A DNA stretch of 64,000 nucleotides from IMG/VR virus record IMGVR_UViG_3300029288_000059, positions 1 to 64,000 of that record. One strand, 5' to 3'. Below, one piece after another: positions 1-64,000 of this stretch (positions are counted from its first letter, which is position 1; each line of letters begins with the position of its first letter). This stretch comes from a virus. Its lineage: Duplodnaviria; Heunggongvirae; Uroviricota; Caudoviricetes. The translations under genes and the position numbers were made by a program. The notes under the pieces were generated by a model. The model did not search any database. It saw nothing but the letters and a program-made list of their open reading frames with translations, and was not told the DNA's origin.

Positions 1-441
1 AGATACCCAACCTCTATCAGTAGACATACCCGCGATATCTACTGGATGACGGGATATACATACTAATAAGTTTTTATTATTAATACCAGTCCTTGTTGAG
101 TCATTATCAAATTTCTTCTTTAACTCATTATCACCTAGTTTAGCTAATATTTTGCCTATATTGGTTTGGTTTTTATTATCTTTACTAGCTAAACCCTTAC
201 TATAATCAGTTATAGTATAACCAATATCTTGTAACGCATTTGTTATTTCTTTTGGGGGTTGCACTACTTCCTTTGTAGTTTGTCCTTGTAATGGGAGATA
301 TATACGATAATTATTATGTTGCCATGGTTGTTTATATTCATTAAACAAATCAGCATATCTATCTCTATTAAATTTAGCAGTATACGTCTTAGCATTCTTC
401 AATGTTAATGCTTCATCTAGTAATGTTAATATGTTTACCAT
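1..441 (-). CDS. 5' part of a gene running off the window; probable head-internal protein (MVNILTLLDEALTLKNAK...ISRHPVDIAGMSTDRGWVS)
   Basis: Manually translated open frame from ATG at 441 with GGA upstream; N-terminus matches the MVNILKLLNE leader of the two 432-aa paralogues. Confidence 0.75.
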   Translation of the reverse strand, partial: MVNILTLLDEALTLKNAKTYTAKFNRDRYADLFNEYKQPWQHNNYRIYLPLQGQTTKEVVQPPKEITNALQDIGYTITDYSKGLASKDNKNQTNIGKILAKLGDNELKKKFDNDSTRTGINNKNLLVCISRHPVDIAGMSTDRGWVS

Positions 442-452
442 TATATTAGTTC

Positions 453-2243
453 CTAATAATTAAAAAAATCAACGGTTGATATAGTATTAGATAGTGTTTT
501 TATATCAATACGATTAGTCTTGATTTTAACCTTGTACAAACGTTTATTCTCTTCTTCCATAGTTTGTAACGTTGGTAAGATAGATTCCTTTGTACCGGGT
601 GTTAAATACGCTATTTCGATACATGGTATGTATCCAATAACAGACGAAGTATCACTAATGGTTTGCAGACAAGTCATCCATAACGGTAACTTCTCATCCC
701 CATCAGTACCAATGGTTAATAACCGATTTCTTAATGATGTAATTGTGGCTGGTTTGAACGTTGTATTGTTATTCATAACTACGCTATTACTTGTGACCGA
801 ACTAGGGTCTATAATTTTCCTATAAATTACATCGTATATAATCGTTCCATCACTATCGCGTGCGACAGCACCATCTAATCCACCTACATAGAATGTCAAA
901 TCCTCATTTGCTAATAGGGTAGATTTAATAATTGAACTATCTGTATATCGTAAATTATTAACTAATTTAATAGTAGGATATTGTTTAATACCAAAATTGC
1001 TATCTGCACTTCTATATATAGAAGCAATTGAAGTTTCACTAATATCACATAACATATTATTCCATTCCTTATAGAATCTACGTGATATAGGGATTGATAC
1101 TGTTATATAATCAGTAGTACATAATGAAATTACAGTTAGCGTGAATGTTCTTTCATCAGTCATAACGCCATTATCAGCTTGTATCGTAAAGGTATATGTA
1201 TTGGGTGTTTGTAGTAGAACGGTGCCAATAATAGTACCATCACTCGTATTAAATTTTAAACCATTCGGCAATGACCCCGACTTGAACGTATATAATATCG
1301 TTCCTTGATTTGAAGTAGCGATTATACTTAATGTACTTATATCACCCGTCCCAATAGTACCCAAATTAGAATCAGTCGTCCACGAAATAGAACTATCAAC
1401 ATTAACATTAGTTGATATTGTAAATGTCCTCGTAATTGAATAAGTATTGGAAATAGCCCTTACTGTAAATGTATAAACCGTTGTTAAGGTAGTGGTCACT
1501 TGACCTGTTATATTACCATCCATCTCAAATGATAATCCTGGTGGTAAAGTACCACTAATCATACTATATGTTATATCATACCCATTTGTACTATATGCCT
1601 TAATCTTATAATCGGAACTATTATATTGATTTAAGTTTCCAAGACTACCCGAACTAGTTATCCATACAGGTGCAGTATTACCATCATATACTGTAACAAT
1701 TAAACTAAACTCTCTATCTATAATAGAATCATTTGATGTACATCTAATTGTAAATGTAAAAGTAGTGTTGGTTGATAGATTATCCAATGTACCATATAAT
1801 CTACCAATTGAAGATAATGATAATCCTGTTGGGAGTGTACCACTAATTTTCATAAATGTCGAAGTTGATGAACTATTAGAAACTAAGAATTGATATTCAT
1901 ATTCTGATAACGATGTCACAGTACCTAAATTAGTTGGGTCTATCCATGACAATGGTAACGTTGTTACTTTTATTGAGTATTCTCTTTCTGAAAATCCTAA
2001 ATTATTAGTTAATCTTAATGTGAAATAATATGTTGTGTCTAAATCTATATCACTAGTAGTACCGGTTATACGAACAATATTAGTTGAAAATAAACTAACT
2101 GATAATCCTGGTGGTAACTGTCCTGATGAAACAGTCAAGGTTGTGACGTTGTCCGCTTGAATACTAACTTCAATAGTTGAAATTTGAGTATTCTCGGATT
2201 CGGTTAATAAACAACCTCTATCTGTTATGAACGATGGTATCAT
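453..2243 (-). CDS. virion structural protein with tandem putative Ig-like (He_PIG) domains
   Basis: Four repeats of SG.LP.GLS...G.I.G....T.Y.FT.R. Confidence 0.8.
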   Translation of the reverse strand: MIPSFITDRGCLLTESENTQISTIEVSIQADNVTTLTVSSGQLPPGLSVSLFSTNIVRITGTTSDIDLDTTYYFTLRLTNNLGFSEREYSIKVTTLPLSWIDPTNLGTVTSLSEYEYQFLVSNSSSTSTFMKISGTLPTGLSLSSIGRLYGTLDNLSTNTTFTFTIRCTSNDSIIDREFSLIVTVYDGNTAPVWITSSGSLGNLNQYNSSDYKIKAYSTNGYDITYSMISGTLPPGLSFEMDGNITGQVTTTLTTVYTFTVRAISNTYSITRTFTISTNVNVDSSISWTTDSNLGTIGTGDISTLSIIATSNQGTILYTFKSGSLPNGLKFNTSDGTIIGTVLLQTPNTYTFTIQADNGVMTDERTFTLTVISLCTTDYITVSIPISRRFYKEWNNMLCDISETSIASIYRSADSNFGIKQYPTIKLVNNLRYTDSSIIKSTLLANEDLTFYVGGLDGAVARDSDGTIIYDVIYRKIIDPSSVTSNSVVMNNNTTFKPATITSLRNRLLTIGTDGDEKLPLWMTCLQTISDTSSVIGYIPCIEIAYLTPGTKESILPTLQTMEEENKRLYKVKIKTNRIDIKTLSNTISTVDFFNY

Positions 2244-2287
2244 ATTATATCCTTAACTTAATTTGTTTATATTTACAGTTTTAAACG

Positions 2288-2316
2288 TTGACAATAAATT
2301 TTAAATATGTTATGTT
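2288..2316 (+). promoter_or_regulatory. sigma70-like early promoter
   Basis: TTGACA-17-TATGTT with TG extension, upstream of 2337. Confidence 0.6.
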
Positions 2317-2336
2317 TAAGTTATAACAATTAAACA

Positions 2337-2531
2337 ATGGAGATTAATATGTCAACAACTAGTAAAATGTCAATAGAACAAATTATCGACCAAATGAAGA
2401 TGTTAATTGATAACGCCGAAGATATTATTAATGAACTTAAATCAGAAATTGAACAGAAAGACAATGAGATTGAACAAAAAGACAATGAGATTGAACAACT
2501 TAAAGACAAAATAGACTCTCTTGCCTTTTAA
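2337..2531 (+). CDS. small coiled-coil protein with EIEQKDN heptad duplication
   Basis: ORF with 21-nt tandem repeat; GGAG RBS suggests a start at MSTTSK. Confidence 0.65.
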   Translation: MEINMSTTSKMSIEQIIDQMKMLIDNAEDIINELKSEIEQKDNEIEQKDNEIEQLKDKIDSLAF

Positions 2532-2605
2532 TAGTAGTACTAATTGCCTTATTAACAACATTTTATGTCTTTACTATTATAGTAACATAATATATAAGTT
2601 AATGG

Positions 2606-2809
2606 TTGTTAATAATGAGGAATATTAGTATGAGTCATATTACTTCAAGTTCATGTGATGATGATTGTATAGAAAACTCTAAAGAACTAACATATGATGA
2701 TTTAATTCATAAGTTAAAAGATGAATTTGAACTTCGAGAGCAGCAGATTCGTGCATTAGAAAACGAAGTTGCTAACCTAAAAACTATTATAAAGGAATAT
2801 ATGTTATGA
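2606..2809 (+). CDS. small coiled-coil hypothetical protein
   Basis: ORF with GAGG RBS before MSHIT; C-terminal heptad pattern. Confidence 0.55.
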   Translation: MLIMRNISMSHITSSSCDDDCIENSKELTYDDLIHKLKDEFELREQQIRALENEVANLKTIIKEYML

Positions 2810-2997
2810 AGAATTCAAAATATCTTACCATTGCTACGATTGTTCTATTATTAACAGGATGTGGAGCATATAGTAAAGCAGTTGCATATCTCACAGATTA
2901 TAGTAGATATTGTATTAATGGCGTTTCATATATTCAATTCACATCAGGTGCGACAGTAGAATATACTAAAGAAGGTAAAATTAAAACTTGTGATTAG
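2806..2997 (+). CDS. small lipoprotein
   Basis: Signal peptide with lipobox LLLTG-C. Confidence 0.7.
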   Translation: MKNSKYLTIATIVLLLTGCGAYSKAVAYLTDYSRYCINGVSYIQFTSGATVEYTKEGKIKTCD

Positions 2998-3000
2998 TTA

Positions 3001-4299
3001 TTAAGAATGGAATTTACGCCTAATCTTAACTCCTTTAGGACGTGATAATTTGACTTTGTTATTATGACAATGTAAATCACTACCTATATAAGTAGCACAA
3101 CCCTCTAAACTTGTTAATTGGTTATAACTACAATCTAAATCACCACCTATATATGTAGCACAACCATCTAAACTTGTTAATTGGTTATTGTTACAGTAAA
3201 AATTACCACCTATATAAGTAGCACAATATTTTAAACTTGTTAAGTGGTTATTATAACAACCAAGACTACCCCCTATATAAGTAGGACATCCTTTTAAACT
3301 GGTTAAGTGGTTATTATAACAACCAAGACTACCACTTATACTAGTAGGACAACCCGTTAAATTTGTTAATTGGTTATCGTTACACCATAAATCACCACCT
3401 ACTTTGGTGGGACAACCTTCTAAACTTGTTAATTGATTATTACCACAATCAAATATACCGCCTATGCTTTTGAAATGAGGTAACTTGGTTAATCCCATAT
3501 CGTATAAATCTACATCTCCTTTAACAACAATATCTTTCATCTCGTATAATTGTTTGAGTGTATATATTTTGTTATCTAAACTAACCAGGCCTATATTTCT
3601 AATATCTTTAACTTTTTTAAAGTTATTCAAGTTAATAAAAGTTGAAATATACTCTCTATATTTCTCAACAACTGGTTGATTTTGCTTACCTTTTATCTGT
3701 TCTAATATATTATCAGTTACTTCCATAGTAGCATGGGGTTCGTTTTTAGTATCACGTAATGAGTAAATTATAGTTTTACCACTAGTAACTTTAGTATCAT
3801 AAGTCCCTTTACCAACACAATGTCCCATGTGTTCTGACTCGTAATCAAGTGCAGTAGGAGTAAGCAATTGTAATATCTTATAACCATCACTATATGTATG
3901 TATTAATTTAGTACCAGCTACGCCATCTTGTGTATTTGTTACTTTTTGTTTATTAAACCAAGTTTCTGCTGTTTGATACGCCATATCAATATTTTTAATA
4001 TTATTAAATGTGGCTGGGTTGGGATTACTAGCTGTTAGCCAGTCCCTTATATGTGTTAATTGATTGGTTAAGTCGTCATTTGGTTTAAACTTACGTAATG
4101 TATCTTGTTCTTTGTCTTTAATATCCCATTCATTGGTTAATTGAGTAGTTATTTTAGACATATATTTTGTATTATTAGATATTTCTTTATAAAACAGTTT
4201 ATACATATATGGATTGGTTATATATTGCTTCAAGTAATCACCTAAAGCAGTATCATTATAGACTCTATATTCGTTCAATAACTTTAAGATGTTTACCAT
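3001..4299 (-). CDS. PcfJ-like domain plus 21-aa leucine-rich-repeat protein (paralogue A)
   Basis: L..ES..MGHCVG...IYSLRD...PHAT.EV...QIKGK.N motif; six CxxNxLTSLxGCxTxIGG repeats. Confidence 0.8.
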   Translation of the reverse strand: MVNILKLLNEYRVYNDTALGDYLKQYITNPYMYKLFYKEISNNTKYMSKITTQLTNEWDIKDKEQDTLRKFKPNDDLTNQLTHIRDWLTASNPNPATFNNIKNIDMAYQTAETWFNKQKVTNTQDGVAGTKLIHTYSDGYKILQLLTPTALDYESEHMGHCVGKGTYDTKVTSGKTIIYSLRDTKNEPHATMEVTDNILEQIKGKQNQPVVEKYREYISTFINLNNFKKVKDIRNIGLVSLDNKIYTLKQLYEMKDIVVKGDVDLYDMGLTKLPHFKSIGGIFDCGNNQLTSLEGCPTKVGGDLWCNDNQLTNLTGCPTSISGSLGCYNNHLTSLKGCPTYIGGSLGCYNNHLTSLKYCATYIGGNFYCNNNQLTSLDGCATYIGGDLDCSYNQLTSLEGCATYIGSDLHCHNNKVKLSRPKGVKIRRKFHS

Positions 4300-4440
4300 A
4301 CTAATCTCGTTGCTTAGATTGAATAATCGTTAAATGTACTGATTGTTTATCAGTATTTGTTTGTTGGTTTTCACCACATGAATAAGTAACGATTGGTTTT
4401 TCATTCATAAAGTTCTCAAACATAGTAGATTTCATCACCA

Positions 4441-5775
4441 TTACTCCTTAACAGTATTCATATAATTACTACTCTTCTTACCATATATCTGTTTCAACTT
4501 ACTAGGTTTATTAGTACGTCTAATAGGTTTAGAAAATAAAGGGGTAATAACGGTTGCTATATCACCACTTGACGTACTATCACAACTAGCATCTTCATTT
4601 AAGTTATTTGAATTATTAAAATTACCGTTGTTAAATATAGACTTAACTTGATTAGCTCGTTGATTTACAAACCCAGTAATAGTACCATCACGTTCACTAA
4701 GTAATGCACCATCATAACCATCTCTACCCATTTCATCCAATGTTAATGAATCGTATGTATTCCAATCGGCTGGGTTGTCAATCTTTACATATAATTGCAT
4801 TACATTACCTGACGAACTAGCACCTGTAATACCCTTATTTATGGCTGAATAGTCAGTTGTAAACCAAAATTGATTATTACTTATGTTTAAATCTAATTCA
4901 TTAAATGATGCACTAGTTCCGTGATATACGACTAATGGCTTACCCTGTCCATCAACAACCCTACTATTCCCGAACCACTTCCAAAAGTTTTCTATCTTTT
5001 CTTTTGTATTGGCAATTAGATTACCCGTACTATTAGTTATTGAACGTTTAACCCCATCTACGATAATACTATTAGATTGAGTAGTTGATTCTTTCATACC
5101 CAATAACTTCATTCTATCGTGTGCTTGTTGATTTAAATGACGTTCCCCTGCAATACTACCGTACTTATCCACCATATTCTTTTCAGGATTCTTAACACCT
5201 CGCCATAATAAATCATTCGATTTAGCAATACCATCTAGTATTGGATATAAATCACTACGTCTAATCCTTATATTAAAGGCTTGCATTAAACGTGTCATTG
5301 TTGACTTTTTTGCATCAACTGGTAAATCACGCCAATCACTAACTAACTTTCGGATAGATTTATAATTTGAATTATCAATACATAACATACTTTCTAATTG
5401 TAATAGGAAACGTCTATCCCAATTTGTATTATATTGATTCTTTGAAACGTCACGGAAGTATGTTCTTATTATATAAGGGTCTAATTTAATCCGGCGTTTT
5501 AATAGTTCATTTGACTTCTTGTCTTTTAATGTTTGCCAATAATGTTCTTTACCATCCAATATATTCAATAAATTATATAAATCACAATTTGAATATCTAA
5601 ATTGTGACCAATCGGTAATTCGTACAATGTCCCAAGCATACGCAATAGCCAATGACTGAGTAGTTGGTTCACTACGTATAATAACTAATGCTAGTGTATG
5701 CAAGAATATAAAATCCGCAATATCACGCAGATTGAATGTTGTTGCTATATTTGGATTGTATAATAATTTACCCAT
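4441..5775 (-). CDS. virion protein with inserted ADP-ribosyltransferase-like (ART-PolyVal type) domain; start refined to MGKLL
   Basis: FWKWFGNSRVVDGQGKPLVVYHGT...FWFT...GNVMQLYV motif; TAAATA late box and hairpin just upstream of 5775. Confidence 0.7.
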   Translation of the reverse strand: MGKLLYNPNIATTFNLRDIADFIFLHTLALVIIRSEPTTQSLAIAYAWDIVRITDWSQFRYSNCDLYNLLNILDGKEHYWQTLKDKKSNELLKRRIKLDPYIIRTYFRDVSKNQYNTNWDRRFLLQLESMLCIDNSNYKSIRKLVSDWRDLPVDAKKSTMTRLMQAFNIRIRRSDLYPILDGIAKSNDLLWRGVKNPEKNMVDKYGSIAGERHLNQQAHDRMKLLGMKESTTQSNSIIVDGVKRSITNSTGNLIANTKEKIENFWKWFGNSRVVDGQGKPLVVYHGTSASFNELDLNISNNQFWFTTDYSAINKGITGASSSGNVMQLYVKIDNPADWNTYDSLTLDEMGRDGYDGALLSERDGTITGFVNQRANQVKSIFNNGNFNNSNNLNEDASCDSTSSGDIATVITPLFSKPIRRTNKPSKLKQIYGKKSSNYMNTVKE

Positions 5776-5811
5776 AAAAATACTACCAGTTTTGTTTAAC
5801 TGGTAGTATTT
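5727..5811. repeat. 85-bp direct repeat, copy 1 (hairpin plus first codons of the ART-carrying gene)
   Basis: Near-identical to 6320-6404. Confidence 0.9.
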
Positions 5812-5824
5812 ATTGTTTAGTGGA

Positions 5825-6223
5825 TTATTCATCATAGAACATATCATTAACTTTTAATAAACGTTCTAGTTGTTCCGCAGATGCGGGATATGCACGTCCC
5901 GTAGAATCCTCAATAATCCAAGGAGTTTTACGTTTCTTTGTATCATAACCAATAATTTTACAAGCGTGACGACCAAAAGTGAATGTGGTATTGATATTCT
6001 TAGCAGCACCGCCATTCGGATATTGTTTGACTAATTGTCTAAATGCCGCCCGTTGAATTGGGAAGGTTTCCGAACTTACGTCTGTAACTTCAAGTTTTCC
6101 GTGACATTGAATATCGCCATACGTGACATTACCCCATTTAATTGTAACATTAAATTCTTCTTCAACTGATTCCAATGCGGTTGCGATTGCTTTACGTAAG
6201 TCCTGTATTTTATTAACGTCCAT
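5825..6223 (-). CDS. hypothetical phage protein on a moron-like cassette
   Basis: AAGGAG RBS, own sigma70 promoter, flanked by direct repeats. Confidence 0.8.
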   Translation of the reverse strand: MDVNKIQDLRKAIATALESVEEEFNVTIKWGNVTYGDIQCHGKLEVTDVSSETFPIQRAAFRQLVKQYPNGGAAKNINTTFTFGRHACKIIGYDTKKRKTPWIIEDSTGRAYPASAEQLERLLKVNDMFYDE

Positions 6224-6257
6224 TGTCTTTACTCCTTATTATGTGGTGTATAAGTTT

Positions 6258-6285
6258 AGTATAACATAATATATAACATTGTCAA
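6258..6285 (-). promoter_or_regulatory. sigma70-like promoter
   Basis: TTGACA-16-TATACT on the minus strand. Confidence 0.7.
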
Positions 6286-6319
6286 TAGAAAATATTATAA
6301 ACTTTACAAATTTATATTA

Positions 6320-6404
6320 GCAGATTGAATGTCGTTGCTATATTTGGATTGTATAATAACTTACTCATAAAAATACTACCATTTTTGTTTAACTGGTAGT
6401 ATTT
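6320..6404. repeat. 85-bp direct repeat, copy 2 (encodes truncated MSKLLYNPNIATTFNLLI*)
   Basis: Near-identical to 5727-5811. Confidence 0.9.
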
Positions 6405-6464
6405 TGTAATCACTATTGTCTTTTACGAATATAAAATATACAATATTATAATTATAATCGCATT

Positions 6465-9400
6465 TTATGAATCACGTCCCTTAATATAATCAATCAGTAT
6501 AGACAATAATTGGTTTAATTCATTAATAGTATATGAGTCAGTAGATTCTGTATACAAAGTTGACTTGAATTGTACCGTCCCATCTTCCAGTCCTATCGTT
6601 TCCCACGTACCATTACCTAGTAATATACATAGTAACCATACGCCACTACCATTATCCAATACTTTAGCTATATCACCCATTGTAGCCGTTATACAAGCAG
6701 CTCGTTTAGCAATAGTATCAAATGTATACGTCAATGGTGTTGTGGAAGTATATCCATCTTTATACCAATCAACAATATCATAATAATCTGACATTCTATA
6801 CGATTGTTTATCAGTAGTTGTCCATGTAGTATTACCTGCATACGTATATAATACCCACTTACCATTAAACGTAGAATCGGTTTCTACTAATACAGTTGTA
6901 CCAATCACAATAGTGGTAGTATCAAGTAATTTATCACGTGTTGTAATCGTTGAAGTCTTAATATCATAAGTTGGATATACTTCACCCGCTAAAAATACAG
7001 AATCCCAATATACATCGTTTTCAACAACATTTTCGATTAACAAGATATCGTTTAATGTTTTTACAAATATCTTTCGAGCCATATACATATCTTTAAACAT
7101 GGATTGACGTGGTCTAATAGAAATACCGTATCTGTAATCAGTATTTAATGTAGTATCCGGTACAACGGCATTCAGTTTATCATATCCCAATAAACTATCT
7201 TTCATCTTATCCCATATAGTATCATTAACATCGTCATTACCATCATTCTTAATTAATACCCATTGTTTATGAATAGGTTTATCAATATCAGTTGTAGTAA
7301 TTCTATTAATTTGAATTGTCATTTCTGTATTAAGGAATGAATAGAAGTTACCCACTGTATAATAATTATCATAACCATCACTTGATAATGGTGCAAACCA
7401 AGGTAAACCAGTTTTATGTGGTGACGTAATAATCTGTGCTACATTAGAAGCTGTTATTTTTCTAAATGTTTTATTAGGTAATGTAATTGAGTTTATCACC
7501 CAAAAATAGTAATACGTTGTTGTAATCCCATATTCATTAACGGATGATTGTTCTACATAGGAAGGATTATCGGCATTCAAAACCGTACCACTAACACTAG
7601 AATTATTAGTCACATACTTATCCCATGCGTAAGGTGAGACTGGTGATTTAGTCCATTCATAAATATCAATAGTAGACCCTTCTACTAGTTTACCCCAGAA
7701 TTTACGACGATAACCAATATCACTTTGTTCATAATCATAATACTTAACTGTTGATAAATCCCACCATAATCTACCTACTTGTTCTTCACCCCAAGTTTCA
7801 ATATCAGTAATAGATGTATATTTGGCAGGGTCAGTTTCTAGTTTATAATATAACTCAACATCTGCACTTCCTGGTATCAATCTCTTAATTGGGTCAAATA
7901 TCTGTAATACAGTATGTGCAATATTATCACTATACGCATATACGGATTCAATCAATCTAACATCTAACTTAGGTTGTTCAACTCGTATTAAATCCCATAA
8001 TGAACTAGTCCATTTAAAGACTGACCATCTATGTTCCCCTGTTTTAACACCAGACGATACATTATTTGTATCACTATACGTTAAAGTCTTTAAATCCGTT
8101 CTATCTACATAACAATAGTCATTAACATCATTAAGTGTTGTAGTAGGGATAGTCTTAAATCTTCTATTAAATAATGATACTCCTGTTGGACGATTATCAT
8201 CAGTATATGTAATATCAGCATCGATTACATTGGATATCTTAATACTAGTGGTATCGACAATTTCAAGTATCTTATTAATACCTTTAAGGTTTGGTGATGT
8301 ACTAGAAGAATCTATTAAATAAAATCTATCATTAACCGTAAAGTTATGAACTGTTGCGAATGTAATTGTAGTATAGGTATCATAATGGGACATCGAAGTT
8401 ATAGATGGTAATGATTTAACTTTATAAAATCCCCATTCATTAGTATCAAAAGTTACCCATATTTGATTTCCAATATTATCCAAAGTCAATGTATAATCAT
8501 CTAATGTCTTAGTTATAAGAGTTGGTTCATTATACAATACGGGACCGGCAGAAGGGTAATCATTTATGTTTGAATCTAAACTTCTAAATGTGAAGTTATC
8601 ATTCATTGTCTTCTTTAACCACTTATCACTATCTTTCCCAATAGTAATAATATAATCCTTATCGTCTAATGTCGTTTCACTATTATATTGAACCACTAAT
8701 GGGTCGGTAGTTATATCACCTTCCCCTATTAAGAACTCGGTAGTGGTATATAAATCTATTGAACCATACTTACCTAATAGGAAAGCCCATTCTTCTGAGA
8801 TTGTTATATCAGTATCCTGTTTATAAACATTCGAACGAGTTATCTTATTATAAACTTGATTAGTACCTTTTGTTTTTAATACACCTTTATAAAAATCAAA
8901 TTGGTTCTTCATACCACCTAGTAGGTTCTTATAACCACCAGTTGGTTGGAATCCAATTATCTTTTTAGCATATTCATCTAACTTCGAGTTTAAACCAACC
9001 GAGTAGTTATCATAATACTTGATGAAATCAGTAGCCATCTTTTCGGGGTTAGATAATAACCCACTTCTTCTAACTATATAACCAGGAGCAAATAAAGTTC
9101 CGTCCCAACCACTCACTCGTTCTGCTATATACTTCAATCGTTTGATACGTGCGTTATATTTTGGTATATATAAAACATCACCGAACTTAGTTGTATTTTG
9201 GAATAAGACATAATGTTCCATCTCAATACGTTTAAATCTAATAAACGCTAACGGTACACTTGTATCGTTGTCTACCACTATCGAAGAACCAATACGATTA
9301 ACTGTTATGGCATCATTCGTTAGTGGTGTTCCTTCCAAGTCGTATATAGACCATCCACCGTTTATATATTGTGGTACTCCATCAATCATACCAAAATCAC

Positions 9401-12400
9401 TAATAAATGATACTTGATTATATGCTGCAGAAAGGAATAATTTATCTCCTTCATTAAGAGTACCATCTGCCCATAATAAGAAATTCTTAGCTAAACGTTC
9501 CCAATCATACGCTACATTATTATCATCAACATAATCAAAAGTGAACCCTTGTTGTTTAAGATATGAACTATATCCTATAATAAACTCAAACAACGATGCT
9601 ACACTTGAGAATCCATACCCATATTCATAAGACTTCGTCTTATTAGTATAGGAAGTATACATTGTTAGATTAAACTTACCAATAACGACATTAGTAGATA
9701 ATTTAGCCTTGTTAGGTAATAGTACATTAAAATAACGATTGGTTGGGTCGTAACCTGTTACTCTATAATAAGTCCCGTCCCACTCAATAATAATGGCAGA
9801 ATATGATGGTTCATTCCTACTAGGAGATATATTTAAATCTACATTAAAATCGTTCGATTCTAATTCACCAAATACTTCAGACTTAAAGGATAATTTATCC
9901 GTATTAATATATGACCCGGATAGATAACCTAATGAGGTAGATGCTTCTCTCAAGTAGTTACCGAAGTTATCACTTATATCTAAATTTTCCTTATTAAGAT
10001 TATCAGATAACCATTGTTGATAACCATAATTCAATGTACCGTTTTCATTATGTACGACGATATCCTCAGTTGTTATTGGATTATATAAATCATCAACATA
10101 TTGCATATATGTTGTATTTTGAAATAGATACTGTTGTGTAGTTGTGTTCCAATTAACATCACACCATTTAGCTGGTTTAGCTAAGTATAATGATAATTGT
10201 TCCATATAACCAAAATCACTTGACGTTCTCCATAACCATTCTAATGGGGATACATCACCAATCTTCCAATTAGATTTGGCATCAATAATATTAGGTTCAT
10301 CAGTAGTTATACCACTTTGATTTGGCAATAATAAATTACCAACGTCGTCAACTGGTATACATGACAATAACCCATTACGTTTGAAGCAATCGTATGTACC
10401 TTTAAAATCACCATCAGCGATATAACCGTTAGCTAAATCTTTCCATAGTGTACTATTTTGATTAGTATATGGTGATTTACCATACTTATCTTCCCACCAA
10501 TCCGGTTTAATTGTAAAACCTAACATTTCCCATGGGTTAGTATGTGGTCTTTCTGTATCATAATACCACAATAATATACCACGTATATGTCCTGGTAATG
10601 GTTCACCATCTTTATCATATATGGATGACCAATTCCAAGTTGATTTATTTCCTTCTATATAAGTAGTATTCTTAGTAATATCGTACTTATTATTAAATAA
10701 CCATTCGTTTAATGGTCTACTAATTAACGTATTCCATTCACTCCTACTATATTCAGTAGTTCTAAACTTACCCGGAATAACATCGTACTTATTAAATAAT
10801 GGCCTTATTGTTAAAAATTTACTATTGATAGAATCATAAATTCTATTTTCGAACTCTAACAATGCATTATCTCTAAAATTACCATACAAATCTACAATTG
10901 AGCCGTCGTGACATCTTAATCTATCAACTGGAGTAACTAATGAAGTATCATTAAATATTTCTGGTTTATACGCCGATGATAGTCCTAAAAATGCAGATGT
11001 AGCAGGTATAAATGATAACGTCTTAATCATACCCGAATTATAGAATGGGAATGAACTATCCTTACCAACATTTATTGTTTGTAAGATTGTATCAACGATT
11101 GTTGAGGTTGTAGAGGTTGATGTATATTCGCTATTATTAGCCATTGTATTAATTAGTGTTCTAAACTTAGTATAATAGGAATTATATGAATTAGCTACAA
11201 AGTTCATAACTTGTCTCATATTAAGATATGAGAGTGACGAAGTTGTCATTAACTTTATCATCGAACCATCAGTCTTAACTATTTCAGAACCTAATGCAGT
11301 GTTTCTAATAGTGGAATTATAATTGTTTATACCATGTCCTTTACCTACAATACCACTTTGACGTTCAATAATAGAAATAAAATGTTCTATTAACTCATCC
11401 ATAGCAATAGTGGTTATATTCTCATTCTTGATATTGGACTGTAAGTTAATAGGAATTTCATAATAACTATTATCGGACAATGCAACATTAGTATTACGGT
11501 TATATACTTTGGTCTGTAATATATCACCATCAGTAAAATTATAAGAATCTGATATTCTAAGTATAGTAGCATCGATTGAGTAATCTGTATTCTCAACCAA
11601 TACCTTATTATTAATCGTCACATATAATGTTGGACCATTACTAATATCTGTTTGTGGTTTAACATCTAATGTATAAGTTCTAACATATTCCTCACTATTT
11701 GATGTGGGTTGTTTATACATATCCCATCGACTTATAATATCCTGTCTAGTACCTTTTGAATTATAATTCCAATCAGTACCATATTCTTTAGTTTCAAAGT
11801 TATAATACAATCTAATACCATCAGTATTGTCAGTAGTTAGATTATTATTGAATACATAGGACGAGTATGAATTCTTATATAATTTTACACCCGTCTCACT
11901 ATCAGTAGCAGATGTATTCTTTACATCATAAGAAAATAACTTACAACCAGTAAAGGTTGAAGATGGATAAACACCCGTATCATTGAATGACGTTAAAGTA
12001 TGGTCATATAAATTAAACAATGGATATTGATTTTTAGTAGTCTTGTTCTGTGCTTCATGCCATGTGTAGTTTAAATAATAGAAAGTCTTACCTCCGTAGA
12101 CAGTACCTTTACGAACTCTCACTACTTCATAATCTGTACCTCTACTAATACCATTAAATCCATCAGTCTCATACTTTAATACAAACTTACCATTAACTTT
12201 GACTGCTTTCTGTATAGTATCTTGTTCTGAGGTATTTGGACCAAGGAATAATATACGCATACCATCTTCTAAGGGTATTCCATCAACTACAACGTTCTCT
12301 TGTCCTACAATTTCATCTAATGATGCAATACGATAATAAACAACATCCACAGCCTTACGACCTATATAACCACTATTATAAAGATATAATCCACTATTAT

Positions 12401-13229
12401 ATTGAATGATTGGTCTCTTAGCTTGATATGCCGTTGTATTGAGTGAATTAGTAACACCCTTTAATTGATTAACATGGAACCATCTATTATTAAACGACCA
12501 TTGATTCAAATCACTTGAACCTCTTTCCATAACAAAATAATCTTTTACATTATCACTAGACGATGCCCATTCACTATCATCTATTAATTTAATACTTTTA
12601 CCAACATTCTCTACTATATATGGTATATTATTATATTCAGTATTAGCATCATTAGTTAGTACGATTTTCATACCAGATTGTAGAACTGTTGTTCCTAATG
12701 TAGCATTTGTATTACCAATAACATCCGTTACAACATTAGTCGATGTTGATATTGTTATTGGGACTGGACCATTTGGACACCAGTAATAATTTGAATAGTT
12801 TATTATCATATCTACATTAATAGGTGGACACCAACTCCATGCATTAGATGAAAATAATCTTGCGTGATTATTAGTTAATGACCCTTGGTTTCTTAATATA
12901 TCAATTAAGTCTTGATAAAATAAATGTGTTTGTACTTCATTTTGATTATTACGTGAAACCATTATTGGTTCTAATTGATAGTGTTGTCGACTAGAAGTCT
13001 TTTCTTGTACATAAACATCACTAGTAACAATATTCTTACTTAGATGGCCGATGTAACCATTAACTTCTTCTTCTTGAGAAGGTTGATACATTGGGTTAAT
13101 TACAGCATCAAATACTTTTTCGATGTCTTCATTCGTAGATAACCATTCAGGCAGGATATCTTTAATATCCCGCTTTTCAATTGATTTCTTATCAGTTATT
13201 ACATTTTTTGCTGCAAACGGATTAGACAT
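6465..13229 (-). CDS. very large virion structural protein, probably baseplate wedge type
   Basis: 2254-aa beta-rich ORF with late TAAATA box and GGAG RBS; resembles large baseplate proteins of jumbo myophages. Confidence 0.65.
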   Translation of the reverse strand: MSNPFAAKNVITDKKSIEKRDIKDILPEWLSTNEDIEKVFDAVINPMYQPSQEEEVNGYIGHLSKNIVTSDVYVQEKTSSRQHYQLEPIMVSRNNQNEVQTHLFYQDLIDILRNQGSLTNNHARLFSSNAWSWCPPINVDMIINYSNYYWCPNGPVPITISTSTNVVTDVIGNTNATLGTTVLQSGMKIVLTNDANTEYNNIPYIVENVGKSIKLIDDSEWASSSDNVKDYFVMERGSSDLNQWSFNNRWFHVNQLKGVTNSLNTTAYQAKRPIIQYNSGLYLYNSGYIGRKAVDVVYYRIASLDEIVGQENVVVDGIPLEDGMRILFLGPNTSEQDTIQKAVKVNGKFVLKYETDGFNGISRGTDYEVVRVRKGTVYGGKTFYYLNYTWHEAQNKTTKNQYPLFNLYDHTLTSFNDTGVYPSSTFTGCKLFSYDVKNTSATDSETGVKLYKNSYSSYVFNNNLTTDNTDGIRLYYNFETKEYGTDWNYNSKGTRQDIISRWDMYKQPTSNSEEYVRTYTLDVKPQTDISNGPTLYVTINNKVLVENTDYSIDATILRISDSYNFTDGDILQTKVYNRNTNVALSDNSYYEIPINLQSNIKNENITTIAMDELIEHFISIIERQSGIVGKGHGINNYNSTIRNTALGSEIVKTDGSMIKLMTTSSLSYLNMRQVMNFVANSYNSYYTKFRTLINTMANNSEYTSTSTTSTIVDTILQTINVGKDSSFPFYNSGMIKTLSFIPATSAFLGLSSAYKPEIFNDTSLVTPVDRLRCHDGSIVDLYGNFRDNALLEFENRIYDSINSKFLTIRPLFNKYDVIPGKFRTTEYSRSEWNTLISRPLNEWLFNNKYDITKNTTYIEGNKSTWNWSSIYDKDGEPLPGHIRGILLWYYDTERPHTNPWEMLGFTIKPDWWEDKYGKSPYTNQNSTLWKDLANGYIADGDFKGTYDCFKRNGLLSCIPVDDVGNLLLPNQSGITTDEPNIIDAKSNWKIGDVSPLEWLWRTSSDFGYMEQLSLYLAKPAKWCDVNWNTTTQQYLFQNTTYMQYVDDLYNPITTEDIVVHNENGTLNYGYQQWLSDNLNKENLDISDNFGNYLREASTSLGYLSGSYINTDKLSFKSEVFGELESNDFNVDLNISPSRNEPSYSAIIIEWDGTYYRVTGYDPTNRYFNVLLPNKAKLSTNVVIGKFNLTMYTSYTNKTKSYEYGYGFSSVASLFEFIIGYSSYLKQQGFTFDYVDDNNVAYDWERLAKNFLLWADGTLNEGDKLFLSAAYNQVSFISDFGMIDGVPQYINGGWSIYDLEGTPLTNDAITVNRIGSSIVVDNDTSVPLAFIRFKRIEMEHYVLFQNTTKFGDVLYIPKYNARIKRLKYIAERVSGWDGTLFAPGYIVRRSGLLSNPEKMATDFIKYYDNYSVGLNSKLDEYAKKIIGFQPTGGYKNLLGGMKNQFDFYKGVLKTKGTNQVYNKITRSNVYKQDTDITISEEWAFLLGKYGSIDLYTTTEFLIGEGDITTDPLVVQYNSETTLDDKDYIITIGKDSDKWLKKTMNDNFTFRSLDSNINDYPSAGPVLYNEPTLITKTLDDYTLTLDNIGNQIWVTFDTNEWGFYKVKSLPSITSMSHYDTYTTITFATVHNFTVNDRFYLIDSSSTSPNLKGINKILEIVDTTSIKISNVIDADITYTDDNRPTGVSLFNRRFKTIPTTTLNDVNDYCYVDRTDLKTLTYSDTNNVSSGVKTGEHRWSVFKWTSSLWDLIRVEQPKLDVRLIESVYAYSDNIAHTVLQIFDPIKRLIPGSADVELYYKLETDPAKYTSITDIETWGEEQVGRLWWDLSTVKYYDYEQSDIGYRRKFWGKLVEGSTIDIYEWTKSPVSPYAWDKYVTNNSSVSGTVLNADNPSYVEQSSVNEYGITTTYYYFWVINSITLPNKTFRKITASNVAQIITSPHKTGLPWFAPLSSDGYDNYYTVGNFYSFLNTEMTIQINRITTTDIDKPIHKQWVLIKNDGNDDVNDTIWDKMKDSLLGYDKLNAVVPDTTLNTDYRYGISIRPRQSMFKDMYMARKIFVKTLNDILLIENVVENDVYWDSVFLAGEVYPTYDIKTSTITTRDKLLDTTTIVIGTTVLVETDSTFNGKWVLYTYAGNTTWTTTDKQSYRMSDYYDIVDWYKDGYTSTTPLTYTFDTIAKRAACITATMGDIAKVLDNGSGVWLLCILLGNGTWETIGLEDGTVQFKSTLYTESTDSYTINELNQLLSILIDYIKGRDS

Positions 13230-13253
13230 AATTAACTCCTGAACATTCCTTAC

Positions 13254-13271
13254 TATTTATTATTATAAATA
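13254..13271. promoter_or_regulatory. divergent late promoters (TAAATA on -, TATAAATA on +)
   Basis: T4 late consensus between divergent structural genes. Confidence 0.65.
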
Positions 13272-13298
13272 ATATAAATTATAATAGGGATTTCTACA

Positions 13299-15008
13299 AT
13301 GGCAGAAAAACAAGTTGCATTAGTTCAAGTTCGAAGTGGATTATCTTCCCAATTACCAGACTCATTAGAAGAATTTGAGTTTGGTACTACTACCGATAAT
13401 GGTGGACTATATATTGGTACTTCTATTAATGATACAACATACGTACCTCGTATTCGTTCTCAAAACAATATATATCCCTATAATAACGTTGAAGTTTTAA
13501 CTGAAAGAAGTGATAACTTAAATATAATCAAACATAATTATATTGGTTATGAAAGTTCACCTATTGTCTATCCAACCATTGTTAATGGGTTAGCCACTGT
13601 AACTACATTAACTACTAGTTCTACTATATCTATTAACGGCATTAATGTCACATTAACTAATAATGGACTAACACTAGATGACACGGTATCTGCTATTAAT
13701 AATACAAACATACCAAACATTATAGCACATAACAATAATGGATTATTTTGCCTTGTTAATTTAACAGGTAGTTCTATCACGTTATCAAATGTACTTAATG
13801 ATCCATTACAAAGATTACAATTAACATATAGCAGTACAGATACAACAATAACATATCCATCTAGTTCATTATACGAACGCACATTACAATCCGTATTAGA
13901 TGATACAATTAATGCTAAAGCATTTAATGTACTACCTACTACTCAGGATAATAGTTTATACTTCAATGGCTTATTTTCTGCCTTATACTTATCGTATTCT
14001 AAATTAGAAAACTATCGTATTACATATCTCAATAGTGGCAAATACTATATTAACACTAGGGCGATTAACTTACCACCCTATTGTAAATTAAAAGGTGAAG
14101 GTTCAGATAGGACTATAATTTACAGTACATCTAGTTCTAACATCGTATCATTAATGGATGGTAGAGGAGTATTAGATACTCAACTAGAATATGGTACACA
14201 AGCAGCAACGCAACCATCTAATATTGTTATTTCAGATATAACATTCCAACATAGTTTAGATTACAATGCATTAAATTTATATGGTGGGAAAGATATAACA
14301 TTCGAACGGTGTAAGTTTATTTCTGGTGGTAATAGTAACTCTATATTAGCACATATCAAGCAATTAGGGTATAATGACATTAGTAACATTAAGTTCATTG
14401 ATTGTGAATTTGATACAAGTAATTATGGTATATACATCAATACCCCATGTTCATCAATTAGTGTTATTAGATGCTCATTCAAAAACATATACAATCAAGC
14501 AATTTACATAAATGGGACTAGTACAACCAATAGTGATAACATATTAGTTAAAGATTGTTATTTTAAAGATTGTGCAATTAATACTAATAACTGTATATAT
14601 TTTGGTTCACACGTAACCAATAGTAATATCACAGGTTGTAAATTCGCCAATCTAAACACTGTACAGCCTGTTGTTAATTATTCTAATACAAGTAACTATG
14701 ACAATGTAGTATCCGTTGTAGCACCTGTAAATGAAACTACAATCGTATGTTCTACATTATGTGAAGATTGTTATACCTTATTTGATTATGTATTATTGAA
14801 TGGTGAAGAAACAAGAACTGGTAAATTATCATTCTATGTTGATTCGAGTCTTGCAACCAATTCAACCATAGTCTTTAGTGATAGTTGTATTGGTAATTAC
14901 TCTTCATCATTTATTATGAGAAAAACAAATGATGGAGTTAGTATTTCACTATTGAATAATTCAACCTTATCTGTTACATTACGTTATGGAATCAACAACA
15001 TAACATAG
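13299..15008 (+). CDS. tailspike/depolymerase-like protein (Mtd-N-like anchor plus pectate-lyase-like beta-helix)
   Basis: N-terminal VQVRSG...EFG...D.G.LYIG; G.YYI...L.GEG...TII and repeated I.F..C.F beta-helix rungs. Confidence 0.7.
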   Translation: MAEKQVALVQVRSGLSSQLPDSLEEFEFGTTTDNGGLYIGTSINDTTYVPRIRSQNNIYPYNNVEVLTERSDNLNIIKHNYIGYESSPIVYPTIVNGLATVTTLTTSSTISINGINVTLTNNGLTLDDTVSAINNTNIPNIIAHNNNGLFCLVNLTGSSITLSNVLNDPLQRLQLTYSSTDTTITYPSSSLYERTLQSVLDDTINAKAFNVLPTTQDNSLYFNGLFSALYLSYSKLENYRITYLNSGKYYINTRAINLPPYCKLKGEGSDRTIIYSTSSSNIVSLMDGRGVLDTQLEYGTQAATQPSNIVISDITFQHSLDYNALNLYGGKDITFERCKFISGGNSNSILAHIKQLGYNDISNIKFIDCEFDTSNYGIYINTPCSSISVIRCSFKNIYNQAIYINGTSTTNSDNILVKDCYFKDCAINTNNCIYFGSHVTNSNITGCKFANLNTVQPVVNYSNTSNYDNVVSVVAPVNETTIVCSTLCEDCYTLFDYVLLNGEETRTGKLSFYVDSSLATNSTIVFSDSCIGNYSSSFIMRKTNDGVSISLLNNSTLSVTLRYGINNIT

Positions 15009-15012
15009 CAAC

Positions 15013-15453
15013 ATGAACATTTTCACCTTACAACAAGACAAACGGTTAGAAGAATGGAAGCATTGGCGTAATACATTAACTTATGATATAGATTCACTAT
15101 ATCAATGTGTTAATTATTGGAAACAAGCACCATTATCTAATCATATAATCGACCCATATAATCATAAAAGTTGGTATACTCCATGGGAGTTAATATATAA
15201 AAACTATTATGATTTATCATCCATCTCCATCGTTATCTACTACTCACTCATCCTATCCGATAATAGATGGAAAGATGATTTAGAACTATGGTTGATAAAT
15301 GATGGTGAGGATGAATGTTTAATAACTGTTTATAAAGAACATTTGTTATTAAATTATCAAAATACTATATGTAATATTAGTGATTGTACTTTTACAATCA
15401 TTCAAAAATATAAGTACGATGACAAACGTGCTACCGTAGACAAATATCAATAA
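15013..15453 (+). CDS. conserved hypothetical phage protein
   Basis: RL.EW..WR...W..AP...DPY...W.TPWELI motif; coupled to the tailspike gene. Confidence 0.7.
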   Translation: MNIFTLQQDKRLEEWKHWRNTLTYDIDSLYQCVNYWKQAPLSNHIIDPYNHKSWYTPWELIYKNYYDLSSISIVIYYSLILSDNRWKDDLELWLINDGEDECLITVYKEHLLLNYQNTICNISDCTFTIIQKYKYDDKRATVDKYQ

Positions 15454-15754
15454 AGTTCTCACTGGTTCCCATATTCATATACATCAATAACATTTCGTCT
15501 ATTAGTAATAATTGATTACCAATGTAAGAATATGGTAAGGTTGATAGTCGTTCTAACACCAATAAATTATGTGATGTTAATGGTGGTATCTTATAAGTTT
15601 GGTATGGATAGATATCATGGAGAATAACTTTATCATATCCAATAGTGTTTAATCTTTTAGTATATGGTGTTAAAAAAAGGGAACCTTCAAAAGAAGGTTC
15701 CTTTTCTTTGACTTTATCATAACAATATTTTTGTATTGTTACTTGTTTTTGCAT
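15431..15754 (-). CDS. hypothetical protein (true start probably downstream of the terminator hairpin)
   Basis: ORF only; its 5' part overlaps a terminator. Confidence 0.35.
   Translation of the reverse strand: MQKQVTIQKYCYDKVKEKEPSFEGSLFLTPYTKRLNTIGYDKVILHDIYPYQTYKIPPLTSHNLLVLERLSTLPYSYIGNQLLLIDEMLLMYMNMGTSENFIDICLR
15672..15709. terminator. bidirectional intrinsic terminator
   Basis: AAAAAAAGGGAACCTTC-AAAA-GAAGGTTCCTTTTCTTT. Confidence 0.7.
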
Positions 15755-17031
15755 TTAGATTCTGCTTTATCAATTGCTTCTTGTGAAGCACCCGAATTCT
15801 TCATAATCTTTCTAATAGCATCCCAATCGATACCGTCATCTTTTTCGATTTTCTTTTCTACTTTGGTCATTATAGTATCTTTAACGTCTTTTGGTAAAGA
15901 ACGTTGATTTAACAACGACTTAACTTTAGATTTATCTAATGTACATTTAGCAGTTGAATTGTTACTAATTTTATTTTTAACTTCTACACTCTTTGCTTCA
16001 TTCAATCCATAAGATTCAAGAAACGTATTAAAACTAGCACGGAACTGTTCTACACTTTCGTTATAGATTGTATCGGCATCTTCATCTCTAATCGATGGAC
16101 GGTCTTTAGCAACACGAATGACACCCGCAGTATTAATTGCATCCGTACCTGGGAATTCACATAATTCTGGGTCGTTTATATTTTCATCCAAGGATAGGAG
16201 ATTATACAAATCCTGTACAAATTCACGGAAGGAGTCCCCCGATTCCCAGTACGAACGCATTTCAGCAACTAAATCGGAACCACCTTTTTCGTAATGGTCT
16301 TGAATTTTATCAAACATTGTATTATATAATTCTTCGTCCTCGTCCGCATATTTATCAACTTCACGGTTCTCAGTTACTTTTTTGCCGGATGCATCATCCA
16401 AATTATGTATTTTATTATACCTGGTTTGAATGAAACTTTCAACTTTAGTACCGTTAGGATCTTTAAACCACACACTAAACATATCAAAAACTAACTCATT
16501 TATATCACCATCATTCACGTACCACGCAATAATTTCACTAATTCGTGGGTCTATCGAGCCTTCATTCAACTCACGTGATTCGTCATATACATCCCTGTCA
16601 GGAATGTTATCAAGTTGGGTTTGAATGTATTGCTCAGCATTGGTACCACCACTAAGCCATTCACTAAACATATTCTCAACTAAATCAGATACTTGATAAG
16701 CATCATCATACCATTCTATAATTTTATTAATTTTATTATATGGTAATCGGCTTTCATTCAACTTACATGATTCATCCAAGTTCATACTATTGTTAATATC
16801 GTCCAATGCGTTATCTTGTTCGGGTGTTAAATCTGATAATTCATCGACTGGTAAGTTTTCACTACCTGTTCCTGGAATATCAGTTGATATATCCTGTGTT
16901 GGTTCACCCAAAGGTAAAGCAGTATTATTGTTACCTATTTGGTCTAGTACACTTAATAGATTTTTCATATCATCTAAATTATCACTATTAACATTAGCAA
17001 TAATATTAGCTTGTATTGTTGGTTCACTCAT
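15739..17031 (-). CDS. acidic head-internal/scaffold-like polyprotein with three ~65-aa repeats
   Basis: Many (L/Y/V)xE-(S/N/G/A) motifs separating homologous helical domains. Confidence 0.6.
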   Translation of the reverse strand: MSEPTIQANIIANVNSDNLDDMKNLLSVLDQIGNNNTALPLGEPTQDISTDIPGTGSENLPVDELSDLTPEQDNALDDINNSMNLDESCKLNESRLPYNKINKIIEWYDDAYQVSDLVENMFSEWLSGGTNAEQYIQTQLDNIPDRDVYDESRELNEGSIDPRISEIIAWYVNDGDINELVFDMFSVWFKDPNGTKVESFIQTRYNKIHNLDDASGKKVTENREVDKYADEDEELYNTMFDKIQDHYEKGGSDLVAEMRSYWESGDSFREFVQDLYNLLSLDENINDPELCEFPGTDAINTAGVIRVAKDRPSIRDEDADTIYNESVEQFRASFNTFLESYGLNEAKSVEVKNKISNNSTAKCTLDKSKVKSLLNQRSLPKDVKDTIMTKVEKKIEKDDGIDWDAIRKIMKNSGASQEAIDKAESKCKNK

Positions 17032-17068
17032 CTCATTAATTCCTTATTACAATTTAAACATATTATAT

Positions 17069-17554
17069 TTATTTTATTTTGAATTCAGTATAACGGGCAG
17101 GCAAATCATTCTTCAATGTTTTAACCATCAATTCATTATACTTATCACCATAATAATCAGTAGATACTGCAGGAGATTCGTTATCTTCTTCCTCTACTTT
17201 TTTATTAAGTTGGTCTTCATGTTCTTGTCGTATTGTTGATTCCCTACCAACATAAATTCGTTGTGGACTAATCTTTAATAGTACCGCAATTTCATTTTGT
17301 AAAAATACATCCAATACAGGATAATCAACAACAAAGTCATATACATAAGTTTCTATATTAGACAATGTTGGAAACTCAGGTACGGAGGAACGAATAATAG
17401 TTTTAATTGGTTTAGAAAACGATACTAGTGAATACTTCTCCAGCATCTTCTTAACTTTTTCAATCTCGTCTTTGGATGGCTCAAATGCCAATTTAAGAAC
17501 AAATGGATAATGTTTCTTTGTCAAAATTAAATAATCTTTTAAACTCTTTTTCAT
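17069..17554 (-). CDS. conserved late hypothetical (virion-associated) protein
   Basis: GAGG RBS; TATAAATA on the minus strand at 17587-17594. Confidence 0.7.
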   Translation of the reverse strand: MKKSLKDYLILTKKHYPFVLKLAFEPSKDEIEKVKKMLEKYSLVSFSKPIKTIIRSSVPEFPTLSNIETYVYDFVVDYPVLDVFLQNEIAVLLKISPQRIYVGRESTIRQEHEDQLNKKVEEEDNESPAVSTDYYGDKYNELMVKTLKNDLPARYTEFKIK

Positions 17555-17604
17555 AATAAATCCCTCTTACGTTACAACATTTACTATATTTATAATTTTA
17601 AAGT

Positions 17605-17637
17605 AAAAACTCCAGAACTTTTACATCCTGGAGTTTT
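17605..17637 (-). terminator. intrinsic terminator after hsp20
   Basis: AAAACTCCAG...CTGGAGTTTT inverted repeat. Confidence 0.65.
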
Positions 17638-17700
17638 CAAACAATTATTAGTTAGATGATTGCTTACAGACGAACCTTTCATCTGCGTATTATTTATAAC

Positions 17701-18168
17701 TTACGAAATCGGTATTCGTCTAGGTCTTTTTTCTTCCGGTATGTTCTTAATAACAAAGATAGACAATAACCCATCAATAAAGGATACTTCATTCACTTCA
17801 AAATATTCACATAACAAGAACTTACGAGTGATATCTTTTTGTGAAATCCCTTTATGTAAGTACTCAAGTTGTAATGTATTGGGTTGTACAGAATGGGATT
17901 CATCATCTTCACTAGGGATGTATTCTTCCGAATTATTAAACATTTCATCATACTTAGCATCAATCAATAACTGATTATCATTAACCGTTACTGTGATATT
18001 ATCTTTCTTGAATCCAGCCATTGCCAATTCGATTTTGTACTTATCATCAGTTAGTTTGATGATATTATATGGTGGATATGTTGGTTCAATTGAGTTTAAA
18101 GATGTTAGCTCATTCAAAATATCAAATAAGCCAATACTGTTACGTGAATAGTAATTATTAGTATGCAT
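17701..18168 (-). CDS. small heat-shock protein (Hsp20, IbpA-like); start refined to MHTNN
   Basis: YPPYNI...IELAMAGF...YLHKGIS...DGLLSI....PEEKRPRRIPI. Confidence 0.92.
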   Translation of the reverse strand: MHTNNYYSRNSIGLFDILNELTSLNSIEPTYPPYNIIKLTDDKYKIELAMAGFKKDNITVTVNDNQLLIDAKYDEMFNNSEEYIPSEDDESHSVQPNTLQLEYLHKGISQKDITRKFLLCEYFEVNEVSFIDGLLSIFVIKNIPEEKRPRRIPIS

Positions 18169-18255
18169 TATAGAACCCTCCATAGGAATGCAAAGGTCAA
18201 TTTATGTTTCATATCCCAATATGGCAATATGAATAGTAGGAACATCCTACTCATA
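18169..18255 (-). promoter_or_regulatory. ROSE-like RNA thermometer in the hsp20 5' UTR
   Basis: Three hairpins; the last is ACCUUU-G(bulge)-CAU/AUG-GAGGGU and occludes the SD. Confidence 0.65.
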
Positions 18256-18325
18256 CTATTTAGTACGGATTTTCAAAAAAACAAGTAAATACATATAAGA
18301 AAAACATAAGCATGGAGGTTTTAAT

Positions 18326-18775
18326 ATGCGTAAAACAGGTAAGGCTGGTAAAGCACTAATAAAATACTATGAAGGTATTAAACTAAAGGCATACTTATGT
18401 CCTGCCGGTATTCCAACTATTGGTTATGGACATACCAAAGATGTCAAAATGGGGATGGTTATAACCGAAAGTCAAGCAGATGAATTCTTCGACATTGACT
18501 TAACCGAGTTCGAACTACAAGTTAGTGATGCAGTTAAAGTACCGTTATCACAAAATCAATTCGATGCATTAGTTGCATTCACCTATAATGAAGGTATTGG
18601 TAATCTTAAAACATCTACATTATTGAAGATGATTAATGCACGTGATTATTTTCATGCTGCCGACCAGTTCATTAAATGGAATAAAGTTAAAAATCCAAAG
18701 ACTGGTGTGTATGAAGTGTGTGATGGTTTGACAACTCGTCGTTTAGCCGAAAAGAAGCTATTTATGACAATATGA
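18326..18775 (+). CDS. GH24 phage lysozyme (endolysin)
   Basis: EG..L.AY.CPAG..TIGYGHT, QFDALV.F.YN.G, GL..RR..E. Confidence 0.93.
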   Translation: MRKTGKAGKALIKYYEGIKLKAYLCPAGIPTIGYGHTKDVKMGMVITESQADEFFDIDLTEFELQVSDAVKVPLSQNQFDALVAFTYNEGIGNLKTSTLLKMINARDYFHAADQFIKWNKVKNPKTGVYEVCDGLTTRRLAEKKLFMTI

Positions 18776-18781
18776 TATTAT

Positions 18782-18811
18782 TTGGGGTGAGATATCTCAC
18801 CCCAATCTTTT
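18782..18811 (+). terminator. intrinsic terminator
   Basis: TTGGGGTGAG-ATAT-CTCACCCCAA followed by TCTTTT. Confidence 0.75.
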
Positions 18812-18854
18812 ATTAATACATTTAAAAACATTATCCCAATATACAAACAAACTA

Positions 18855-18882
18855 TTGACTTAGTTTGTTAATGTGTTATACT
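18855..18882 (+). promoter_or_regulatory. sigma70-like promoter
   Basis: TTGACT-16-TATACT. Confidence 0.65.
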
Positions 18883-18914
18883 TAAATTATAAACACAAAC
18901 ATCGGGATACGCAA

Positions 18915-19214
18915 ATGGAACTCAATATAACATTTAATTACAAACAACCTAAATTAGATACTCGTTTTTCTACTTGTACTAATGAAACTCTTCATACATT
19001 ATGGGATGAATTAGTTAGTATAGGTAAAACACAACAGTTAAAATCTTGGTTTCGGCCTTTAGATAACAGCACTGTTGGGTTTAATAATCTCTTTAATTAC
19101 ATACTTACTGTCTATCCAACTTCTACGTTATTAGCTACCGCACTAATGATATTCTGTAATGAACATAATTTGATGGATGAATTAAATTATTGGTTAGATA
19201 ACAACTCGAAGTGA
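18915..19214 (+). CDS. hypothetical protein (start refined to MELNI)
   Basis: ORF downstream of the promoter. Confidence 0.6.
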   Translation: MELNITFNYKQPKLDTRFSTCTNETLHTLWDELVSIGKTQQLKSWFRPLDNSTVGFNNLFNYILTVYPTSTLLATALMIFCNEHNLMDELNYWLDNNSK

Positions 19215-19223
19215 GATTAACAA

Positions 19224-20189
19224 ATGTACAGAACCGCGTCACAAACCAATAGCAGACGAAGTATAAACGCCGTAAGTCAAGGGCGGTATCCAATAACGTA
19301 TGCTAAGAAAATATTACAGACTAAACTATTAAAGATATTCAATGTAAAGTATTCATTAAAAGAATGTGAGTATCTATTGAAAACCGAAGGATTTACTGGT
19401 GAATGGCATCATACTTCCCCTGTATATAATAAAACAAACTATTATAATATTCGAGCCGTTATAAGATATCTTCATACTTATAGTAAACCATATAAAAAAA
19501 CAAAAGTACAACAACCCGGCATCACTCGATATAGAGCTCACGATATTCTAACATCCCACGATATTGCATCACAACGAAAAACAAATATCTTTAATCACAT
19601 CACCCGTACCTTATTATTTTTATTAAGCAGTGATGAATTAAACTTATATTTTGGAGTAAATTATGATGTGCATGTATGGCAAAGTATGAAGAATACTTAC
19701 ATAAAACAATGTCAGGAACGACATAATATTGTTGCCATTGCCAATTCTAATCAATTTAATAAACTATTTAAACAAGTAGCAGTAAAGAATGAGTATGACG
19801 AAATAAAGAAGAAGAATCGAGATGAATATAATAAAAAGTTAAATGAAGTACGAACATTTGAATTACAATTTAATAATAACTTACTTCGACTTGATGCCAA
19901 TGCTTTAAATCTTCACTTCAATGTAAATTATAGTGTGAATTTTTGGGATACGTTCAAATTAAGGTATGAACGCAAACAAAAAGCGAAAGCAGTGATTACC
20001 TATATTAATAAGTTTAGAAATGAGGAAGTCTGTGATGACACACATAAAATCCAATATAAAATAGCTTACGAATTATACTATAATAATATGATTGTAGTAG
20101 ATAGTAGCAAACTTAACCTATATTTTGGTATTGGATATAGTAAAGAAATATGGCGTTTAATTAAGAAGGACTACTATGTTCCTTCTTAA
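19224..20189 (+). CDS. hypothetical protein with EWHHTS motif and three LNL(Y/H)F.V.Y...W repeats
   Basis: Internal repeats visible in the translation. Confidence 0.7.
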   Translation: MYRTASQTNSRRSINAVSQGRYPITYAKKILQTKLLKIFNVKYSLKECEYLLKTEGFTGEWHHTSPVYNKTNYYNIRAVIRYLHTYSKPYKKTKVQQPGITRYRAHDILTSHDIASQRKTNIFNHITRTLLFLLSSDELNLYFGVNYDVHVWQSMKNTYIKQCQERHNIVAIANSNQFNKLFKQVAVKNEYDEIKKKNRDEYNKKLNEVRTFELQFNNNLLRLDANALNLHFNVNYSVNFWDTFKLRYERKQKAKAVITYINKFRNEEVCDDTHKIQYKIAYELYYNNMIVVDSSKLNLYFGIGYSKEIWRLIKKDYYVPS

Positions 20190-20196
20190 TTCTCAA

Positions 20197-21858
20197 TTAT
20201 AATCTTTTTAGTAACCATCGATATCCGTCTATTAGTTTTCTTTTATATTCGGATGAAAATTCATCCCTACTACTATTAATAACAGAATTCATCAACTCTC
20301 GTACTTCATCTGCATTTGATATATATGGATGTCCATTGTTCGTTAAAATGAACTGATTGCTACCGTCGTTCATAGTTACGTACCATCCTAGAGAATCACC
20401 ATCCCAATCCTTATAATATATTGGGAATTCTCTTATAATATCGCGTACATTTTTAAAGAAATCCGGGTGATTATCACGCACCCATCCTGATATTTCAGGT
20501 TTCTCTTTTTTTGGTCCACCCTTTTCATTCAATCCAGACAATCTCAATATTTCATTTAAATCATTCTCAAATAAGTCATTACTTTCTTTAAAAGTTGGGT
20601 TGTTGCCCCAATCGTATTTCGTTGGTGATTGATTATAATCGAAACTCGATATATGTTCACGTGGGTCATATTCTGAATAATCAGTTAATAACTGTCGTAT
20701 ATAAAATTCATTTAACAAAGAGAATACATCAACTGCAAAATCTAATAATTGATAATTTGATTCACTACTAGTTAAAGTTTCAATTATCGAATAATATTCG
20801 GCACTTATACTTGGTAATTTATCACCGTGAAAAAGTTCATCATATTTCTGTTTTACCAAATTATGAAGTTTACCTCTATCGGAATGTGAGGCTTTCATAT
20901 ATAAGTCTTGCCATATTATTGTTGGAACTTCTAAAGAGAGAATATTATGTAAAAATGTATATATACGCTTATTCTTCCCTTCTACCGACTCATTTATACT
21001 TTCATCGAAAAACATAGATTCATATTTCTTATTAATATATTGTTCAAAAGAAACACCACTTTTCCAATTATATTTCATACCATTTATTAAATCTAATAAT
21101 GTATTCCGTTTATCATAAGAATCTAATACTCTTTTAAATTTATCATCTACTACGTATGTAGATGATTCATCTAATGTATTAATAGTAGTATGTTTGTTTT
21201 GACGTGATAATATTCTATTATACATATCTTTTACCGCTGGTATTCGATATAACATATTCTTAATATCTTCCATAGAACGGAAATCACCACTATACGTATC
21301 TGTCTTTAAAACACCACGTTGTCTATAAACATTACAAATAGTATTCTTACCGATATCATCCGCGAAGTATATCTTTATATTACCATCGTTGTACTTCATC
21401 GTTTTAAGTTTGAATGGAGGTGTTGCTTCATTGTTTTCAATTGATGATTCATCTAATTGACGGTTTGTTGGATAATGGAATGAATCGGTTTCTTTTTCAT
21501 CATCTTGTTCATTACCATTCGGGTAGGTTAAATCAATCTTTGTTAATACATCACTTGGTAGTAATTCAACTAGTTCTTTAACTACTCCACTATCTAATTC
21601 ATGTATCCAAAAACCTAATAAATTAGACATATATTGAACTTTAATATTTGATGATTTACTACGTTTATTATCATAGTCTTCGTGTCCTTTATACAACTTC
21701 CACGAATAATCGGCTAATAAACGATTGAACTCATCCTTAGTTAAGGATGTTACTAAATCTGTGCATAACCGATTCCATTCACTATCATTGAGATTGTTAT
21801 ATACATATTCAATGGTTGATATTAAATCAGTAACTCGTTTATCCATACTCAATACCAT
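20197..21858 (-). CDS. head-internal polyprotein-like protein
   Basis: Repeated LDES/INES/FKES/LFEN motifs, LNEILRLSGLNE; one domain homologous to the repeats in 15739-17031. Confidence 0.6.
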   Translation of the reverse strand: MVLSMDKRVTDLISTIEYVYNNLNDSEWNRLCTDLVTSLTKDEFNRLLADYSWKLYKGHEDYDNKRSKSSNIKVQYMSNLLGFWIHELDSGVVKELVELLPSDVLTKIDLTYPNGNEQDDEKETDSFHYPTNRQLDESSIENNEATPPFKLKTMKYNDGNIKIYFADDIGKNTICNVYRQRGVLKTDTYSGDFRSMEDIKNMLYRIPAVKDMYNRILSRQNKHTTINTLDESSTYVVDDKFKRVLDSYDKRNTLLDLINGMKYNWKSGVSFEQYINKKYESMFFDESINESVEGKNKRIYTFLHNILSLEVPTIIWQDLYMKASHSDRGKLHNLVKQKYDELFHGDKLPSISAEYYSIIETLTSSESNYQLLDFAVDVFSLLNEFYIRQLLTDYSEYDPREHISSFDYNQSPTKYDWGNNPTFKESNDLFENDLNEILRLSGLNEKGGPKKEKPEISGWVRDNHPDFFKNVRDIIREFPIYYKDWDGDSLGWYVTMNDGSNQFILTNNGHPYISNADEVRELMNSVINSSRDEFSSEYKRKLIDGYRWLLKRL

Positions 21859-21912
21859 TATCTTGACTCCAAATAAAGTAAATATAAGTATATTTATTAA
21901 AGGATTACAAAA

Positions 21913-22248
21913 ATGTCAAATGTCTTCTTAACTGCCACGGAATCAAGAAATAAAGCACGTAATGACTTACTGATATTCGATGAAGTAAGAACGATTGAAC
22001 GTGCAGTTCTTAATATACTTGATACAGATGCATATGAATTATACGTTAGCGATACAATAATGACCGATACAACACCTACGTCCGACTCAATTTCATATTT
22101 TAACGTTTGGCAGAAAACAGAAACCGATAGAGTTAAGACTGAACAAATGAATAAAGTAATAACCTACTTTGAAGATATGGGATATTCAATAGTTCGAGTC
22201 TTAAATTCTACAACTAATACCACGTTCAAATGGTATATTACGTTCTAA
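21913..22248 (+). CDS. conserved late hypothetical (virion) protein
   Basis: AAGGA RBS, upstream TAAATA. Confidence 0.7.
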   Translation: MSNVFLTATESRNKARNDLLIFDEVRTIERAVLNILDTDAYELYVSDTIMTDTTPTSDSISYFNVWQKTETDRVKTEQMNKVITYFEDMGYSIVRVLNSTTNTTFKWYITF

Positions 22249-22255
22249 CTATATC

Positions 22256-22447
22256 CTAAAAATCGACATAATTAATATCTTCAGAACCATCGTACTTGTA
22301 CTCTAATGATACAATGTTTTCACGACCATAAAGAGAAATGGCATTATATGTGATAGTATCTTCAATTTCATAATCATCACCGTCACAATCACAATAGAAC
22401 TCCATATCGGTGTTATCCTTTAATGATACATTGACGGTATATTGCAT
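22256..22447 (-). CDS. small acidic hypothetical protein
   Basis: AGGAG RBS; promoter TTGACA..TATACT at ~22478-22505. Confidence 0.7.
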   Translation of the reverse strand: MQYTVNVSLKDNTDMEFYCDCDGDDYEIEDTITYNAISLYGRENIVSLEYKYDGSEDINYVDF

Positions 22448-22571
22448 CTACATCACTCCTACTCAATTTATAATACAAGTATAACATACATAGGGTAAAT
22501 GTCAATAGGTGAACGGATTAATATATAATGTGATTATTTTATAAGGATATCATCTTTGTAAAATAAAACAT

Positions 22572-22919
22572 TTATCCTCTCCATATACTTCTTATTGTAT
22601 CAAAAGTCTCTACATAAGAATGTTCCATTAAAAACTTAGCTACTTCACGTTCACCTATATTATAATCCCGATTACGATGATATGGATTATCAGTAACAAA
22701 CCTAACATTAAACTTCATAGCTAATGTCATAAGTTCAAAATCAGGAAGTAAACGATTCTTACGTTTTCCATTAACAGAGATACCGACGATATCATTATAC
22801 ATTGTTAAATTTGATACTAATAATAAGGAATATCTATAACTGCTACTACCTATACAACCACGACTAATCAGTTTAGTACATATCGAAAACTTCTCTATAT
22901 CCTTATTTTTATAATCCAT
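22572..22919 (-). CDS. hypothetical protein
   Basis: ORF in a co-oriented operon. Confidence 0.6.
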   Translation of the reverse strand: MDYKNKDIEKFSICTKLISRGCIGSSSYRYSLLLVSNLTMYNDIVGISVNGKRKNRLLPDFELMTLAMKFNVRFVTDNPYHRNRDYNIGEREVAKFLMEHSYVETFDTIRSIWRG

Positions 22920-22926
22920 AATATTC

Positions 22927-23886
22927 TCAAAATGAAAACAAATGATTGATAGTCTTAGTTAATGGACGATTACAAAATAGTCTTTCCATTTGTCTTTTTC
23001 TATTGTTTTGCGCGAAAGTGACTCTTTTATCAATAGAATACAATTCATATAGTTTCGATTCATACTCACTCACAAATATACTAAACTCATTCTTATCTAA
23101 CCAATCGTAAAATCGTTCATTATCAAAGCCACCACACTGATACTCCCCGGTATTATTATACGGTGGGTCACAATATATTATTACTTCATCATTGGAATGT
23201 GGGATAATAACATCATAATAATTCTTATTGTATATAGTCATGTCACCAGTAAGACGTTCTAATTGTTGCATATTCAATAGATGTTGTATTTGTTGAAACA
23301 TTTCTCGTTCGCCCGGAGCTAAAGTATTATATATCTTCCCCATCTGGTTGCGATAATTTAATCTTCGTCCGTTGATTGTATCGTTATTTGGTAAAATGAT
23401 ATCGATATCTAATAATGCATTCAATTTAGCCAATGCACTCTTATCTTCATATACAATAATATCATGTGCATAATGTTTCATTACTTCTAAATCTTGCCGA
23501 TATAAATAGGTTTTGCCCATATTACCGAAAGAATAGCATATCTGTACAATACCACCGTAAGCCGAGTCATCACCCATCATATCTTTAAATTTAGTCCTAT
23601 CAACGAAGGAATACCATTCATTTGGATATCTACCATATGTTTTTAAACTGTCGCTATTCAAAGTAAAAGATAATAAATTGGCGATTGCTGAATTTAATTC
23701 ATTATATACCACATTATAACCCATCTTTAAAGCAGCAAACGACATACTACCGCCACCACCAAATAAATCATAAAAATAGGTGGCTTTCGGTTTATACTGT
23801 CGCATTTCATTTATTAATGTTTCTGCAATATTTTGTTTACTACCCATGTATGGTATTCTTAGTGGTTCGATCATCTTATATCCCAT
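22927..23886 (-). CDS. DNA adenine methyltransferase, D12/Dam-like alpha class
   Basis: PYMGSK, DLFGGGGS, YCDPPY, FVSEY. Confidence 0.88.
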   Translation of the reverse strand: MGYKMIEPLRIPYMGSKQNIAETLINEMRQYKPKATYFYDLFGGGGSMSFAALKMGYNVVYNELNSAIANLLSFTLNSDSLKTYGRYPNEWYSFVDRTKFKDMMGDDSAYGGIVQICYSFGNMGKTYLYRQDLEVMKHYAHDIIVYEDKSALAKLNALLDIDIILPNNDTINGRRLNYRNQMGKIYNTLAPGEREMFQQIQHLLNMQQLERLTGDMTIYNKNYYDVIIPHSNDEVIIYCDPPYNNTGEYQCGGFDNERFYDWLDKNEFSIFVSEYESKLYELYSIDKRVTFAQNNRKRQMERLFCNRPLTKTINHLFSF

Positions 23887-24130
23887 GTATTAAATGCCTA
23901 TACATATTTTGACAAAAACGGATTCCTGTAAAATTCCAAAATGTTAATTCTTTCATCTCACACGCGATGTGCCTAATTCTTCTCAATCCAATATTATAAC
24001 CAACAACCGTGGCATCACTATTGTTAATATGTACTACATCACCTACCTTACATACGTATGATTCACTTACATAATAGTAATAACAACTTTTACCACATCG
24101 ATTATTAAAATCTACCAAAATAATTTTCAT
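23876..24130 (-). CDS. hypothetical protein
   Basis: Coupled ORF; Y.Y......KVGD.V SH3-like pattern. Confidence 0.55.
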   Translation of the reverse strand: MKIILVDFNNRCGKSCYYYYVSESYVCKVGDVVHINNSDATVVGYNIGLRRIRHIACEMKELTFWNFTGIRFCQNMYRHLIHGI

Positions 24131-24131
24131 G

Positions 24132-24407
24132 TCATTCCTTCTTCGTACAACTACATACCTTGTTATTCGGCGAATTAACTATGTTACAACGGGGACATAT
24201 CCAACCAGTACAATTATTAACTTTAGAAGAGTCACTACGTGGTGGGTTATTAGAATTACATTTTATAGGATGATAACCGCCGAACATAATATTACTAAAT
24301 CTTTCTCGTTTCTCTTCCCATGATAAATCGTCACCCATTCTTTGTGGTACTAATGATATAGCAGTTTGGACAAAAGAGCCATTTAGTTGATTTTTATTAC
24401 TCTTCAT
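24132..24407 (-). CDS. hypothetical protein with C-terminal GWICPRC Zn-ribbon
   Basis: GWICPRC..VNSP....C.C motif. Confidence 0.6.
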   Translation of the reverse strand: MKSNKNQLNGSFVQTAISLVPQRMGDDLSWEEKRERFSNIMFGGYHPIKCNSNNPPRSDSSKVNNCTGWICPRCNIVNSPNNKVCSCTKKE

Positions 24408-24410
24408 TAT

Positions 24411-24620
24411 CTACTCCATTGTAAGTGGACGGTCATATCTTTTATTCCAGTTATTAGCTGCAGTTTCTACATCAGGAAACCAAACTACGTCATGATTATA
24501 CAATACTAAACCACAATCACAAACAACTATACATGGTAATTCAGGGGGTGATTCATCATCATACTGTACTCGTGGAATACGTCCACATAAGGGACAAGGT
24601 TTTAATTCTATATCCATCAC
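24411..24620 (-). CDS. Lar-family restriction-alleviation-like Zn-finger protein
   Basis: LKPCP.CG...C.CG...A..WN.R. Confidence 0.72.
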   Translation of the reverse strand: MMDIELKPCPLCGRIPRVQYDDESPPELPCIVVCDCGLVLYNHDVVWFPDVETAANNWNKRYDRPLTME

Positions 24621-24627
24621 TATATCC

Positions 24628-25236
24628 TTAACTAAGTTTAAATTTATTCATTAACAACCAAAATAAGTCTTTAGTAGCAGCAATATCGGCTGATGCATCA
24701 TGCCATTGAATTTCTTGTCCCGTAGAATTAAGATAATAGTTCCACACAGTTGCTAATTTAAAGTTTGGTAATGTTACTCTTTTATAGAATAAATCAACTG
24801 CTGCCATTTGCATTACATCAATATATGGAGTCCAAAAGTAACATCCATAACCATTACCAAACTCTTTATCCTTTTCAGTTTTGGCATTATTTAAAAAGAA
24901 TTGTCTTATAAAGTCTACATCGAAACCACTATTATATCCCACAAACTGGAATTTATCCTGTTTATCAAACTTACTCACATACTTATCTAACATTGCTACG
25001 AATTGAATGAAAACCTCATTAGGGTCAGTGTATGCACTAACAATTTCTTCCGTTAGTCCTGTTTTGGCGACGGCAGAATCAGTTATAATTTGACCGGGAT
25101 AAGGCTTTAAGTGGAAATCAAATGTTTCCACTGTTCGTCCTTCGACCTCAAGTTCACCTGAGATTTGGAGTAATGGTGTTGTTTTACAATCAATACCACC
25201 AGTTTCGGTATCAATAAAAATTATCTTAGTACCCAT
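24628..25236 (-). CDS. DEDDh 3'-5' exonuclease (DnaQ/epsilon-like)
   Basis: FIDTETGG, GYN..FD, H.A.AD. Confidence 0.9.
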   Translation of the reverse strand: MGTKIIFIDTETGGIDCKTTPLLQISGELEVEGRTVETFDFHLKPYPGQIITDSAVAKTGLTEEIVSAYTDPNEVFIQFVAMLDKYVSKFDKQDKFQFVGYNSGFDVDFIRQFFLNNAKTEKDKEFGNGYGCYFWTPYIDVMQMAAVDLFYKRVTLPNFKLATVWNYYLNSTGQEIQWHDASADIAATKDLFWLLMNKFKLS

Positions 25237-25504
25237 ATATATTATGCCCTCGTATTAGTGGTTGATATCCAAATGAATGCATTAACTTCTGTCCAGAACA
25301 GTTGATGTACATACTACTAAACGCCAATGTATGAATAAACTTAAATTGCGTCATAGAAAACATTTCATCATGACTAACAATTAAAACGTCACCAAACATA
25401 TTCGTTATATCCCTACTAATAATATTAGTATCCGTTTGCATCCGAAAATAATAATCTTCTCCCTTAGTAGAATATTGTTGATATGGTGATAATAGACGCC
25501 TCAT
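25226..25504 (-). CDS. RxLEPY-family small protein (MRRLLSPY)
   Basis: N-terminal motif plus FKFI motif. Confidence 0.6.
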   Translation of the reverse strand: MRRLLSPYQQYSTKGEDYYFRMQTDTNIISRDITNMFGDVLIVSHDEMFSMTQFKFIHTLAFSSMYINCSGQKLMHSFGYQPLIRGHNIYGY

Positions 25505-25519
25505 AGCTATTCCTAACTA

Positions 25520-25939
25520 TTATAAAATAGTTGATTTAATAGATTCAATGACAATTCGACTACTATTACCGTTCCGTATTTGTTCATAGAAATCAACAGT
25601 ACCTATACATACTGATTTCCAAAACCAACAATCGTGATATTCCGGATTCCAATCACTACTAACTTCACAATAATCCACGTTAGGTCTTAGTTCATATTCA
25701 TGTTTATCCTTTTCCAATTCAATGAATAAGTAGTCTGTTCTTTTAGCACGACCTGCATAACTATCACCTTCAGGACCGAAATCCTGCTTTTTAAAACATA
25801 AACGAGTAATCCCATTATCGTTATATATACTACCAACTCTTGGAATTGGACGAGTATGTGCGTATACAACTTCATTTAAAAAAGTCTTCTTGTTCTTAAC
25901 CATATTAGTAGTCCTTTCAATTATTAATAAATCCATCAT
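25520..25939 (-). CDS. hypothetical protein
   Basis: ORF in operon. Confidence 0.6.
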   Translation of the reverse strand: MMDLLIIERTTNMVKNKKTFLNEVVYAHTRPIPRVGSIYNDNGITRLCFKKQDFGPEGDSYAGRAKRTDYLFIELEKDKHEYELRPNVDYCEVSSDWNPEYHDCWFWKSVCIGTVDFYEQIRNGNSSRIVIESIKSTIL

Positions 25940-25945
25940 TACCGT

Positions 25946-26344
25946 TTAGCTCTCTTCATTTTTAGAACCAAACATTAGTCTAATATATAATAGTATCACA
26001 ATAATTAATAATAATATAACTATTGTGATGAAAATATCATCATACATTTGACTATCTGGGTCTAAGGCTTCGAACTTAGCTTTTATATTATCAATTGTGG
26101 TTATATAGTAAATGTCTAATTGTCCATTAGAGTTAGCATCTATCCTATCCAATGTCCAGTTATTAACTTTTAAAAACGCATCTATCTTCATCGTATTAGT
26201 ACAATGAAATTGTGATTGTTCAATACAGACTCCATTATTGTATAGTTGTACCCGATACGATGCGTTGGCTACTGGTGGGTTGGTACGTTCTTTAGCACAT
26301 ATTGGACTTGTCACTAACATAAGCACCATAATAAACTTCAACAT
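25946..26344 (-). CDS. membrane protein (signal peptide plus C-terminal TM)
   Basis: Hydrophobic N- and C-terminal segments; GGAGG RBS. Confidence 0.7.
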   Translation of the reverse strand: MLKFIMVLMLVTSPICAKERTNPPVANASYRVQLYNNGVCIEQSQFHCTNTMKIDAFLKVNNWTLDRIDANSNGQLDIYYITTIDNIKAKFEALDPDSQMYDDIFITIVILLLIIVILLYIRLMFGSKNEES

Positions 26345-26537
26345 TACTTACCCTCCGATGCATTTCTTACCCATATTCATTCTCCTTCTTCCGTATCCAT
26401 GTTATTTCCCTTCTAATACTCTGTTATAATTTAAACATAACATTAGTAAATTTAAATGTCAATACCAATTAAAAACATTTTGATTTATACAAGAATCATC
26501 ATTATAATGACATTTAAGACATAATTTTTAGAACTTT

Positions 26538-26622
26538 TATAAATAAACTATAATTATGTTGAAAGACGTACTAAGGCGAGTTGTTGTACGATATTATCTA
26601 ATGTTTCGATATTTTATAAATA
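26538..26622 (+). promoter_or_regulatory. two T4-like late promoters upstream of the candidate ncRNA
   Basis: TATAAATA at 26538-26545 and 26615-26622. Confidence 0.5.
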
Positions 26623-26695
26623 ACTCGTTAATAAGTTTTATATACGTAGATTAAATGCTCTGTTTAATTAAAATATATAAAATGACTAAGACATA

Positions 26696-27485
26696 GTGAC
26701 TTTAACTAAATGATTGTAAACGATAAGATACTAATCTGAAATGGATTAAAGGTTTATCGCAATTAACGGAAGGGTTGGTTCGCCTCCAGGAACGTTAGCT
26801 GTCACAAAGAGCCGTAATGAAAACCACCGGTGTGGGTAAAAAGCCTTTCCGGTGCGGATGACGGGATATCAACTATAAATTAGTGACCTAAGCTAATATT
26901 AGTTGAAATTCAATTTTCCAAAAGTGAATTAAATAGGTCGCTCTTACTGATGGTAAGATGACAAAATGACGGGGAGTCGAGCATGCCCCTTATAAAAGAT
27001 AGGTTTGTATAACAAGGTTGATGCGTTATATGGACTGACCGATACATTGAAAGTAGCTGGATATGGGACGACAATAAAATGACATCCTAATAGGTTTGTA
27101 ACTTTAAACAAACTAAACAAATTATTATTTGTATGCTTTACTTGTAAAGCAAGTCGTTAGGAATGGTTTATTAACGGGCCGGATGGGGCGAAATTAATCA
27201 GGCGTTGTGTAGATATACTGCGGGTAGGGTATCCCTCGCAGGGTGTTAGTATTATTTTGGAAGAACTAAACTACCAATACTAACCTTTTAAATCTAGAGA
27301 GTTTAAAACACGACATTCAACAGCACGAAATAGAGATAGAACAATTTATATATTCAAAATTATAAAATCAGTCTTATTTCCTTGCCTTGTCCTTTATTTC
27401 AGCAACATGAGAAGTATGACCTTTTTGGTTTTCGTTGTTGAATTTGGGGCAGGGCAAGGAGCACGGCAGGAGATTTTTGTCTCCT
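26696..27485 (+). ncRNA. candidate large structured non-coding RNA (~790 nt), family unassigned
   Basis: No ORF; GC-enriched; more than 15 nested stems, many with + strand G.U pairs; possible pseudoknot and long-range closing helix. Confidence 0.68.
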
Positions 27486-27623
27486 ATATAAAGTAAAAGG
27501 TTGAATTTAAAGGTTAAAGATTAAAACATTTAGAAATAATGAAATTTAAGATTTAAATAAAAGATTAAAGATTAAAACATTTAGAAAATGATAATTAGAA
27601 TACAAAATGGATTAAAATTAAAA

Positions 27624-27729
27624 AAGGAATAAAATGGAGTTCAGTAATGAAACGAAGTGGAATTACTGAATGACATTTATTCCTTACCAGTAAGTGATTG
27701 GAACGAAGTGAAAATCCACTTACTGGTAA
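27624..27729. other. two adjacent long hairpins sharing the loop G(A/G)AACGAAGTG(G/A)A
   Basis: TTCAGTAAT/ATTACTGAA and TTACCAGTAAGTG/CACTTACTGGTAA stems. Confidence 0.75.
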
Positions 27730-27761
27730 TGGTTCGTCGTGTATGTAAAACAAAAAAATAA

Positions 27762-27900
27762 AACAACTTGAAATTGAATTGAGAAATAGATATAAATCCC
27801 AAATGTAAATTCAAAATACAGATTGAATTGAACAACTTGAAATTGAATTGAGAAATAGATATAAATCCAAATGCAAATTCAAAATACAGATTGAATTGAA
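27762..27900. repeat. ~69-bp tandem direct repeat x2
   Basis: AACAACTTGAAATTGAATTGAGAAATAGATATAAATCC... at 27762 and 27831. Confidence 0.9.
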
Positions 27901-28933
27901 GCTCAGAAAATTGGGAATTAACTAAATCTTGATTTGGGAAGAACTATGACTTGAATTGAAGAAATTCAAATCAGAAATTATTGAATAAGTAATCAAAGGA
28001 AGAAACAAGAAGAAAGTAAGAAAGTTTCATTTAGAAGAGAAGGAACAAGTCCTTCTCTTCGGAATAAGACAGAAATGAATACTGACGTATTCATATTCTG
28101 CTTATTCATATTTCAAGGTAATCCACTTTACATTTAAGAAGTAAGAAGGAATTCAAATCAGAAATATTATTCATTCAAATAAGAACTATATAGACACACA
28201 AAGAAATAATATAAAGCACTTACTTATATAAGTAATAAGTACATTCATATATCAATTCAAAGGAAGTAATGAAGGAAACAAGTAAGAAGTATAATATGGA
28301 TTCAAATAAGAATTACAAATAGACCAAATTCGGATTGAACTTGATACATCTAAGTAAGAATAAATGGATATCACTTATTCAAATATTATGGTATATACGT
28401 CAAACTCATATAACTAGATAATTCATTCATATAAGAGCTATATGGCAGTACTTGATGAATAATATGGATATATGACTCCTTCATTAAAGAACTCAATGTA
28501 ATGCGGATATAAGTACTTATTCAATAGAGATACTATGGGGTATATGTCGAATTTTAAATAAATTATGACATTTAATAAGTAAGAAAGAAAACAAGTAAGA
28601 AGTAAGTAAGAAAGTAAGGACGAATATTGTAACTTATTAAATATTGTGGGATATATGGCGGCGCGGGTGTGAAATCGGATTCCCGAATTGGAAATACGCC
28701 AATACATATTAGCTATATAAAACAAATGGATTTATACCTCATATACGGACAGTACAGTGAGGTCTTACTAAGTCATATACATATATGTAATACTAATCAA
28801 TCGCGTTGTATGTAGACATATATCGACTTATAACTTAGTGATTATATGGGTAAAAACTATTGGATTTCCAAATAGATATTGACTTATTTCCAATTTGTAA
28901 TATTATATGTAAGTAATAAATTCAAGGAATTAA

Positions 28934-30190
28934 TTGATGTTGAATCCCACTAATAAATTCGTATTGACTTCAGACCAAGTGAATGCATTAAAACAGCTAC
29001 ACTTATTCATGAATAGCAAAACTGCTAATATCTATATATTAGGTGGGTATGCAGGTACAGGAAAAACCACAGTACTTCGTTCATTAGTGAATGACTATGG
29101 GTACTCTTCCTTTTACTTCACAGCCCCAACAAATAAAGCCACTAATATATTACAACGTACTTTATGTGATAACAGGGCAAAATGTAGCACAATTTATTCC
29201 CTATTGAATATTAACATGGTACAGAAAGAAGACAAGTTAGCATTAAGCTATCCATCGGAAATAGCTGAAGTATATCGAACTATTGTTATAGATGAAGTAT
29301 CAATGTTAAGTTCTGTATTGATTCAATATCTATTACGTGTTGCCGAACATAACAAGATTAAGTTAATATTTATTGGTGATTCTGCCCAATTACCACCTAT
29401 TGGAGAACCATCATCCCCTATATTTAATATACAATCAGATTATCATTATACTTTAACAGAAGTTGTTCGATACAATGATGATATGTTAGAGATGGCAACT
29501 CACATAAGAGAATGTATATCGGAATCAAAAAAGATTGTAATTCCGTATACGGATTCGGAAAATATCAAAGTTAGAAAGTATGATGAATTTATAACTGATT
29601 TATTAAAATCTATTACTGATGGACAATTTACATCGGATAGTAAAGTTATAGCATGGCGTAATAAGACAGTTGATGAATATAACCAACTTATTAGAAAGAA
29701 CTTATTTAGCAATCCTAAGTGTAAGTTTGTAGTAGGTGAACGAATTGCAATGGCATCACCTGTCTTTAGAAATAAAGAAGTAATTGCTACTATTGATGAT
29801 GAATGTACTATTACAAAAGTTAGAATCGGACATGAAACCAAATTCAATATTAAAATTTATAGATTACACGTTAGGTTCGATAATGGAATGTCTTGTAAGT
29901 TAAATATTGTACATGAACTAGAACAATCTATATATGAACGCAGACTAAGTGGGTTAGCCCAAAAAGCCAAACAAAGTAATAACTGGAAAAGTTATTGGGA
30001 ATTAAAACAATACTTTCATACCGTACGTTACTCATATGCAATAACGGCACATCGTTCACAAGGGTCTACCTATAAACAGACATTCGTTGATGTAACAGAT
30101 ATATTATATAATTCAAACGTTAAAGAAGCGATGCATTGTTTGTATGTTGCCAATACACGTCAAACGGATAATTTAACAATCCGTATTTAA
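28934..30190 (+). CDS. dda: Dda-like SF1B DNA helicase
   Basis: GYAGTGKT, APTNKA, IDEVSM, GD.AQLPP, YAIT.H.SQGSTY. Confidence 0.9.
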   Translation: MMLNPTNKFVLTSDQVNALKQLHLFMNSKTANIYILGGYAGTGKTTVLRSLVNDYGYSSFYFTAPTNKATNILQRTLCDNRAKCSTIYSLLNINMVQKEDKLALSYPSEIAEVYRTIVIDEVSMLSSVLIQYLLRVAEHNKIKLIFIGDSAQLPPIGEPSSPIFNIQSDYHYTLTEVVRYNDDMLEMATHIRECISESKKIVIPYTDSENIKVRKYDEFITDLLKSITDGQFTSDSKVIAWRNKTVDEYNQLIRKNLFSNPKCKFVVGERIAMASPVFRNKEVIATIDDECTITKVRIGHETKFNIKIYRLHVRFDNGMSCKLNIVHELEQSIYERRLSGLAQKAKQSNNWKSYWELKQYFHTVRYSYAITAHRSQGSTYKQTFVDVTDILYNSNVKEAMHCLYVANTRQTDNLTIRI

Positions 30191-30198
30191 TATAAATA
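30191..30198 (+). promoter_or_regulatory. late promoter
   Basis: TATAAATA upstream of 30224. Confidence 0.65.
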
Positions 30199-30223
30199 CT
30201 TAACAATTTAGTTAGGTGATGAT

Positions 30224-31186
30224 ATGACAATTGATTATGTGAATGAAGTTATTATTAAACAAAGAGGTACTGAGTCATTCCCACATCCTAATATTATATT
30301 GAGTGATATAGTTAATCCTGTATTGAATACGAGTTATAGTAGTAATATTACATCTATTGGTGGGACTAGTCCATATACTTATAGTTTAAAAGATGGTAGT
30401 TTGCCTATTGGATTAACATTAAGTAGTAGTGGTGTGGTAAGTGGTACACCAACTGTAATTGGTGATTATACATTTACTATTACATCGACTGATAGTCATG
30501 GATATACGGGTACTAATAGTTATAGTATGAGTATTGTATATGTTACTAATACTGGTTTATTAACTCCTGCCAGTCGTTCTTCAACTGCAACATGGTATAA
30601 TGGTACTGGTGGACAAATACCAACGTTTATTGATGATATTATAACATTCCCTTACGCTAAACCTTATGTGAGTGAATCTGATAAGGGTATAACGGGTGCT
30701 AATTTAGCGTTCACGCCTTCGTCTAGTACTGGGTTTAATTTAACACCTCAAATGACAATAGAATGTTATGTTAAATGTTTAGATTCTCGTATTGGTAAAA
30801 TACTAAGTACTCGTAATAGAGTTAGTAATACGGAGTATGGTTTTGAATTATATCAAAATTATAACCAATTTGGATTTACTGATTGTAGGTATGGTGGAGT
30901 ATCATATAATATTACTAATTATATTAGTATATGGCATCATATAGCAATAACGATAGATACTACCGCTAGTTATATGAAACTGTGGTATGATGGAGTTTTA
31001 GTAAATACTAAGAGCAACTATACAGTAAATGGTCCTACCTATACAACATATAAAGTACTTGATGTAGGAGTACCAAAGCACGGAACTTATCCTTTAGAAC
31101 CATGGAGTGGTTCGATTAAAGGATTAGGTATATATAATACTGTTAAATATCTTCAACCATTTACGCCTGGAGTAACAGGTGGATAA
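30224..31186 (+). CDS. virion accessory protein: Ig-like plus LamG/concanavalin-like domain
   Basis: GG.SPYTYS...G.LP.GL.L; TIEC.V...WHHIA......WYDG. Confidence 0.78.
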   Translation: MTIDYVNEVIIKQRGTESFPHPNIILSDIVNPVLNTSYSSNITSIGGTSPYTYSLKDGSLPIGLTLSSSGVVSGTPTVIGDYTFTITSTDSHGYTGTNSYSMSIVYVTNTGLLTPASRSSTATWYNGTGGQIPTFIDDIITFPYAKPYVSESDKGITGANLAFTPSSSTGFNLTPQMTIECYVKCLDSRIGKILSTRNRVSNTEYGFELYQNYNQFGFTDCRYGGVSYNITNYISIWHHIAITIDTTASYMKLWYDGVLVNTKSNYTVNGPTYTTYKVLDVGVPKHGTYPLEPWSGSIKGLGIYNTVKYLQPFTPGVTGG

Positions 31187-31202
31187 TTAAGGAACTTATA
31201 AT

Positions 31203-32660
31203 ATGACTATTGATTATGTACACGAAATTATTATTAAACAGCCAGGATTAGAGGTTTACCCACATCCTAGTAATTTACCTGGAACTATATTAGTACCAAC
31301 AAATTTAAATCGACCATTAGATAGTAACTATTCATTAGCTTCTGTATCAGTTACGGATGATAGTTCAAGTGGCACATTAACAATAACATCAACTAATGGA
31401 TTAATAGTTTGTACTTCATCTGAAGCTACGGTAACGGGTTCGGGTACTACAACTGTTGTAATTACAGGGACAATATCGTCTATCAATAGTACATTAGGAA
31501 CTGGATACATTACTCCTGTTTCAATTGGGAATGATGTAATATCATTTAGTTATACGGATAATGGTAGTTTAACATCAACTAATAGTTTCACTATCACGTT
31601 TGCTGATTATACAACGATATTGGATTCTGATGCATACGTAACGGATTTAGTATATCTCCCAGCTTTTAATATTTGGGTTCTTTCCTATTGGACATATATT
31701 AGTACCGTATATACTGCTTACTTAGTAACATTAATTCCAAGTGAAGATAATTCATATGTAACTCCTGGAACACCAATTAGTTTGGGTACTTACGTGGGTG
31801 CATCATTATATGTAACTACAAATGGTAATATGATTGCAAGAGCACATACTGTTGGTGGGTATAATGATTACCTTATTTTATATACCGTGGTTAATAGTGC
31901 CTTAGTATCTAAAGCTACTTCCACGTTACGAGCAATATCGGGCGGACAAGCCTCTACTGGTAGCTCTGCTGCTTGGATACCTAGTAGTGTTCAAAGTACA
32001 TTAGTGGCTGCATTTGTAACATCGTCTAATAGTCATAGTTATTGTGTTTATAATATAAATGATGTAAGTTGGACGATTTCAACGGGGCTAGTGAAAAGTA
32101 TTACAACTACAACTTATAATAGAAAACCAAGTGTTTCATATGATTCTATACAAGGTAAGTTACTATTCTCGATATCTAATACAACAGGGAATAATATCCT
32201 TTACACTGGTACAGTATTAGCTACGACTTGTACATTAACTCAAACTCCATCAGTAACAATACCACCTTGTTTTCAAATTGAGTTTGACCCGAATGTTGGT
32301 AAATTTTATTATATGACAACTTCAAATCAAGGATATATAGTCACTATAAGTGGTAGTGACGCGGTAGTAGGTAATTATAATACTACTTCACGCATTGTTA
32401 ATTCACAAGCAACAATAAGATACAATACAGTATATTCAAAGATTGAAATAGGTTATACATTAACTAATGGGTTTGCTGTTTGTAAAGTTGATTTATCGGG
32501 TACTACTCCATTGTATTTAGATGAACAAACAGTTATATTGGAAAGTAGTACCACTTATGCAACAGTACTATCGGTTACAAGTAATGGAATATTAGTAGCG
32601 TATAATCCATCTGTTGCGGTTGCTGGTGGACATATAAAATCTAAAATATTAAGTATATAA
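31203..32660 (+). CDS. virion accessory protein sharing its N-terminal anchor with the upstream gene; beta-rich C-terminus
   Basis: MTIDYV.E.IIKQ.G.E..PHP.N shared N-terminus. Confidence 0.7.
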   Translation: MTIDYVHEIIIKQPGLEVYPHPSNLPGTILVPTNLNRPLDSNYSLASVSVTDDSSSGTLTITSTNGLIVCTSSEATVTGSGTTTVVITGTISSINSTLGTGYITPVSIGNDVISFSYTDNGSLTSTNSFTITFADYTTILDSDAYVTDLVYLPAFNIWVLSYWTYISTVYTAYLVTLIPSEDNSYVTPGTPISLGTYVGASLYVTTNGNMIARAHTVGGYNDYLILYTVVNSALVSKATSTLRAISGGQASTGSSAAWIPSSVQSTLVAAFVTSSNSHSYCVYNINDVSWTISTGLVKSITTTTYNRKPSVSYDSIQGKLLFSISNTTGNNILYTGTVLATTCTLTQTPSVTIPPCFQIEFDPNVGKFYYMTTSNQGYIVTISGSDAVVGNYNTTSRIVNSQATIRYNTVYSKIEIGYTLTNGFAVCKVDLSGTTPLYLDEQTVILESSTTYATVLSVTSNGILVAYNPSVAVAGGHIKSKILSI

Positions 32661-32671
32661 TATTGTGAATT

Positions 32672-32699
32672 AAATAGGTGAGATAATACTCACCTATTT
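32672..32699. terminator. bidirectional terminator between convergent genes
   Basis: AAATAGGTGAG-ATAATA-CTCACCTATTT. Confidence 0.7.
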
Positions 32700-32939
32700 C
32701 TTCATAGCACGATTGCGTTCAGTTATAAGATAATTATAGGCCTTAATAATATTAAGCCTATCTTCGGACGACATATTCCATACTTCATCCCACGAGACAA
32801 TGCCATCTAATATAACAACCATTTTAGCGATTTCTTCTCTCATGTCTTCTGACTGTTTTTCTAATTCCATAATATACTGTTGAATTTCCTCATCAGTATA
32901 CGTCAGAAGTTTTATACGAAAAAAGATGATGGGTCCCAC
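32694..32939 (-). CDS. baseplate/tail chaperone C-terminal module, probably expressed by -1 frameshift
   Basis: -1 frame overlap with the upstream gene; S.DE.WN.S..DR..II motif; weak GTG start. Confidence 0.6.
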   Translation of the reverse strand: MGPIIFFRIKLLTYTDEEIQQYIMELEKQSEDMREEIAKMVVILDGIVSWDEVWNMSSEDRLNIIKAYNYLITERNRAMKK

Positions 32940-33754
32940 TTCATATCATTAATATCCCATTTGTGTTTGCATTCTACACATTCACAAACAGCATCTTTAA
33001 CGATTCCAATAGTTGCCATTTTACTAATCATACCATGTAGTTTATCCATAGTAGCTTTATCTAAGTCTAAGATGAACTCCTTGATATGTTCTTTATCTAT
33101 AACAATATCTTCTTCCGGAGTTACAATCTTTTCAATACTGGATAATATAGTTGTTAATTTGATATCCTGTAACGTTTCAAATACTTCTTCAAATTGTTTA
33201 TATTTGTCATCACTTGATGTAACGACATCCTCGTTTATATGTTTTAGTAATCTTTGTTGAAGAAATGTTTTTGTATTGTTATCCATATCTTCTTTAAATG
33301 AACGAGGTTGACAATAAATTTGTACACCATCATCGGTCTCCACAATATAATCATCCGTGAAATATTTAGTTTGGTCTAATATTGCCCGTATACTAAACGT
33401 CTGTTGTTGTTCTTTCTTACATTCAGGACAATTAACTTTAACAATAAATTCATCACCACGGGAGGCAAATTTAATAGCTAATAACAAGGCTTCTACGTCA
33501 TTGGCTTTTAATTGAGAGGGATCAACAATCTCAGGTACACATGAATGTATAATATCAATAATTGCCTGTCCTGATATCAATGCGTCAGGACTATTGAGTT
33601 CTAATTCGTCTTGTGTAGTCATAGCCTTAACATAGATTGCATTATCAATCGTATGGGAACTTAAAAAATCTTCTTTATACCAACGATTCATGGTAGGTAA
33701 TTTGATTGATATTTTGTTCTGTCTGAAATGTTTTTTTAGTGGGTTTTCACTCAT
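32912..33754 (-). CDS. T4 gp26/gp51-like baseplate hub assembly protein
   Basis: MSENPL..HFRQ.K..I.LP, MT..DEL....PDAL..G, CPEC and C..C pairs, C-terminal FF. Confidence 0.75.
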   Translation of the reverse strand: MSENPLKKHFRQNKISIKLPTMNRWYKEDFLSSHTIDNAIYVKAMTTQDELELNSPDALISGQAIIDIIHSCVPEIVDPSQLKANDVEALLLAIKFASRGDEFIVKVNCPECKKEQQQTFSIRAILDQTKYFTDDYIVETDDGVQIYCQPRSFKEDMDNNTKTFLQQRLLKHINEDVVTSSDDKYKQFEEVFETLQDIKLTTILSSIEKIVTPEEDIVIDKEHIKEFILDLDKATMDKLHGMISKMATIGIVKDAVCECVECKHKWDINDMKWDPSSFFV

Positions 33755-33784
33755 CTTAATACCTCTTTAAATTCCGTATCTTCT

Positions 33785-33800
33785 TATATTTATAAATATA
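33785..33800. promoter_or_regulatory. palindromic bidirectional late promoter TATATTTATAAATATA
   Basis: Contains TATAAATA on both strands between divergent late genes. Confidence 0.75.
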
Positions 33801-33818
33801 GAAAACGGGAGTTTTACT

Positions 33819-35996
33819 ATGACAGAAACATATGATGCACTAAAGACATATTCGGCTCAAATTGATGTCAAAGGACATTGGTTGACGGAGGAAACGTTTA
33901 AAGAATTCATGTCATTAGTTGATAAGGATAGTACTACTAAGAATAAGAAGAATAATTCATTTGTGGATAGATTTATTAACTCAAATGAAAAATCAAGTGC
34001 TAAAAATAATATAAGTATGAATCAATTATTGGATAAGATGAATAAATCCACTATTGAGATGATTTCAAAGATGCAAAGTATTATGGCTCATGCCTTAAAT
34101 GAAATCAATGACACTATGAATAGTGAGTTATCTAAAAGTGTTAAAGCTAGTAATTATAGTGCGATTATGTCGAATTTTCATAAAGCTATAGAGGCTAGTA
34201 AAGCTGATTTTGGTAAAAAAGAAAACTTAAAAGAGAATGTAGCAGTACAACAACTAGCACAAGTATTCCCTCAATACATGGACAAGATTAATAATTTATA
34301 TAAAGGATTTACTGAGAGTTTTAGTGATATGTCTAATCTTATGAGTAAGATTGATAATCAAAAATATAATAATGATGCACCACGTAATGATTTCTCATCT
34401 ATTGGTGGTGTATTTAAAACAATGGTTATTAATCCAATTATTGATAGCATAAATGTTTTAAATAATTTACGTGATAAAGGTTTGGGGTTTGGTATTACAT
34501 TAGAAAAGACACGATCATTAAATGCTGACCAATTTAGTACAAGTATTACTGAGTTTACTAACTTAACAAAGAATAATGCCGAAACTATAATACGTATGGG
34601 TAGTGGTGGATTAGAACTATTCGGCAATATATTAAAAGAAACTCGTATAAAAGTACAAGGACAATTTTATGGTTTGGGTATGAGTATAGACCAACTCAAT
34701 GAGTACACATCTGATTATTTAGATATTCAAAAGTTACAAGGGAATTTATCGTCTAAGTCTATAAATGACCAAACTACTAGCGCATCTAAATATATTAAAC
34801 AATTAGACCAATTATCACAAGTAACTGGTAAATCAAGGGAACAAATATCAAAAGAATTAAAGGATATTGTTAGTTCCGCCGATGTAACAACGGCAATAAG
34901 GTTATTACCTGAAAACATACAACGTCAAGCATCTGACCAATTTGGTGGGTTTGCAACTATGTTAGGGACGGTTTCTAAAACAGGTGAACAAGTATTTAAA
35001 GAATTATTCACTGCTAATGGATTATTTACACATGATTTATCTCAAAAGTTATTAGCGATTGACCCTGCATTAGCAAAAGTAATTCAACATACGGCACTAA
35101 TGGCTAGGGATGGCAAACTAACACACGAAGAACAAGTTAATGCAATGAATGAGATGAGAAGTATTATTTCCAAATCTCCTAATGCTGCCGCAAACTTAGC
35201 CTTATTGGGTGATGGCGTGGGGTCAGCAGCACAAGTCGTTATGGAATTTAGAGCTAATATGTTGAAATGGAGTGAGACACAATTAGTTGCATCTGAACGT
35301 CAAAATAAAGCAGCGGAAGATGCACAAGCAGCCTCTAATGCTATAACAGCATTAGGACATACATTTCAAAATGCAGTATCGACGTTTGTACTTAAATTGG
35401 GTGGTGGTAATTTAGAAAAGGGTATAGCAGTAGTTAATAGTGCAATTACAGATTTATCTACCCATCTAAATAAGGAGTTAGTTGCTGATATTGATAGTTT
35501 CTTTAAAGCGGTTAGTAATATAGTTAAATCCATTAATTGGTTAGCTGAAAAAATATCGAACCCATTTGGTTCTAGTAAGAAAGAACAACCTAAAATATTA
35601 ACATCACAAGAAAAAACTAAAATGGGTGACGAGGCAATGAAGAAGTTCGATGCTATGTTTGAAAATAGTATTGAAAAAAAACCAACAAACGTATTATCGG
35701 ATTTTGAACAATTTCGAATGGATAACATTGAGAAAACAAAAGCTGAATCATTTGATTTTTCAAAACTCAAACAGTGGAGTAATTCATTTATTGATAGTGT
35801 TAAACCTATGCCGAAATTAGAAACAACTAAAGTTAATAATGGACCAGTAGAACGTAAATTAGATGTTAATGTAAAGACTGATAATACTGATGTTGTTGAT
35901 TCATTATCACAAACTAATAGTCTATTACAAAAGATTGGTGATATGTTCTCATCTAAACATGATAGTGAAAAGTTTATTACTCCTACCTCTCACTAA
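33819..35996 (+). CDS. tape-measure-like protein
   Basis: Helical Ala/Ser/Gln-rich; LGMS..QLNE...Y...L...L..LS.VTGKSREQ motif. Confidence 0.62.
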   Translation: MTETYDALKTYSAQIDVKGHWLTEETFKEFMSLVDKDSTTKNKKNNSFVDRFINSNEKSSAKNNISMNQLLDKMNKSTIEMISKMQSIMAHALNEINDTMNSELSKSVKASNYSAIMSNFHKAIEASKADFGKKENLKENVAVQQLAQVFPQYMDKINNLYKGFTESFSDMSNLMSKIDNQKYNNDAPRNDFSSIGGVFKTMVINPIIDSINVLNNLRDKGLGFGITLEKTRSLNADQFSTSITEFTNLTKNNAETIIRMGSGGLELFGNILKETRIKVQGQFYGLGMSIDQLNEYTSDYLDIQKLQGNLSSKSINDQTTSASKYIKQLDQLSQVTGKSREQISKELKDIVSSADVTTAIRLLPENIQRQASDQFGGFATMLGTVSKTGEQVFKELFTANGLFTHDLSQKLLAIDPALAKVIQHTALMARDGKLTHEEQVNAMNEMRSIISKSPNAAANLALLGDGVGSAAQVVMEFRANMLKWSETQLVASERQNKAAEDAQAASNAITALGHTFQNAVSTFVLKLGGGNLEKGIAVVNSAITDLSTHLNKELVADIDSFFKAVSNIVKSINWLAEKISNPFGSSKKEQPKILTSQEKTKMGDEAMKKFDAMFENSIEKKPTNVLSDFEQFRMDNIEKTKAESFDFSKLKQWSNSFIDSVKPMPKLETTKVNNGPVERKLDVNVKTDNTDVVDSLSQTNSLLQKIGDMFSSKHDSEKFITPTSH

Positions 35997-36104
35997 TGTT
36001 AATTATAATCAACATTATCATTTATTGGGTTGTTTCAACTCAACATTTAATTACTACTATGATGATATTATAAATATAGTTATATTTTAATTATAGGTGG
36101 TTTA

Positions 36105-37841
36105 ATGGGTAGTTGGCAGCGACATATGAAATTAGAGGACACAACACCTAAGATGGGTGTTAAACCTAATAGTCACTCTAATGCCTTTTCCGGAGTATCG
36201 GGTTCATATTTGAGTAATGTTTATAGTGGTTCGCCCGGACGTATATCACGTTATGCACAATACGACCTAATGGAGTCAGACCCCGAAATTGCAACAGGAT
36301 TAGATATTATTGCCGATTTTTGTTCACAAAATTTAAAAGAAGATGATTTCGTACCTGTTAATTTAAGATTTAATTCTAGTAGTACTCGTATTGAAATTGA
36401 AACATTTGAATCTAAATTAACCGATTGGGTACATTTAAATGATATGGATGTACGGTCATTTTATTGGTTTAGAACACTGGCAAAATATGGTGACTTATTC
36501 TTCATTCGAGACCCTGAAACTTTTGAGTTATATGATGTAGACGTGTTTAATGTTGAAAATGCCATAGTTGACCCAAATAAAGGTAAAGAGATATTAGCAT
36601 ACTCTATTCGTAATGTTGATTTAAATGTAGCTAATAAAACCGCCGTTAGAATTGATGGTAGTCTGACTAATTATAATATGCCTGGTGTTGGTATGATTAA
36701 TGGTTGGAGTGGTACACAAAATAATACCAACTATGCAGCCAATATTGCTGATGCTAATGGTACTGCTGGTAATGTTGAAGCTACGACTACATTAGTTGAT
36801 GCCAAACACGTAATCCATATAGCATTAGGTTCAATTCATAGTTCACAGAGTTGGCCATTCGGAGAATCAATCCTTAATAATGTATTTAAAACATATAAAC
36901 AAAAAGAATTACTCGAAGATGCATTATTGATATATCGTATACAACGAGCCCCCGAACGTAGAGTATTCAAAATCTTTACAGGGCAGATGAATGCACAAAA
37001 AGCATCCGCTGTATTAGAACGTGTTAAGAATGAACAATATCAACAAAGATTACCCGTATCGGGTAATAACGGACAACCATTTACTATGATGGATGCATCA
37101 TATAATCCTATGTCTATACAGGAAGATTTTTACTTTTCAATGGATGAAGATGGACATGGTTCTACTGTTGAAACTTTACCGGGTGGTAATAATTTAGATA
37201 GTATTGATGATTTAAAGAACTGGAATAATAAACTAATAAGGGCTATGAAAATACCAGTATCATATCTACCAACTGGACCTGGGGATGGTTCGCAATCCTT
37301 TACTGATGGCAAACCTGGACAAGTATTAGTACAAGAATTGAGATTCAACAAGTATTGTCAACGTATTCAACGTGTAGTTGGTAAACAATTAGATATTGAA
37401 TTCAAAGTATATCTTAAACAGAAAAATTATCAATTCGATGCTGATATATTTGATGTAGTATTTAATGCCCCAATGAACTTTGCAGAATATACAATGAATG
37501 AATTATTAAGTTCTAAGATTAATAACTTCACTCAATTAGAAAATATACCATATATTTCAAAACGTTTTGCATTACAAGAGTTCTTAAAATTAACACCCGC
37601 ACAAATTAAAGAAAATGAACGCATGGTATTAGAAGAGAATGCGGATAAGAGTAAGAAGACAACACATGGTGTAAGTGGTGGATTTGATGATGGTATGGGT
37701 ATGTCGTCCGTTGGTATAACCCCTGATGATTTACAAGGTGATGAGTTTGATGGAGAACAAGATACTGGTGATACAAGTATGGGTATAGATACTCCCGAAG
37801 AGCCTGAACCAAGCGAAGAACCAACAGAAGGTGAATTATAA
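36105..37841 (+). CDS. portal vertex protein (T4 gp20-like)
   Basis: Y..ME.DPEI...LD, LLEDALLIYRI.RAPERRVF.I, EDF....G..V.TLPGG; TATAAATA at 36069. Confidence 0.93.
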   Translation: MGSWQRHMKLEDTTPKMGVKPNSHSNAFSGVSGSYLSNVYSGSPGRISRYAQYDLMESDPEIATGLDIIADFCSQNLKEDDFVPVNLRFNSSSTRIEIETFESKLTDWVHLNDMDVRSFYWFRTLAKYGDLFFIRDPETFELYDVDVFNVENAIVDPNKGKEILAYSIRNVDLNVANKTAVRIDGSLTNYNMPGVGMINGWSGTQNNTNYAANIADANGTAGNVEATTTLVDAKHVIHIALGSIHSSQSWPFGESILNNVFKTYKQKELLEDALLIYRIQRAPERRVFKIFTGQMNAQKASAVLERVKNEQYQQRLPVSGNNGQPFTMMDASYNPMSIQEDFYFSMDEDGHGSTVETLPGGNNLDSIDDLKNWNNKLIRAMKIPVSYLPTGPGDGSQSFTDGKPGQVLVQELRFNKYCQRIQRVVGKQLDIEFKVYLKQKNYQFDADIFDVVFNAPMNFAEYTMNELLSSKINNFTQLENIPYISKRFALQEFLKLTPAQIKENERMVLEENADKSKKTTHGVSGGFDDGMGMSSVGITPDDLQGDEFDGEQDTGDTSMGIDTPEEPEPSEEPTEGEL

Positions 37842-38062
37842 TGAAAGAACGTTATAGTGACGCGGATGATGCTAATTCTTTATATGTACCCGAAGATGGT
37901 AATAAAGAATATGAATTAACGGATACACGCAAACCATTATTCACTTTAAAACATTTGAATAAATTAAGACGTATGCGTGATATTAAACGTAAGAATTATT
38001 ATAAAGATATGGAAGTTATCCAAGCCGTTTATGGTAAAGAGGATAATGAGGAAGAATTATGA
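37841..38062 (+). CDS. small conserved protein downstream of portal
   Basis: DTRKP..TLKHLNKLR.MR motif; coupled to portal. Confidence 0.7.
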   Translation: MKERYSDADDANSLYVPEDGNKEYELTDTRKPLFTLKHLNKLRRMRDIKRKNYYKDMEVIQAVYGKEDNEEEL

Positions 38063-38256
38063 GTAATGATGAACAATATGTCTTAATGGGTAAATTAGAA
38101 CAATTACAAGACCGTTTGTATAAGTGTTATGCTACACCTAATACAAGACGTTTTGTCCCTGTTATACAAGCCGAAATTGAAAATATTAAAGCTAAATTGG
38201 ACGATACGAAAATACCTACTAACGATAATCCAGTTTTAATTGATACATCAAAATAA
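38059..38256 (+). CDS. hypothetical protein
   Basis: ATGA-coupled ORF. Confidence 0.6.
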   Translation: MSNDEQYVLMGKLEQLQDRLYKCYATPNTRRFVPVIQAEIENIKAKLDDTKIPTNDNPVLIDTSK

Positions 38257-38394
38257 ATAAGTATTGACTTTATATTATACATAAGTTATAAATAAAGTAA
38301 TATTTTTATAAGAATCACATAAAAGGGTATTGACGATACTCGTGAATCGTATTATGTATGTTTGTAGTTGTACAAGTATATAGGAATATAAAGC

Positions 38395-39582
38395 ATGATT
38401 ATTAACAAGGATAACGTTGCATCATTTATAGGTCAAACCATTACAGAACCTGTTGAGATTGATGGTTCAAGTTGGAACTTAGAACTTGATAAGAACGAAG
38501 TTAAAATCTTTAAATCTTTATCTGAAAAAGAATTAGAAAATAATAAACTCGTCCCAGTATCCAAATATAATGAAGATAAGGGTTTAGGATTATCTAAAGA
38601 AGTATTATCTAAATATGATAGATTTGATGTAGTTGAAGAATTGGTTATTTTTTCTAAAATGTCTAAAGAAGAAGTAGCTAACTATGGTAAGATTTTCCTT
38701 CGTGGTATTAACTTTAAAAATAAAGTTAAATTTATTAATATGTCTGCTGAAAATCGTAAAGTGGTTGTTGTCGAAGATTGTTCATTCAAAAGTATGAACT
38801 GGACAAAAGATAACGTATTTTGGTTGACATTACGTGGTAATGTCACAACAAATAAGTTTAATATGCAACAAGAAACAATTCTTAAACTAGATAGTTGTAA
38901 ATTTACTTGTCCAACTCTAAACTTAATTCAATTGTGTCATCTTTATTTAGAAAATAGTACAATTGATTGTAAAGAATTTAAGATGAATGATTCAAGTGTA
39001 AGTCATCCAATGTTGACTTATATGACGATGATTGATTCAATGATTAATTGTGAGACTGATATTAACTTCTCACAAGTTAGGTTCGTTAATGAAGTATGGC
39101 CAATGTTAAACGCTCCTGCCGTACTGTTACATAAATCATGTATGCATAAAGATTGGAAAATTTCAATCCGTTCTGATTTTAAAGTACCCGTTATTAAGGG
39201 GTCTACTATATCAATCCAATTTGAAGACGGCGTTAAGTTTGACAAATTGTCACTTACAGATTCTGTTTGTGTCGTTAATGACAATGTTAATATTGACACA
39301 GTTGACTTAAATGATTGTTATTTTGCAAGTGATGACCATTATGTATTGAATTGTGATGAATTCTTAACTGATGATGTATTATTTGTTGATTTACATCTTG
39401 CCCAATTTACAAAGGAATCAGTTAAAGATAAACACGTTATCAACGGCAGACGTGTAGATGTGTTCAAAACTAACTGTACAATGGCAACTGAATTAGATAG
39501 CATTACTATTAATGCTACCGAGTCATTGTTTATTAATACATCATCCCGTATCAGTGAAGATGGACATATTTTGGTTTCCTAA
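38395..39582 (+). CDS. hypothetical protein, beta-solenoid-like
   Basis: ORF with AGGA RBS, upstream TTGAC promoters and downstream terminator. Confidence 0.7.
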   Translation: MIINKDNVASFIGQTITEPVEIDGSSWNLELDKNEVKIFKSLSEKELENNKLVPVSKYNEDKGLGLSKEVLSKYDRFDVVEELVIFSKMSKEEVANYGKIFLRGINFKNKVKFINMSAENRKVVVVEDCSFKSMNWTKDNVFWLTLRGNVTTNKFNMQQETILKLDSCKFTCPTLNLIQLCHLYLENSTIDCKEFKMNDSSVSHPMLTYMTMIDSMINCETDINFSQVRFVNEVWPMLNAPAVLLHKSCMHKDWKISIRSDFKVPVIKGSTISIQFEDGVKFDKLSLTDSVCVVNDNVNIDTVDLNDCYFASDDHYVLNCDEFLTDDVLFVDLHLAQFTKESVKDKHVINGRRVDVFKTNCTMATELDSITINATESLFINTSSRISEDGHILVS

Positions 39583-39587
39583 TATAA

Positions 39588-39613
39588 TAAGGGTTGGATA
39601 ATACCAACCCTTT
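39588..39613 (+). terminator. intrinsic terminator
   Basis: AAAGGGTTGG-ATAATA-CCAACCCTTT. Confidence 0.7.
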
Positions 39614-39631
39614 AATTTTAAGGTTTATATT

Positions 39632-39820
39632 ATGGTTGATATAGTAGAACGCGAAGACGTATTGGTAGCACTAGATGCGGCCAAAGATAAAGGATTGGAT
39701 ATATCTTATTGGGATATGGAATATATTTTACAACGTAGCACTCGTATTTTGGATACTCGTGAATTAGAACGCGAAGTTGACCGGTTGAACGACCGTATTG
39801 AATATTTAGAAGAACATTAA
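39632..39820 (+). CDS. small hypothetical protein
   Basis: ORF with AAGG RBS. Confidence 0.6.
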   Translation: MVDIVEREDVLVALDAAKDKGLDISYWDMEYILQRSTRILDTRELEREVDRLNDRIEYLEEH

Positions 39821-39888
39821 TAGCTATTGACTCTTAGTTATAATTATGTTATTACTAATGTTATGTAATTACAACTTAGGAGATTAAC

Positions 39889-39972
39889 ATGATTAAAATT
39901 ACAGCTAATAATGTTCATACATTCAAAGGTAAGACATTAAATGATACCGTTATCATTGATGGTAATTCCTGA
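39889..39972 (+). pseudogene. truncated paralogue of the 38395-39582 gene
   Basis: MIKITANNVHTFKGKTLNDTVIIDGNS* aligns with MIINKDNVASFIGQTITEPVEIDGSSW; own promoter and AGGAG RBS. Confidence 0.7.
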
Positions 39973-40040
39973 AAGTTGGTCAAATTGGTTTGGCACATTT
40001 ACAAAGCCAACCACTACAAAATAAAAATATAATTACTTAT

Positions 40041-40077
40041 AAAATAGTGGGAATTAAAAACCCCACTATTTTTTTTT
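40041..40077. terminator. bidirectional terminator
   Basis: AAAATAGTGGG...CCCACTATTTTTTTTT. Confidence 0.75.
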
Positions 40078-40079
40078 GA

Positions 40080-42260
40080 TTACTTATTCCATAAACCGAG
40101 TTCTGCTAATCTTTGTGCAGCTGATACACCCATAGCCAAACTATTACCCGATGTATATGATTTCCAGTAAGTTGGTACTTCTGCCCAACTATTATTCTTA
40201 AGTGAATTTAACAATGCCGAACCATTACTTAATGAACCAACATTAGAATATAAACTAACTAATGCACTAAATTGATTTGTTGTAAAATTACATCCAGGTA
40301 ATTGAGTTTGTATCATCTTTTGTGCATAAGTTAAATCTTGTGTATATAATTGTTGTGTTTGCAATGTTGTTAATCCACCACTAGCAAAATTAACAATATT
40401 CCCACCTATTAATACGGTACCAGTCAACAATTCATCTGCCGTTAATGTATGGTCTACACCAATCTTACTAATGCCATTATCCGTATACGTTGTATTAGAA
40501 CCAGTCCCTTTAAGATTAGTTAAGTTTTTAAACACTTCATCGTTATTAGCTACTGATAATTGTGAAACAGGTGTAGTTATTAATGTTTGTGTTGTATCTA
40601 GTGTATAGACTGGTTTATTCTGTGTAGCATCAACTAATTTATAAACACCAGCGGGTTTAATCCCATCAGGACTACCTTTAATAACTTTTGGATAATCTTT
40701 AACAATATCTTTACTATTAGCAACAGTAACAGGAGGCGTTACTGTCTCATTTGGTTTAGGTAATTTACGTTCTTGTGTAGCATGAAGTTTGAATGGTTCA
40801 TGTTGTGGTATTCTACTTACAATCGTATCAGTAGTGGTTTCATTCCATTCCTTACTAGTTGTTTCATATTTGTTATCTTCAAACGTTTGTAATGGTAACG
40901 GTTCTATTGTTTTAGTATCACTTGGAAATGATGTATAAATTTTATCAATATTAGCAGTTGCTTCACTTGTATAATCGGGTAAAGTACTTTCAAGTGTAGG
41001 TGATGGATTTGCAATAGGATAAACAACTGCTGTATGGCAAGGTTTTGCCCCTCCATTTTTATACGTTGAGTAGCTATCTGCAATATAGTCATTAGTAACA
41101 TCTTTACCGTAATAATTAACAGTTTCACCAATAGTGTAGTTGAATACATCACCGCCAATATCGTAAAACACTGTATTATTAACAGTAAGATTATAGTTTA
41201 ACGATGTCTGATAATAATCCCCCGTTGATAGATTATAGTCATGTGTTGATTGAATAGTGATATTATTGTTAGCTTTAACGTTTATATCATTTGATTCTAT
41301 ATTGGTTGTTTCGGTTGCTTTAAGTTTTATATTGTTAGCTTCGACGTTAAACGTGCCATTAGCATAATGATTAATATCACCCTCACTTCTAAATGAAATA
41401 CTTTCTTTAGCATAACAATCAATATTGCCGTCATTGGATAATTCTAACCATGTATTGCCGTCTTTTGTAATACAATAGATGTTACCGTATGTTTCACTTA
41501 ATAATACTTGAGTACCACTTCGTGTTCTAATACGAATTAACTCACCATTACGTTTACCACCATCATGTGCTGGATTTGCCTTACCATCTTTACTAGTATT
41601 AACCTTTTTATCTTTAAACCAACCAGGCATATTTAATTCTTCATCAGTCCAACCGTCATCTAATACGAATTGACTACCTCTTGGCGTTAATATACCCCAA
41701 CAACGGGAAGGTGATTCTCTTCTACTAGAGGATGTTCCACCCCCCCTCAAATAGTCATCCGTTAAACCTTGTTTATTTAACCCAGTCTTTAATGGTTTAT
41801 ATGATTGTGGTTTTTGTTTGGAATTATGTTTATTAACTTCGGTTGCAGCCAATAAATCATCTTGTGTTGTTCCAATACCAGGAACCATTTGATTCATACC
41901 CATATTGGGTACACTTGCAAAATAATACAATTCAAAGTTATTAACTGCTACTTGAGTAAATGCAACCAAAACAATATTACCCTTATCAGGTACAGGAAAC
42001 CATGTGCCATACGATTTTGGACTTTCACTAGAAACATTAGGTTCTAAGTATGGAGTATTACCAAATGACATCGGAGCATAATTGGCATATAACCAATTAC
42101 TAGAATCACTCTTATCATACGGACTTGATAGTAACCAAACTTTAACTATTCCATTATGAGTTTCATCTCTATTATCCATAATCTCAGCTTGATGTATTTT
42201 TGAAGTATCAAATACTGAATTTAATGAACTATACTGTTTTTGTGTTAAATAAGTTGCCAT
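40080..42260 (-). CDS. gp5/VgrG-like baseplate spike with C-terminal GH24-like domain
   Basis: OB-fold (D....G.VKV...SYG.WF..PD.G..VLV.F), beta-helix repeats, NQFSALVSL..N.G. Confidence 0.8.
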   Translation of the reverse strand: MATYLTQKQYSSLNSVFDTSKIHQAEIMDNRDETHNGIVKVWLLSSPYDKSDSSNWLYANYAPMSFGNTPYLEPNVSSESPKSYGTWFPVPDKGNIVLVAFTQVAVNNFELYYFASVPNMGMNQMVPGIGTTQDDLLAATEVNKHNSKQKPQSYKPLKTGLNKQGLTDDYLRGGGTSSSRRESPSRCWGILTPRGSQFVLDDGWTDEELNMPGWFKDKKVNTSKDGKANPAHDGGKRNGELIRIRTRSGTQVLLSETYGNIYCITKDGNTWLELSNDGNIDCYAKESISFRSEGDINHYANGTFNVEANNIKLKATETTNIESNDINVKANNNITIQSTHDYNLSTGDYYQTSLNYNLTVNNTVFYDIGGDVFNYTIGETVNYYGKDVTNDYIADSYSTYKNGGAKPCHTAVVYPIANPSPTLESTLPDYTSEATANIDKIYTSFPSDTKTIEPLPLQTFEDNKYETTSKEWNETTTDTIVSRIPQHEPFKLHATQERKLPKPNETVTPPVTVANSKDIVKDYPKVIKGSPDGIKPAGVYKLVDATQNKPVYTLDTTQTLITTPVSQLSVANNDEVFKNLTNLKGTGSNTTYTDNGISKIGVDHTLTADELLTGTVLIGGNIVNFASGGLTTLQTQQLYTQDLTYAQKMIQTQLPGCNFTTNQFSALVSLYSNVGSLSNGSALLNSLKNNSWAEVPTYWKSYTSGNSLAMGVSAAQRLAELGLWNK

Positions 42261-42263
42261 AAA

Positions 42264-44405
42264 TTAACCCTTCAAATACTTTTGGACTGTACTGTTGTTA
42301 GAATTAACTATATCGGAAGATGATATATCGGATAACTTAAACATATCTAATACTTGAGTAAATTTACCACTATCGAATGTCGATTGTACTGTGCGTACTG
42401 AATATATACCTTTTAAGAACATACTATCCTTAATCATCAATTCACCCGTATCCTCATCTAATTTATTGACTGTCTTAAATGCAATCATTACATTGGGTGG
42501 TTCTAATACGGTCTTGTCTATACCAGGAATATTATAACTGGAATTATCTTTAGTATAACGAGTAGTATGATTTTTATTTTTAGTATTAATAGTAGTACCC
42601 AAATATATAGGATCGCCTTTAATCGTCAAACTCATTTGAAGCATACAAGTAGTTGAATATGCCTGTTCCAATGCATTCATTCTTGTTTCTGCTTTAAGAT
42701 TAGGATTGATTGGCCCGGATTTATTACCACTATTTGTTTGTGGGGTACTCACATTCTGTGGTATCTTCAACGAAGTTGTATCGCTTAAACTATTAACACT
42801 GGAATCAACATCACTCAAATATGTTATACGATTAGTCTTATTACTAGATGTACCACCATTACTAGATTGTGTTGTATTTGAAGTCTTAGTCAAGGAATTA
42901 TTATCGGATGAGTTTGATAATTTATTAGATGAATTAGACGCGACACTTTTATCATTAGTACTTGTGCCATTTGTTGATTTAGTAATATCTGTTACATTTG
43001 TATCCTTTGGATTTAACTGTGATATTTGGGCCGTTGTATTGGCTGAAAATTGTGTTAATCCTCTTGATAAGATAGACATATAAGCAATGTCTAAGTTTAT
43101 CTTACAATCTAATACACTGTCATTCTTACCTGTATAGATGTAATTATATTTTCTAATCAAACGTTTAGCCACGTCATCAATAATAGTGTTCTTGTCTATA
43201 TTTGATGAAATTATGTTGGTATCAATCTTATCATTAACAACTGGAATTAAGTAATATGTAGTTATACCAATAGGTTCTTTAGTGACTTCATGTACTTTTT
43301 TAAGTTCAAAAATTGGGACTACACGAATAACCGTTTTAGTTTTATTAGTAGCCTTATCTTCATGGACATATACTAAATCGTTTGATATCTTTTCTACTAT
43401 GGTTTGTATGGTGTCATTTGTTAAAAATGTATAGGTTCTTTTATCAGTTGACACATTATCAATTTGTTGATTGGTAGATGGAATATCGATAAATTTAGAA
43501 TTGAATATTTCTAAACTTTTATCATACGCAAATTGGACATAGGTCGATAATCCCCAATGTTTCAACTTACCATTCTTTAAATTATTATTAATAGTATCTT
43601 GTATATTGGATAGTAATTTAGAAAATGTATCTAAATTTTTATCAGGTAAGTCAATCGTTATAGCATTATTAAGTACAAATGAATTAGTATCAAATCCTAA
43701 TTGGTCGTACGCAATAGTAGACATTTTATATAAAGTAGAACCTGTATTAACCGTTGGTACGATATTCAACAACTTCAATGGGAACTCGTATTGTAATTGA
43801 ATACCATCTTTATCATTTAGTAACGGTTTAGCTTCACCTGTTTCTGTATCATAACCATTAAATGATAGATGAAGTATTAATGGCATACTTGAGATAGACC
43901 CTTGATAATTATAACTATGTGAGTATGCCAATAATTGGTCTAGTAAATTAATTCCAAATGGTTCTACTAATGTAAAGTCTATATTGGTTGTAGTGACATT
44001 TTTAGTTAGTGAATTAGAGGCAAGAATTGTATTAATGGTTAAATTATCAATCCCTATCTCGGTTACACCCGATTTAGCAATTACTAACTTTTCTTGAAAT
44101 TCATACGTACTACCACTATTACGAGCATTTGTATATTGAATCATATCTGAACAGGATGGTATGAATAATTCTAAATTATAACTGACGTTGTCATAATCAT
44201 TTAATGGATTTTGTGGTACATCACTTGTATCTTCAGAAGAAGCATGAGACGAGTATTTCGTAGCCGTATCATCGTTTTTAGGTACACTGGAGGCGAATCT
44301 ATTGTTAGTATTAGTAATTGTAGTATTCGTAGTATTCGTTGTATTACCCTCTACATTCGCCGTAGATTTAAACTTATTAGGTACATACGTAATATTATCA
44401 GCCAT
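42264..44405 (-). CDS. baseplate hub-like protein (gp27-like)
   Basis: NPL..Y..Y...L, EPFG..L, Y.YIYTG.N, I.GDP.YL, G.Y.V..V.S.F..GKFTQ.L; adjacent to gp5. Confidence 0.65.
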   Translation of the reverse strand: MADNITYVPNKFKSTANVEGNTTNTTNTTITNTNNRFASSVPKNDDTATKYSSHASSEDTSDVPQNPLNDYDNVSYNLELFIPSCSDMIQYTNARNSGSTYEFQEKLVIAKSGVTEIGIDNLTINTILASNSLTKNVTTTNIDFTLVEPFGINLLDQLLAYSHSYNYQGSISSMPLILHLSFNGYDTETGEAKPLLNDKDGIQLQYEFPLKLLNIVPTVNTGSTLYKMSTIAYDQLGFDTNSFVLNNAITIDLPDKNLDTFSKLLSNIQDTINNNLKNGKLKHWGLSTYVQFAYDKSLEIFNSKFIDIPSTNQQIDNVSTDKRTYTFLTNDTIQTIVEKISNDLVYVHEDKATNKTKTVIRVVPIFELKKVHEVTKEPIGITTYYLIPVVNDKIDTNIISSNIDKNTIIDDVAKRLIRKYNYIYTGKNDSVLDCKINLDIAYMSILSRGLTQFSANTTAQISQLNPKDTNVTDITKSTNGTSTNDKSVASNSSNKLSNSSDNNSLTKTSNTTQSSNGGTSSNKTNRITYLSDVDSSVNSLSDTTSLKIPQNVSTPQTNSGNKSGPINPNLKAETRMNALEQAYSTTCMLQMSLTIKGDPIYLGTTINTKNKNHTTRYTKDNSSYNIPGIDKTVLEPPNVMIAFKTVNKLDEDTGELMIKDSMFLKGIYSVRTVQSTFDSGKFTQVLDMFKLSDISSSDIVNSNNSTVQKYLKG

Positions 44406-44689
44406 TATGCACCAACCATTTTAAGCATTCTAACTTTGGTTGGAATACGAATGGTAATTCCTGTTTTAAAATCAAATACCATATCCCGTAATATTTCTTG
44501 ATTCATCTGTTTAAGTACGAATGCATACGTATTATCTCCGTATGTATCATAACAGAATTTACCAGGTTTAAAATTATACGTAGTTGTGATAGTATAAAAA
44601 GTATCAGTATCATCATTAGGAGTATTAATTGGGTCTAACGGTGCCATATACCATGTTATAGAATTTGTATTTTTATATGGATTTGTCAT
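44405..44689 (-). CDS. gp53-like baseplate wedge (LysM-like) protein
   Basis: Y...P....YD.YG.....N.....D...DF..G..I.IP. Confidence 0.72.
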   Translation of the reverse strand: MTNPYKNTNSITWYMAPLDPINTPNDDTDTFYTITTTYNFKPGKFCYDTYGDNTYAFVLKQMNQEILRDMVFDFKTGITIRIPTKVRMLKMVGA

Positions 44690-45433
44690 TTAGCACCACC
44701 CTGGAGTTTTTAATAATTCCCCACTTTTAAACGCATTAAGATCAAATTCTTTTCGAATCTTAGTAGGGTTTGTTTGTACAACTAAGTTAATTGTTATATC
44801 ACATTTATATGGAACTTTAGTTTCTTCATCATTATCATCAAATACAGATTGATAATCAACATCTGATGGTAATGGGAATGAGTAAGACTCAATAATAACA
44901 GGTACTTCATTATACATATACTTACCATAGGCACTAAACAATAGGACTGGTGGTACTATTCCCGCCCGTTCTTCCGCTTTAATCCCTTGTTCCATTTTAG
45001 TAAATGAACGCAAGAAGTGTCTTGTTTCTAACATTAAACGTGCATTTTCTTTTGAGTTAGCAACGAACAACCCATTGATTGATATCGTAGGTGATTTATT
45101 ATTAGTGAAACTACGATAATCATAATTGTTATGAGTAAATTGCATTACTTCCCAATTAGATGAATTGGTTTCGGTAATACTAGGGGTAAATGGAAATATC
45201 AACCCACCCATCTCTTTTATAGTGGACATGAATGTATTATCACTATAAAGAGTATCACTCTTGGGTTTTAGTATTGCATACCATTTTTTAGTAGAAGTTG
45301 TATTGGTAGATGAACTATTATTCGAGGAAGATGATTGTGTTTCAACATCATCTGTATTAGTGGATGAAGTTGTTTGATTCTCAATACTAGAAGCGGAACC
45401 ATTAGATGGAAATGAAATACTACCTGAACTCAT
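44690..45433 (-). CDS. baseplate/tail-tube initiator-like protein (gp48/gp54-like)
   Basis: G.IFPFTP.I, HFLRS.TKM..G...G..PPVL..SAYG...VPVII.S. Confidence 0.65.
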   Translation of the reverse strand: MSSGSISFPSNGSASSIENQTTSSTNTDDVETQSSSSNNSSSTNTTSTKKWYAILKPKSDTLYSDNTFMSTIKEMGGLIFPFTPSITETNSSNWEVMQFTHNNYDYRSFTNNKSPTISINGLFVANSKENARLMLETRHFLRSFTKMEQGIKAEERAGIVPPVLLFSAYGKYMYNEVPVIIESYSFPLPSDVDYQSVFDDNDEETKVPYKCDITINLVVQTNPTKIRKEFDLNAFKSGELLKTPGWC

Positions 45434-45448
45434 ACGTTACTCCTCGTT

Positions 45449-45464
45449 TATATTTATAAATATA
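45449..45464. promoter_or_regulatory. palindromic bidirectional late promoter TATATTTATAAATATA
   Basis: Identical to 33785-33800; lies between divergent genes. Confidence 0.75.
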
Positions 45465-45468
45465 GAAT

Positions 45469-46209
45469 ATGGTGAATTGGAGTATGAATATGCCAGTAAG
45501 TAAGACTAAAGAAAGAACTAAATCAACCATCGATTTGGATTTTTTAAATCCTCAAAATAACCCACTTACGACGAGTAAGAGTAGTTCTAATTCTATAAGT
45601 AGTGAAGATGAATTTCTTAGTAATAAATCAAAGACTTCACCGACAATTAGAACTGATGCCAAAACACGGGCAATGGCACAAAATTCAATGCGTGATTTGA
45701 TGAATATTGTTACGGATTATGATGTCCCTACTCCTAATAAAACCGAACAATCTGAACCCGATACGAAGAATGCATTAACAGTAAAAGATACTTCATTATG
45801 GAATAATAAAAATAATAGAGTAACTCCAAATCTTAAGATGCCCAAATATACCACAGTCGACCAATTACCAGGCACAGTACAACAGGGCATACGAAAATTA
45901 GGACAAGACCTATTTAATTCGTTTAATGGTGCCCCTTTAGACCAAATTAAAGTATGGTCTACTTTTACTAATGATAAAGAAGATATGAGTATGGTATCAC
46001 AATATGTAAAAGCTAAAGGGATACGTGATGACGATGCTAATATTGATTTTAGTAACGTATTACCCGGATATACTGCTAAAGTTTCAATTTGGAATACGGA
46101 TGAAAATACGTTTATGTTTGTTAAGGATAAGATGGGTGAATATGTATACTCTTGGCCTGCGGGTAGAGGTAGTAAACTAACGAATAACACGTCAAATCGT
46201 ATTAAATGA
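45469..46209 (+). CDS. late hypothetical (virion) protein
   Basis: ORF after the late promoter; GGAG RBS before MNMPV. Confidence 0.65.
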   Translation: MVNWSMNMPVSKTKERTKSTIDLDFLNPQNNPLTTSKSSSNSISSEDEFLSNKSKTSPTIRTDAKTRAMAQNSMRDLMNIVTDYDVPTPNKTEQSEPDTKNALTVKDTSLWNNKNNRVTPNLKMPKYTTVDQLPGTVQQGIRKLGQDLFNSFNGAPLDQIKVWSTFTNDKEDMSMVSQYVKAKGIRDDDANIDFSNVLPGYTAKVSIWNTDENTFMFVKDKMGEYVYSWPAGRGSKLTNNTSNRIK

Positions 46210-46222
46210 AGGACCCGTTAGT

Positions 46223-47521
46223 ATGGTAAACATCTTAAAATTAATAAACGAATATAGGGTCTATAACGATACTGCTTTAAGTGACTACTTGAAACAATAC
46301 ATTCAAAACCCATATCTTTATAAGTTATTTTATAAAGAAATATCTAATAATACCCAATATATGTCTAAAATAACATCTAAACTTACTAATGAATGGGATA
46401 TTAAAGACAGAGAACAAGATACATTACGCGAATTTGAACCAAATGACAACTTAACCAATCAATTAACCCATATAAGGGACTGGTTGACAGCTAGTAATCC
46501 AAATCCAGCCACATTTAACACTATTAAAAATATTGATATGGCTTTTAATATAGCCGACACGTGGTTTAATAAACAAAAAGTGACTAATACACAAGATGGC
46601 GTATCAGGCACTAAATTAATACATACATATAGTGATGGTTATAAGATATTACAACTGCTTACTCCAACAGCACTTGATTACGAGTCACAACACATGGGGC
46701 ATTGTGTGGGTAAAGGGACTTATGATACTAAAGTTACTAGTGGTGATACGATAATATACTCATTACGTGATACTAAAAATATACCCCATGCCACATTGGA
46801 AGTAACTGATAACACACTTAAACAAATAAAAGGTAAGCAAAATCAACCAGTTGTTGAGAAATATCGCGACTATATAACAGATTTTATTAATCTTAATAAC
46901 TTTAAAGATGTTAATGATGTTAAAAATATTGGCATGATTAAATTAGATAACAAAGTATATACACTCAAACAACTTTATGAAATGAAAGATATTATTGTAG
47001 AAGGAAATGTTGATTTATCGAAGTTGGGATTAACCACGTTACCTCATTTCAAAAGCATAGGCGGTATATTTGATTGTGGTGATAACAAATTAACAAGTTT
47101 AGATGGATGCCCAACTTATATAGGTGGTTATTTAGATTGTAGAGGTAACCAATTAACAAGTTTAAAGGGTTGTGCTACTTATATAGGTGGTAGTTTTGAT
47201 TGTCGTTATAACCAATTAACAAGTTTAAAGGGATGTCCTACTAGTATAGGTGGTGGTTTTGTTTGTAGTTTTAACCAACTAACAAGTTTAGAAGGTTGTG
47301 CTACCCGTATAGGTGGTGGGTTTCATTGTCGTTATAACCAATTAACAAGTTTAAAGGGATGTCCTACTAGTATAGGTGGTGGTTTTGTTTGTAGTTTTAA
47401 CCAACTAACAAGTTTAGACGGATGCCCAACTTATATAGGCGGTATATTTGATTGTGGTAATAACAAAGTTAAATTATCACGTCCTAAAGGAGTTAAGATT
47501 AGGGGTAATTTTTATAATTAA
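46223..47521 (+). CDS. PcfJ-like domain plus 21-aa LRR protein (paralogue B)
   Basis: Same length as and colinear with 3001-4299. Confidence 0.8.
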   Translation: MVNILKLINEYRVYNDTALSDYLKQYIQNPYLYKLFYKEISNNTQYMSKITSKLTNEWDIKDREQDTLREFEPNDNLTNQLTHIRDWLTASNPNPATFNTIKNIDMAFNIADTWFNKQKVTNTQDGVSGTKLIHTYSDGYKILQLLTPTALDYESQHMGHCVGKGTYDTKVTSGDTIIYSLRDTKNIPHATLEVTDNTLKQIKGKQNQPVVEKYRDYITDFINLNNFKDVNDVKNIGMIKLDNKVYTLKQLYEMKDIIVEGNVDLSKLGLTTLPHFKSIGGIFDCGDNKLTSLDGCPTYIGGYLDCRGNQLTSLKGCATYIGGSFDCRYNQLTSLKGCPTSIGGGFVCSFNQLTSLEGCATRIGGGFHCRYNQLTSLKGCPTSIGGGFVCSFNQLTSLDGCPTYIGGIFDCGNNKVKLSRPKGVKIRGNFYN

Positions 47522-47632
47522 ACTTTAACTTTTTATGTAGTTAATAAATAAAACAATTTGACATTCAAATATATCTCGTTATTATAGAATAACGTTCAAC
47601 TATTATGAACTAATTCTATAAGGGGTAGTACA

Positions 47633-48475
47633 ATGGCTAAGACTAATTATATATCAAATAAGAATCTATTAAGAGAAATTAATAACTCAAAGATGACTTA
47701 CTGTCAAGTATTGGATAAGAAATACCATGTATTTGATTATATTACGGAAGATTTAACTAATATTACTGATGAATTATTTCAAGAAATCAAAACTAAACGT
47801 AAAAGTAGACTCGAAGGAATTGAGATTGATAAGTTAAATAAGAAGAGTAAAACTTACCAACAAGAAAGAGCTAGTATTAATATTGATGTTAATGACGAAG
47901 ATGTAGTTATACGATTAATGACCAAAGAACATATAATTCCCTATATTACTGGTAAGATTAAGATTAACTTCCCCCCATTTAAACATTTTATTAAACAAGA
48001 TAATCAATGGGTAGAAGTTGTTCGTTCTCATTGGGAAGGTGATTTCACAACAGGTAAGTTAAATTTAAATAAGGGTAAATTATCAAATGAACTAGTTTTA
48101 ATGTTTATGGCATTAGCAAAGAGATATTCTTTTGTGGGTAAGTTTAGAGATTATACTTATAGAGAAGATATGGTAAGTGAAGCAACATTACATCTATGCA
48201 TTAATTGTTTAAAATTTAATGAGAGTCGTTCGGATAATCCATTTTCATTCTATACAACGTTAGTTACCAACTGTTTCAAAGCAACTTTAAAGATTGAAGC
48301 TAAATATCGAGATTTAAAAGATGATATTGCAATGGAAAATAATATGCCTGCATCATTTAACTCACAAGATTATCTTATTGAGGAAGCAAGTAAAGCATAT
48401 TACTCTAATGACCAAAGTTATGGACATAGTGTCTTTGTAGACGCAGAAAAAGGTATAGTTACAAATGATTTATAA
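47633..48475 (+). CDS. late-transcription sigma factor (T4 gp55-like)
   Basis: NY.SNK.LL.EI, RY....FR.YTY.EDM, F....S.NPF.FYT. Confidence 0.85.
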   Translation: MAKTNYISNKNLLREINNSKMTYCQVLDKKYHVFDYITEDLTNITDELFQEIKTKRKSRLEGIEIDKLNKKSKTYQQERASINIDVNDEDVVIRLMTKEHIIPYITGKIKINFPPFKHFIKQDNQWVEVVRSHWEGDFTTGKLNLNKGKLSNELVLMFMALAKRYSFVGKFRDYTYREDMVSEATLHLCINCLKFNESRSDNPFSFYTTLVTNCFKATLKIEAKYRDLKDDIAMENNMPASFNSQDYLIEEASKAYYSNDQSYGHSVFVDAEKGIVTNDL

Positions 48476-49208
48476 TGAAGATTGTCTTATTGGATTAAAA
48501 CGTATTCCTGATAAGTCGATTGACGCTTGTATTACAGACCCACCGTATTCATTAAATAAAGATTATGGTAATGATTCAGATAAGTTATCAAAGGCAGATT
48601 ACTTAGCATTTATGTATGAGTGGATTGATGAAGTTGATAGAGTATTAAAAGATAATGGTAGTTTTTATATCTTCTTGTCATGGCAATATAGTCCTGAGAT
48701 ATTTTCATATATTAAAACAAAGATGAATATGGTTAATGAAATTATATGGGACCGTAGAGTTCCTAGTATGGGAGGGTCTACAAGAAGTTATTCATCAGTA
48801 CATGATAATATTGGATTCTTTGTTAAGGGTAAAGGATATACTTTTAATATAGATGATATTAGAATTCCTTATGATGAAGAAACAAAAAAGAAACGGTCAA
48901 GAAAACGATTTGAGGGTGCCAAATGGTTGGAACTAGGTTGTAATCCTAAAGATGTATGGTCAATTAGTAGAATACATGGTCAATCACAAGAACGTCAACC
49001 CCATCCTACCCAAAAACCATTAGAGTTGATTAACCGTTTAGTATTAGCAAGTTCAAATGAGAATGATACAATATTAGACCCGTTTCTTGGTAGTGGTACC
49101 ACTGCAATTTCCTGTATAAATTTAAAGAGAAATATTATTGGATTTGAATTGAATCCAATATACTATACTCAAGTACTTAAAAGAATACAGGATAATAGTA
49201 ATGGATAA
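48465..49208 (+). CDS. DNA methyltransferase, N4/N6 beta class
   Basis: TDPPY before HPTQKP and DPFLGSGTT. Confidence 0.92.
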   Translation: MIYNEDCLIGLKRIPDKSIDACITDPPYSLNKDYGNDSDKLSKADYLAFMYEWIDEVDRVLKDNGSFYIFLSWQYSPEIFSYIKTKMNMVNEIIWDRRVPSMGGSTRSYSSVHDNIGFFVKGKGYTFNIDDIRIPYDEETKKKRSRKRFEGAKWLELGCNPKDVWSISRIHGQSQERQPHPTQKPLELINRLVLASSNENDTILDPFLGSGTTAISCINLKRNIIGFELNPIYYTQVLKRIQDNSNG

Positions 49209-50226
49209 TTTATTTGAGCGAGCGATAGTATTTTCCGATTTACATTTGGGATTGAAGAATAATAGTAAGGAACATAATGTAGATTGTACTAAGTATATTG
49301 ATTGGTTAATTAAAGAGAATAAAACTCTTAAGGCGGAAACATTATTATTCCTTGGTGATTTTCATCATGTTAGGAATGCCATATATACGAGTACATTGGA
49401 TTATAGTATTCGAATTTTACGCAAATTATCAAAGAATTTTAAGGATGTATATTTCTTAGTTGGTAATCACGATATGCACTTTCGTGATAAACGTGATATT
49501 ACGTCATTAGAGTTTTTACGTGAATATCCAAATATACACTTAATTGATGAACCTACTTCGGTTGGTAATTGCTTATTACTTCCATGGTTAATTGATGATG
49601 AATGGAAGGAAGTTCCGAAGAGTGAAGCCAAATATGTATTTGGTCATTTAGAATTACCGGATTTCTTCCTCAATGCAAAAATAGTTATGAGTGACAAGGG
49701 TGAGCTAAATAGTAAATTATTAATGAACCCCGATTATGTATTCTCAGGACATTTTCATAAACGTCAAAAGAGAGATAAGGTTGTATATATCGGGAATGCA
49801 TTCCCTCATAATTATGCCGATATTGGGGATGAGAATGAACGTGGCTTTATGTTTTTAAAATGGGACGAAACACCAAGATTCCATACATGGCCGGAAACAC
49901 CAAAATATATGAATGCAAGTCTTGTTTATATATTGAATAATTTAGGAATGTTGGATTCCAAAACATTTTTAAAAATACAAATTCCAAGTGATATAAACGC
50001 ACTTGATATTGCTTATGTAAAAGAAACATTGTTATCATATTTTAAATTAAGGGAAGCATCCTTAGTTTTTACAAATGACGTATATGATAGTATAGAGGGG
50101 ACGATTGATGATATGGACAATGAAGAATTTGAAAGCATAGACGATATAATTATTACTTTACTTCGTAACGTAGAATCAAGTACACTAGATAAAGAAATGT
50201 TAGTGGACTTATATGGGATGTTATGA
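49201..50226 (+). CDS. recombination nuclease gp47 (Mre11/SbcD-like)
   Basis: SDLHLG, LGD, GNHD, FGH, SGHFH. Confidence 0.9.
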   Translation: MDNLFERAIVFSDLHLGLKNNSKEHNVDCTKYIDWLIKENKTLKAETLLFLGDFHHVRNAIYTSTLDYSIRILRKLSKNFKDVYFLVGNHDMHFRDKRDITSLEFLREYPNIHLIDEPTSVGNCLLLPWLIDDEWKEVPKSEAKYVFGHLELPDFFLNAKIVMSDKGELNSKLLMNPDYVFSGHFHKRQKRDKVVYIGNAFPHNYADIGDENERGFMFLKWDETPRFHTWPETPKYMNASLVYILNNLGMLDSKTFLKIQIPSDINALDIAYVKETLLSYFKLREASLVFTNDVYDSIEGTIDDMDNEEFESIDDIIITLLRNVESSTLDKEMLVDLYGML

Positions 50227-50227
50227 T

Positions 50228-50434
50228 ATGTATCGGTTAGACCAAGGAAGTAAGTTAGAAATTTATCCTACATTGACATTACCTAATAAACAAGGTGGCT
50301 GTAAAAATATTATATGGAAAACATCAATATTTAACCCTATTAAATATAACGTACTAACTATCTACAATGGTAAAGTAGTGAAGTTTAAATATATTAAAGG
50401 GAATCATAGGGTGATAGATAGTGATAACGTTTAA
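50228..50434 (+). CDS. small protein between gp47 and gp46, loose RxLEPY-family member
   Basis: MYRLD...LEIYP; KFKYIKG motif. Confidence 0.5.
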   Translation: MYRLDQGSKLEIYPTLTLPNKQGGCKNIIWKTSIFNPIKYNVLTIYNGKVVKFKYIKGNHRVIDSDNV

Positions 50435-52223
50435 TAAGTTATACATTCGTAATTTTATGTCTTTTGGTAACGTAACGGAAGAGATTGAATTAACAAAAGA
50501 ACAAGTAACTCTTATATTGGGTGAAAACCGTGATAAGGGAATTAATACGGGTGAACGTAATGGTGTAGGTAAGTCTTCTATCGCTATGGCATTACATTAT
50601 GCAATTACGGGTAAATCGATTGGTAATAAGATTAAACTATCCAATCTTATTAATAAGACGAATCGAAAGAATATGGAAGTCACACTCGAATTCTCCAAGA
50701 ACAATGTTCAATATAAGATTGAACGTGGTCGTCATCCTGAATATTTAAGATTTTATATACAAGATAACTTAGTTGTGGAAGATGCTGCACAAGGCGAAAA
50801 GAAAGATACTCAATTAGAGATATATAGACATTTGGGTATGAGTGCTGAACTGTTAAACCAAACAGTATTATTAACAACTTATGTTGAACAATTTCTCGAC
50901 CAAGGTGGAACAGAACAAAAGAACCTAATAGAAGAGTTACTTGGTATATCACTACTCACACAAAAGTCCGATAAATTAAAAGAGTTGATAAAAGTTACAA
51001 AACAAGCAATAGAACAAGAAGAATTTAAGATTAAAACTATCAATGACTCTAATAATAGATTATTAGAAGTTTATGAAGATGAACAAAATAGATTGTCATC
51101 TAAATTAAAAGAATGGGATATAACACATACTAATGCTATACAAAATTTACTATTGGATATAGAAACATTATCCACTGTTGATATTGAAAAAGAATTACAA
51201 AACCACGAAACAATGACTACGTGGAATATGTTGAATGATATGGTTATTAGAGCTACTAAAGATAAGTATTCATTAGAGAATAATCGTAAGTCTATACTAC
51301 GTGATATTAACACCATATCAGCTCGTATAGTGGAGATTGAAAAGAATATACAATGTGTCAATGAAGATATTTGTCCTACTTGTAAGCAGACTATATCCAA
51401 TAAGGAATTGATGATACAGACATTTACTAAGTCTTTAAATGATGAAGTAACTAAATTGGAAGGTAAGAAGAAAGATATTGTTGATGTTGATAATCGTATA
51501 AGTGAATGTATGGATAACATTGTTGCTATGCCACCCAAACCAACATTGTCATATAATAACATCAAAGATGTTTATTCCCATAAGGATAGATTACAGGAAA
51601 AAGTTAATAAACTAACTCATATACAAAATGAAGTTAATCCTTATATTGAACAGTTACAAAATAAACAAAAAATCCCGTTACAGGAGATATCACGTGAGGT
51701 ATATGATGACCTTAATAATATATTAACTCATCAAGTATTTTTGTTTCAAATGTTGTCATCCAAAAGTAGTTATGCACGTAAGCAAATATTGGAACGCAAT
51801 CTACAACACTTAAATATAAAACTTAAAAAGTATTTGGAGAAGTTGGGATTACCACATAAAGTTAAGATACTTGGTGATTTAAGTGTCGAGATAAACCACT
51901 TAGGGGAAGAATATGATTATGCGAACCTCAGTCGAGGGCAAAGAACAAGATTAACACTGGCTCTAATGTTTAGTTTTCGTGATGTATGGGAAAGCAGCAA
52001 TGATTCCATTAACTTAATGTTTATGGATGAAATTATTGATTTAGGATTAGATGATGCCGGTATGGAATCTGCATTAGAAATATTAAAGAGTTTTGCTCGT
52101 GATAGAGGTAGAAATATATTTCTTGTATCACATAAAGATAGTTTATGCTCACGTGTTAGTTCTACTATGAAAGTTATATACGAAGTTGGATTTAGTCGCA
52201 CTGAATGGGTTAATAATGTATAA
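50421..52223 (+). CDS. recombination ATPase gp46 (Rad50/SbcC-like)
   Basis: NFMSFG, NGVGKS, CPTC hook, LS.GQ, MDE..D, VSH. Confidence 0.92.
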   Translation: MITFNKLYIRNFMSFGNVTEEIELTKEQVTLILGENRDKGINTGERNGVGKSSIAMALHYAITGKSIGNKIKLSNLINKTNRKNMEVTLEFSKNNVQYKIERGRHPEYLRFYIQDNLVVEDAAQGEKKDTQLEIYRHLGMSAELLNQTVLLTTYVEQFLDQGGTEQKNLIEELLGISLLTQKSDKLKELIKVTKQAIEQEEFKIKTINDSNNRLLEVYEDEQNRLSSKLKEWDITHTNAIQNLLLDIETLSTVDIEKELQNHETMTTWNMLNDMVIRATKDKYSLENNRKSILRDINTISARIVEIEKNIQCVNEDICPTCKQTISNKELMIQTFTKSLNDEVTKLEGKKKDIVDVDNRISECMDNIVAMPPKPTLSYNNIKDVYSHKDRLQEKVNKLTHIQNEVNPYIEQLQNKQKIPLQEISREVYDDLNNILTHQVFLFQMLSSKSSYARKQILERNLQHLNIKLKKYLEKLGLPHKVKILGDLSVEINHLGEEYDYANLSRGQRTRLTLALMFSFRDVWESSNDSINLMFMDEIIDLGLDDAGMESALEILKSFARDRGRNIFLVSHKDSLCSRVSSTMKVIYEVGFSRTEWVNNV

Positions 52224-52235
52224 CTTGGGGGTAAT

Positions 52236-52424
52236 ATGAAAAGAGCAATAGAACCTTATATTGTTAAGGTTAATCAATATAATGATGATGTACCTAAATA
52301 TAGTAAATCTATAATCACAAAACGTGATACTGATATTCGTTGCAATGAATTACCTGATATGTTTCATAATACTGTGAGTATAAATGATTTTAAATATACG
52401 AACAACATACTAATACGATGGTGA
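52236..52424 (+). CDS. RxLEPY-family small protein (MKRAIEPY)
   Basis: Shared N-terminal motif; FKY. Confidence 0.65.
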   Translation: MKRAIEPYIVKVNQYNDDVPKYSKSIITKRDTDIRCNELPDMFHNTVSINDFKYTNNILIRW

Positions 52425-52430
52425 CAATGA

Positions 52431-52856
52431 ATGTATAGAACGCTGGAACCATATAATGAACTAGAATCAATAACAAGGAGGTTCTTTGCACATGGTCATC
52501 TAACTCCTAGTAATGTGAACAAAGCACGTTTAAATGTATCGAAGGGATTGCCAGTATATCAATATATTGATGGTAATGGGTTTTATGGAATTGTTTGGAG
52601 TGGAGTAAAGATTAGTAATCTTATTTCACGTTTTGAAATAAAAACATTCGTTGGTAACTCACATGAAGTTGAACAGAATTTTAAATATGTACTTGGTAAT
52701 TTTAAATTGTTAAACTCACCAACTAATAGTTATATATCAAACTTTAATAACTGTCCTTTGTTTATAGGTGGTAAATTTAGTTGTGATGTCCCGTTTAATA
52801 TCGGACTAACTATTAATGAGAAATGCCAAATTGAAATTTATTCGGGTGAGACATGA
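52431..52856 (+). CDS. RxLEPY-family protein with a degenerate LRR
   Basis: MYRTLEPY; FKYVLG; NFNNCPLFIGGKFSC. Confidence 0.7.
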   Translation: MYRTLEPYNELESITRRFFAHGHLTPSNVNKARLNVSKGLPVYQYIDGNGFYGIVWSGVKISNLISRFEIKTFVGNSHEVEQNFKYVLGNFKLLNSPTNSYISNFNNCPLFIGGKFSCDVPFNIGLTINEKCQIEIYSGET

Positions 52857-53080
52857 GACGCACATTAGAACCCATTAATATGATGATTATAATATCAGAA
52901 CCAATAAATCACTATATTAATGCTATTGAACGTACGAATTCATTTAGAGATGATTGCTATACATCAAGTTTTAAATTTCGAACTTATGATTATAAGTTCA
53001 TTGATTTCGGTATACAACATCCAATACTCCTATTGCCATATAACTCTTTTGGACTGAATGATTATTATTTTCACTATTAA
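52853..53080 (+). CDS. RxLEPY-family small protein (MRRTLEPI)
   Basis: Shared N-terminal motif. Confidence 0.62.
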   Translation: MRRTLEPINMMIIISEPINHYINAIERTNSFRDDCYTSSFKFRTYDYKFIDFGIQHPILLLPYNSFGLNDYYFHY

Positions 53081-53143
53081 CTATTTCAACCTTATATGTT
53101 ATGATGGATAACATTGAATGTTTATTAATAATGAGGATGGTTA

Positions 53144-53470
53144 ATGAAAAGAAATTTAGACCCATATATTAAGTATCCAAACTATTATACATTTGATAAA
53201 CCATGTATTCATTATTTATTACAACGTGAAATGATAGAAACAGTAACCAATGTCATTAGTCGTCCTTGTCAAACAATCATACTTGATAGTAATAATCATT
53301 TAAGTAGATTGAAATATGTGAGTTGTGAGTACGTTAGTTTATATGATATGAGATGGTCTTCTCGTTTGAATCAACCATTTATTGGCTACAAGTATTCTCA
53401 TCTTACGGGTGAGTGGGTTGATACTAAGTCATATGGGACAATAATAAAAGGTCATATTATGAATGTATAG
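53144..53470 (+). CDS. RxLEPY-family protein (MKRNLDPY)
   Basis: Shared N-terminal motif; LKYV. Confidence 0.65.
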   Translation: MKRNLDPYIKYPNYYTFDKPCIHYLLQREMIETVTNVISRPCQTIILDSNNHLSRLKYVSCEYVSLYDMRWSSRLNQPFIGYKYSHLTGEWVDTKSYGTIIKGHIMNV

Positions 53471-53819
53471 AAACTTAGAACCAACAAACAATGAAATACT
53501 AATGGGTTGTATGGCTGGAATATTCCCCAATGATAGAACTACTGATATTAAGTTTCCCACCCCAATCATGCTTGGCTCACCATTAACATCGAATTATAAT
53601 TTTCATTTAATCTGTAATAGTAGATGTAACAATGTTGTTACTAGACATAAATGTATTTTATTAATTAATAATAGTAATATTATGGGTCATGTTTTGAAGT
53701 ATATTAATGGAACATTAACCATTCGCCCAGTAGAACGATGTAAATTTCTAAAAGGTACAAATGGATTTCCAAAATATGTGAGAGAAATAGATTTACGTTT
53801 ACCCTTTTATAATATATGA
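53463..53819 (+). CDS. RxLEPY-family protein (MYRNLEPT)
   Basis: Shared N-terminal motif; LKYING; G.P.YV. Confidence 0.65.
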   Translation: MYRNLEPTNNEILMGCMAGIFPNDRTTDIKFPTPIMLGSPLTSNYNFHLICNSRCNNVVTRHKCILLINNSNIMGHVLKYINGTLTIRPVERCKFLKGTNGFPKYVREIDLRLPFYNI

Positions 53820-53846
53820 TGTTAATTAACATACTGAGTTTAAGAA

Positions 53847-54245
53847 ATGGCTATTAATTCAATACGGTGCTTAGAACCTTATGATATGAGTAAAGCCCAA
53901 AATATAGTAATAGATTGGGATTTATATAGTAGTCGGTATGGTTTTGAGTTGTATTATACCAACATGATAACAAGGGATGATGTTTGTTTAGCAATAATGG
54001 GTATTACGTCATTACCAAAATTTAAGTATTGTGGTGATACTTTTTATGTTCACAATAATAAATTGTCTAGTTTAAAAGGTAGTCCTATTTATGTAGGTGG
54101 CGATTTCCATTGTGAATTGAATAAGTTGACGAGTTGGGAAGATGGACCAATAGTCGTAAATGGGGAAGTTCGTTGTTGTGATAATAAGACAATGATTAAA
54201 TTACCTAAGAATTTATTAGTTAGAGGTAAATTTATAAATGTTTAG
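53847..54245 (+). CDS. RxLEPY-family protein with two clear 21-aa LRRs
   Basis: IRCLEPY; LPKFKY; NKLSSLKGSPIYVGGDFHC. Confidence 0.75.
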   Translation: MAINSIRCLEPYDMSKAQNIVIDWDLYSSRYGFELYYTNMITRDDVCLAIMGITSLPKFKYCGDTFYVHNNKLSSLKGSPIYVGGDFHCELNKLTSWEDGPIVVNGEVRCCDNKTMIKLPKNLLVRGKFINV

Positions 54246-54648
54246 AGAGTTAGAGCCATATAGTGAGAATAGTCTAACAAAACATTACCTTAAGAGGAAT
54301 AATGATTTAGGTTGGTATGATACCGTACCTAACTTAATCGGAAGGGACAATATCTTTATATATAACGGTATATCACATATTGATTGTAGTTTCCTATATC
54401 AATTCGTAGTACCAATATGTGATTTAAAAAATATAATTACTAGACAATCCGTTGGATGTGTTACATTTCAACGTAATAATATTATAATGAAATTCAAGTA
54501 TATGACTAATTCAATTACTTCTAGTGGTGATTGTGGGGCTTGTTGCTGGATACATAGTCATGTATTAACAAACAAGATGAAACAACGTATATTAGATAGT
54601 GGTAATTTTAATAATGGAGTCTATGACGGCACCTTATTTATGGAATGA
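54238..54648 (+). CDS. RxLEPY-family protein (MFRELEPY)
   Basis: Shared N-terminal motif; KFKY. Confidence 0.65.
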   Translation: MFRELEPYSENSLTKHYLKRNNDLGWYDTVPNLIGRDNIFIYNGISHIDCSFLYQFVVPICDLKNIITRQSVGCVTFQRNNIIMKFKYMTNSITSSGDCGACCWIHSHVLTNKMKQRILDSGNFNNGVYDGTLFME

Positions 54649-54664
54649 CAAGAGGAAGAACATA

Positions 54665-55159
54665 ATGTTCAATAATAGAAAGATTCAAGATGATGGTACG
54701 GTAATTCTTAACAACGACGGATTATTGGAATACTTGTATATTGATAGTTCCTTATCCAATGTTTGTTTTGAGGATACGGAAGAAGTCAAACAGTATAATG
54801 AATTAGCTAAAATATATAATTTACCAATTTTGAAAAATATAAATAACAAACAAAATAACGATTGGTTTATGCCAAATAAGTATAAGACGATGGATGTATA
54901 TGATTACTTTCATAGTATGTCGTTAAGTGAAGTACAGTTATTAAGAGTAGATGAAGAACTAATGTTATATGAAAAATATCACTTTATTAATGCTTTAAAG
55001 TTCATAATCTATTTGATTGATTACATGAAAAGTAATAGTATTATTTGGGGAGTAGGCAGAGGTAGTTCTTCTGCATCGTATTTATTGTATTTGGTTGATT
55101 TACATATGGTGGATTCATTAGCTTATAATATACCAATTACAGAATTTTTACATGATTAA
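54665..55159 (+). CDS. DNA polymerase III alpha (DnaE) fragment / split subunit
   Basis: R...E...Y, WGVGRGSS.ASY.LYL...H.VD. Confidence 0.8.
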   Translation: MFNNRKIQDDGTVILNNDGLLEYLYIDSSLSNVCFEDTEEVKQYNELAKIYNLPILKNINNKQNNDWFMPNKYKTMDVYDYFHSMSLSEVQLLRVDEELMLYEKYHFINALKFIIYLIDYMKSNSIIWGVGRGSSSASYLLYLVDLHMVDSLAYNIPITEFLHD

Positions 55160-55170
55160 GAGGTAGTAGG

Positions 55171-56067
55171 ATGAGTGAACTATATATACAACAAGATAAG
55201 GGTAAAGAATATAACTTATACAACATTAAAGATGAAGTTGTAGGTAGTTATATGTTACATCCTAAATCGGAAAATGTATTGAATGTGACTGTAAAGGGTA
55301 AATTTGTTTTACCTTATAAATTTAAATTGTATATGGATGTGTTAAAACTTAAAAAATTAGGACTTGTGATAGAGAAACAACCTAGTATTACTAAACAAGA
55401 AGAAGATATTTTATCTCAAACGTTAGATACTATGGATGATGATAACCTTGAAACGGTGAGATACATTGATAGTGTCCTACTAGACAGAATCCTGTCTGCG
55501 AAAAATCAAACGGAAGTTGATGTCATTGTGACAGATGTTAATTCTCATAAAGAGGACGAGTCATATAACACATACAGGAACGCCAATCCATCAGAAAAGG
55601 ATGATAATACTTCTATATTTAAGAATTGGTATTTACGTACATTTACCAATACGGATAAACAAATTGAACAATTAATGACGTGCTTAAATAATCGTTTAAT
55701 ACGACATGGTACGCCATTAACAGTTGATGAATTGAATTCATGTATTTTCCATATAACGCTAGAATATCGTAAGAGGTTTAAACCAAACGAAACATTAATA
55801 GAAATATATTCCTATTATGGATATCAACATTTGAAACCGAAGACTCTTGATCAAATATTACTATACCCCCCTCATTACTTTGGCAAGTATGGTAGCGATG
55901 AACATAAGTTATATTTCTTAATGGATAAAGTATCTAATAGAGATATTCCATTATCACTGTATAGATTATGCGACGCGTTTTTCACATCACTATCATTTGG
56001 ACAGTTAAACAGATATAAAGATTCTGTTAAATTAAAAGTATTTGAATCAATAATGAATTATAAGTAG
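55171..56067 (+). CDS. hypothetical protein with (W/L)YRTF...KQI domain
   Basis: GAGG RBS; shared motif. Confidence 0.65.
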   Translation: MSELYIQQDKGKEYNLYNIKDEVVGSYMLHPKSENVLNVTVKGKFVLPYKFKLYMDVLKLKKLGLVIEKQPSITKQEEDILSQTLDTMDDDNLETVRYIDSVLLDRILSAKNQTEVDVIVTDVNSHKEDESYNTYRNANPSEKDDNTSIFKNWYLRTFTNTDKQIEQLMTCLNNRLIRHGTPLTVDELNSCIFHITLEYRKRFKPNETLIEIYSYYGYQHLKPKTLDQILLYPPHYFGKYGSDEHKLYFLMDKVSNRDIPLSLYRLCDAFFTSLSFGQLNRYKDSVKLKVFESIMNYK

Positions 56068-56078
56068 GAGGAAGAAAT

Positions 56079-56309
56079 ATGGCTAAAAGTTTTAGAGGAC
56101 AACAAGTAGATATGGATAAGTTGGTTTTAACCAACCAACAATCCATTGCTATTGGTAATGCTAATATGAATGCCCGTGGGGATATTATTGGTAAGGGTGG
56201 GAAGATTATTAAGACTCGTGAGGAACAAAATAAGGAATTTCATGAAGCCAATCTATCTAATCCTGAACCGGAAAAAGTTAGTTTGAATGATGTAAAGGTG
56301 GATAAGTAA
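56079..56309 (+). CDS. conserved small phage protein
   Basis: G..VDM..L...N...A.GN..MNARGD.IG.GG. Confidence 0.7.
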   Translation: MAKSFRGQQVDMDKLVLTNQQSIAIGNANMNARGDIIGKGGKIIKTREEQNKEFHEANLSNPEPEKVSLNDVKVDK

Positions 56310-56310
56310 C

Positions 56311-56655
56311 ATGGGGAAGAATCAACTAATTGATGGTAAGTTAATACCTAAACCAAATGAGATTATTGTATCTAATATGGATAGAGGGTTAAAGGTAACA
56401 TTGGCTGGTATTATTGTACCAAACGATGAAATGACTGAACGAGGTATACACCCACGATGGGCTAAAGTTCATCGTGTTGGTTCTAATATCGATTATTTAA
56501 CTGCCGGACAATGGGTTCTTATTGAACATGGGTATTGGTCACATATTGTTGAAATAGTCGAAGATGGGGTTCCGTATGATTTACAAGTAATCATCAAAAA
56601 GAATATGGAACATTTATTAATGGTAAGTGATACTTGCCCAGATGGAGTAAATTAA
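56311..56655 (+). CDS. GroES-like co-chaperonin (T4 gp31-like)
   Basis: P....I.V......T..GII.......A.V..VG.......G.WVL. Confidence 0.75.
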   Translation: MGKNQLIDGKLIPKPNEIIVSNMDRGLKVTLAGIIVPNDEMTERGIHPRWAKVHRVGSNIDYLTAGQWVLIEHGYWSHIVEIVEDGVPYDLQVIIKKNMEHLLMVSDTCPDGVN

Positions 56656-56656
56656 G

Positions 56657-57697
56657 ATGGCTAAGAAAAAAACATTATTGACGGATACACCAGTACCTGT
56701 AATTGATAACAACAAGGTTGATGAAATGGATAAACCTACGGTTGAATCAATCTATCAACCATTAGAAGAATGTTTATCATTTGCATTCAAGCAGCTATTG
56801 GCAAAAGCATTCTATGTATCACCAAAGATTGTTAATTGTATGATTAAATCTATGAATGAAGTATATATTCATAATCCCCTATTATTGAAACAGGAAGTTG
56901 AAGTTTTAACCACCGTATTAGAAGATATATTAAAATCGGAAGATATTTTCTTTGGTTTGTCTAGTATCGTTAGTGATGAATTAATTATTAGATTGCCTAG
57001 TGAATTTAAGAAACAATTATCAACTGTTTATAACAACAGACCATTAATTGTTAAAACAATAACTAATGCATTACAAGTAGTATATGACGACTGTAAATTA
57101 GTAAGTAGTAATGATATTAAACAGTATTCTACCTTACTCACTGGGTTGACTACCGAAAACGTTGAACAACTAGAAGAACAAGTTGATAGTAAGGAAACTA
57201 TTAGTGTTAAAATCCGTGAACGAATTGGACATTCTATATTCGACGATAAAGAATTGTTAAATTATCCATTAACTACATCAAAGGATAATAGTGACAGACC
57301 GATTACGACAATGAATGAAAAGGGTAAGTATAATACTATTAGTATTGATAACGACGTACTGGATGGTATCAAAGATACAATGTCACGTATTAGTAAAGAT
57401 TGTAAGGACGTAAAACCAACAAATTTACTAAAAGTTAAAAATTGGTTATATCGTACTTTTACTCCGATACAAAAACAGGTGAGTGATTTACGTGAAGTGA
57501 TGAGTCATCAGTCAAAAGATTCTGTCTTATCACGAGAACAATATTACAGTACCATCCAATATGGAATTAGAACAAAGTTTAGGCAAGACGCTACATTAAG
57601 AGTATTAAGTGAACGTAATCCTAACTTGCGTTCATTATTGGATTTAATAGGGGATGACCATATTCCATTAAAAGTAAAGAAACGTTGGTTTAAATAA
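56657..57697 (+). CDS. hypothetical protein with C-terminal WLYRTF domain
   Basis: ORF; shared motif. Confidence 0.65.
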   Translation: MAKKKTLLTDTPVPVIDNNKVDEMDKPTVESIYQPLEECLSFAFKQLLAKAFYVSPKIVNCMIKSMNEVYIHNPLLLKQEVEVLTTVLEDILKSEDIFFGLSSIVSDELIIRLPSEFKKQLSTVYNNRPLIVKTITNALQVVYDDCKLVSSNDIKQYSTLLTGLTTENVEQLEEQVDSKETISVKIRERIGHSIFDDKELLNYPLTTSKDNSDRPITTMNEKGKYNTISIDNDVLDGIKDTMSRISKDCKDVKPTNLLKVKNWLYRTFTPIQKQVSDLREVMSHQSKDSVLSREQYYSTIQYGIRTKFRQDATLRVLSERNPNLRSLLDLIGDDHIPLKVKKRWFK

Positions 57698-57708
57698 GGA
57701 GTTGAGAG

Positions 57709-58029
57709 ATGTATAAATTAATCGCGGATAAATTGTATCGAACCTTTGTACCTACTAATAGACAAATCGAAACATTAATGACAAAAATGGCGGAAGAAGC
57801 GGATGTAATGTGTGGGTATCCAATATGTAATAGTGAAATCGGTGAACAAATCAAAAAAGTACAAACTAGTATATATAACGTGTCAAAAGAGACTGGTAAT
57901 TGGATACCTAATAGACAAACGTTATTGGTGTTGGGGTATAATAGTATGTCTGATAAGGGTATGTTAAATAGGTATGCACTACGAGTGAAGAGACGGGTTA
58001 CATATTATTTAACCCATGAACTTATATAA
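57709..58029 (+). CDS. hypothetical protein, stand-alone LYRTF domain
   Basis: AAGGAG RBS; shared motif. Confidence 0.65.
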   Translation: MYKLIADKLYRTFVPTNRQIETLMTKMAEEADVMCGYPICNSEIGEQIKKVQTSIYNVSKETGNWIPNRQTLLVLGYNSMSDKGMLNRYALRVKRRVTYYLTHELI

Positions 58030-58033
58030 CCCA

Positions 58034-58096
58034 TTGACTTAGTATCATTCTTACCTATATAATGGCGTTATAATTAATTTTATAACGCCATTATAT
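58034..58096 (+). promoter_or_regulatory. sigma70 promoter overlapped by a perfect 17-bp inverted repeat
   Basis: TTGACT-18-TATAAT; ATATAATGGCGTTATAA/TTATAACGCCATTATAT. Confidence 0.7.
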
Positions 58097-59109
58097 TGAG
58101 TAACATCATGTACCAACTAACCTGTAATGATATCGTATATAACGGTTTAAAACATTTTATTAAATGGAATAATGCTTTAGGTTTAACATTACTCAATAAG
58201 GTTGATTTGGATTTAACAACTTGTGGTATTATGTCCTACAATGAAAAGTATAATTGGATTAAAGTACCATTAATAAGTGATTCGACACAGGTTGGTACGG
58301 TTAAAGTTAAGGAACATACATTCAAATTAAAATACTTTCAACGAGGTGATGTATCAAACTGTTCAATCGAAACTAAACCAACAAATAATGAAAAACTATC
58401 AATCGAAATACATACATTATGGAATCAAATTAATGAAATTATTAATCTATATTCTGACTATAAGAATGATGGATTTAAAGGGCGGGCAGTAACATCATTT
58501 AATACATTAGACGTTATAGCACATACAATCAAAGTTGTCGATATACATAGCTTTGTACCCGCTAGTGATAGGAACAATATACCAACTTATTCACGTGTAT
58601 TGAACTCTTTACTACCATATAATACAGTATCACCATCACCTACTATTGAACAATACGATAGAGCAAAGTTATTAATGGATAAGTTTGGTAATATCTCTAA
58701 TCCTCCACCAACCATCCTAGATAGTTTTAGTGAACAATTAGAACAAAAGATTACAAGATTATGTAAGCATGATGATATCACTTTTAAAGACTTACCAACA
58801 ATAGTATGTATTGTTCAATGGCAACTAGAAGAAGCAACGTTACCTACTAGTATTGGTAAAGTAGGGGATAAAATTAAGATAACCGTTGAAGTGATTACCA
58901 ATCGTGAAGTATTGGGTGTGTTTGGGAAATATAATGAGTTATATATGAGAAGTGATGATGGACAGGAATATGATTGGTACAGTAATAGATACTTTGATGT
59001 CGTTAGAGGTGATAAGTTGGAATTAATGGGCGTTATCGCATCTGTCCAACAGAAGTATGGTAGGATAAGAACACGTATTAATTATGTTAAATTATTGAAT
59101 CGCTTATAA
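58096..59109 (+). CDS. hypothetical protein with C-terminal OB-fold
   Basis: IG.VG.KI...V.V.......FG......W.S....G..L...G.I.....T.INYVK. Confidence 0.6.
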   Translation: MSNIMYQLTCNDIVYNGLKHFIKWNNALGLTLLNKVDLDLTTCGIMSYNEKYNWIKVPLISDSTQVGTVKVKEHTFKLKYFQRGDVSNCSIETKPTNNEKLSIEIHTLWNQINEIINLYSDYKNDGFKGRAVTSFNTLDVIAHTIKVVDIHSFVPASDRNNIPTYSRVLNSLLPYNTVSPSPTIEQYDRAKLLMDKFGNISNPPPTILDSFSEQLEQKITRLCKHDDITFKDLPTIVCIVQWQLEEATLPTSIGKVGDKIKITVEVITNREVLGVFGKYNELYMRSDDGQEYDWYSNRYFDVVRGDKLELMGVIASVQQKYGRIRTRINYVKLLNRL

Positions 59110-59177
59110 ACATTTTGACTTTAAAATTCTATACGATATAATACGTAATAAGTTATTTAAAATTGAGGAGAATATAA

Positions 59178-60098
59178 TTGAAGAAAGAACAGTTTTTATG
59201 GGTTGAAAAGTATCGTCCTAAAACATTAGAAGATTATGTTTTCAAAGATGACAATGTTAAGAAAACAGTTGAACAATGGATTCATTCTAAAGACATTCCT
59301 CATATTTTGTTATATGGGCCACCAGGTACAGGTAAGTCTGCATTAATTAATATATTAAAACAAGATTTGGGTTTAGAAGACATATTAGAAATTAATGCAT
59401 CTAATGAAACCAGTATTGATGTTATACGTACTAAGGTTATGAATTTCATTCAAACAATGAGTTTTCAACCATATAAAGTAGTAATCTTAGAAGAAGCTGA
59501 GATGATTAGTCCAAACGGACAAGCAGCATTAAAACGTCCTATGGAAGAATATGCTTCTAGTGTCCGATTTATATTAACGTCTAATAATGTTAATAGGATT
59601 GACCCTGCTATTCGGTCACGTTTACAAGCGATTCATATTGATAGACAAGACGAGTTATCATTTAAGATTCGTGCTGTTCAAATACTTGCAGAAGAAGGTG
59701 TTAATTTTACAGAAGAAACATTGGATGCATATATGAGGGCATCATATCCCGATATGCGGAAAATGATTAACTCCTTACAATTGAACTGTGTCGATGGTGT
59801 GTTATTATCCTCTACTAGTAGTGATGTAAGTACATCGGATTATCAGTTACAGGCAGTTGAATTATTCAAAGCTAATAAAATACAAGAAGCAAGAAAACTT
59901 ATCTGTGCCAATATCAAACAAGAAGAATATGAAGAATTCTATCGTTTCTTGTATCGTAACTTAGATTTGTTTGCTGCCGATGAAACTAAACAAAACGAGG
60001 CATTAATTATTATCAACCAAGGATTACTTGATAATACAATTACGGCTGACTCCGAGATTAATTTATCCGCTACATTAGTTAAGTTGGGAATGCTTTAA
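59178..60098 (+). CDS. clamp-loader AAA+ subunit (gp44/RFC-like)
   Basis: WVEKYRP, GPPGTGKS, INAS, SRL, PDMR; promoter TTGACT..TATAAT at ~59115. Confidence 0.92.
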   Translation: MKKEQFLWVEKYRPKTLEDYVFKDDNVKKTVEQWIHSKDIPHILLYGPPGTGKSALINILKQDLGLEDILEINASNETSIDVIRTKVMNFIQTMSFQPYKVVILEEAEMISPNGQAALKRPMEEYASSVRFILTSNNVNRIDPAIRSRLQAIHIDRQDELSFKIRAVQILAEEGVNFTEETLDAYMRASYPDMRKMINSLQLNCVDGVLLSSTSSDVSTSDYQLQAVELFKANKIQEARKLICANIKQEEYEEFYRFLYRNLDLFAADETKQNEALIIINQGLLDNTITADSEINLSATLVKLGML

Positions 60099-60100
60099 TA

Positions 60101-60535
60101 ATGGATAATTCACAAGAAGAATCAAACGATTCACATTTCACAGTATGTAAATGTTATGTTAGTGCAGTCCAAGAAGCTGAAACTATGCAATTTAAAACTT
60201 GTATAGAACTATTTGGTATGGATATAATAACTCAAACAATGAAAACTAATAACCTATACATACCTAAACTGTTTAGTAATTGGGCTAAGGCAATTCTTTA
60301 TGGACTCGATGTAGTTGAGATGTTACAGTATCCATTAGAATGCATTGTGGAGGGTGATTGTTCAGATTATTTCCAAGTAGTTTATTTCAATCCATCCACC
60401 CAACAAGGTGAACCTATCATTAAGAAAGTATTAAATACAAAGGCAATGAGTTTAGTATCATTAGATGATTTAGCTATTGGATTACCTAATAGTAAAAAAC
60501 ATCTAGTACATCGTTCTAATCAATCAGTAAATTAA
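60101..60535 (+). CDS. hypothetical protein
   Basis: ORF in operon. Confidence 0.6.
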   Translation: MDNSQEESNDSHFTVCKCYVSAVQEAETMQFKTCIELFGMDIITQTMKTNNLYIPKLFSNWAKAILYGLDVVEMLQYPLECIVEGDCSDYFQVVYFNPSTQQGEPIIKKVLNTKAMSLVSLDDLAIGLPNSKKHLVHRSNQSVN

Positions 60536-60542
60536 GGAGTTA

Positions 60543-60830
60543 ATGTTAATGGAAAATTTAACTAAGTTTGAATTTAAGGCTAAGACGGCGTATTTAATCG
60601 TCACACAACGGATAGTTACACAGAATCGTGTTCCTAGTATAGTGGAAGATGTCAACGCCTGTACGAACATTAAAACACATAATTTACAAGAAGGTTGGGT
60701 CATACTAGACTTGAAACATGGTAAAGTAATTAAAAATCGTATGGCTGATACTAAAGAAAAAGTTTATAATTACTATACTGATAAGTATGTTACTGAGATT
60801 AAACAACTTCAAGCAGAAGTTAATAAGTAA
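60543..60830 (+). CDS. hypothetical protein
   Basis: AAGGAG RBS. Confidence 0.65.
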   Translation: MLMENLTKFEFKAKTAYLIVTQRIVTQNRVPSIVEDVNACTNIKTHNLQEGWVILDLKHGKVIKNRMADTKEKVYNYYTDKYVTEIKQLQAEVNK

Positions 60831-60832
60831 TT

Positions 60833-61075
60833 ATGTATCGAGTATTAGAACCATATACGTTGAGTACTCGTCATACTATTAGTGATGCTATATGGGATGA
60901 GAACGATGATGTATCAATGGAGGAACGATTAATTTCTAAATTGCTTCGTTGTCTTTATCAGCCAATAATACGAAACCCCATCATAAAGAATTCATGTAAC
61001 TTTATGGACAGTCATGGTATCTCAAGGCCTATTAAGTATTATCAGTATTATACGCAATCTTCCAATTTAAATTAG
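60833..61075 (+). CDS. RxLEPY-family protein (MYRVLEPY)
   Basis: Shared N-terminal motif; IKYY. Confidence 0.65.
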   Translation: MYRVLEPYTLSTRHTISDAIWDENDDVSMEERLISKLLRCLYQPIIRNPIIKNSCNFMDSHGISRPIKYYQYYTQSSNLN

Positions 61076-61409
61076 GGGTAAGTTCCTTAAATAACGTAAT
61101 GAACTTTTCCGGTTCATTTTTGTTAATTTTTAACAAACGAGTTTTTTTAATTACATTACCATCATCGTCCATAAATTTATTCTTCTTTGAATTGTAGATT
61201 GAACATATAGCAGTAGATGCATATATGTAATTGCCTCGTTGTCTTATCATATATATACTATTACGGTCTGATAGAACCATCATCTTTTGACGACCATTCC
61301 TTAACCATAACGATGCATATACATAACTATAATGGCTTGAGTCAAGTATATCTACCCACGTCGGTTGTTCATACATTGTGAATCTTTTAAAACTATTTGC
61401 AGAATACAT
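61032..61409 (-). CDS. hypothetical protein
   Basis: GGGGA RBS. Confidence 0.6.
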   Translation of the reverse strand: MYSANSFKRFTMYEQPTWVDILDSSHYSYVYASLWLRNGRQKMMVLSDRNSIYMIRQRGNYIYASTAICSIYNSKKNKFMDDDGNVIKKTRLLKINKNEPEKFITLFKELTPNLNWKIAYNTDNT

Positions 61410-61430
61410 CAGTCATCCCCATTATAGTAA

Positions 61431-61832
61431 TCATTTTTGGCACATTATAGCAGTTAATTCCTTCATTATCGATTTTTCATGTTTAGCGAAGTATGCTACT
61501 AATTTTTCTTTTGTATAACAAGGTCTATCTCTATGCCATTTACAACCATCATGAGTTGAATTGTCCGCCTCGAACGATTTAATAGTATCATATGCATTAA
61601 TGGTAATTGATGCTCCCTCATATCTACATCTTAATACTCTTGTATCAATAGTAAAATATATATATGGACCAAAGTCGTATTGTTCAAATTCTTCAATGCT
61701 TTCAAACGAAAGACAATCCTTGTCCGCAATATAACGTCTAAATACTCGTATAAATGTAGGTTTCATATTAGCATTGGTTTCTATAAACCCTGCCATCGCA
61801 TTGTTGTAGTTTTTGATAAATTCTTCACTCAT
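61431..61832 (-). CDS. hypothetical protein
   Basis: GGGGA RBS; divergent promoter region. Confidence 0.6.
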   Translation of the reverse strand: MSEEFIKNYNNAMAGFIETNANMKPTFIRVFRRYIADKDCLSFESIEEFEQYDFGPYIYFTIDTRVLRCRYEGASITINAYDTIKSFEADNSTHDGCKWHRDRPCYTKEKLVAYFAKHEKSIMKELTAIMCQK

Positions 61833-61894
61833 ATCATATCCCCAAATTAATTTATAATACTGTTATAACATACTTATTATTAAAATACAAGACA

Positions 61895-61923
61895 TTGACA
61901 AAAATAATTTAAAAGTTTATAAT
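61895..61923 (+). promoter_or_regulatory. consensus sigma70 promoter
   Basis: TTGACA-17-TATAAT. Confidence 0.8.
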
Positions 61924-61947
61924 GAGTTAACATTTAAAGGAGTTATA

Positions 61948-62709
61948 ATGAAAGCATATATTATATCTGATATTCATAGTGAGTTTTGTGAATCCAAAAT
62001 ATCAAAACAAAACAATATATTCAAACATATCATTATTCCTGACGATATAGATTTGGTTATAATTGCTGGTGATATATCAAACAACATAGAAGACCATAAA
62101 CAACTGTTTAAACAAATCAAACAACCAATCGTCTTTGTAGCGGGTAATCATGAATTCTATAAACGGGAATATTATCAACAAATCCAGGAACTGGAATCAC
62201 TTAATAGTGATAATGTACATTTCTTAAACAATAGTACGTTTGAGATGAATGGTACAACGTTTGTTGGTGGGACATTATGGACTGATATGAGACTAACAAA
62301 TTCTCAATCTCTTCATTTACAACTCGGTAAAAAGTATATGAACGATTTTAGAATCATTCGTTATGCACAAGGGACATTGACCCCAGATGATACTTTATTA
62401 TTACATAATACGACGATAGATTGTATTAGACAGACATTGATTAAAAAAGATAATGTTGTAATAGTAACCCATCATGGTATGTGTCCAAGAAGTATTGATA
62501 TTGATTATAAAGGTGATTTTTCTAATGATTACTATGTTAGTGATTATGATTCTTTAATTAGAGAATATAGCCCTAAAGCAGTAATACATGGTCATGTTCA
62601 TACTCCATTTAGATATAATATTGGTTATACGGAATTACTATGTAATCCGATGGGTTATTATGGTGAAAGAAAAGATACAACAGTCGTACCAATGATATTG
62701 GATTTTTAA
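61948..62709 (+). CDS. calcineurin-like metallophosphoesterase
   Basis: SDIH, AGDI, GNHE, THH, HGHVH. Confidence 0.9.
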   Translation: MKAYIISDIHSEFCESKISKQNNIFKHIIIPDDIDLVIIAGDISNNIEDHKQLFKQIKQPIVFVAGNHEFYKREYYQQIQELESLNSDNVHFLNNSTFEMNGTTFVGGTLWTDMRLTNSQSLHLQLGKKYMNDFRIIRYAQGTLTPDDTLLLHNTTIDCIRQTLIKKDNVVIVTHHGMCPRSIDIDYKGDFSNDYYVSDYDSLIREYSPKAVIHGHVHTPFRYNIGYTELLCNPMGYYGERKDTTVVPMILDF

Positions 62710-62710
62710 G

Positions 62711-63046
62711 ATGAGAGAATTTATTGTAGATGTTAGCCATGATGACAATGTGAATGTTTGGGTAGCTAAATGTGATGAGATTCCAGCCATAACCGAATCT
62801 ACTACATTAGATGTATTATATGAACAATTCGCCACGATGGCATCAGAAATAGCCGTATTAAATAAATTGGTTGATAAGATAGAAGATGCGGTCTTTAAAT
62901 ACGAAGGATATGTCATAAACGAAAGTGATGTAGAATTGGCTAAATTCAATCGTGAGTTTATATCACAACAAAAGAGTTTAGATGGTGATTTATTAAAAGT
63001 GATGATAGATAACCGTTATGATTTGTATGAACGTGCCGAAGAATGA
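62711..63046 (+). CDS. DUF1902/HicB-like protein
   Basis: V....D....VWVA..D.IP..TE..TLD.L. Confidence 0.65.
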   Translation: MREFIVDVSHDDNVNVWVAKCDEIPAITESTTLDVLYEQFATMASEIAVLNKLVDKIEDAVFKYEGYVINESDVELAKFNREFISQQKSLDGDLLKVMIDNRYDLYERAEE

Positions 63047-63270
63047 TTAGAGGGCTATCACCATATAAGGAAGAATGTGATGAACTAATTAACTTAGAAG
63101 TTCATAATGATTTTTATCTTCGTGATGTAATATTAGAATATAACGGTAGAAATGTTATTTTGCGGGGTAGTTTGATAATAGTTAGTGCTATAAGACTCGG
63201 ACAGGACCGTAAAAGGTTTAAGTTTTCCAAGTCATGGTTGTATGATTTTAGTATGAGGATGTTCCAATGA
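63043..63270 (+). CDS. RxLEPY-family protein (MIRGLSPY)
   Basis: Shared N-terminal motif; FKF. Confidence 0.62.
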   Translation: MIRGLSPYKEECDELINLEVHNDFYLRDVILEYNGRNVILRGSLIIVSAIRLGQDRKRFKFSKSWLYDFSMRMFQ

Positions 63271-63527
63271 AAATTAATAACTTATATGAAGAAATAGTTG
63301 AAGATGGGAAATTAGTTATCGTGATAACTAAAGGCCCTCATACAAATACAAGATTGATAATTAAAGATATGGTAATGGATAATGACGGGGTTGATTGTAC
63401 TGTCGATTACGAATATAAGGCAACGCACAACCCTAGTTTAAAACTTTATCAATCAATACTATCAAATGTTATTAATGATATGTTACTAAAATCGATTAAT
63501 GAAGTTGAACATAAGATGAGTGAGTAA
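63267..63527 (+). CDS. hypothetical protein
   Basis: Coupled ORF. Confidence 0.6.
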   Translation: MKINNLYEEIVEDGKLVIVITKGPHTNTRLIIKDMVMDNDGVDCTVDYEYKATHNPSLKLYQSILSNVINDMLLKSINEVEHKMSE

Positions 63528-63783
63528 ATTAATGTATCGATTCTTGGAATCTTATTTTAGTGAACGGATGTATTGTGATGAACGTACCGTATTTAGATGT
63601 GATAAGAACAAAACATTATCTACTAGTTTATACGTTCGTAATATAACAGATGGTTCGTGTAGTAACATAATATATAGAAAGACATTTAGCGTTGACTTTA
63701 ATACAACATATAATTTAGATTCAAACTATAAGTATTCACTAAGAGTATTATCATATTTAAAAGGTAGAGTTGAACTCGGCTAG
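63520..63783 (+). CDS. RxLEPY-family-like protein (MYRFLESY)
   Basis: Variant N-terminal motif. Confidence 0.55.
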   Translation: MSKLMYRFLESYFSERMYCDERTVFRCDKNKTLSTSLYVRNITDGSCSNIIYRKTFSVDFNTTYNLDSNYKYSLRVLSYLKGRVELG

Positions 63784-63988
63784 GCAATATAAGGATATTG
63801 AAATGAAAGTAATACTATGCACGTTATTAATGTTTATACCCTCAACAACCTCTATACTCGCAGCTGCATGGCTGTCTTATCATGATAAGACAGGATGGGG
63901 GTGGTTTATATTTACTGCAATATTAACTTATGGTGGTAGTATTAAATTTTCAGACGATAAGACGGATAATAGTGATGATGCAAATTAG
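63770..63988 (+). CDS. small membrane protein
   Basis: Two hydrophobic segments, GWGWF. Confidence 0.6.
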   Translation: MNSARQYKDIEMKVILCTLLMFIPSTTSILAAAWLSYHDKTGWGWFIFTAILTYGGSIKFSDDKTDNSDDAN

Positions 63989-64000
63989 AGGTCTTGAACC
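63975..64000 (+). CDS. start of another RxLEP-family gene (MMQIRGLEP), truncated by the window end
   Basis: ATG ATG CAA ATT AGA GGT CTT GAA CC. Confidence 0.55.

Follow-up and report, generated by a model that had tools for sequence, protein, structure and literature searches.

The large RNAs of phages that come closest to the locus described here are GOLLD (RF02032) and ROOL (RF03087), which are ornate, pseudoknotted and 600–800 nt long (PMC12286853). They often lie beside a tRNA island, the conserved part of GOLLD is its 3′ part, and no protein partner is known for ROOL; phages have few large RNAs of this ornate kind, most of them without an assigned function. A second set of comparable systems consists of TnpB and Cas12f with their omega-RNAs, together with TldR and dCas12f. 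The WED-REC lobe of TnpB and Cas12f binds the guide RNA and unwinds DNA. Domestication of TnpB into transcription factors has been described (10.1101/2023.11.30.569447). In group I introns the P7 helix holds the guanosine site, and IStrons join such introns to IS605 elements (PMC3984707). T4 origin transcripts, ColE1 RNA II and the mitochondrial CSB II primer RNA are RNAs that enter an AT-rich origin and have a G-rich 3′ part. ColE1 RNA II provides the 3′-OH primer for leading-strand synthesis, and the T4 origin RNAs are not known to form a conserved, ornate family. R-loop RNA primes replication at T4 origins (PMC3016281), and the R-loop of the mitochondrial origin is stabilised by G-rich RNA (PMC3488243). 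Finally, Pseudomonas phage PA5oct encodes a 619-nt RNA, ncRNA004, verified by RNA-seq (PMC7318152).

The locus analysed here lies in a window of 64,000 nt, which comprises the initial 64 kb of a phage contig of 289,811 bp (31% GC; 79% complete according to CheckV); all words sampled from the sequence occur in a landfill metagenome. The phage is a distant T4-type jumbo phage, whose portal protein shares 41–44% identity with the portals of Atu_ph07, PA5oct and Asteriusvirus and 46% with that of the closest metagenomic relative. The locus is an intricately folded RNA gene of a family of 600–800 bases, uncatalogued so far and belonging to uncultured jumbo phages. It is free-standing, non-coding and preceded by promoters, and is made up of a pseudoknotted core that is conserved, a middle part that varies and a 3′ hairpin rich in G (Table 1). 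In related phages, a gene for a TnpB-derived protein is its unexpected neighbour, making this a new large phage RNA family with a protein gene linked to it. In contrast to GOLLD and ROOL, no tRNA island is present, no covariance-model match to either family was obtained for the window RNA, and the conserved part is at the 5′ side. The RNA does not belong to any known family tested, and the gene–RNA cassette fits none of them. In the titles and abstracts searched, which left most subscription papers outside the coverage, no description of an RNA paired with a nuclease-less TnpB-like gene was found.

Table 1. Coordinates of the RNA gene, its parts and neighbouring features in the window
Feature	Position	Strand	Remarks
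Sigma70-like promoter match	26480..26508	+	10/12, weak: such sites no commoner than in shuffled sequences
Two late-promoter boxes TATAAATA	26538..26622	+	In a 25-nt direct repeat
RNA gene, about 800 nt	26688..27485	+	Ends inferred from 5′ motif ACATAG and terminal hairpins
5′ domain	26696..26805	+	Closing helix 26696-26700/26801-26805 and long hairpin 26712-26764
Stem with invariant purine internal loop	26764..26797	+	GAAGG/AGGAA
P3-like helix CCGY/RCGG	26812..26864	+	26812-15/26861-64, around A-rich linker and hairpin 26825-26854
P7-like pseudoknot helix	26855..26940	+	C26855-G26940, bulged 26856, invariant G26857-C26939
P9-like hairpin, UGAWN loop	26942..26962	+	6/6 pairs covary; followed by conserved UGA
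Variable middle domains (multiloops)	26963..27378	+	Unalignable to relatives
Long 3′ hairpin	27379..27460	+	Pyrimidine-rich 5′ arm, G-rich 3′ arm
Final short hairpin	27468..27485	+	Probable 3′ end; no T-tail terminator called
AT-rich direct-repeat region, probable replication origin	27490..28930	.	Twin GAA-capped hairpins (27624-27729)
Dda-like helicase gene (dda)	28934..30190	+	Neighbour specific to the lineage
Baseplate gene (-), gene for 725 aa and portal gene (+)	32912..37841	.	Syntenic block 3′ of the RNA in relatives
Late sigma factor gene	47633..48475	+	phrog_12791, E 2e-63

The window RNA has a minimum free energy of -216.6 kcal/mol and its plus strand folds far better than shuffled sequences (z -6.5, against z -2.8 for the minus strand), a difference that fits plus-strand folding dependent on G.U pairs. 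A preliminary description of this DNA had taken the many G.U pairs as a sign of RNA and not DNA structure, with which the asymmetry is consistent. All eight of its named stem pairs that were checked are present where it had placed them, as are two TATAAATA boxes at 26538 and 26615. It is also borne out in that no open reading frame is found, the longest stop-free frame on either strand of 26690–27490 being 69–70 codons, and that the GC fraction is 0.34–0.40 in the RNA and 0.21–0.29 immediately outside. The locus lies in the longest ORF-free stretch of the genome, where the genes switch from the minus to the plus strand. Two of the proposed pairings are not supported. A pseudoknot between 26885 and 26934 was rejected, since its loop is not conserved in the homologues and its 3′ strand pairs instead with 26855–26859, in the covarying P7-like helix. 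A long-range helix between 26811 and 27463 is unneeded, as the GCCGT at 26811 covaries with a local partner, 26861–26864.

Searches with Rfam covariance models, those of GOLLD, ROOL and OLE among them, gave no match at the gathering score for the window RNA and its homologues L090, L100 and L121; the matches obtained were short, weak (E values up to 10, the best 0.078) and to unrelated families. For RNase P, tmRNA and group II introns, neither a model match nor tRNA-like ends were found with Rfam and ARAGORN, and blastn against cultured phages gave no match. By eye the sequence also resembled RNase P, rRNA, the T-box, group II domain V and a permuted group I intron, but the homologues do not keep the words on which these likenesses rested, and all of them were set aside.

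Five further distinct homologues are present in related uncultured jumbo phages (L090, L100, L106, L121 and L131). In the phage whose portal is closest (L090/L091), a similar RNA occupies the syntenic position ahead of the baseplate–portal block, and motifs common to this RNA and that of the window led to L097/L100/L105 and L106. The route to loci L121 and L131 was the neighbouring protein and made no use of the RNA; their RNAs match with E values of 5e-18 and 7e-19. A profile built without the window sequence finds positions 26766–26869 as the sole significant site in 290 kb (E 1.5e-4). When the six distinct cores are aligned with MAFFT, 15 of the 26 pairs named by the analyst in the core of about 200 nt (26764–26962) change compensatorily, on both sides of the helix, and 97% of cells pair. 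None of 500 shuffles reaches this level and slid controls pair at 27–46%, controls that flatter the core, as its structure was derived from the same six sequences. A close relative in wastewater contigs has few differences in the 5′ domain, including three compensatory double changes (26699/26802, 26714/26762 and 26765/26796). A structured RNA family thus almost certainly exists, and the suggestion that it might be a new class of large phage RNA is supported by the covariation among the six sequences and by the lack of a meaningful Rfam match.

In the crossing helix of the core, the G26857-C26939 pair beside the bulge is invariant and is followed by a covarying pair (A26858-U26938 in the window; U-A, A-U or C-G across the alignment) and then by U26859.G26937. 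The invariant G-C pair is kept in eight sequences and the adjoining bulge is present in seven; a conserved G is located just after the P9-like hairpin. Locus L130, outside the alignment, matches the model with an E value of 0.06 and keeps the crossing helix as GCCA/UGGC, while L132 fits the core by eye and keeps the P7-like helix. A descriptor of the core, tuned after L130 had been seen, finds one site in this genome as well as L100, L121, L131 and L130; it misses L090 and L106 and gives one false site in PA5oct. The core was not detected in L123, L129 and L154 (E 0.57 for the latter), and in PA5oct, Atu_ph07, XaC1, EJP2 and 121Q no convincing core was found (best E 0.13). Beyond the core, the window RNA cannot be aligned with its relatives except for the G-rich 3′ hairpin. 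With 3′ ends set by hand, eight of nine related RNAs terminate in a long hairpin whose 3′ arm is G-rich, L121 being the one without; so does the RNA of L154, a locus used as a blind test. Some homologues fold only weakly better than shuffled sequences (L090, z -0.7; L121, z -0.6; L100, z -1.8). Exact-pattern scans starting from the window alone gave chance matches or none, and a scan of a genome collection with the family pattern gave six matches, all rejected by the family profile. The dda gene and the upstream 132-aa gene were useless as handles for finding homologues.

In all five relatives the RNA is preceded by a gene for a protein of about 290 amino acids. The gene (276–293 codons) is directly upstream of the RNA in L090, L097/L100, L121 and L131, with one small gene between the two in L106; it occupies L097:9561-10439 (-), L106:2887-3759, L090:4559-5434 and L121:819-1649. 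The protein family has 179 clusters at 50% identity, with lengths of 240–345 amino acids and no Pfam match; the best 150 family hits are all of at most 345 amino acids. The gene is usually divergent from one for endonuclease VII or a PDDEXK protein. An AlphaFold2 model, from 117 sequences (pLDDT 90.5), has TnpB, Cas12 or Fanzor proteins as all of its top 29 structural matches, the best being residues 3–211 of dCas12f (Z 10.5, r.m.s.d. 3.6, 166 residues aligned). The matched part comprises only the N-terminal WED and REC domains of dCas12f, Cas12f, Fanzor2 and TnpB (Z 9.8–10.5), while the first unrelated structure scores 4.8; a weak profile match to Fanzor1 (E 0.001) was also obtained. The neighbour in the relatives is therefore predicted to fold like the WED-REC half of TnpB or Cas12f without the RuvC domain. 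No RuvC domain, active or dead, is present: the model ends after the WED strands and no RuvC reading frame follows downstream. A search of the ESM Atlas gave no more than a sub-threshold "transposase" lead.

No member of this protein family was detected in the genome of the window, which is 79% complete; the window reading frame 55171–56067 and gene 0352 of PA5oct were considered and are not WED-REC homologues. In a search that had no positive control, the protein was not found in PA5oct, Atu_ph07, XaC1, EJP2 or 121Q. Five more distant family members also precede a long non-coding stretch (L123, L129, L130, L132 and L154). In the first four, 450–1150 nt are free of genes, directly after the protein gene or after one or two small reading frames, and the stretch folds better than shuffles in L129 (z -5.8) and L132 (z -3.3). 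In the blind-test locus L154, a promoter of the sigma70 type, 847 nt of structured sequence (z -6.05) and CTTCG motifs are present besides the G-rich 3′ hairpin; L124 is uninformative, its sequence ending 53 nt after the gene. As L154 and others keep the arrangement without a core match, the pairing of gene and RNA extends further than the core can be detected.

In all loci the RNA is intergenic and has its own predicted promoter. The late sigma gene that had been recognised as gp55-like is real, and TATAAATA is a genuine late promoter of this phage: it is found in 30 of the 100-nt regions upstream of reading frames, including those of portal and baseplate genes, and 61 times in the genome, with 4.1 expected. 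Late expression of the RNA, as proposed earlier, is accordingly plausible in this phage only; the tandem boxes are real, but in the relatives a promoter of the sigma70 type precedes the conserved 5′ motif by about 13 nt. This motif, ACATAG, is common to the window, L090, L100, L106 and L131 and is absent in L121. Among the runs compared, all of them in the form of contigs, one metatranscriptome contig covers 26862–27040 (depth 4.8); the same run contains a diverged dda piece at depth 8.4, so the contig does not count as a sign of transcription.

The cumulative GC skew of the contig has its minimum at 26548 and its maximum at 182,887. The skew at fourfold-degenerate sites is not the same in co-oriented as in head-on genes (p=0.002, with arms defined from the skew itself), which indicates that the switch has a replication component. 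The RNA thus probably lies at an origin, along the inferred rightward leading strand, a placement that rests on this genome, the loci of the relatives being short for a skew test. Downstream of the RNA there are about 1.4 kb of AT-rich repeats, followed by dda. The twin hairpins at 27624–27729 share the same GAA-capped tip, and CTTCG/CGAAG motifs are also located 3′ of the RNA in L129, L132, L121 and L154. Tandem AGATCT sequences occur about 80–100 nt after the RNA in three relatives (L090:6512-6525, L106:4792-4805 and L100:1438-1451), recalling the GATC-containing unwinding repeats of oriC. Downstream of the RNA, an inverted repeat, its arms being GAATTGGG, is common to L121 (2480-2510) and L131 (1320-1370). 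In another phage, a structured gap of 710 nt is located upstream of a dda homologue (L093:7291-8000; z about -6 for the plus and -4.9 for the minus strand); it has no core match.

The explanation that we favour, tentatively, is that of an origin RNA forming an R-loop primer with the help of the nuclease-less WED-REC protein. The RNA would be transcribed towards the AT-rich origin, its 3′ part would enter the unwound DNA and persist there as an R-loop, and leading-strand synthesis would be primed by its 3′-OH, as in T4 origin transcripts and ColE1 RNA II. The WED-REC protein would bind the RNA and open or hold the DNA without cutting it; in this phage, the protein may have been lost, have diverged past detection or be encoded in the missing fifth of the genome. 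Transcription, RNA–protein binding and function are inferred. Several observations favour this reading. The structure is conserved, the skew minimum is about 140 nt upstream, and AT-rich repeats, GAA-capped hairpins and dda follow downstream. The relatives have CTTCG-type hairpin motifs downstream, three of them share tandem AGATCT, the G-rich 3′ arm recurs, and the predicted fold of the partner is that of the RNA-binding, DNA-unwinding lobe of TnpB and Cas12f. The late promoters suit priming poorly, however, and priming leaves these and the undetected WED-REC gene unexplained. Within the RNA the G-rich arm is base-paired; its role may be no more than protection of the 3′ end, and L121 does without it. 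Gene and RNA meet at a conserved boundary between gene clusters, so their adjacency could reflect nothing but synteny, and the pseudoknot core is not accounted for by priming itself. No sequence relation to the T4, ColE1 or CSB II RNAs was seen, and priming by the window RNA is our proposal. If the RNA primes replication, it would show how these jumbo phages start copying; a complex of RNA and protein, if there is one, would be a novel result of the domestication of TnpB. Handles for experiments are the covarying pseudoknot core of about 200 nt, the small RuvC-less candidate partner related to Cas12 and TnpB, and the position at a probable origin. Origin priming and the other readings are not all mutually exclusive.

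It is possible, if doubtful, that the RNA is instead an ornate RNA like GOLLD and ROOL, an abundant late transcript that would assemble itself into a multimer or cage or act as a protein scaffold or sponge, with the neighbouring gene its binding partner or there by coincidence. The analogy drawn in the preliminary description holds for the size only. Size, ornate fold and the real late promoters of this phage agree with an RNA of this kind, as does the persistence of the RNA in a genome where the protein was not found. (A)GGCA repeats are located in A/C-rich unpaired linkers at two to three times the shuffle mean (L100:980-1080, L129:5040-5210 and L132:2790-3130), with 8 copies of GGCA against 2.8 expected in L100, 8 against 3.0 in L129 and 11 against 5.2 in L132; possibly, these are protein-binding repeats. 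GGCA is not enriched in the window RNA, though, and the sigma70-type promoters of the relatives, the absence of Rfam similarity and of a tRNA island (no tRNA was called in the window by ARAGORN and two genome-wide, near 223 kb), and a family that travels with a nuclease-less TnpB-like gene set it apart.

An RNA-guided DNA-binding regulator like TldR or dCas12f, in which the RNA would be an oversized omega-RNA with a 3′ guide that represses or activates phage or host promoters, is unlikely. The nearest structural relatives of the partner are dCas12f, Cas12f and TnpB, and in the relatives the RNA is located directly 3′ of the gene and has its own promoter, as this reading would have it. A guide-like match elsewhere in this genome is missing, however, the longest being 16 nt where shuffles give 15–17, and the protein was not found there. 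The RNA is also far longer than omega-RNAs, those of TnpB being several times shorter, the RuvC domain is wholly absent, and no transposon parts were seen.

We also consider it improbable that the RNA is a ribozyme, derived from an IStron-like unit of group I intron and TnpB, whose guanosine-binding core would cleave or ligate RNA, in self-processing, or DNA presented by the protein. The helices follow the order P3-P7-P3′-P8-P7′-P9, with the invariant G-C pair by a bulge and the conserved G after the P9-like hairpin, and a TnpB-type gene is nearby. The mapping onto P3 and P7 is the analyst's own; the P7-like helix is shorter, with three to four pairs and not six, and non-canonical in sequence. 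In group I introns the pair after the P7 G-C pair is nearly fixed, while here it varies (A-U, U-A, C-G). Between the P3 strands there is no P4-P6 but just a 9-nt A-rich linker and one hairpin. A P1 splice site and exons are lacking as well, and thus the window RNA is not a group I intron; nor is there an Rfam group I match. The RNA follows the gene and does not surround it, a gene order unlike that of IStrons, and the core was not detected in L123, L129 and L154. The likeness may still reflect common ancestry or chemistry. A combination is likewise improbable: the protein of a domesticated TnpB system would have retained only the half that binds RNA and opens DNA, and a giant RNA whose catalytic domain resembles that of group I introns would be the business end of an RNA-guided ribonucleoprotein, which would prime phage replication or cut nucleic acid at an active site made of RNA instead of RuvC.

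Folding of single-stranded DNA, as part of an origin or a packaging signal and without RNA, would suit the position at the skew minimum beside repeats, but is highly improbable given the strand-asymmetric folding (z -6.5 against -2.8), the many G-U among conserved pairs, the covarying pseudoknot and the dedicated promoters.

PA5oct ncRNA004 (L096:6117-6735) is similar in several respects: its phage is of a related jumbo group (portal 43.5% identical), it is structured (z -5.8) and it is located at a strand switch before an AT-rich tract. However, it failed the HMM, covariance-model and descriptor tests for the core and was rejected as a family member; no WED-REC gene was found with it and the skew minimum is only local. 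Among other features of these genomes, the portal gene of L106 (8099-10936; 945 amino acids) contains a large insertion that is probably an intein; a portal match of 929 amino acids carries PF14890. The window contains two DNA methyltransferase genes (22927-23886 and 48465-49208) and two 432-amino-acid paralogues (3001-4299 and 46223-47521), both of which match the unnamed PHROGs 3169, 21719, 7816 and 7484.

Follow-up and report, generated by a model that had tools for sequence, protein, structure and literature searches.

The internal proteins of phage T4 (IPI, IPII, IPIII, and Alt) carry a 10-residue capsid-targeting sequence (CTS), and the gp21 protease cuts them at L/I-x-E. F-box-LRR proteins and the ankyrin-PRANC adaptors of poxviruses join a constant docking element to a variable repeat binder, expanded in the genome of a parasite into a family of many genes. 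Among phages, small leucine-rich repeat (LRR) proteins are represented by PHROGs 7816 and 21719. This family comes from metagenomic phages, is also found in huge phages (LR756501-3) and in the Vibrio phages VB_VaC_SRILMA and TDDLMA, and has the cap ICxKYxIxNYTINxDGSIDVDGxVDL...LPLKFxKVxGxFxC. Jumbo phages can also have lineage-specific expansions of a small domain: Bacillus phage G has about 35 copies of a zinc ribbon, and the survey that describes them does not mention LRR expansions (“LRR” and “leucine-rich” have 0 occurrences each) (PMC7824862). We searched the literature on LEPY and on phage LRR expansions and found nothing relevant.

Here we consider an uncultured jumbo phage whose genome has 289,811 bp and 1,117 ORFs. 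Its T4-type genes include gp46, gp47, a late sigma factor, a clamp loader, a prohead protease, and the major capsid protein. A preliminary description of the window (the first 64,000 nucleotides of the genome, IMG/VR record IMGVR_UViG_3300029288_000059) noted seven small genes in tandem, and about 13 in all, whose products begin with R-x-L-E-P-Y or something similar. We find that the RxLEPY proteins are one lineage-specific family of 46 ORFs. This means that roughly a tenth of the phage's about 440 non-overlapping ORFs belong to one family of small putative binders.

Results

A single family with a constant leader

A family HMM identifies 46 ORFs in the genome, and about 40 of these begin with M-x-R-x-L-E-P-Y. 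Besides the array in the window, there are arrays at 243-255 kb and at 263 kb, and one canonical member is at genome positions 253358-253768. Chance cannot account for this: R-x-L-[EDS]-P lies within the first 12 residues of 28 of the 1,117 ORFs, whereas 100 residue shuffles give 0.18 such ORFs on average and 2 at most, and RxLEPY itself begins 20 ORFs versus 0 in the shuffles. If we consider all six-frame ORFs of at least 40 amino acids, R.L[EDS]P. occurs 34 times. Thirty-two of these occurrences are within a few codons of the start and head members of the one family; the other two are internal.

The bodies of these proteins had been described as nearly unalignable, which we do not confirm. 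BLASTP joins 25 of 36 members, and an HMM that we built from 23 members, all from outside the window (the leave-out HMM), recovers the tandem genes at E <= 2e-4 in six cases out of seven. Without the leader, four are still found at E <= 1.2e-3, and homology is not significant for the other three (52236, 52853, and 53144), whose bodies may have decayed or been replaced. In an alignment of 34 members (A1), R3 is invariant, and L5, P7, I26, R28, and K45 are at least 90% conserved. A small member has four parts: the N-terminal octapeptide M-x-R-x-L-E-P-Y; a variable spacer of about 15-50 residues; a conserved cap, NIIxRG(x)VDL...LPxFKY(V/I)xG; and 0-7 LRRs of 21 residues (NQLTSLxGCPxYIGGxLxCxx), followed by a C-terminal cap. 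Members are 60-222 amino acids long and end in this LRR C-cap, with no further Pfam domain and no C-terminal NEL catalytic domain.

The array gave zero blastn matches against 50,697 phage records, and searches of PHROGs and Pfam with the seven tandem genes gave no significant match. We also considered the commonest 12-mers in the genome as a regulatory site and rejected this, as they are the coding repeat of the LRRs.

The LRR fold

Two canonical members match Pfam LRR_4, at 40.8 bits (for a member with 222 amino acids) and 29.8 bits (the cut-off is 27). AlphaFold2 models the 222-aa member as a regular strand-turn solenoid (pLDDT 88, pTM 0.82), and the best Foldseek matches of this model are the LRR domains of IpaH, SspH, and YopM. 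What looked like a second motif, (F/L/I)-K-(Y/F), on unrelated bodies is the first LRR strand (FKY) of one LRR family. This fold is predicted for the canonical member; the model of the diverged tandem gene at 54238 (all-beta, mean pLDDT of 56) is too poor to interpret.

Across 78 repeats of 21 residues, N1, L3, L6, and C19 form an invariant or near-invariant framework. Positions 16, 18, and 20, which we take to be the concave strand, each have an entropy of about 2.9 bits. Given these sequence data, we predict that the LRR solenoid is a binding module.

The tandem array and other copies in the window

All seven tandem ORFs are present on the + strand at the positions first noted (Table 1). They are packed or overlapping and lie directly 3' of gp46/SbcC, which is on the same strand and ends 12 nt before the array, within a gp47-gp46-polymerase-clamp-loader block. 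They are the most worn-down members of the family: live and fast-evolving, yet partly degenerate. By a strict repeat HMM, the repeat passes in only one of the seven, the canonical member at 53847. At the other extreme, the gene at 52236 stops straight after the first-strand motif, and the gene at 52853 is the most degenerate member, with a leave-out HMM match so weak that it is placed in the family mainly by its leader. In the gene at 54238, the cap segment is duplicated (LIGRD..., NIITRQ...MKFKYM), and the HMM finds two domains.

The estimate of about 13 copies in the window was accurate (we count 12-13), and the dispersed copies are real, although some of their coordinates needed correction. 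The copy that was placed at 63520 begins at an ATG at 63532, and 63520 is an upstream GTG. Similarly, the copy on the - strand runs from 25504 to 25226, so 25226 is its low coordinate and not its start. The copy between gp47 and gp46, which had been listed loosely at 50228, is present as a degenerate relic whose leader has decayed to MYRLDQ; its motifs suggest that it belongs to the family.

Table 1. RxLEPY genes, their LRR relatives, and neighboring genes in the window. E values are from the leave-out HMM, with the value without the leader in parentheses.
Feature	Position	Strand	Length (aa)	N-terminus	Other features	E value
Second copy of the PcfJ-LRR protein	3001-4299	-	432	MVNILKLLNE		
Dispersed member	25226-25504	-	92	MRRLLSPY	NIISRD, QFKFI	
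Large relative	46223-47521	+	432	MVNILKLINE (T4-CTS-like)	PcfJ-like domain, six of the same 21-aa LRRs	
gp47/SbcD-like recombination nuclease	49201-50226	+			array context	
Degenerate relic between gp47 and gp46	50213-50434	+	73	MYRLDQ	retains KNIIWK, VKFKYIKG	0.33
gp46/SbcC-like recombination nuclease	50421-52223	+			array context	
Tandem member 1	52236-52424	+	62	MKRAIEPY	leader, IITKR, and DFKY only	1e-4 (0.68)
Tandem member 2	52431-52856	+	141	MYRTLEPY	long spacer, NFKYVLG, one LRR (CPLFIGGKFSC)	1.4e-10 (1.3e-7)
Tandem member 3	52853-53080	+	75	MRRTLEPI	ATGA overlap with member 2	0.038
Tandem member 4	53144-53470	+	108	MKRNLDPY	NVISRP, RLKYVS	1.1e-4
Tandem member 5	53463-53819	+	118	MYRNLEPT	ATGTATAG overlap with member 4	2e-4 (8e-4)
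Tandem member 6	53847-54245	+	132	MAINSIRCLEPY	NMITRD, LPKFKY, 2-3 LRRs, C-terminal cap KLPKNLLVRGKFINV	2e-33
Tandem member 7	54238-54648	+	136	MFRELEPY	ATGTTTAG overlap with member 6	1e-6
Dispersed member	60833-61075	+	80	MYRVLEPY	degenerate	0.009
Dispersed member	63043-63270	+	75	MIRGLSPY	NVILRG, RFKFS	
Dispersed member	63532-63783	+	83 (from ATG)	MYRFLESY	NIIYRK, NYKYS	5e-4
Further member (start)	63978-64000	+	86	MQIRGLEPY	continues to genome position 64238	

The leader is conserved as a peptide

The codons for L, E, P, and Y in the leader fit the usage of the genome, minor codons included (the chi-square test is not significant). The Arg codon is skewed to AGA, in part because the overlap between tandem genes, ATGNNTAG, places the upstream TAG stop in codons 2-3. 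So the synonymous variation that had been taken as a sign of selection on the peptide is real, and together with the shuffle counts it argues for a constant leader that is under selection at the peptide level. In the AlphaFold2 model of the canonical member, the tail that carries the leader (residues 1-20) has no secondary structure and a pLDDT of 56-59, which is low confidence and no proof of disorder. We infer that the leader acts as a short linear motif, carried by a tail that is predicted to be flexible, and that peptide-level selection maintains it.

This leader is not portable. A scan with a profile of the N-terminus, as the preliminary description had suggested, gave 26 matches among 1.84 billion representatives. 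All of them belong to this family, and each comes either from this genome or from a metagenomic relative with 49-97% identity. In other words, RxLEPY is found only on the LRR family and only in one phage clade. We also scanned IMG/VR for the pattern ATGNNNAGANNNTTAGAACCNTA and found 43 contigs with a single match each, which included no LRR protein and no multi-copy genome. We rejected these as relatives because they collapse to a few unrelated groups of marine-phage proteins. We similarly rejected the idea of an export signal of the PEXEL or RxLR type: the likeness is superficial, and the phage has no such pathway. The picture of a constant tag on diversifying bodies thus survives in part. 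The leader is constant, the bodies evolve quickly, and the concave strand varies, but the bodies are not unrelated and the leader is not portable.

Selection and expression

The tandem genes at 53847 and 54238 have orthologues in the relative L056: P0142 for 53847 (66% amino acid identity, dN/dS of 0.30), with the leader retained as SIRDLEPY, and a protein with the leader MIRELEPY for 54238 (78% identity, dN/dS of 0.32). The gene at 53463 has an L056 orthologue for its C-terminal 69 amino acids (dN/dS of 0.44), and we found no orthologue of 52431 in a set of 5.8 billion proteins. Related phages are present in JGI 3300045340 and 3300045339 and in SRR23702513. Across five orthologue pairs, drawn from one or two metagenomic relatives, dN/dS is 0.20-0.44, the reading frames are intact, and the leader is retained. 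For ten neighboring core genes, dN/dS is 0.01-0.17 at similar dS. We therefore reject the view that these are decaying pseudogenes, as dN/dS is well under 1 and the frames are intact; the genes are live. The members evolve several-fold faster than their neighbors and are still under purifying selection, which is the signature of an arms-race repertoire. A search of JGI metagenomes with gp46 gave only distant (38%) matches, and the whole array of a relative was not recovered.

As for the timing of expression, the members at 78991 and 79368 share an operon, which is preceded by a strong predicted promoter of the early type (TTGACT-N17-TATACT). For 36 members, the 70 nt upstream contain no late (ATAAATA) box. 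The nearest TATAAATA box on the same strand as the window array is at about 45455, where the + strand gene run that includes the array begins, and late transcripts from this box might read through into the array.

Capsid-targeting leaders in this phage and its relatives

In the wider LRR family, 67 of 112 proteins have [LIF]-x-E in residues 4-14, versus 13 in shuffles. The E is followed by S in 31 of these proteins and never by P. When two N-terminal profiles are compared with hhalign, LEPY is placed on ...FES(Y), but this is a weak alignment (probability 35%, E of 3.9e-4). Nine proteins of this phage have a leader of the MVNILKLLNE type, M(V/A)N(I)LKLL(N/H/D)E, including two from the capsid-gene cluster and four PcfJ-LRR proteins, and an ATAAATA box is just upstream of 3 of 8 of the MVNILKL genes. 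The capsid protein has ...YLLE|SATMG where T4 gp23 is cut, and the phage encodes a Peptidase_S77 prohead protease. So the claim that no described system matches this one was too strong: the T4 internal proteins are a precedent, and the wider family has CTS-like leaders of the T4 type. Still, RxLEPY is a distinct leader. It reads x-L-E-P-Y, with a variable P3 and a Pro at P1', where a CTS would end in L/I-x-E, and neither the genome nor the global profile has it on unrelated bodies. It possibly descends from a capsid-targeting leader.

Discussion

We argue that RxLEPY is probably a docking handle that is shared by a panel of LRR binders, and that this is the best explanation as a whole. The docking role is suggested by the conservation of the leader and its predicted disorder. 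A set of binders that all carry one handle would fit the constant leader, the fast bodies that are not pseudogenes, the low-confidence tail, and the variation on the concave strand. Most likely, the leader would give all of the paralogues the same contact, that is, one partner or one processing step in common. Its position is that of the L-x-E|S leaders, of the T4 type, in the wider phage LRR family; it may descend from one of these, with a change to x-L-E-P. The RxLEPY proteins would then be small LRR binders of a second class, with an address of their own in the infected cell, and would not be ordinary cleaved head cargo. A more specific version, which we consider improbable, is that RxLEPY is a new kind of address label: a former capsid-targeting leader that was made uncleavable by the Pro after the Glu and that docks some 40 different LRR binders onto one machine of the phage or the host. 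If this were true, the phage would have a modular repertoire of adaptors, analogous to the F-box-LRR or ankyrin-PRANC families, which might, for example, bring host defence proteins to a common fate.

It is also conceivable, though we think unlikely, that RxLEPY is a capsid-targeting or packaging signal, so that about 40 LRR proteins enter the prohead via the scaffold, whether or not a gp21-type protease cuts them, and are injected with the DNA as the T4 internal proteins are. After all, the leaders of the wider LRR family are overwhelmingly CTS-like, the hhalign result places LEPY on FES(Y), the leader lies about 8 residues from the Met with an almost invariant Glu, its tail is flexible by prediction, and the phage has a prohead protease. 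But the motif has the Leu at P2 and a variable P3, and its P1' is a near-invariant Pro, which disfavors cleavage by proteases in general (this is not specific to gp21). In its own head proteins and in the nine proteins with a leader of the MVNILKLLNE type, the phage has ...LKLLNE| and ...YLLE|S instead. RxLEPY is also never found on unrelated bodies, 0 of 36 members have the ATAAATA box nearby (<=70 nt upstream), and two members are in an early-type operon.

The octapeptide might instead belong structurally to the N-terminal LRR cap and fold back over the hydrophobic core of the first repeat, with no targeting or docking role of its own, so that its conservation is ordinary conservation of a fold; we doubt this as well. 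L5 and Y8, which are among the conserved residues and are hydrophobic, could form part of the cap by packing against the first repeat. The octapeptide always accompanies the NIIxRG and FKY motifs of the cap and never occurs on other folds, the shortest members (62-80 amino acids) are nearly just leader plus cap, and AlphaFold2 gives the tail a low confidence but not a very low one. However, the spacer that separates leader from cap varies from about 15 to about 50 residues; its length differs among paralogues and among orthologues, and it is the most variable segment between orthologues, with an indel. Also, relatives with the same cap (IDVDGxVDL...LPxKF) lack the octapeptide and have very different N-termini, and residues 1-20 have no predicted secondary structure. 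Finally, conservation could be at the level of the nucleic acid, if the 24 nt after the start codon, copied at each tandem duplication, were a recombination joint or a translational operator. The arrays were evidently made by tandem duplication, and the 8-nt overlap recurs at 10 or more tandem junctions, along with the skew of the Arg codon to AGA. Nevertheless, we consider this very improbable, and we rejected a DNA-level site on codon usage: L, E, P, and Y use the codons of the genome, minor ones included. Furthermore, amino acids vary freely at positions 2 and 4 of the leader but not at R, L, E, P, and Y, and single, dispersed copies keep the motif, as do orthologues with dS of 0.3-0.8.

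If the leader is a docking peptide, as in the shared-handle explanation that we prefer, then it would serve to pull down the partner that the members share, and the panel of LRRs would be a set of natural binders of host factors. If the leader is only a cap element, then this is a large but ordinary expansion of paralogues. Two leaders (a canonical T4-like one and RxLEPY) on homologous LRR modules in one genome are a natural experiment on how proteins of phages are addressed to different destinations.

How do the RxLEPY proteins compare to known systems? Like the T4 internal proteins, they are fast-evolving small proteins (directed at the host in T4) whose N-terminal leader is short and constant and has Glu as a key residue; the wider LRR family has such leaders, and this phage has a prohead protease. 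The differences are that T4 has L/I-x-E followed by a small residue and the phage motif is x-L-E-P-Y; that the T4 leader is portable and RxLEPY is confined to one family; that RxLEPY coexists with a separate canonical leader, MVNILKLLNE; and that some RxLEPY members are in early operons. The closest relatives by sequence are in PHROGs 7816 and 21719. These proteins are homologous to ours (E down to 1e-51), with the same repeat of 21-22 residues and the same first-strand motif, and they also form tandem arrays in huge phages. Their N-termini are CTS-like leaders or larger N-terminal domains, and none of these relatives outside this phage clade has MxRxLEPY. A scale of 46 ORFs in one genome is also unusual.

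The nearest solved folds are the LRRs of IpaH, SspH, and YopM (PDB 3cvr, 4nkg, 7v8h, and 4ow2; Foldseek E of 2.6e-4 to 2e-3, TM of 0.5-0.63). They too have short bacterial-type LRRs of 20-22 residues and place a variable target-recognition module beside a constant module. The phage proteins lack both an NEL ligase domain and a secretion signal, are just 60-220 residues long, have an 8-residue peptide as their constant part, and are only 20-28% identical to these proteins. In Bacillus phage G (PMC7824862) as in this phage, one small domain has dozens of diverged paralogues in a jumbo genome, but here the domain is an LRR and the copies share a leader motif. With the F-box-LRR and ankyrin-PRANC adaptors, the likeness is one of logic, and we intend it as an analogy only: there is no relation in sequence or structure, we do not imply any ubiquitin-type machinery, and the putative docking element of the phage proteins is a peptide instead of a domain.

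Results

The seven tandem RxLEPY genes that follow gp46, and the dispersed copies, exist in our reading of the window's ORFs as the preliminary description had them, but the bodies behind the tag are related to one another: BLASTP links, an alignment of 34 sequences, and a family HMM place the genes in one family. BLASTP connects 25 of 36 members. In the alignment, three N-terminal motifs (MxRxLEPY, NIIxRG, and LPxFKY(V/I)xG) come first, then repeats of 21 residues, NQLTSLxGCPxYIGGxLxCxx, and finally a C-terminal cap, KLxRPKGxKIxGxFxN. The "second motif" reported earlier corresponds to LPxFKY(V/I)xG, the first repeat strand. Two canonical members pass Pfam's leucine-rich repeat (LRR) model LRR_4, and an AlphaFold2 model gives a confident solenoid (pLDDT 88), to which the closest solved structures are the LRR domains of IpaH, SspH, and YopM.

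The family HMM finds 46 ORFs in the genome. About 40 are small with an RxLEPY-type leader (counting the variants RQLNPY and KELEPY), two are fragments, and four join an MVNILKLLNE leader and a PcfJ-like domain to six repeats of the small-family type (see table). When an HMM was trained on members outside the window alone, it recovered six of the tandem seven (E <= 2e-4), or four of the seven once the leader was removed. The tandem genes are thus the most eroded members of the family, and several amount to scarcely more than leader plus cap.

Coordinates of family members and associated features
Feature	Window	Genome	Remarks
PcfJ-LRR paralogues (n = 4)	46223-47521 (+), 3001-4299 (-)	90542-91777, 107853-109088	411-432 aa; PcfJ-like domain PF14284, 35.8 bits
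8-nt overlap ATGNNTAG (examples)	53463-53470, 54238-54245	65135-65142, 253358-253365, 253761-253768	Tandem family junctions
M(V/A)N(I)LKLL(N/H/D)E proteins	46223-47521 (+), 3001-4299 (-)	75985, 82939, 90542, 107853, 109123 (+); 285109-n and 287017-n ORFs	
Promoter cassette (examples)	18874 (+), 6266 (-), 22486 (-), 38273 (+)	78656 (+)	Strong, sigma70-type; 34 sites genome-wide
TnpB genes		~67.7-69.0 kb, ~77.1-78.5 kb	Contig L008:8619-9977, 18076-19449

The phage genome is a single contig of 289,811 bp with 31% G+C, linear according to IMG/VR and ~79% complete (CheckV); the window covers its initial 64 kb. It has a T4-type gene set: gp47/SbcD, gp46/SbcC, a late sigma factor, a clamp loader, a Peptidase_S77 prohead protease, and a gp23-type capsid protein. 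The closest named relatives of its gp46 are in PA5oct-like Pseudomonas jumbo phages, at just 39.5% identity. Identical DNA was found in one ENA assembly and one Logan run, and related contigs (81-91% DNA identity) come from JGI samples 3300045340 and 3300045339 and from SRR23702513.

Across the genome's six-frame ORFs there are 34 instances of the pattern R.L[EDS]P., 32 of them N-terminal. It lies within the first 12 residues of 28 of 1117 ORFs (shuffled proteins would give 0.18), and the RxLEPY form is seen 20 times, versus 0 in shuffles. The earlier proposal that selection acts on the peptide holds, since the L, E, P, and Y codons match genome usage. The Arg codon is skewed to AGA, in part because at least ten tandem junctions have an 8-nt overlap, ATGNNTAG, which puts the upstream gene's stop inside codons 2-3 of the next gene. 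These overlaps suggest translational coupling and whole-gene tandem duplication.

The members are not pseudogenes: in five orthologue pairs with metagenomic relatives, the frames are intact, the leader is retained, and dN/dS is 0.20-0.44, rather than near 1, the value that the preliminary description associated with decay. For ten neighbouring genes, dN/dS is 0.01-0.17 at comparable dS. Orthologues differ in repeat number (158 aa vs 80 aa). The ORF at 245954-246430 has an orthologue with one LRR instead of five (L058:1600-1842), and where our genome has 249264-249743, beside topoisomerase genes, the 87-91% identical relative has a different paralogue (L059:2170-2463) that best matches the 215 kb copy. 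These comparisons show rapid turnover and repeat-number change. Variation within the repeats falls mainly on positions 16, 18, and 20, which are alternate residues of the x-L-x-C-x strand and which we take to be on the concave face; framework positions are near-invariant.

An operon that holds two members is preceded by a strong early-type promoter. The promoter belongs to a set of 34 near-identical copies with the layout TTGACA-N17-TGTTATACTTAAATTATAAACA, then AGGAG, then ATG. No late box is close to the window array, which lies within the gp47-gp46-polymerase-clamp-loader block. Two small RxLEPY arrays have TnpB (Cas12f1-like_TNB) genes immediately 5' of them, and the 154-nt stretch ahead of the gene at 69067 recurs at four other genome sites (88-93% identity).

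Discussion

These genes form a large, lineage-specific family of small LRR proteins that evolve fast yet are under selection, with an N-terminal motif that is conserved at the peptide level. Fast divergence, retained frames, and strand-focused variation are what a diversifying panel of binders would be expected to show. The LRRs would bind varied targets, and through the leader every copy would make a single shared contact or undergo a single shared processing step.

Our tentative preference is that the leader is a shared docking or regulatory peptide that acts in the cell, which we consider quite possible. The leader is private to this phage clade: when 1.84 billion representative proteins were scanned with a profile of residues 1-50, the only 26 matches belonged to this genome or to relatives that are 49-97% identical. 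In IMG/VR contigs L011-L053, marine phage proteins of three unrelated groups read MLRDLEPY, MGRTLEPY, or MGRYLEPY from an ATG, which is probably a chance likeness. No non-family protein with the leader was found by a motif scan of six-frame ORFs and the family HMM across the whole genome. It is unlikely, in our view, that the leader is a mere element of the cap: the AlphaFold2 model shows no secondary structure for residues 1-20, at pLDDT 56-59, and the spacer between leader and cap varies from ~15 to ~50 residues among paralogues and is the most variable segment among orthologues too. At 243614-243994 (L001:3615-3995), a micro-duplication in the leader, MVRNLEPYIEPYIEPTPEW, repeats the EPYI unit, as would suit a flexible stretch whose length can change. 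An element that acts at the nucleic-acid level could draw on the AGA skew, but given the codon usage of the other residues, we find this very improbable.

The leader may descend from a capsid-targeting leader, although it is no longer canonical. The LRR module is common across uncultured phages (120 matches, E down to 1e-51), and huge phages and two Vibrio phages have it too. A 735-kb uncultured phage (LR756501.1, L006:1893-4292) encodes, in tandem, three proteins of 238-289 aa in which another shared N-terminal domain (...VPSGE(V/I)...) precedes this module; in this huge phage the module has expanded in parallel. Leaders in the wider family, typically MKxxKLFE|S or MKxLYE|S, look like the T4 capsid-targeting sequence: [LIF]-x-E is found at residues 4-14 in 67 of 112 (13 in shuffles), followed by S in 31 and by P in 0. 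With hhalign, LEPY aligns on ...FES(Y), weakly (probability 35%). That the leader is a packaging signal strikes us as doubtful.

As far as our literature search goes, no paper describes the RxLEPY motif or phage LRR expansions. Nine proteins of this phage, with unrelated bodies, share a uniform leader of the phage's own, M(V/A)N(I)LKLL(N/H/D)E; among them are the four PcfJ-LRR proteins and two ORFs in the capsid-gene cluster, beside the prohead protease. An ATAAATA box is just 5' of three of eight MVNILKL genes, and the capsid protein has ...YLLE|SATMG at the site where T4 gp23 is cut. With its 10 residues and terminal L-x-E, the uniform leader resembles the T4 capsid-targeting sequence. In contrast, RxLEPY has Leu at P2, a variable P3, and Pro at P1'. 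The new element is that a single genome combines the canonical leader with a second, non-canonical one on homologous modules.
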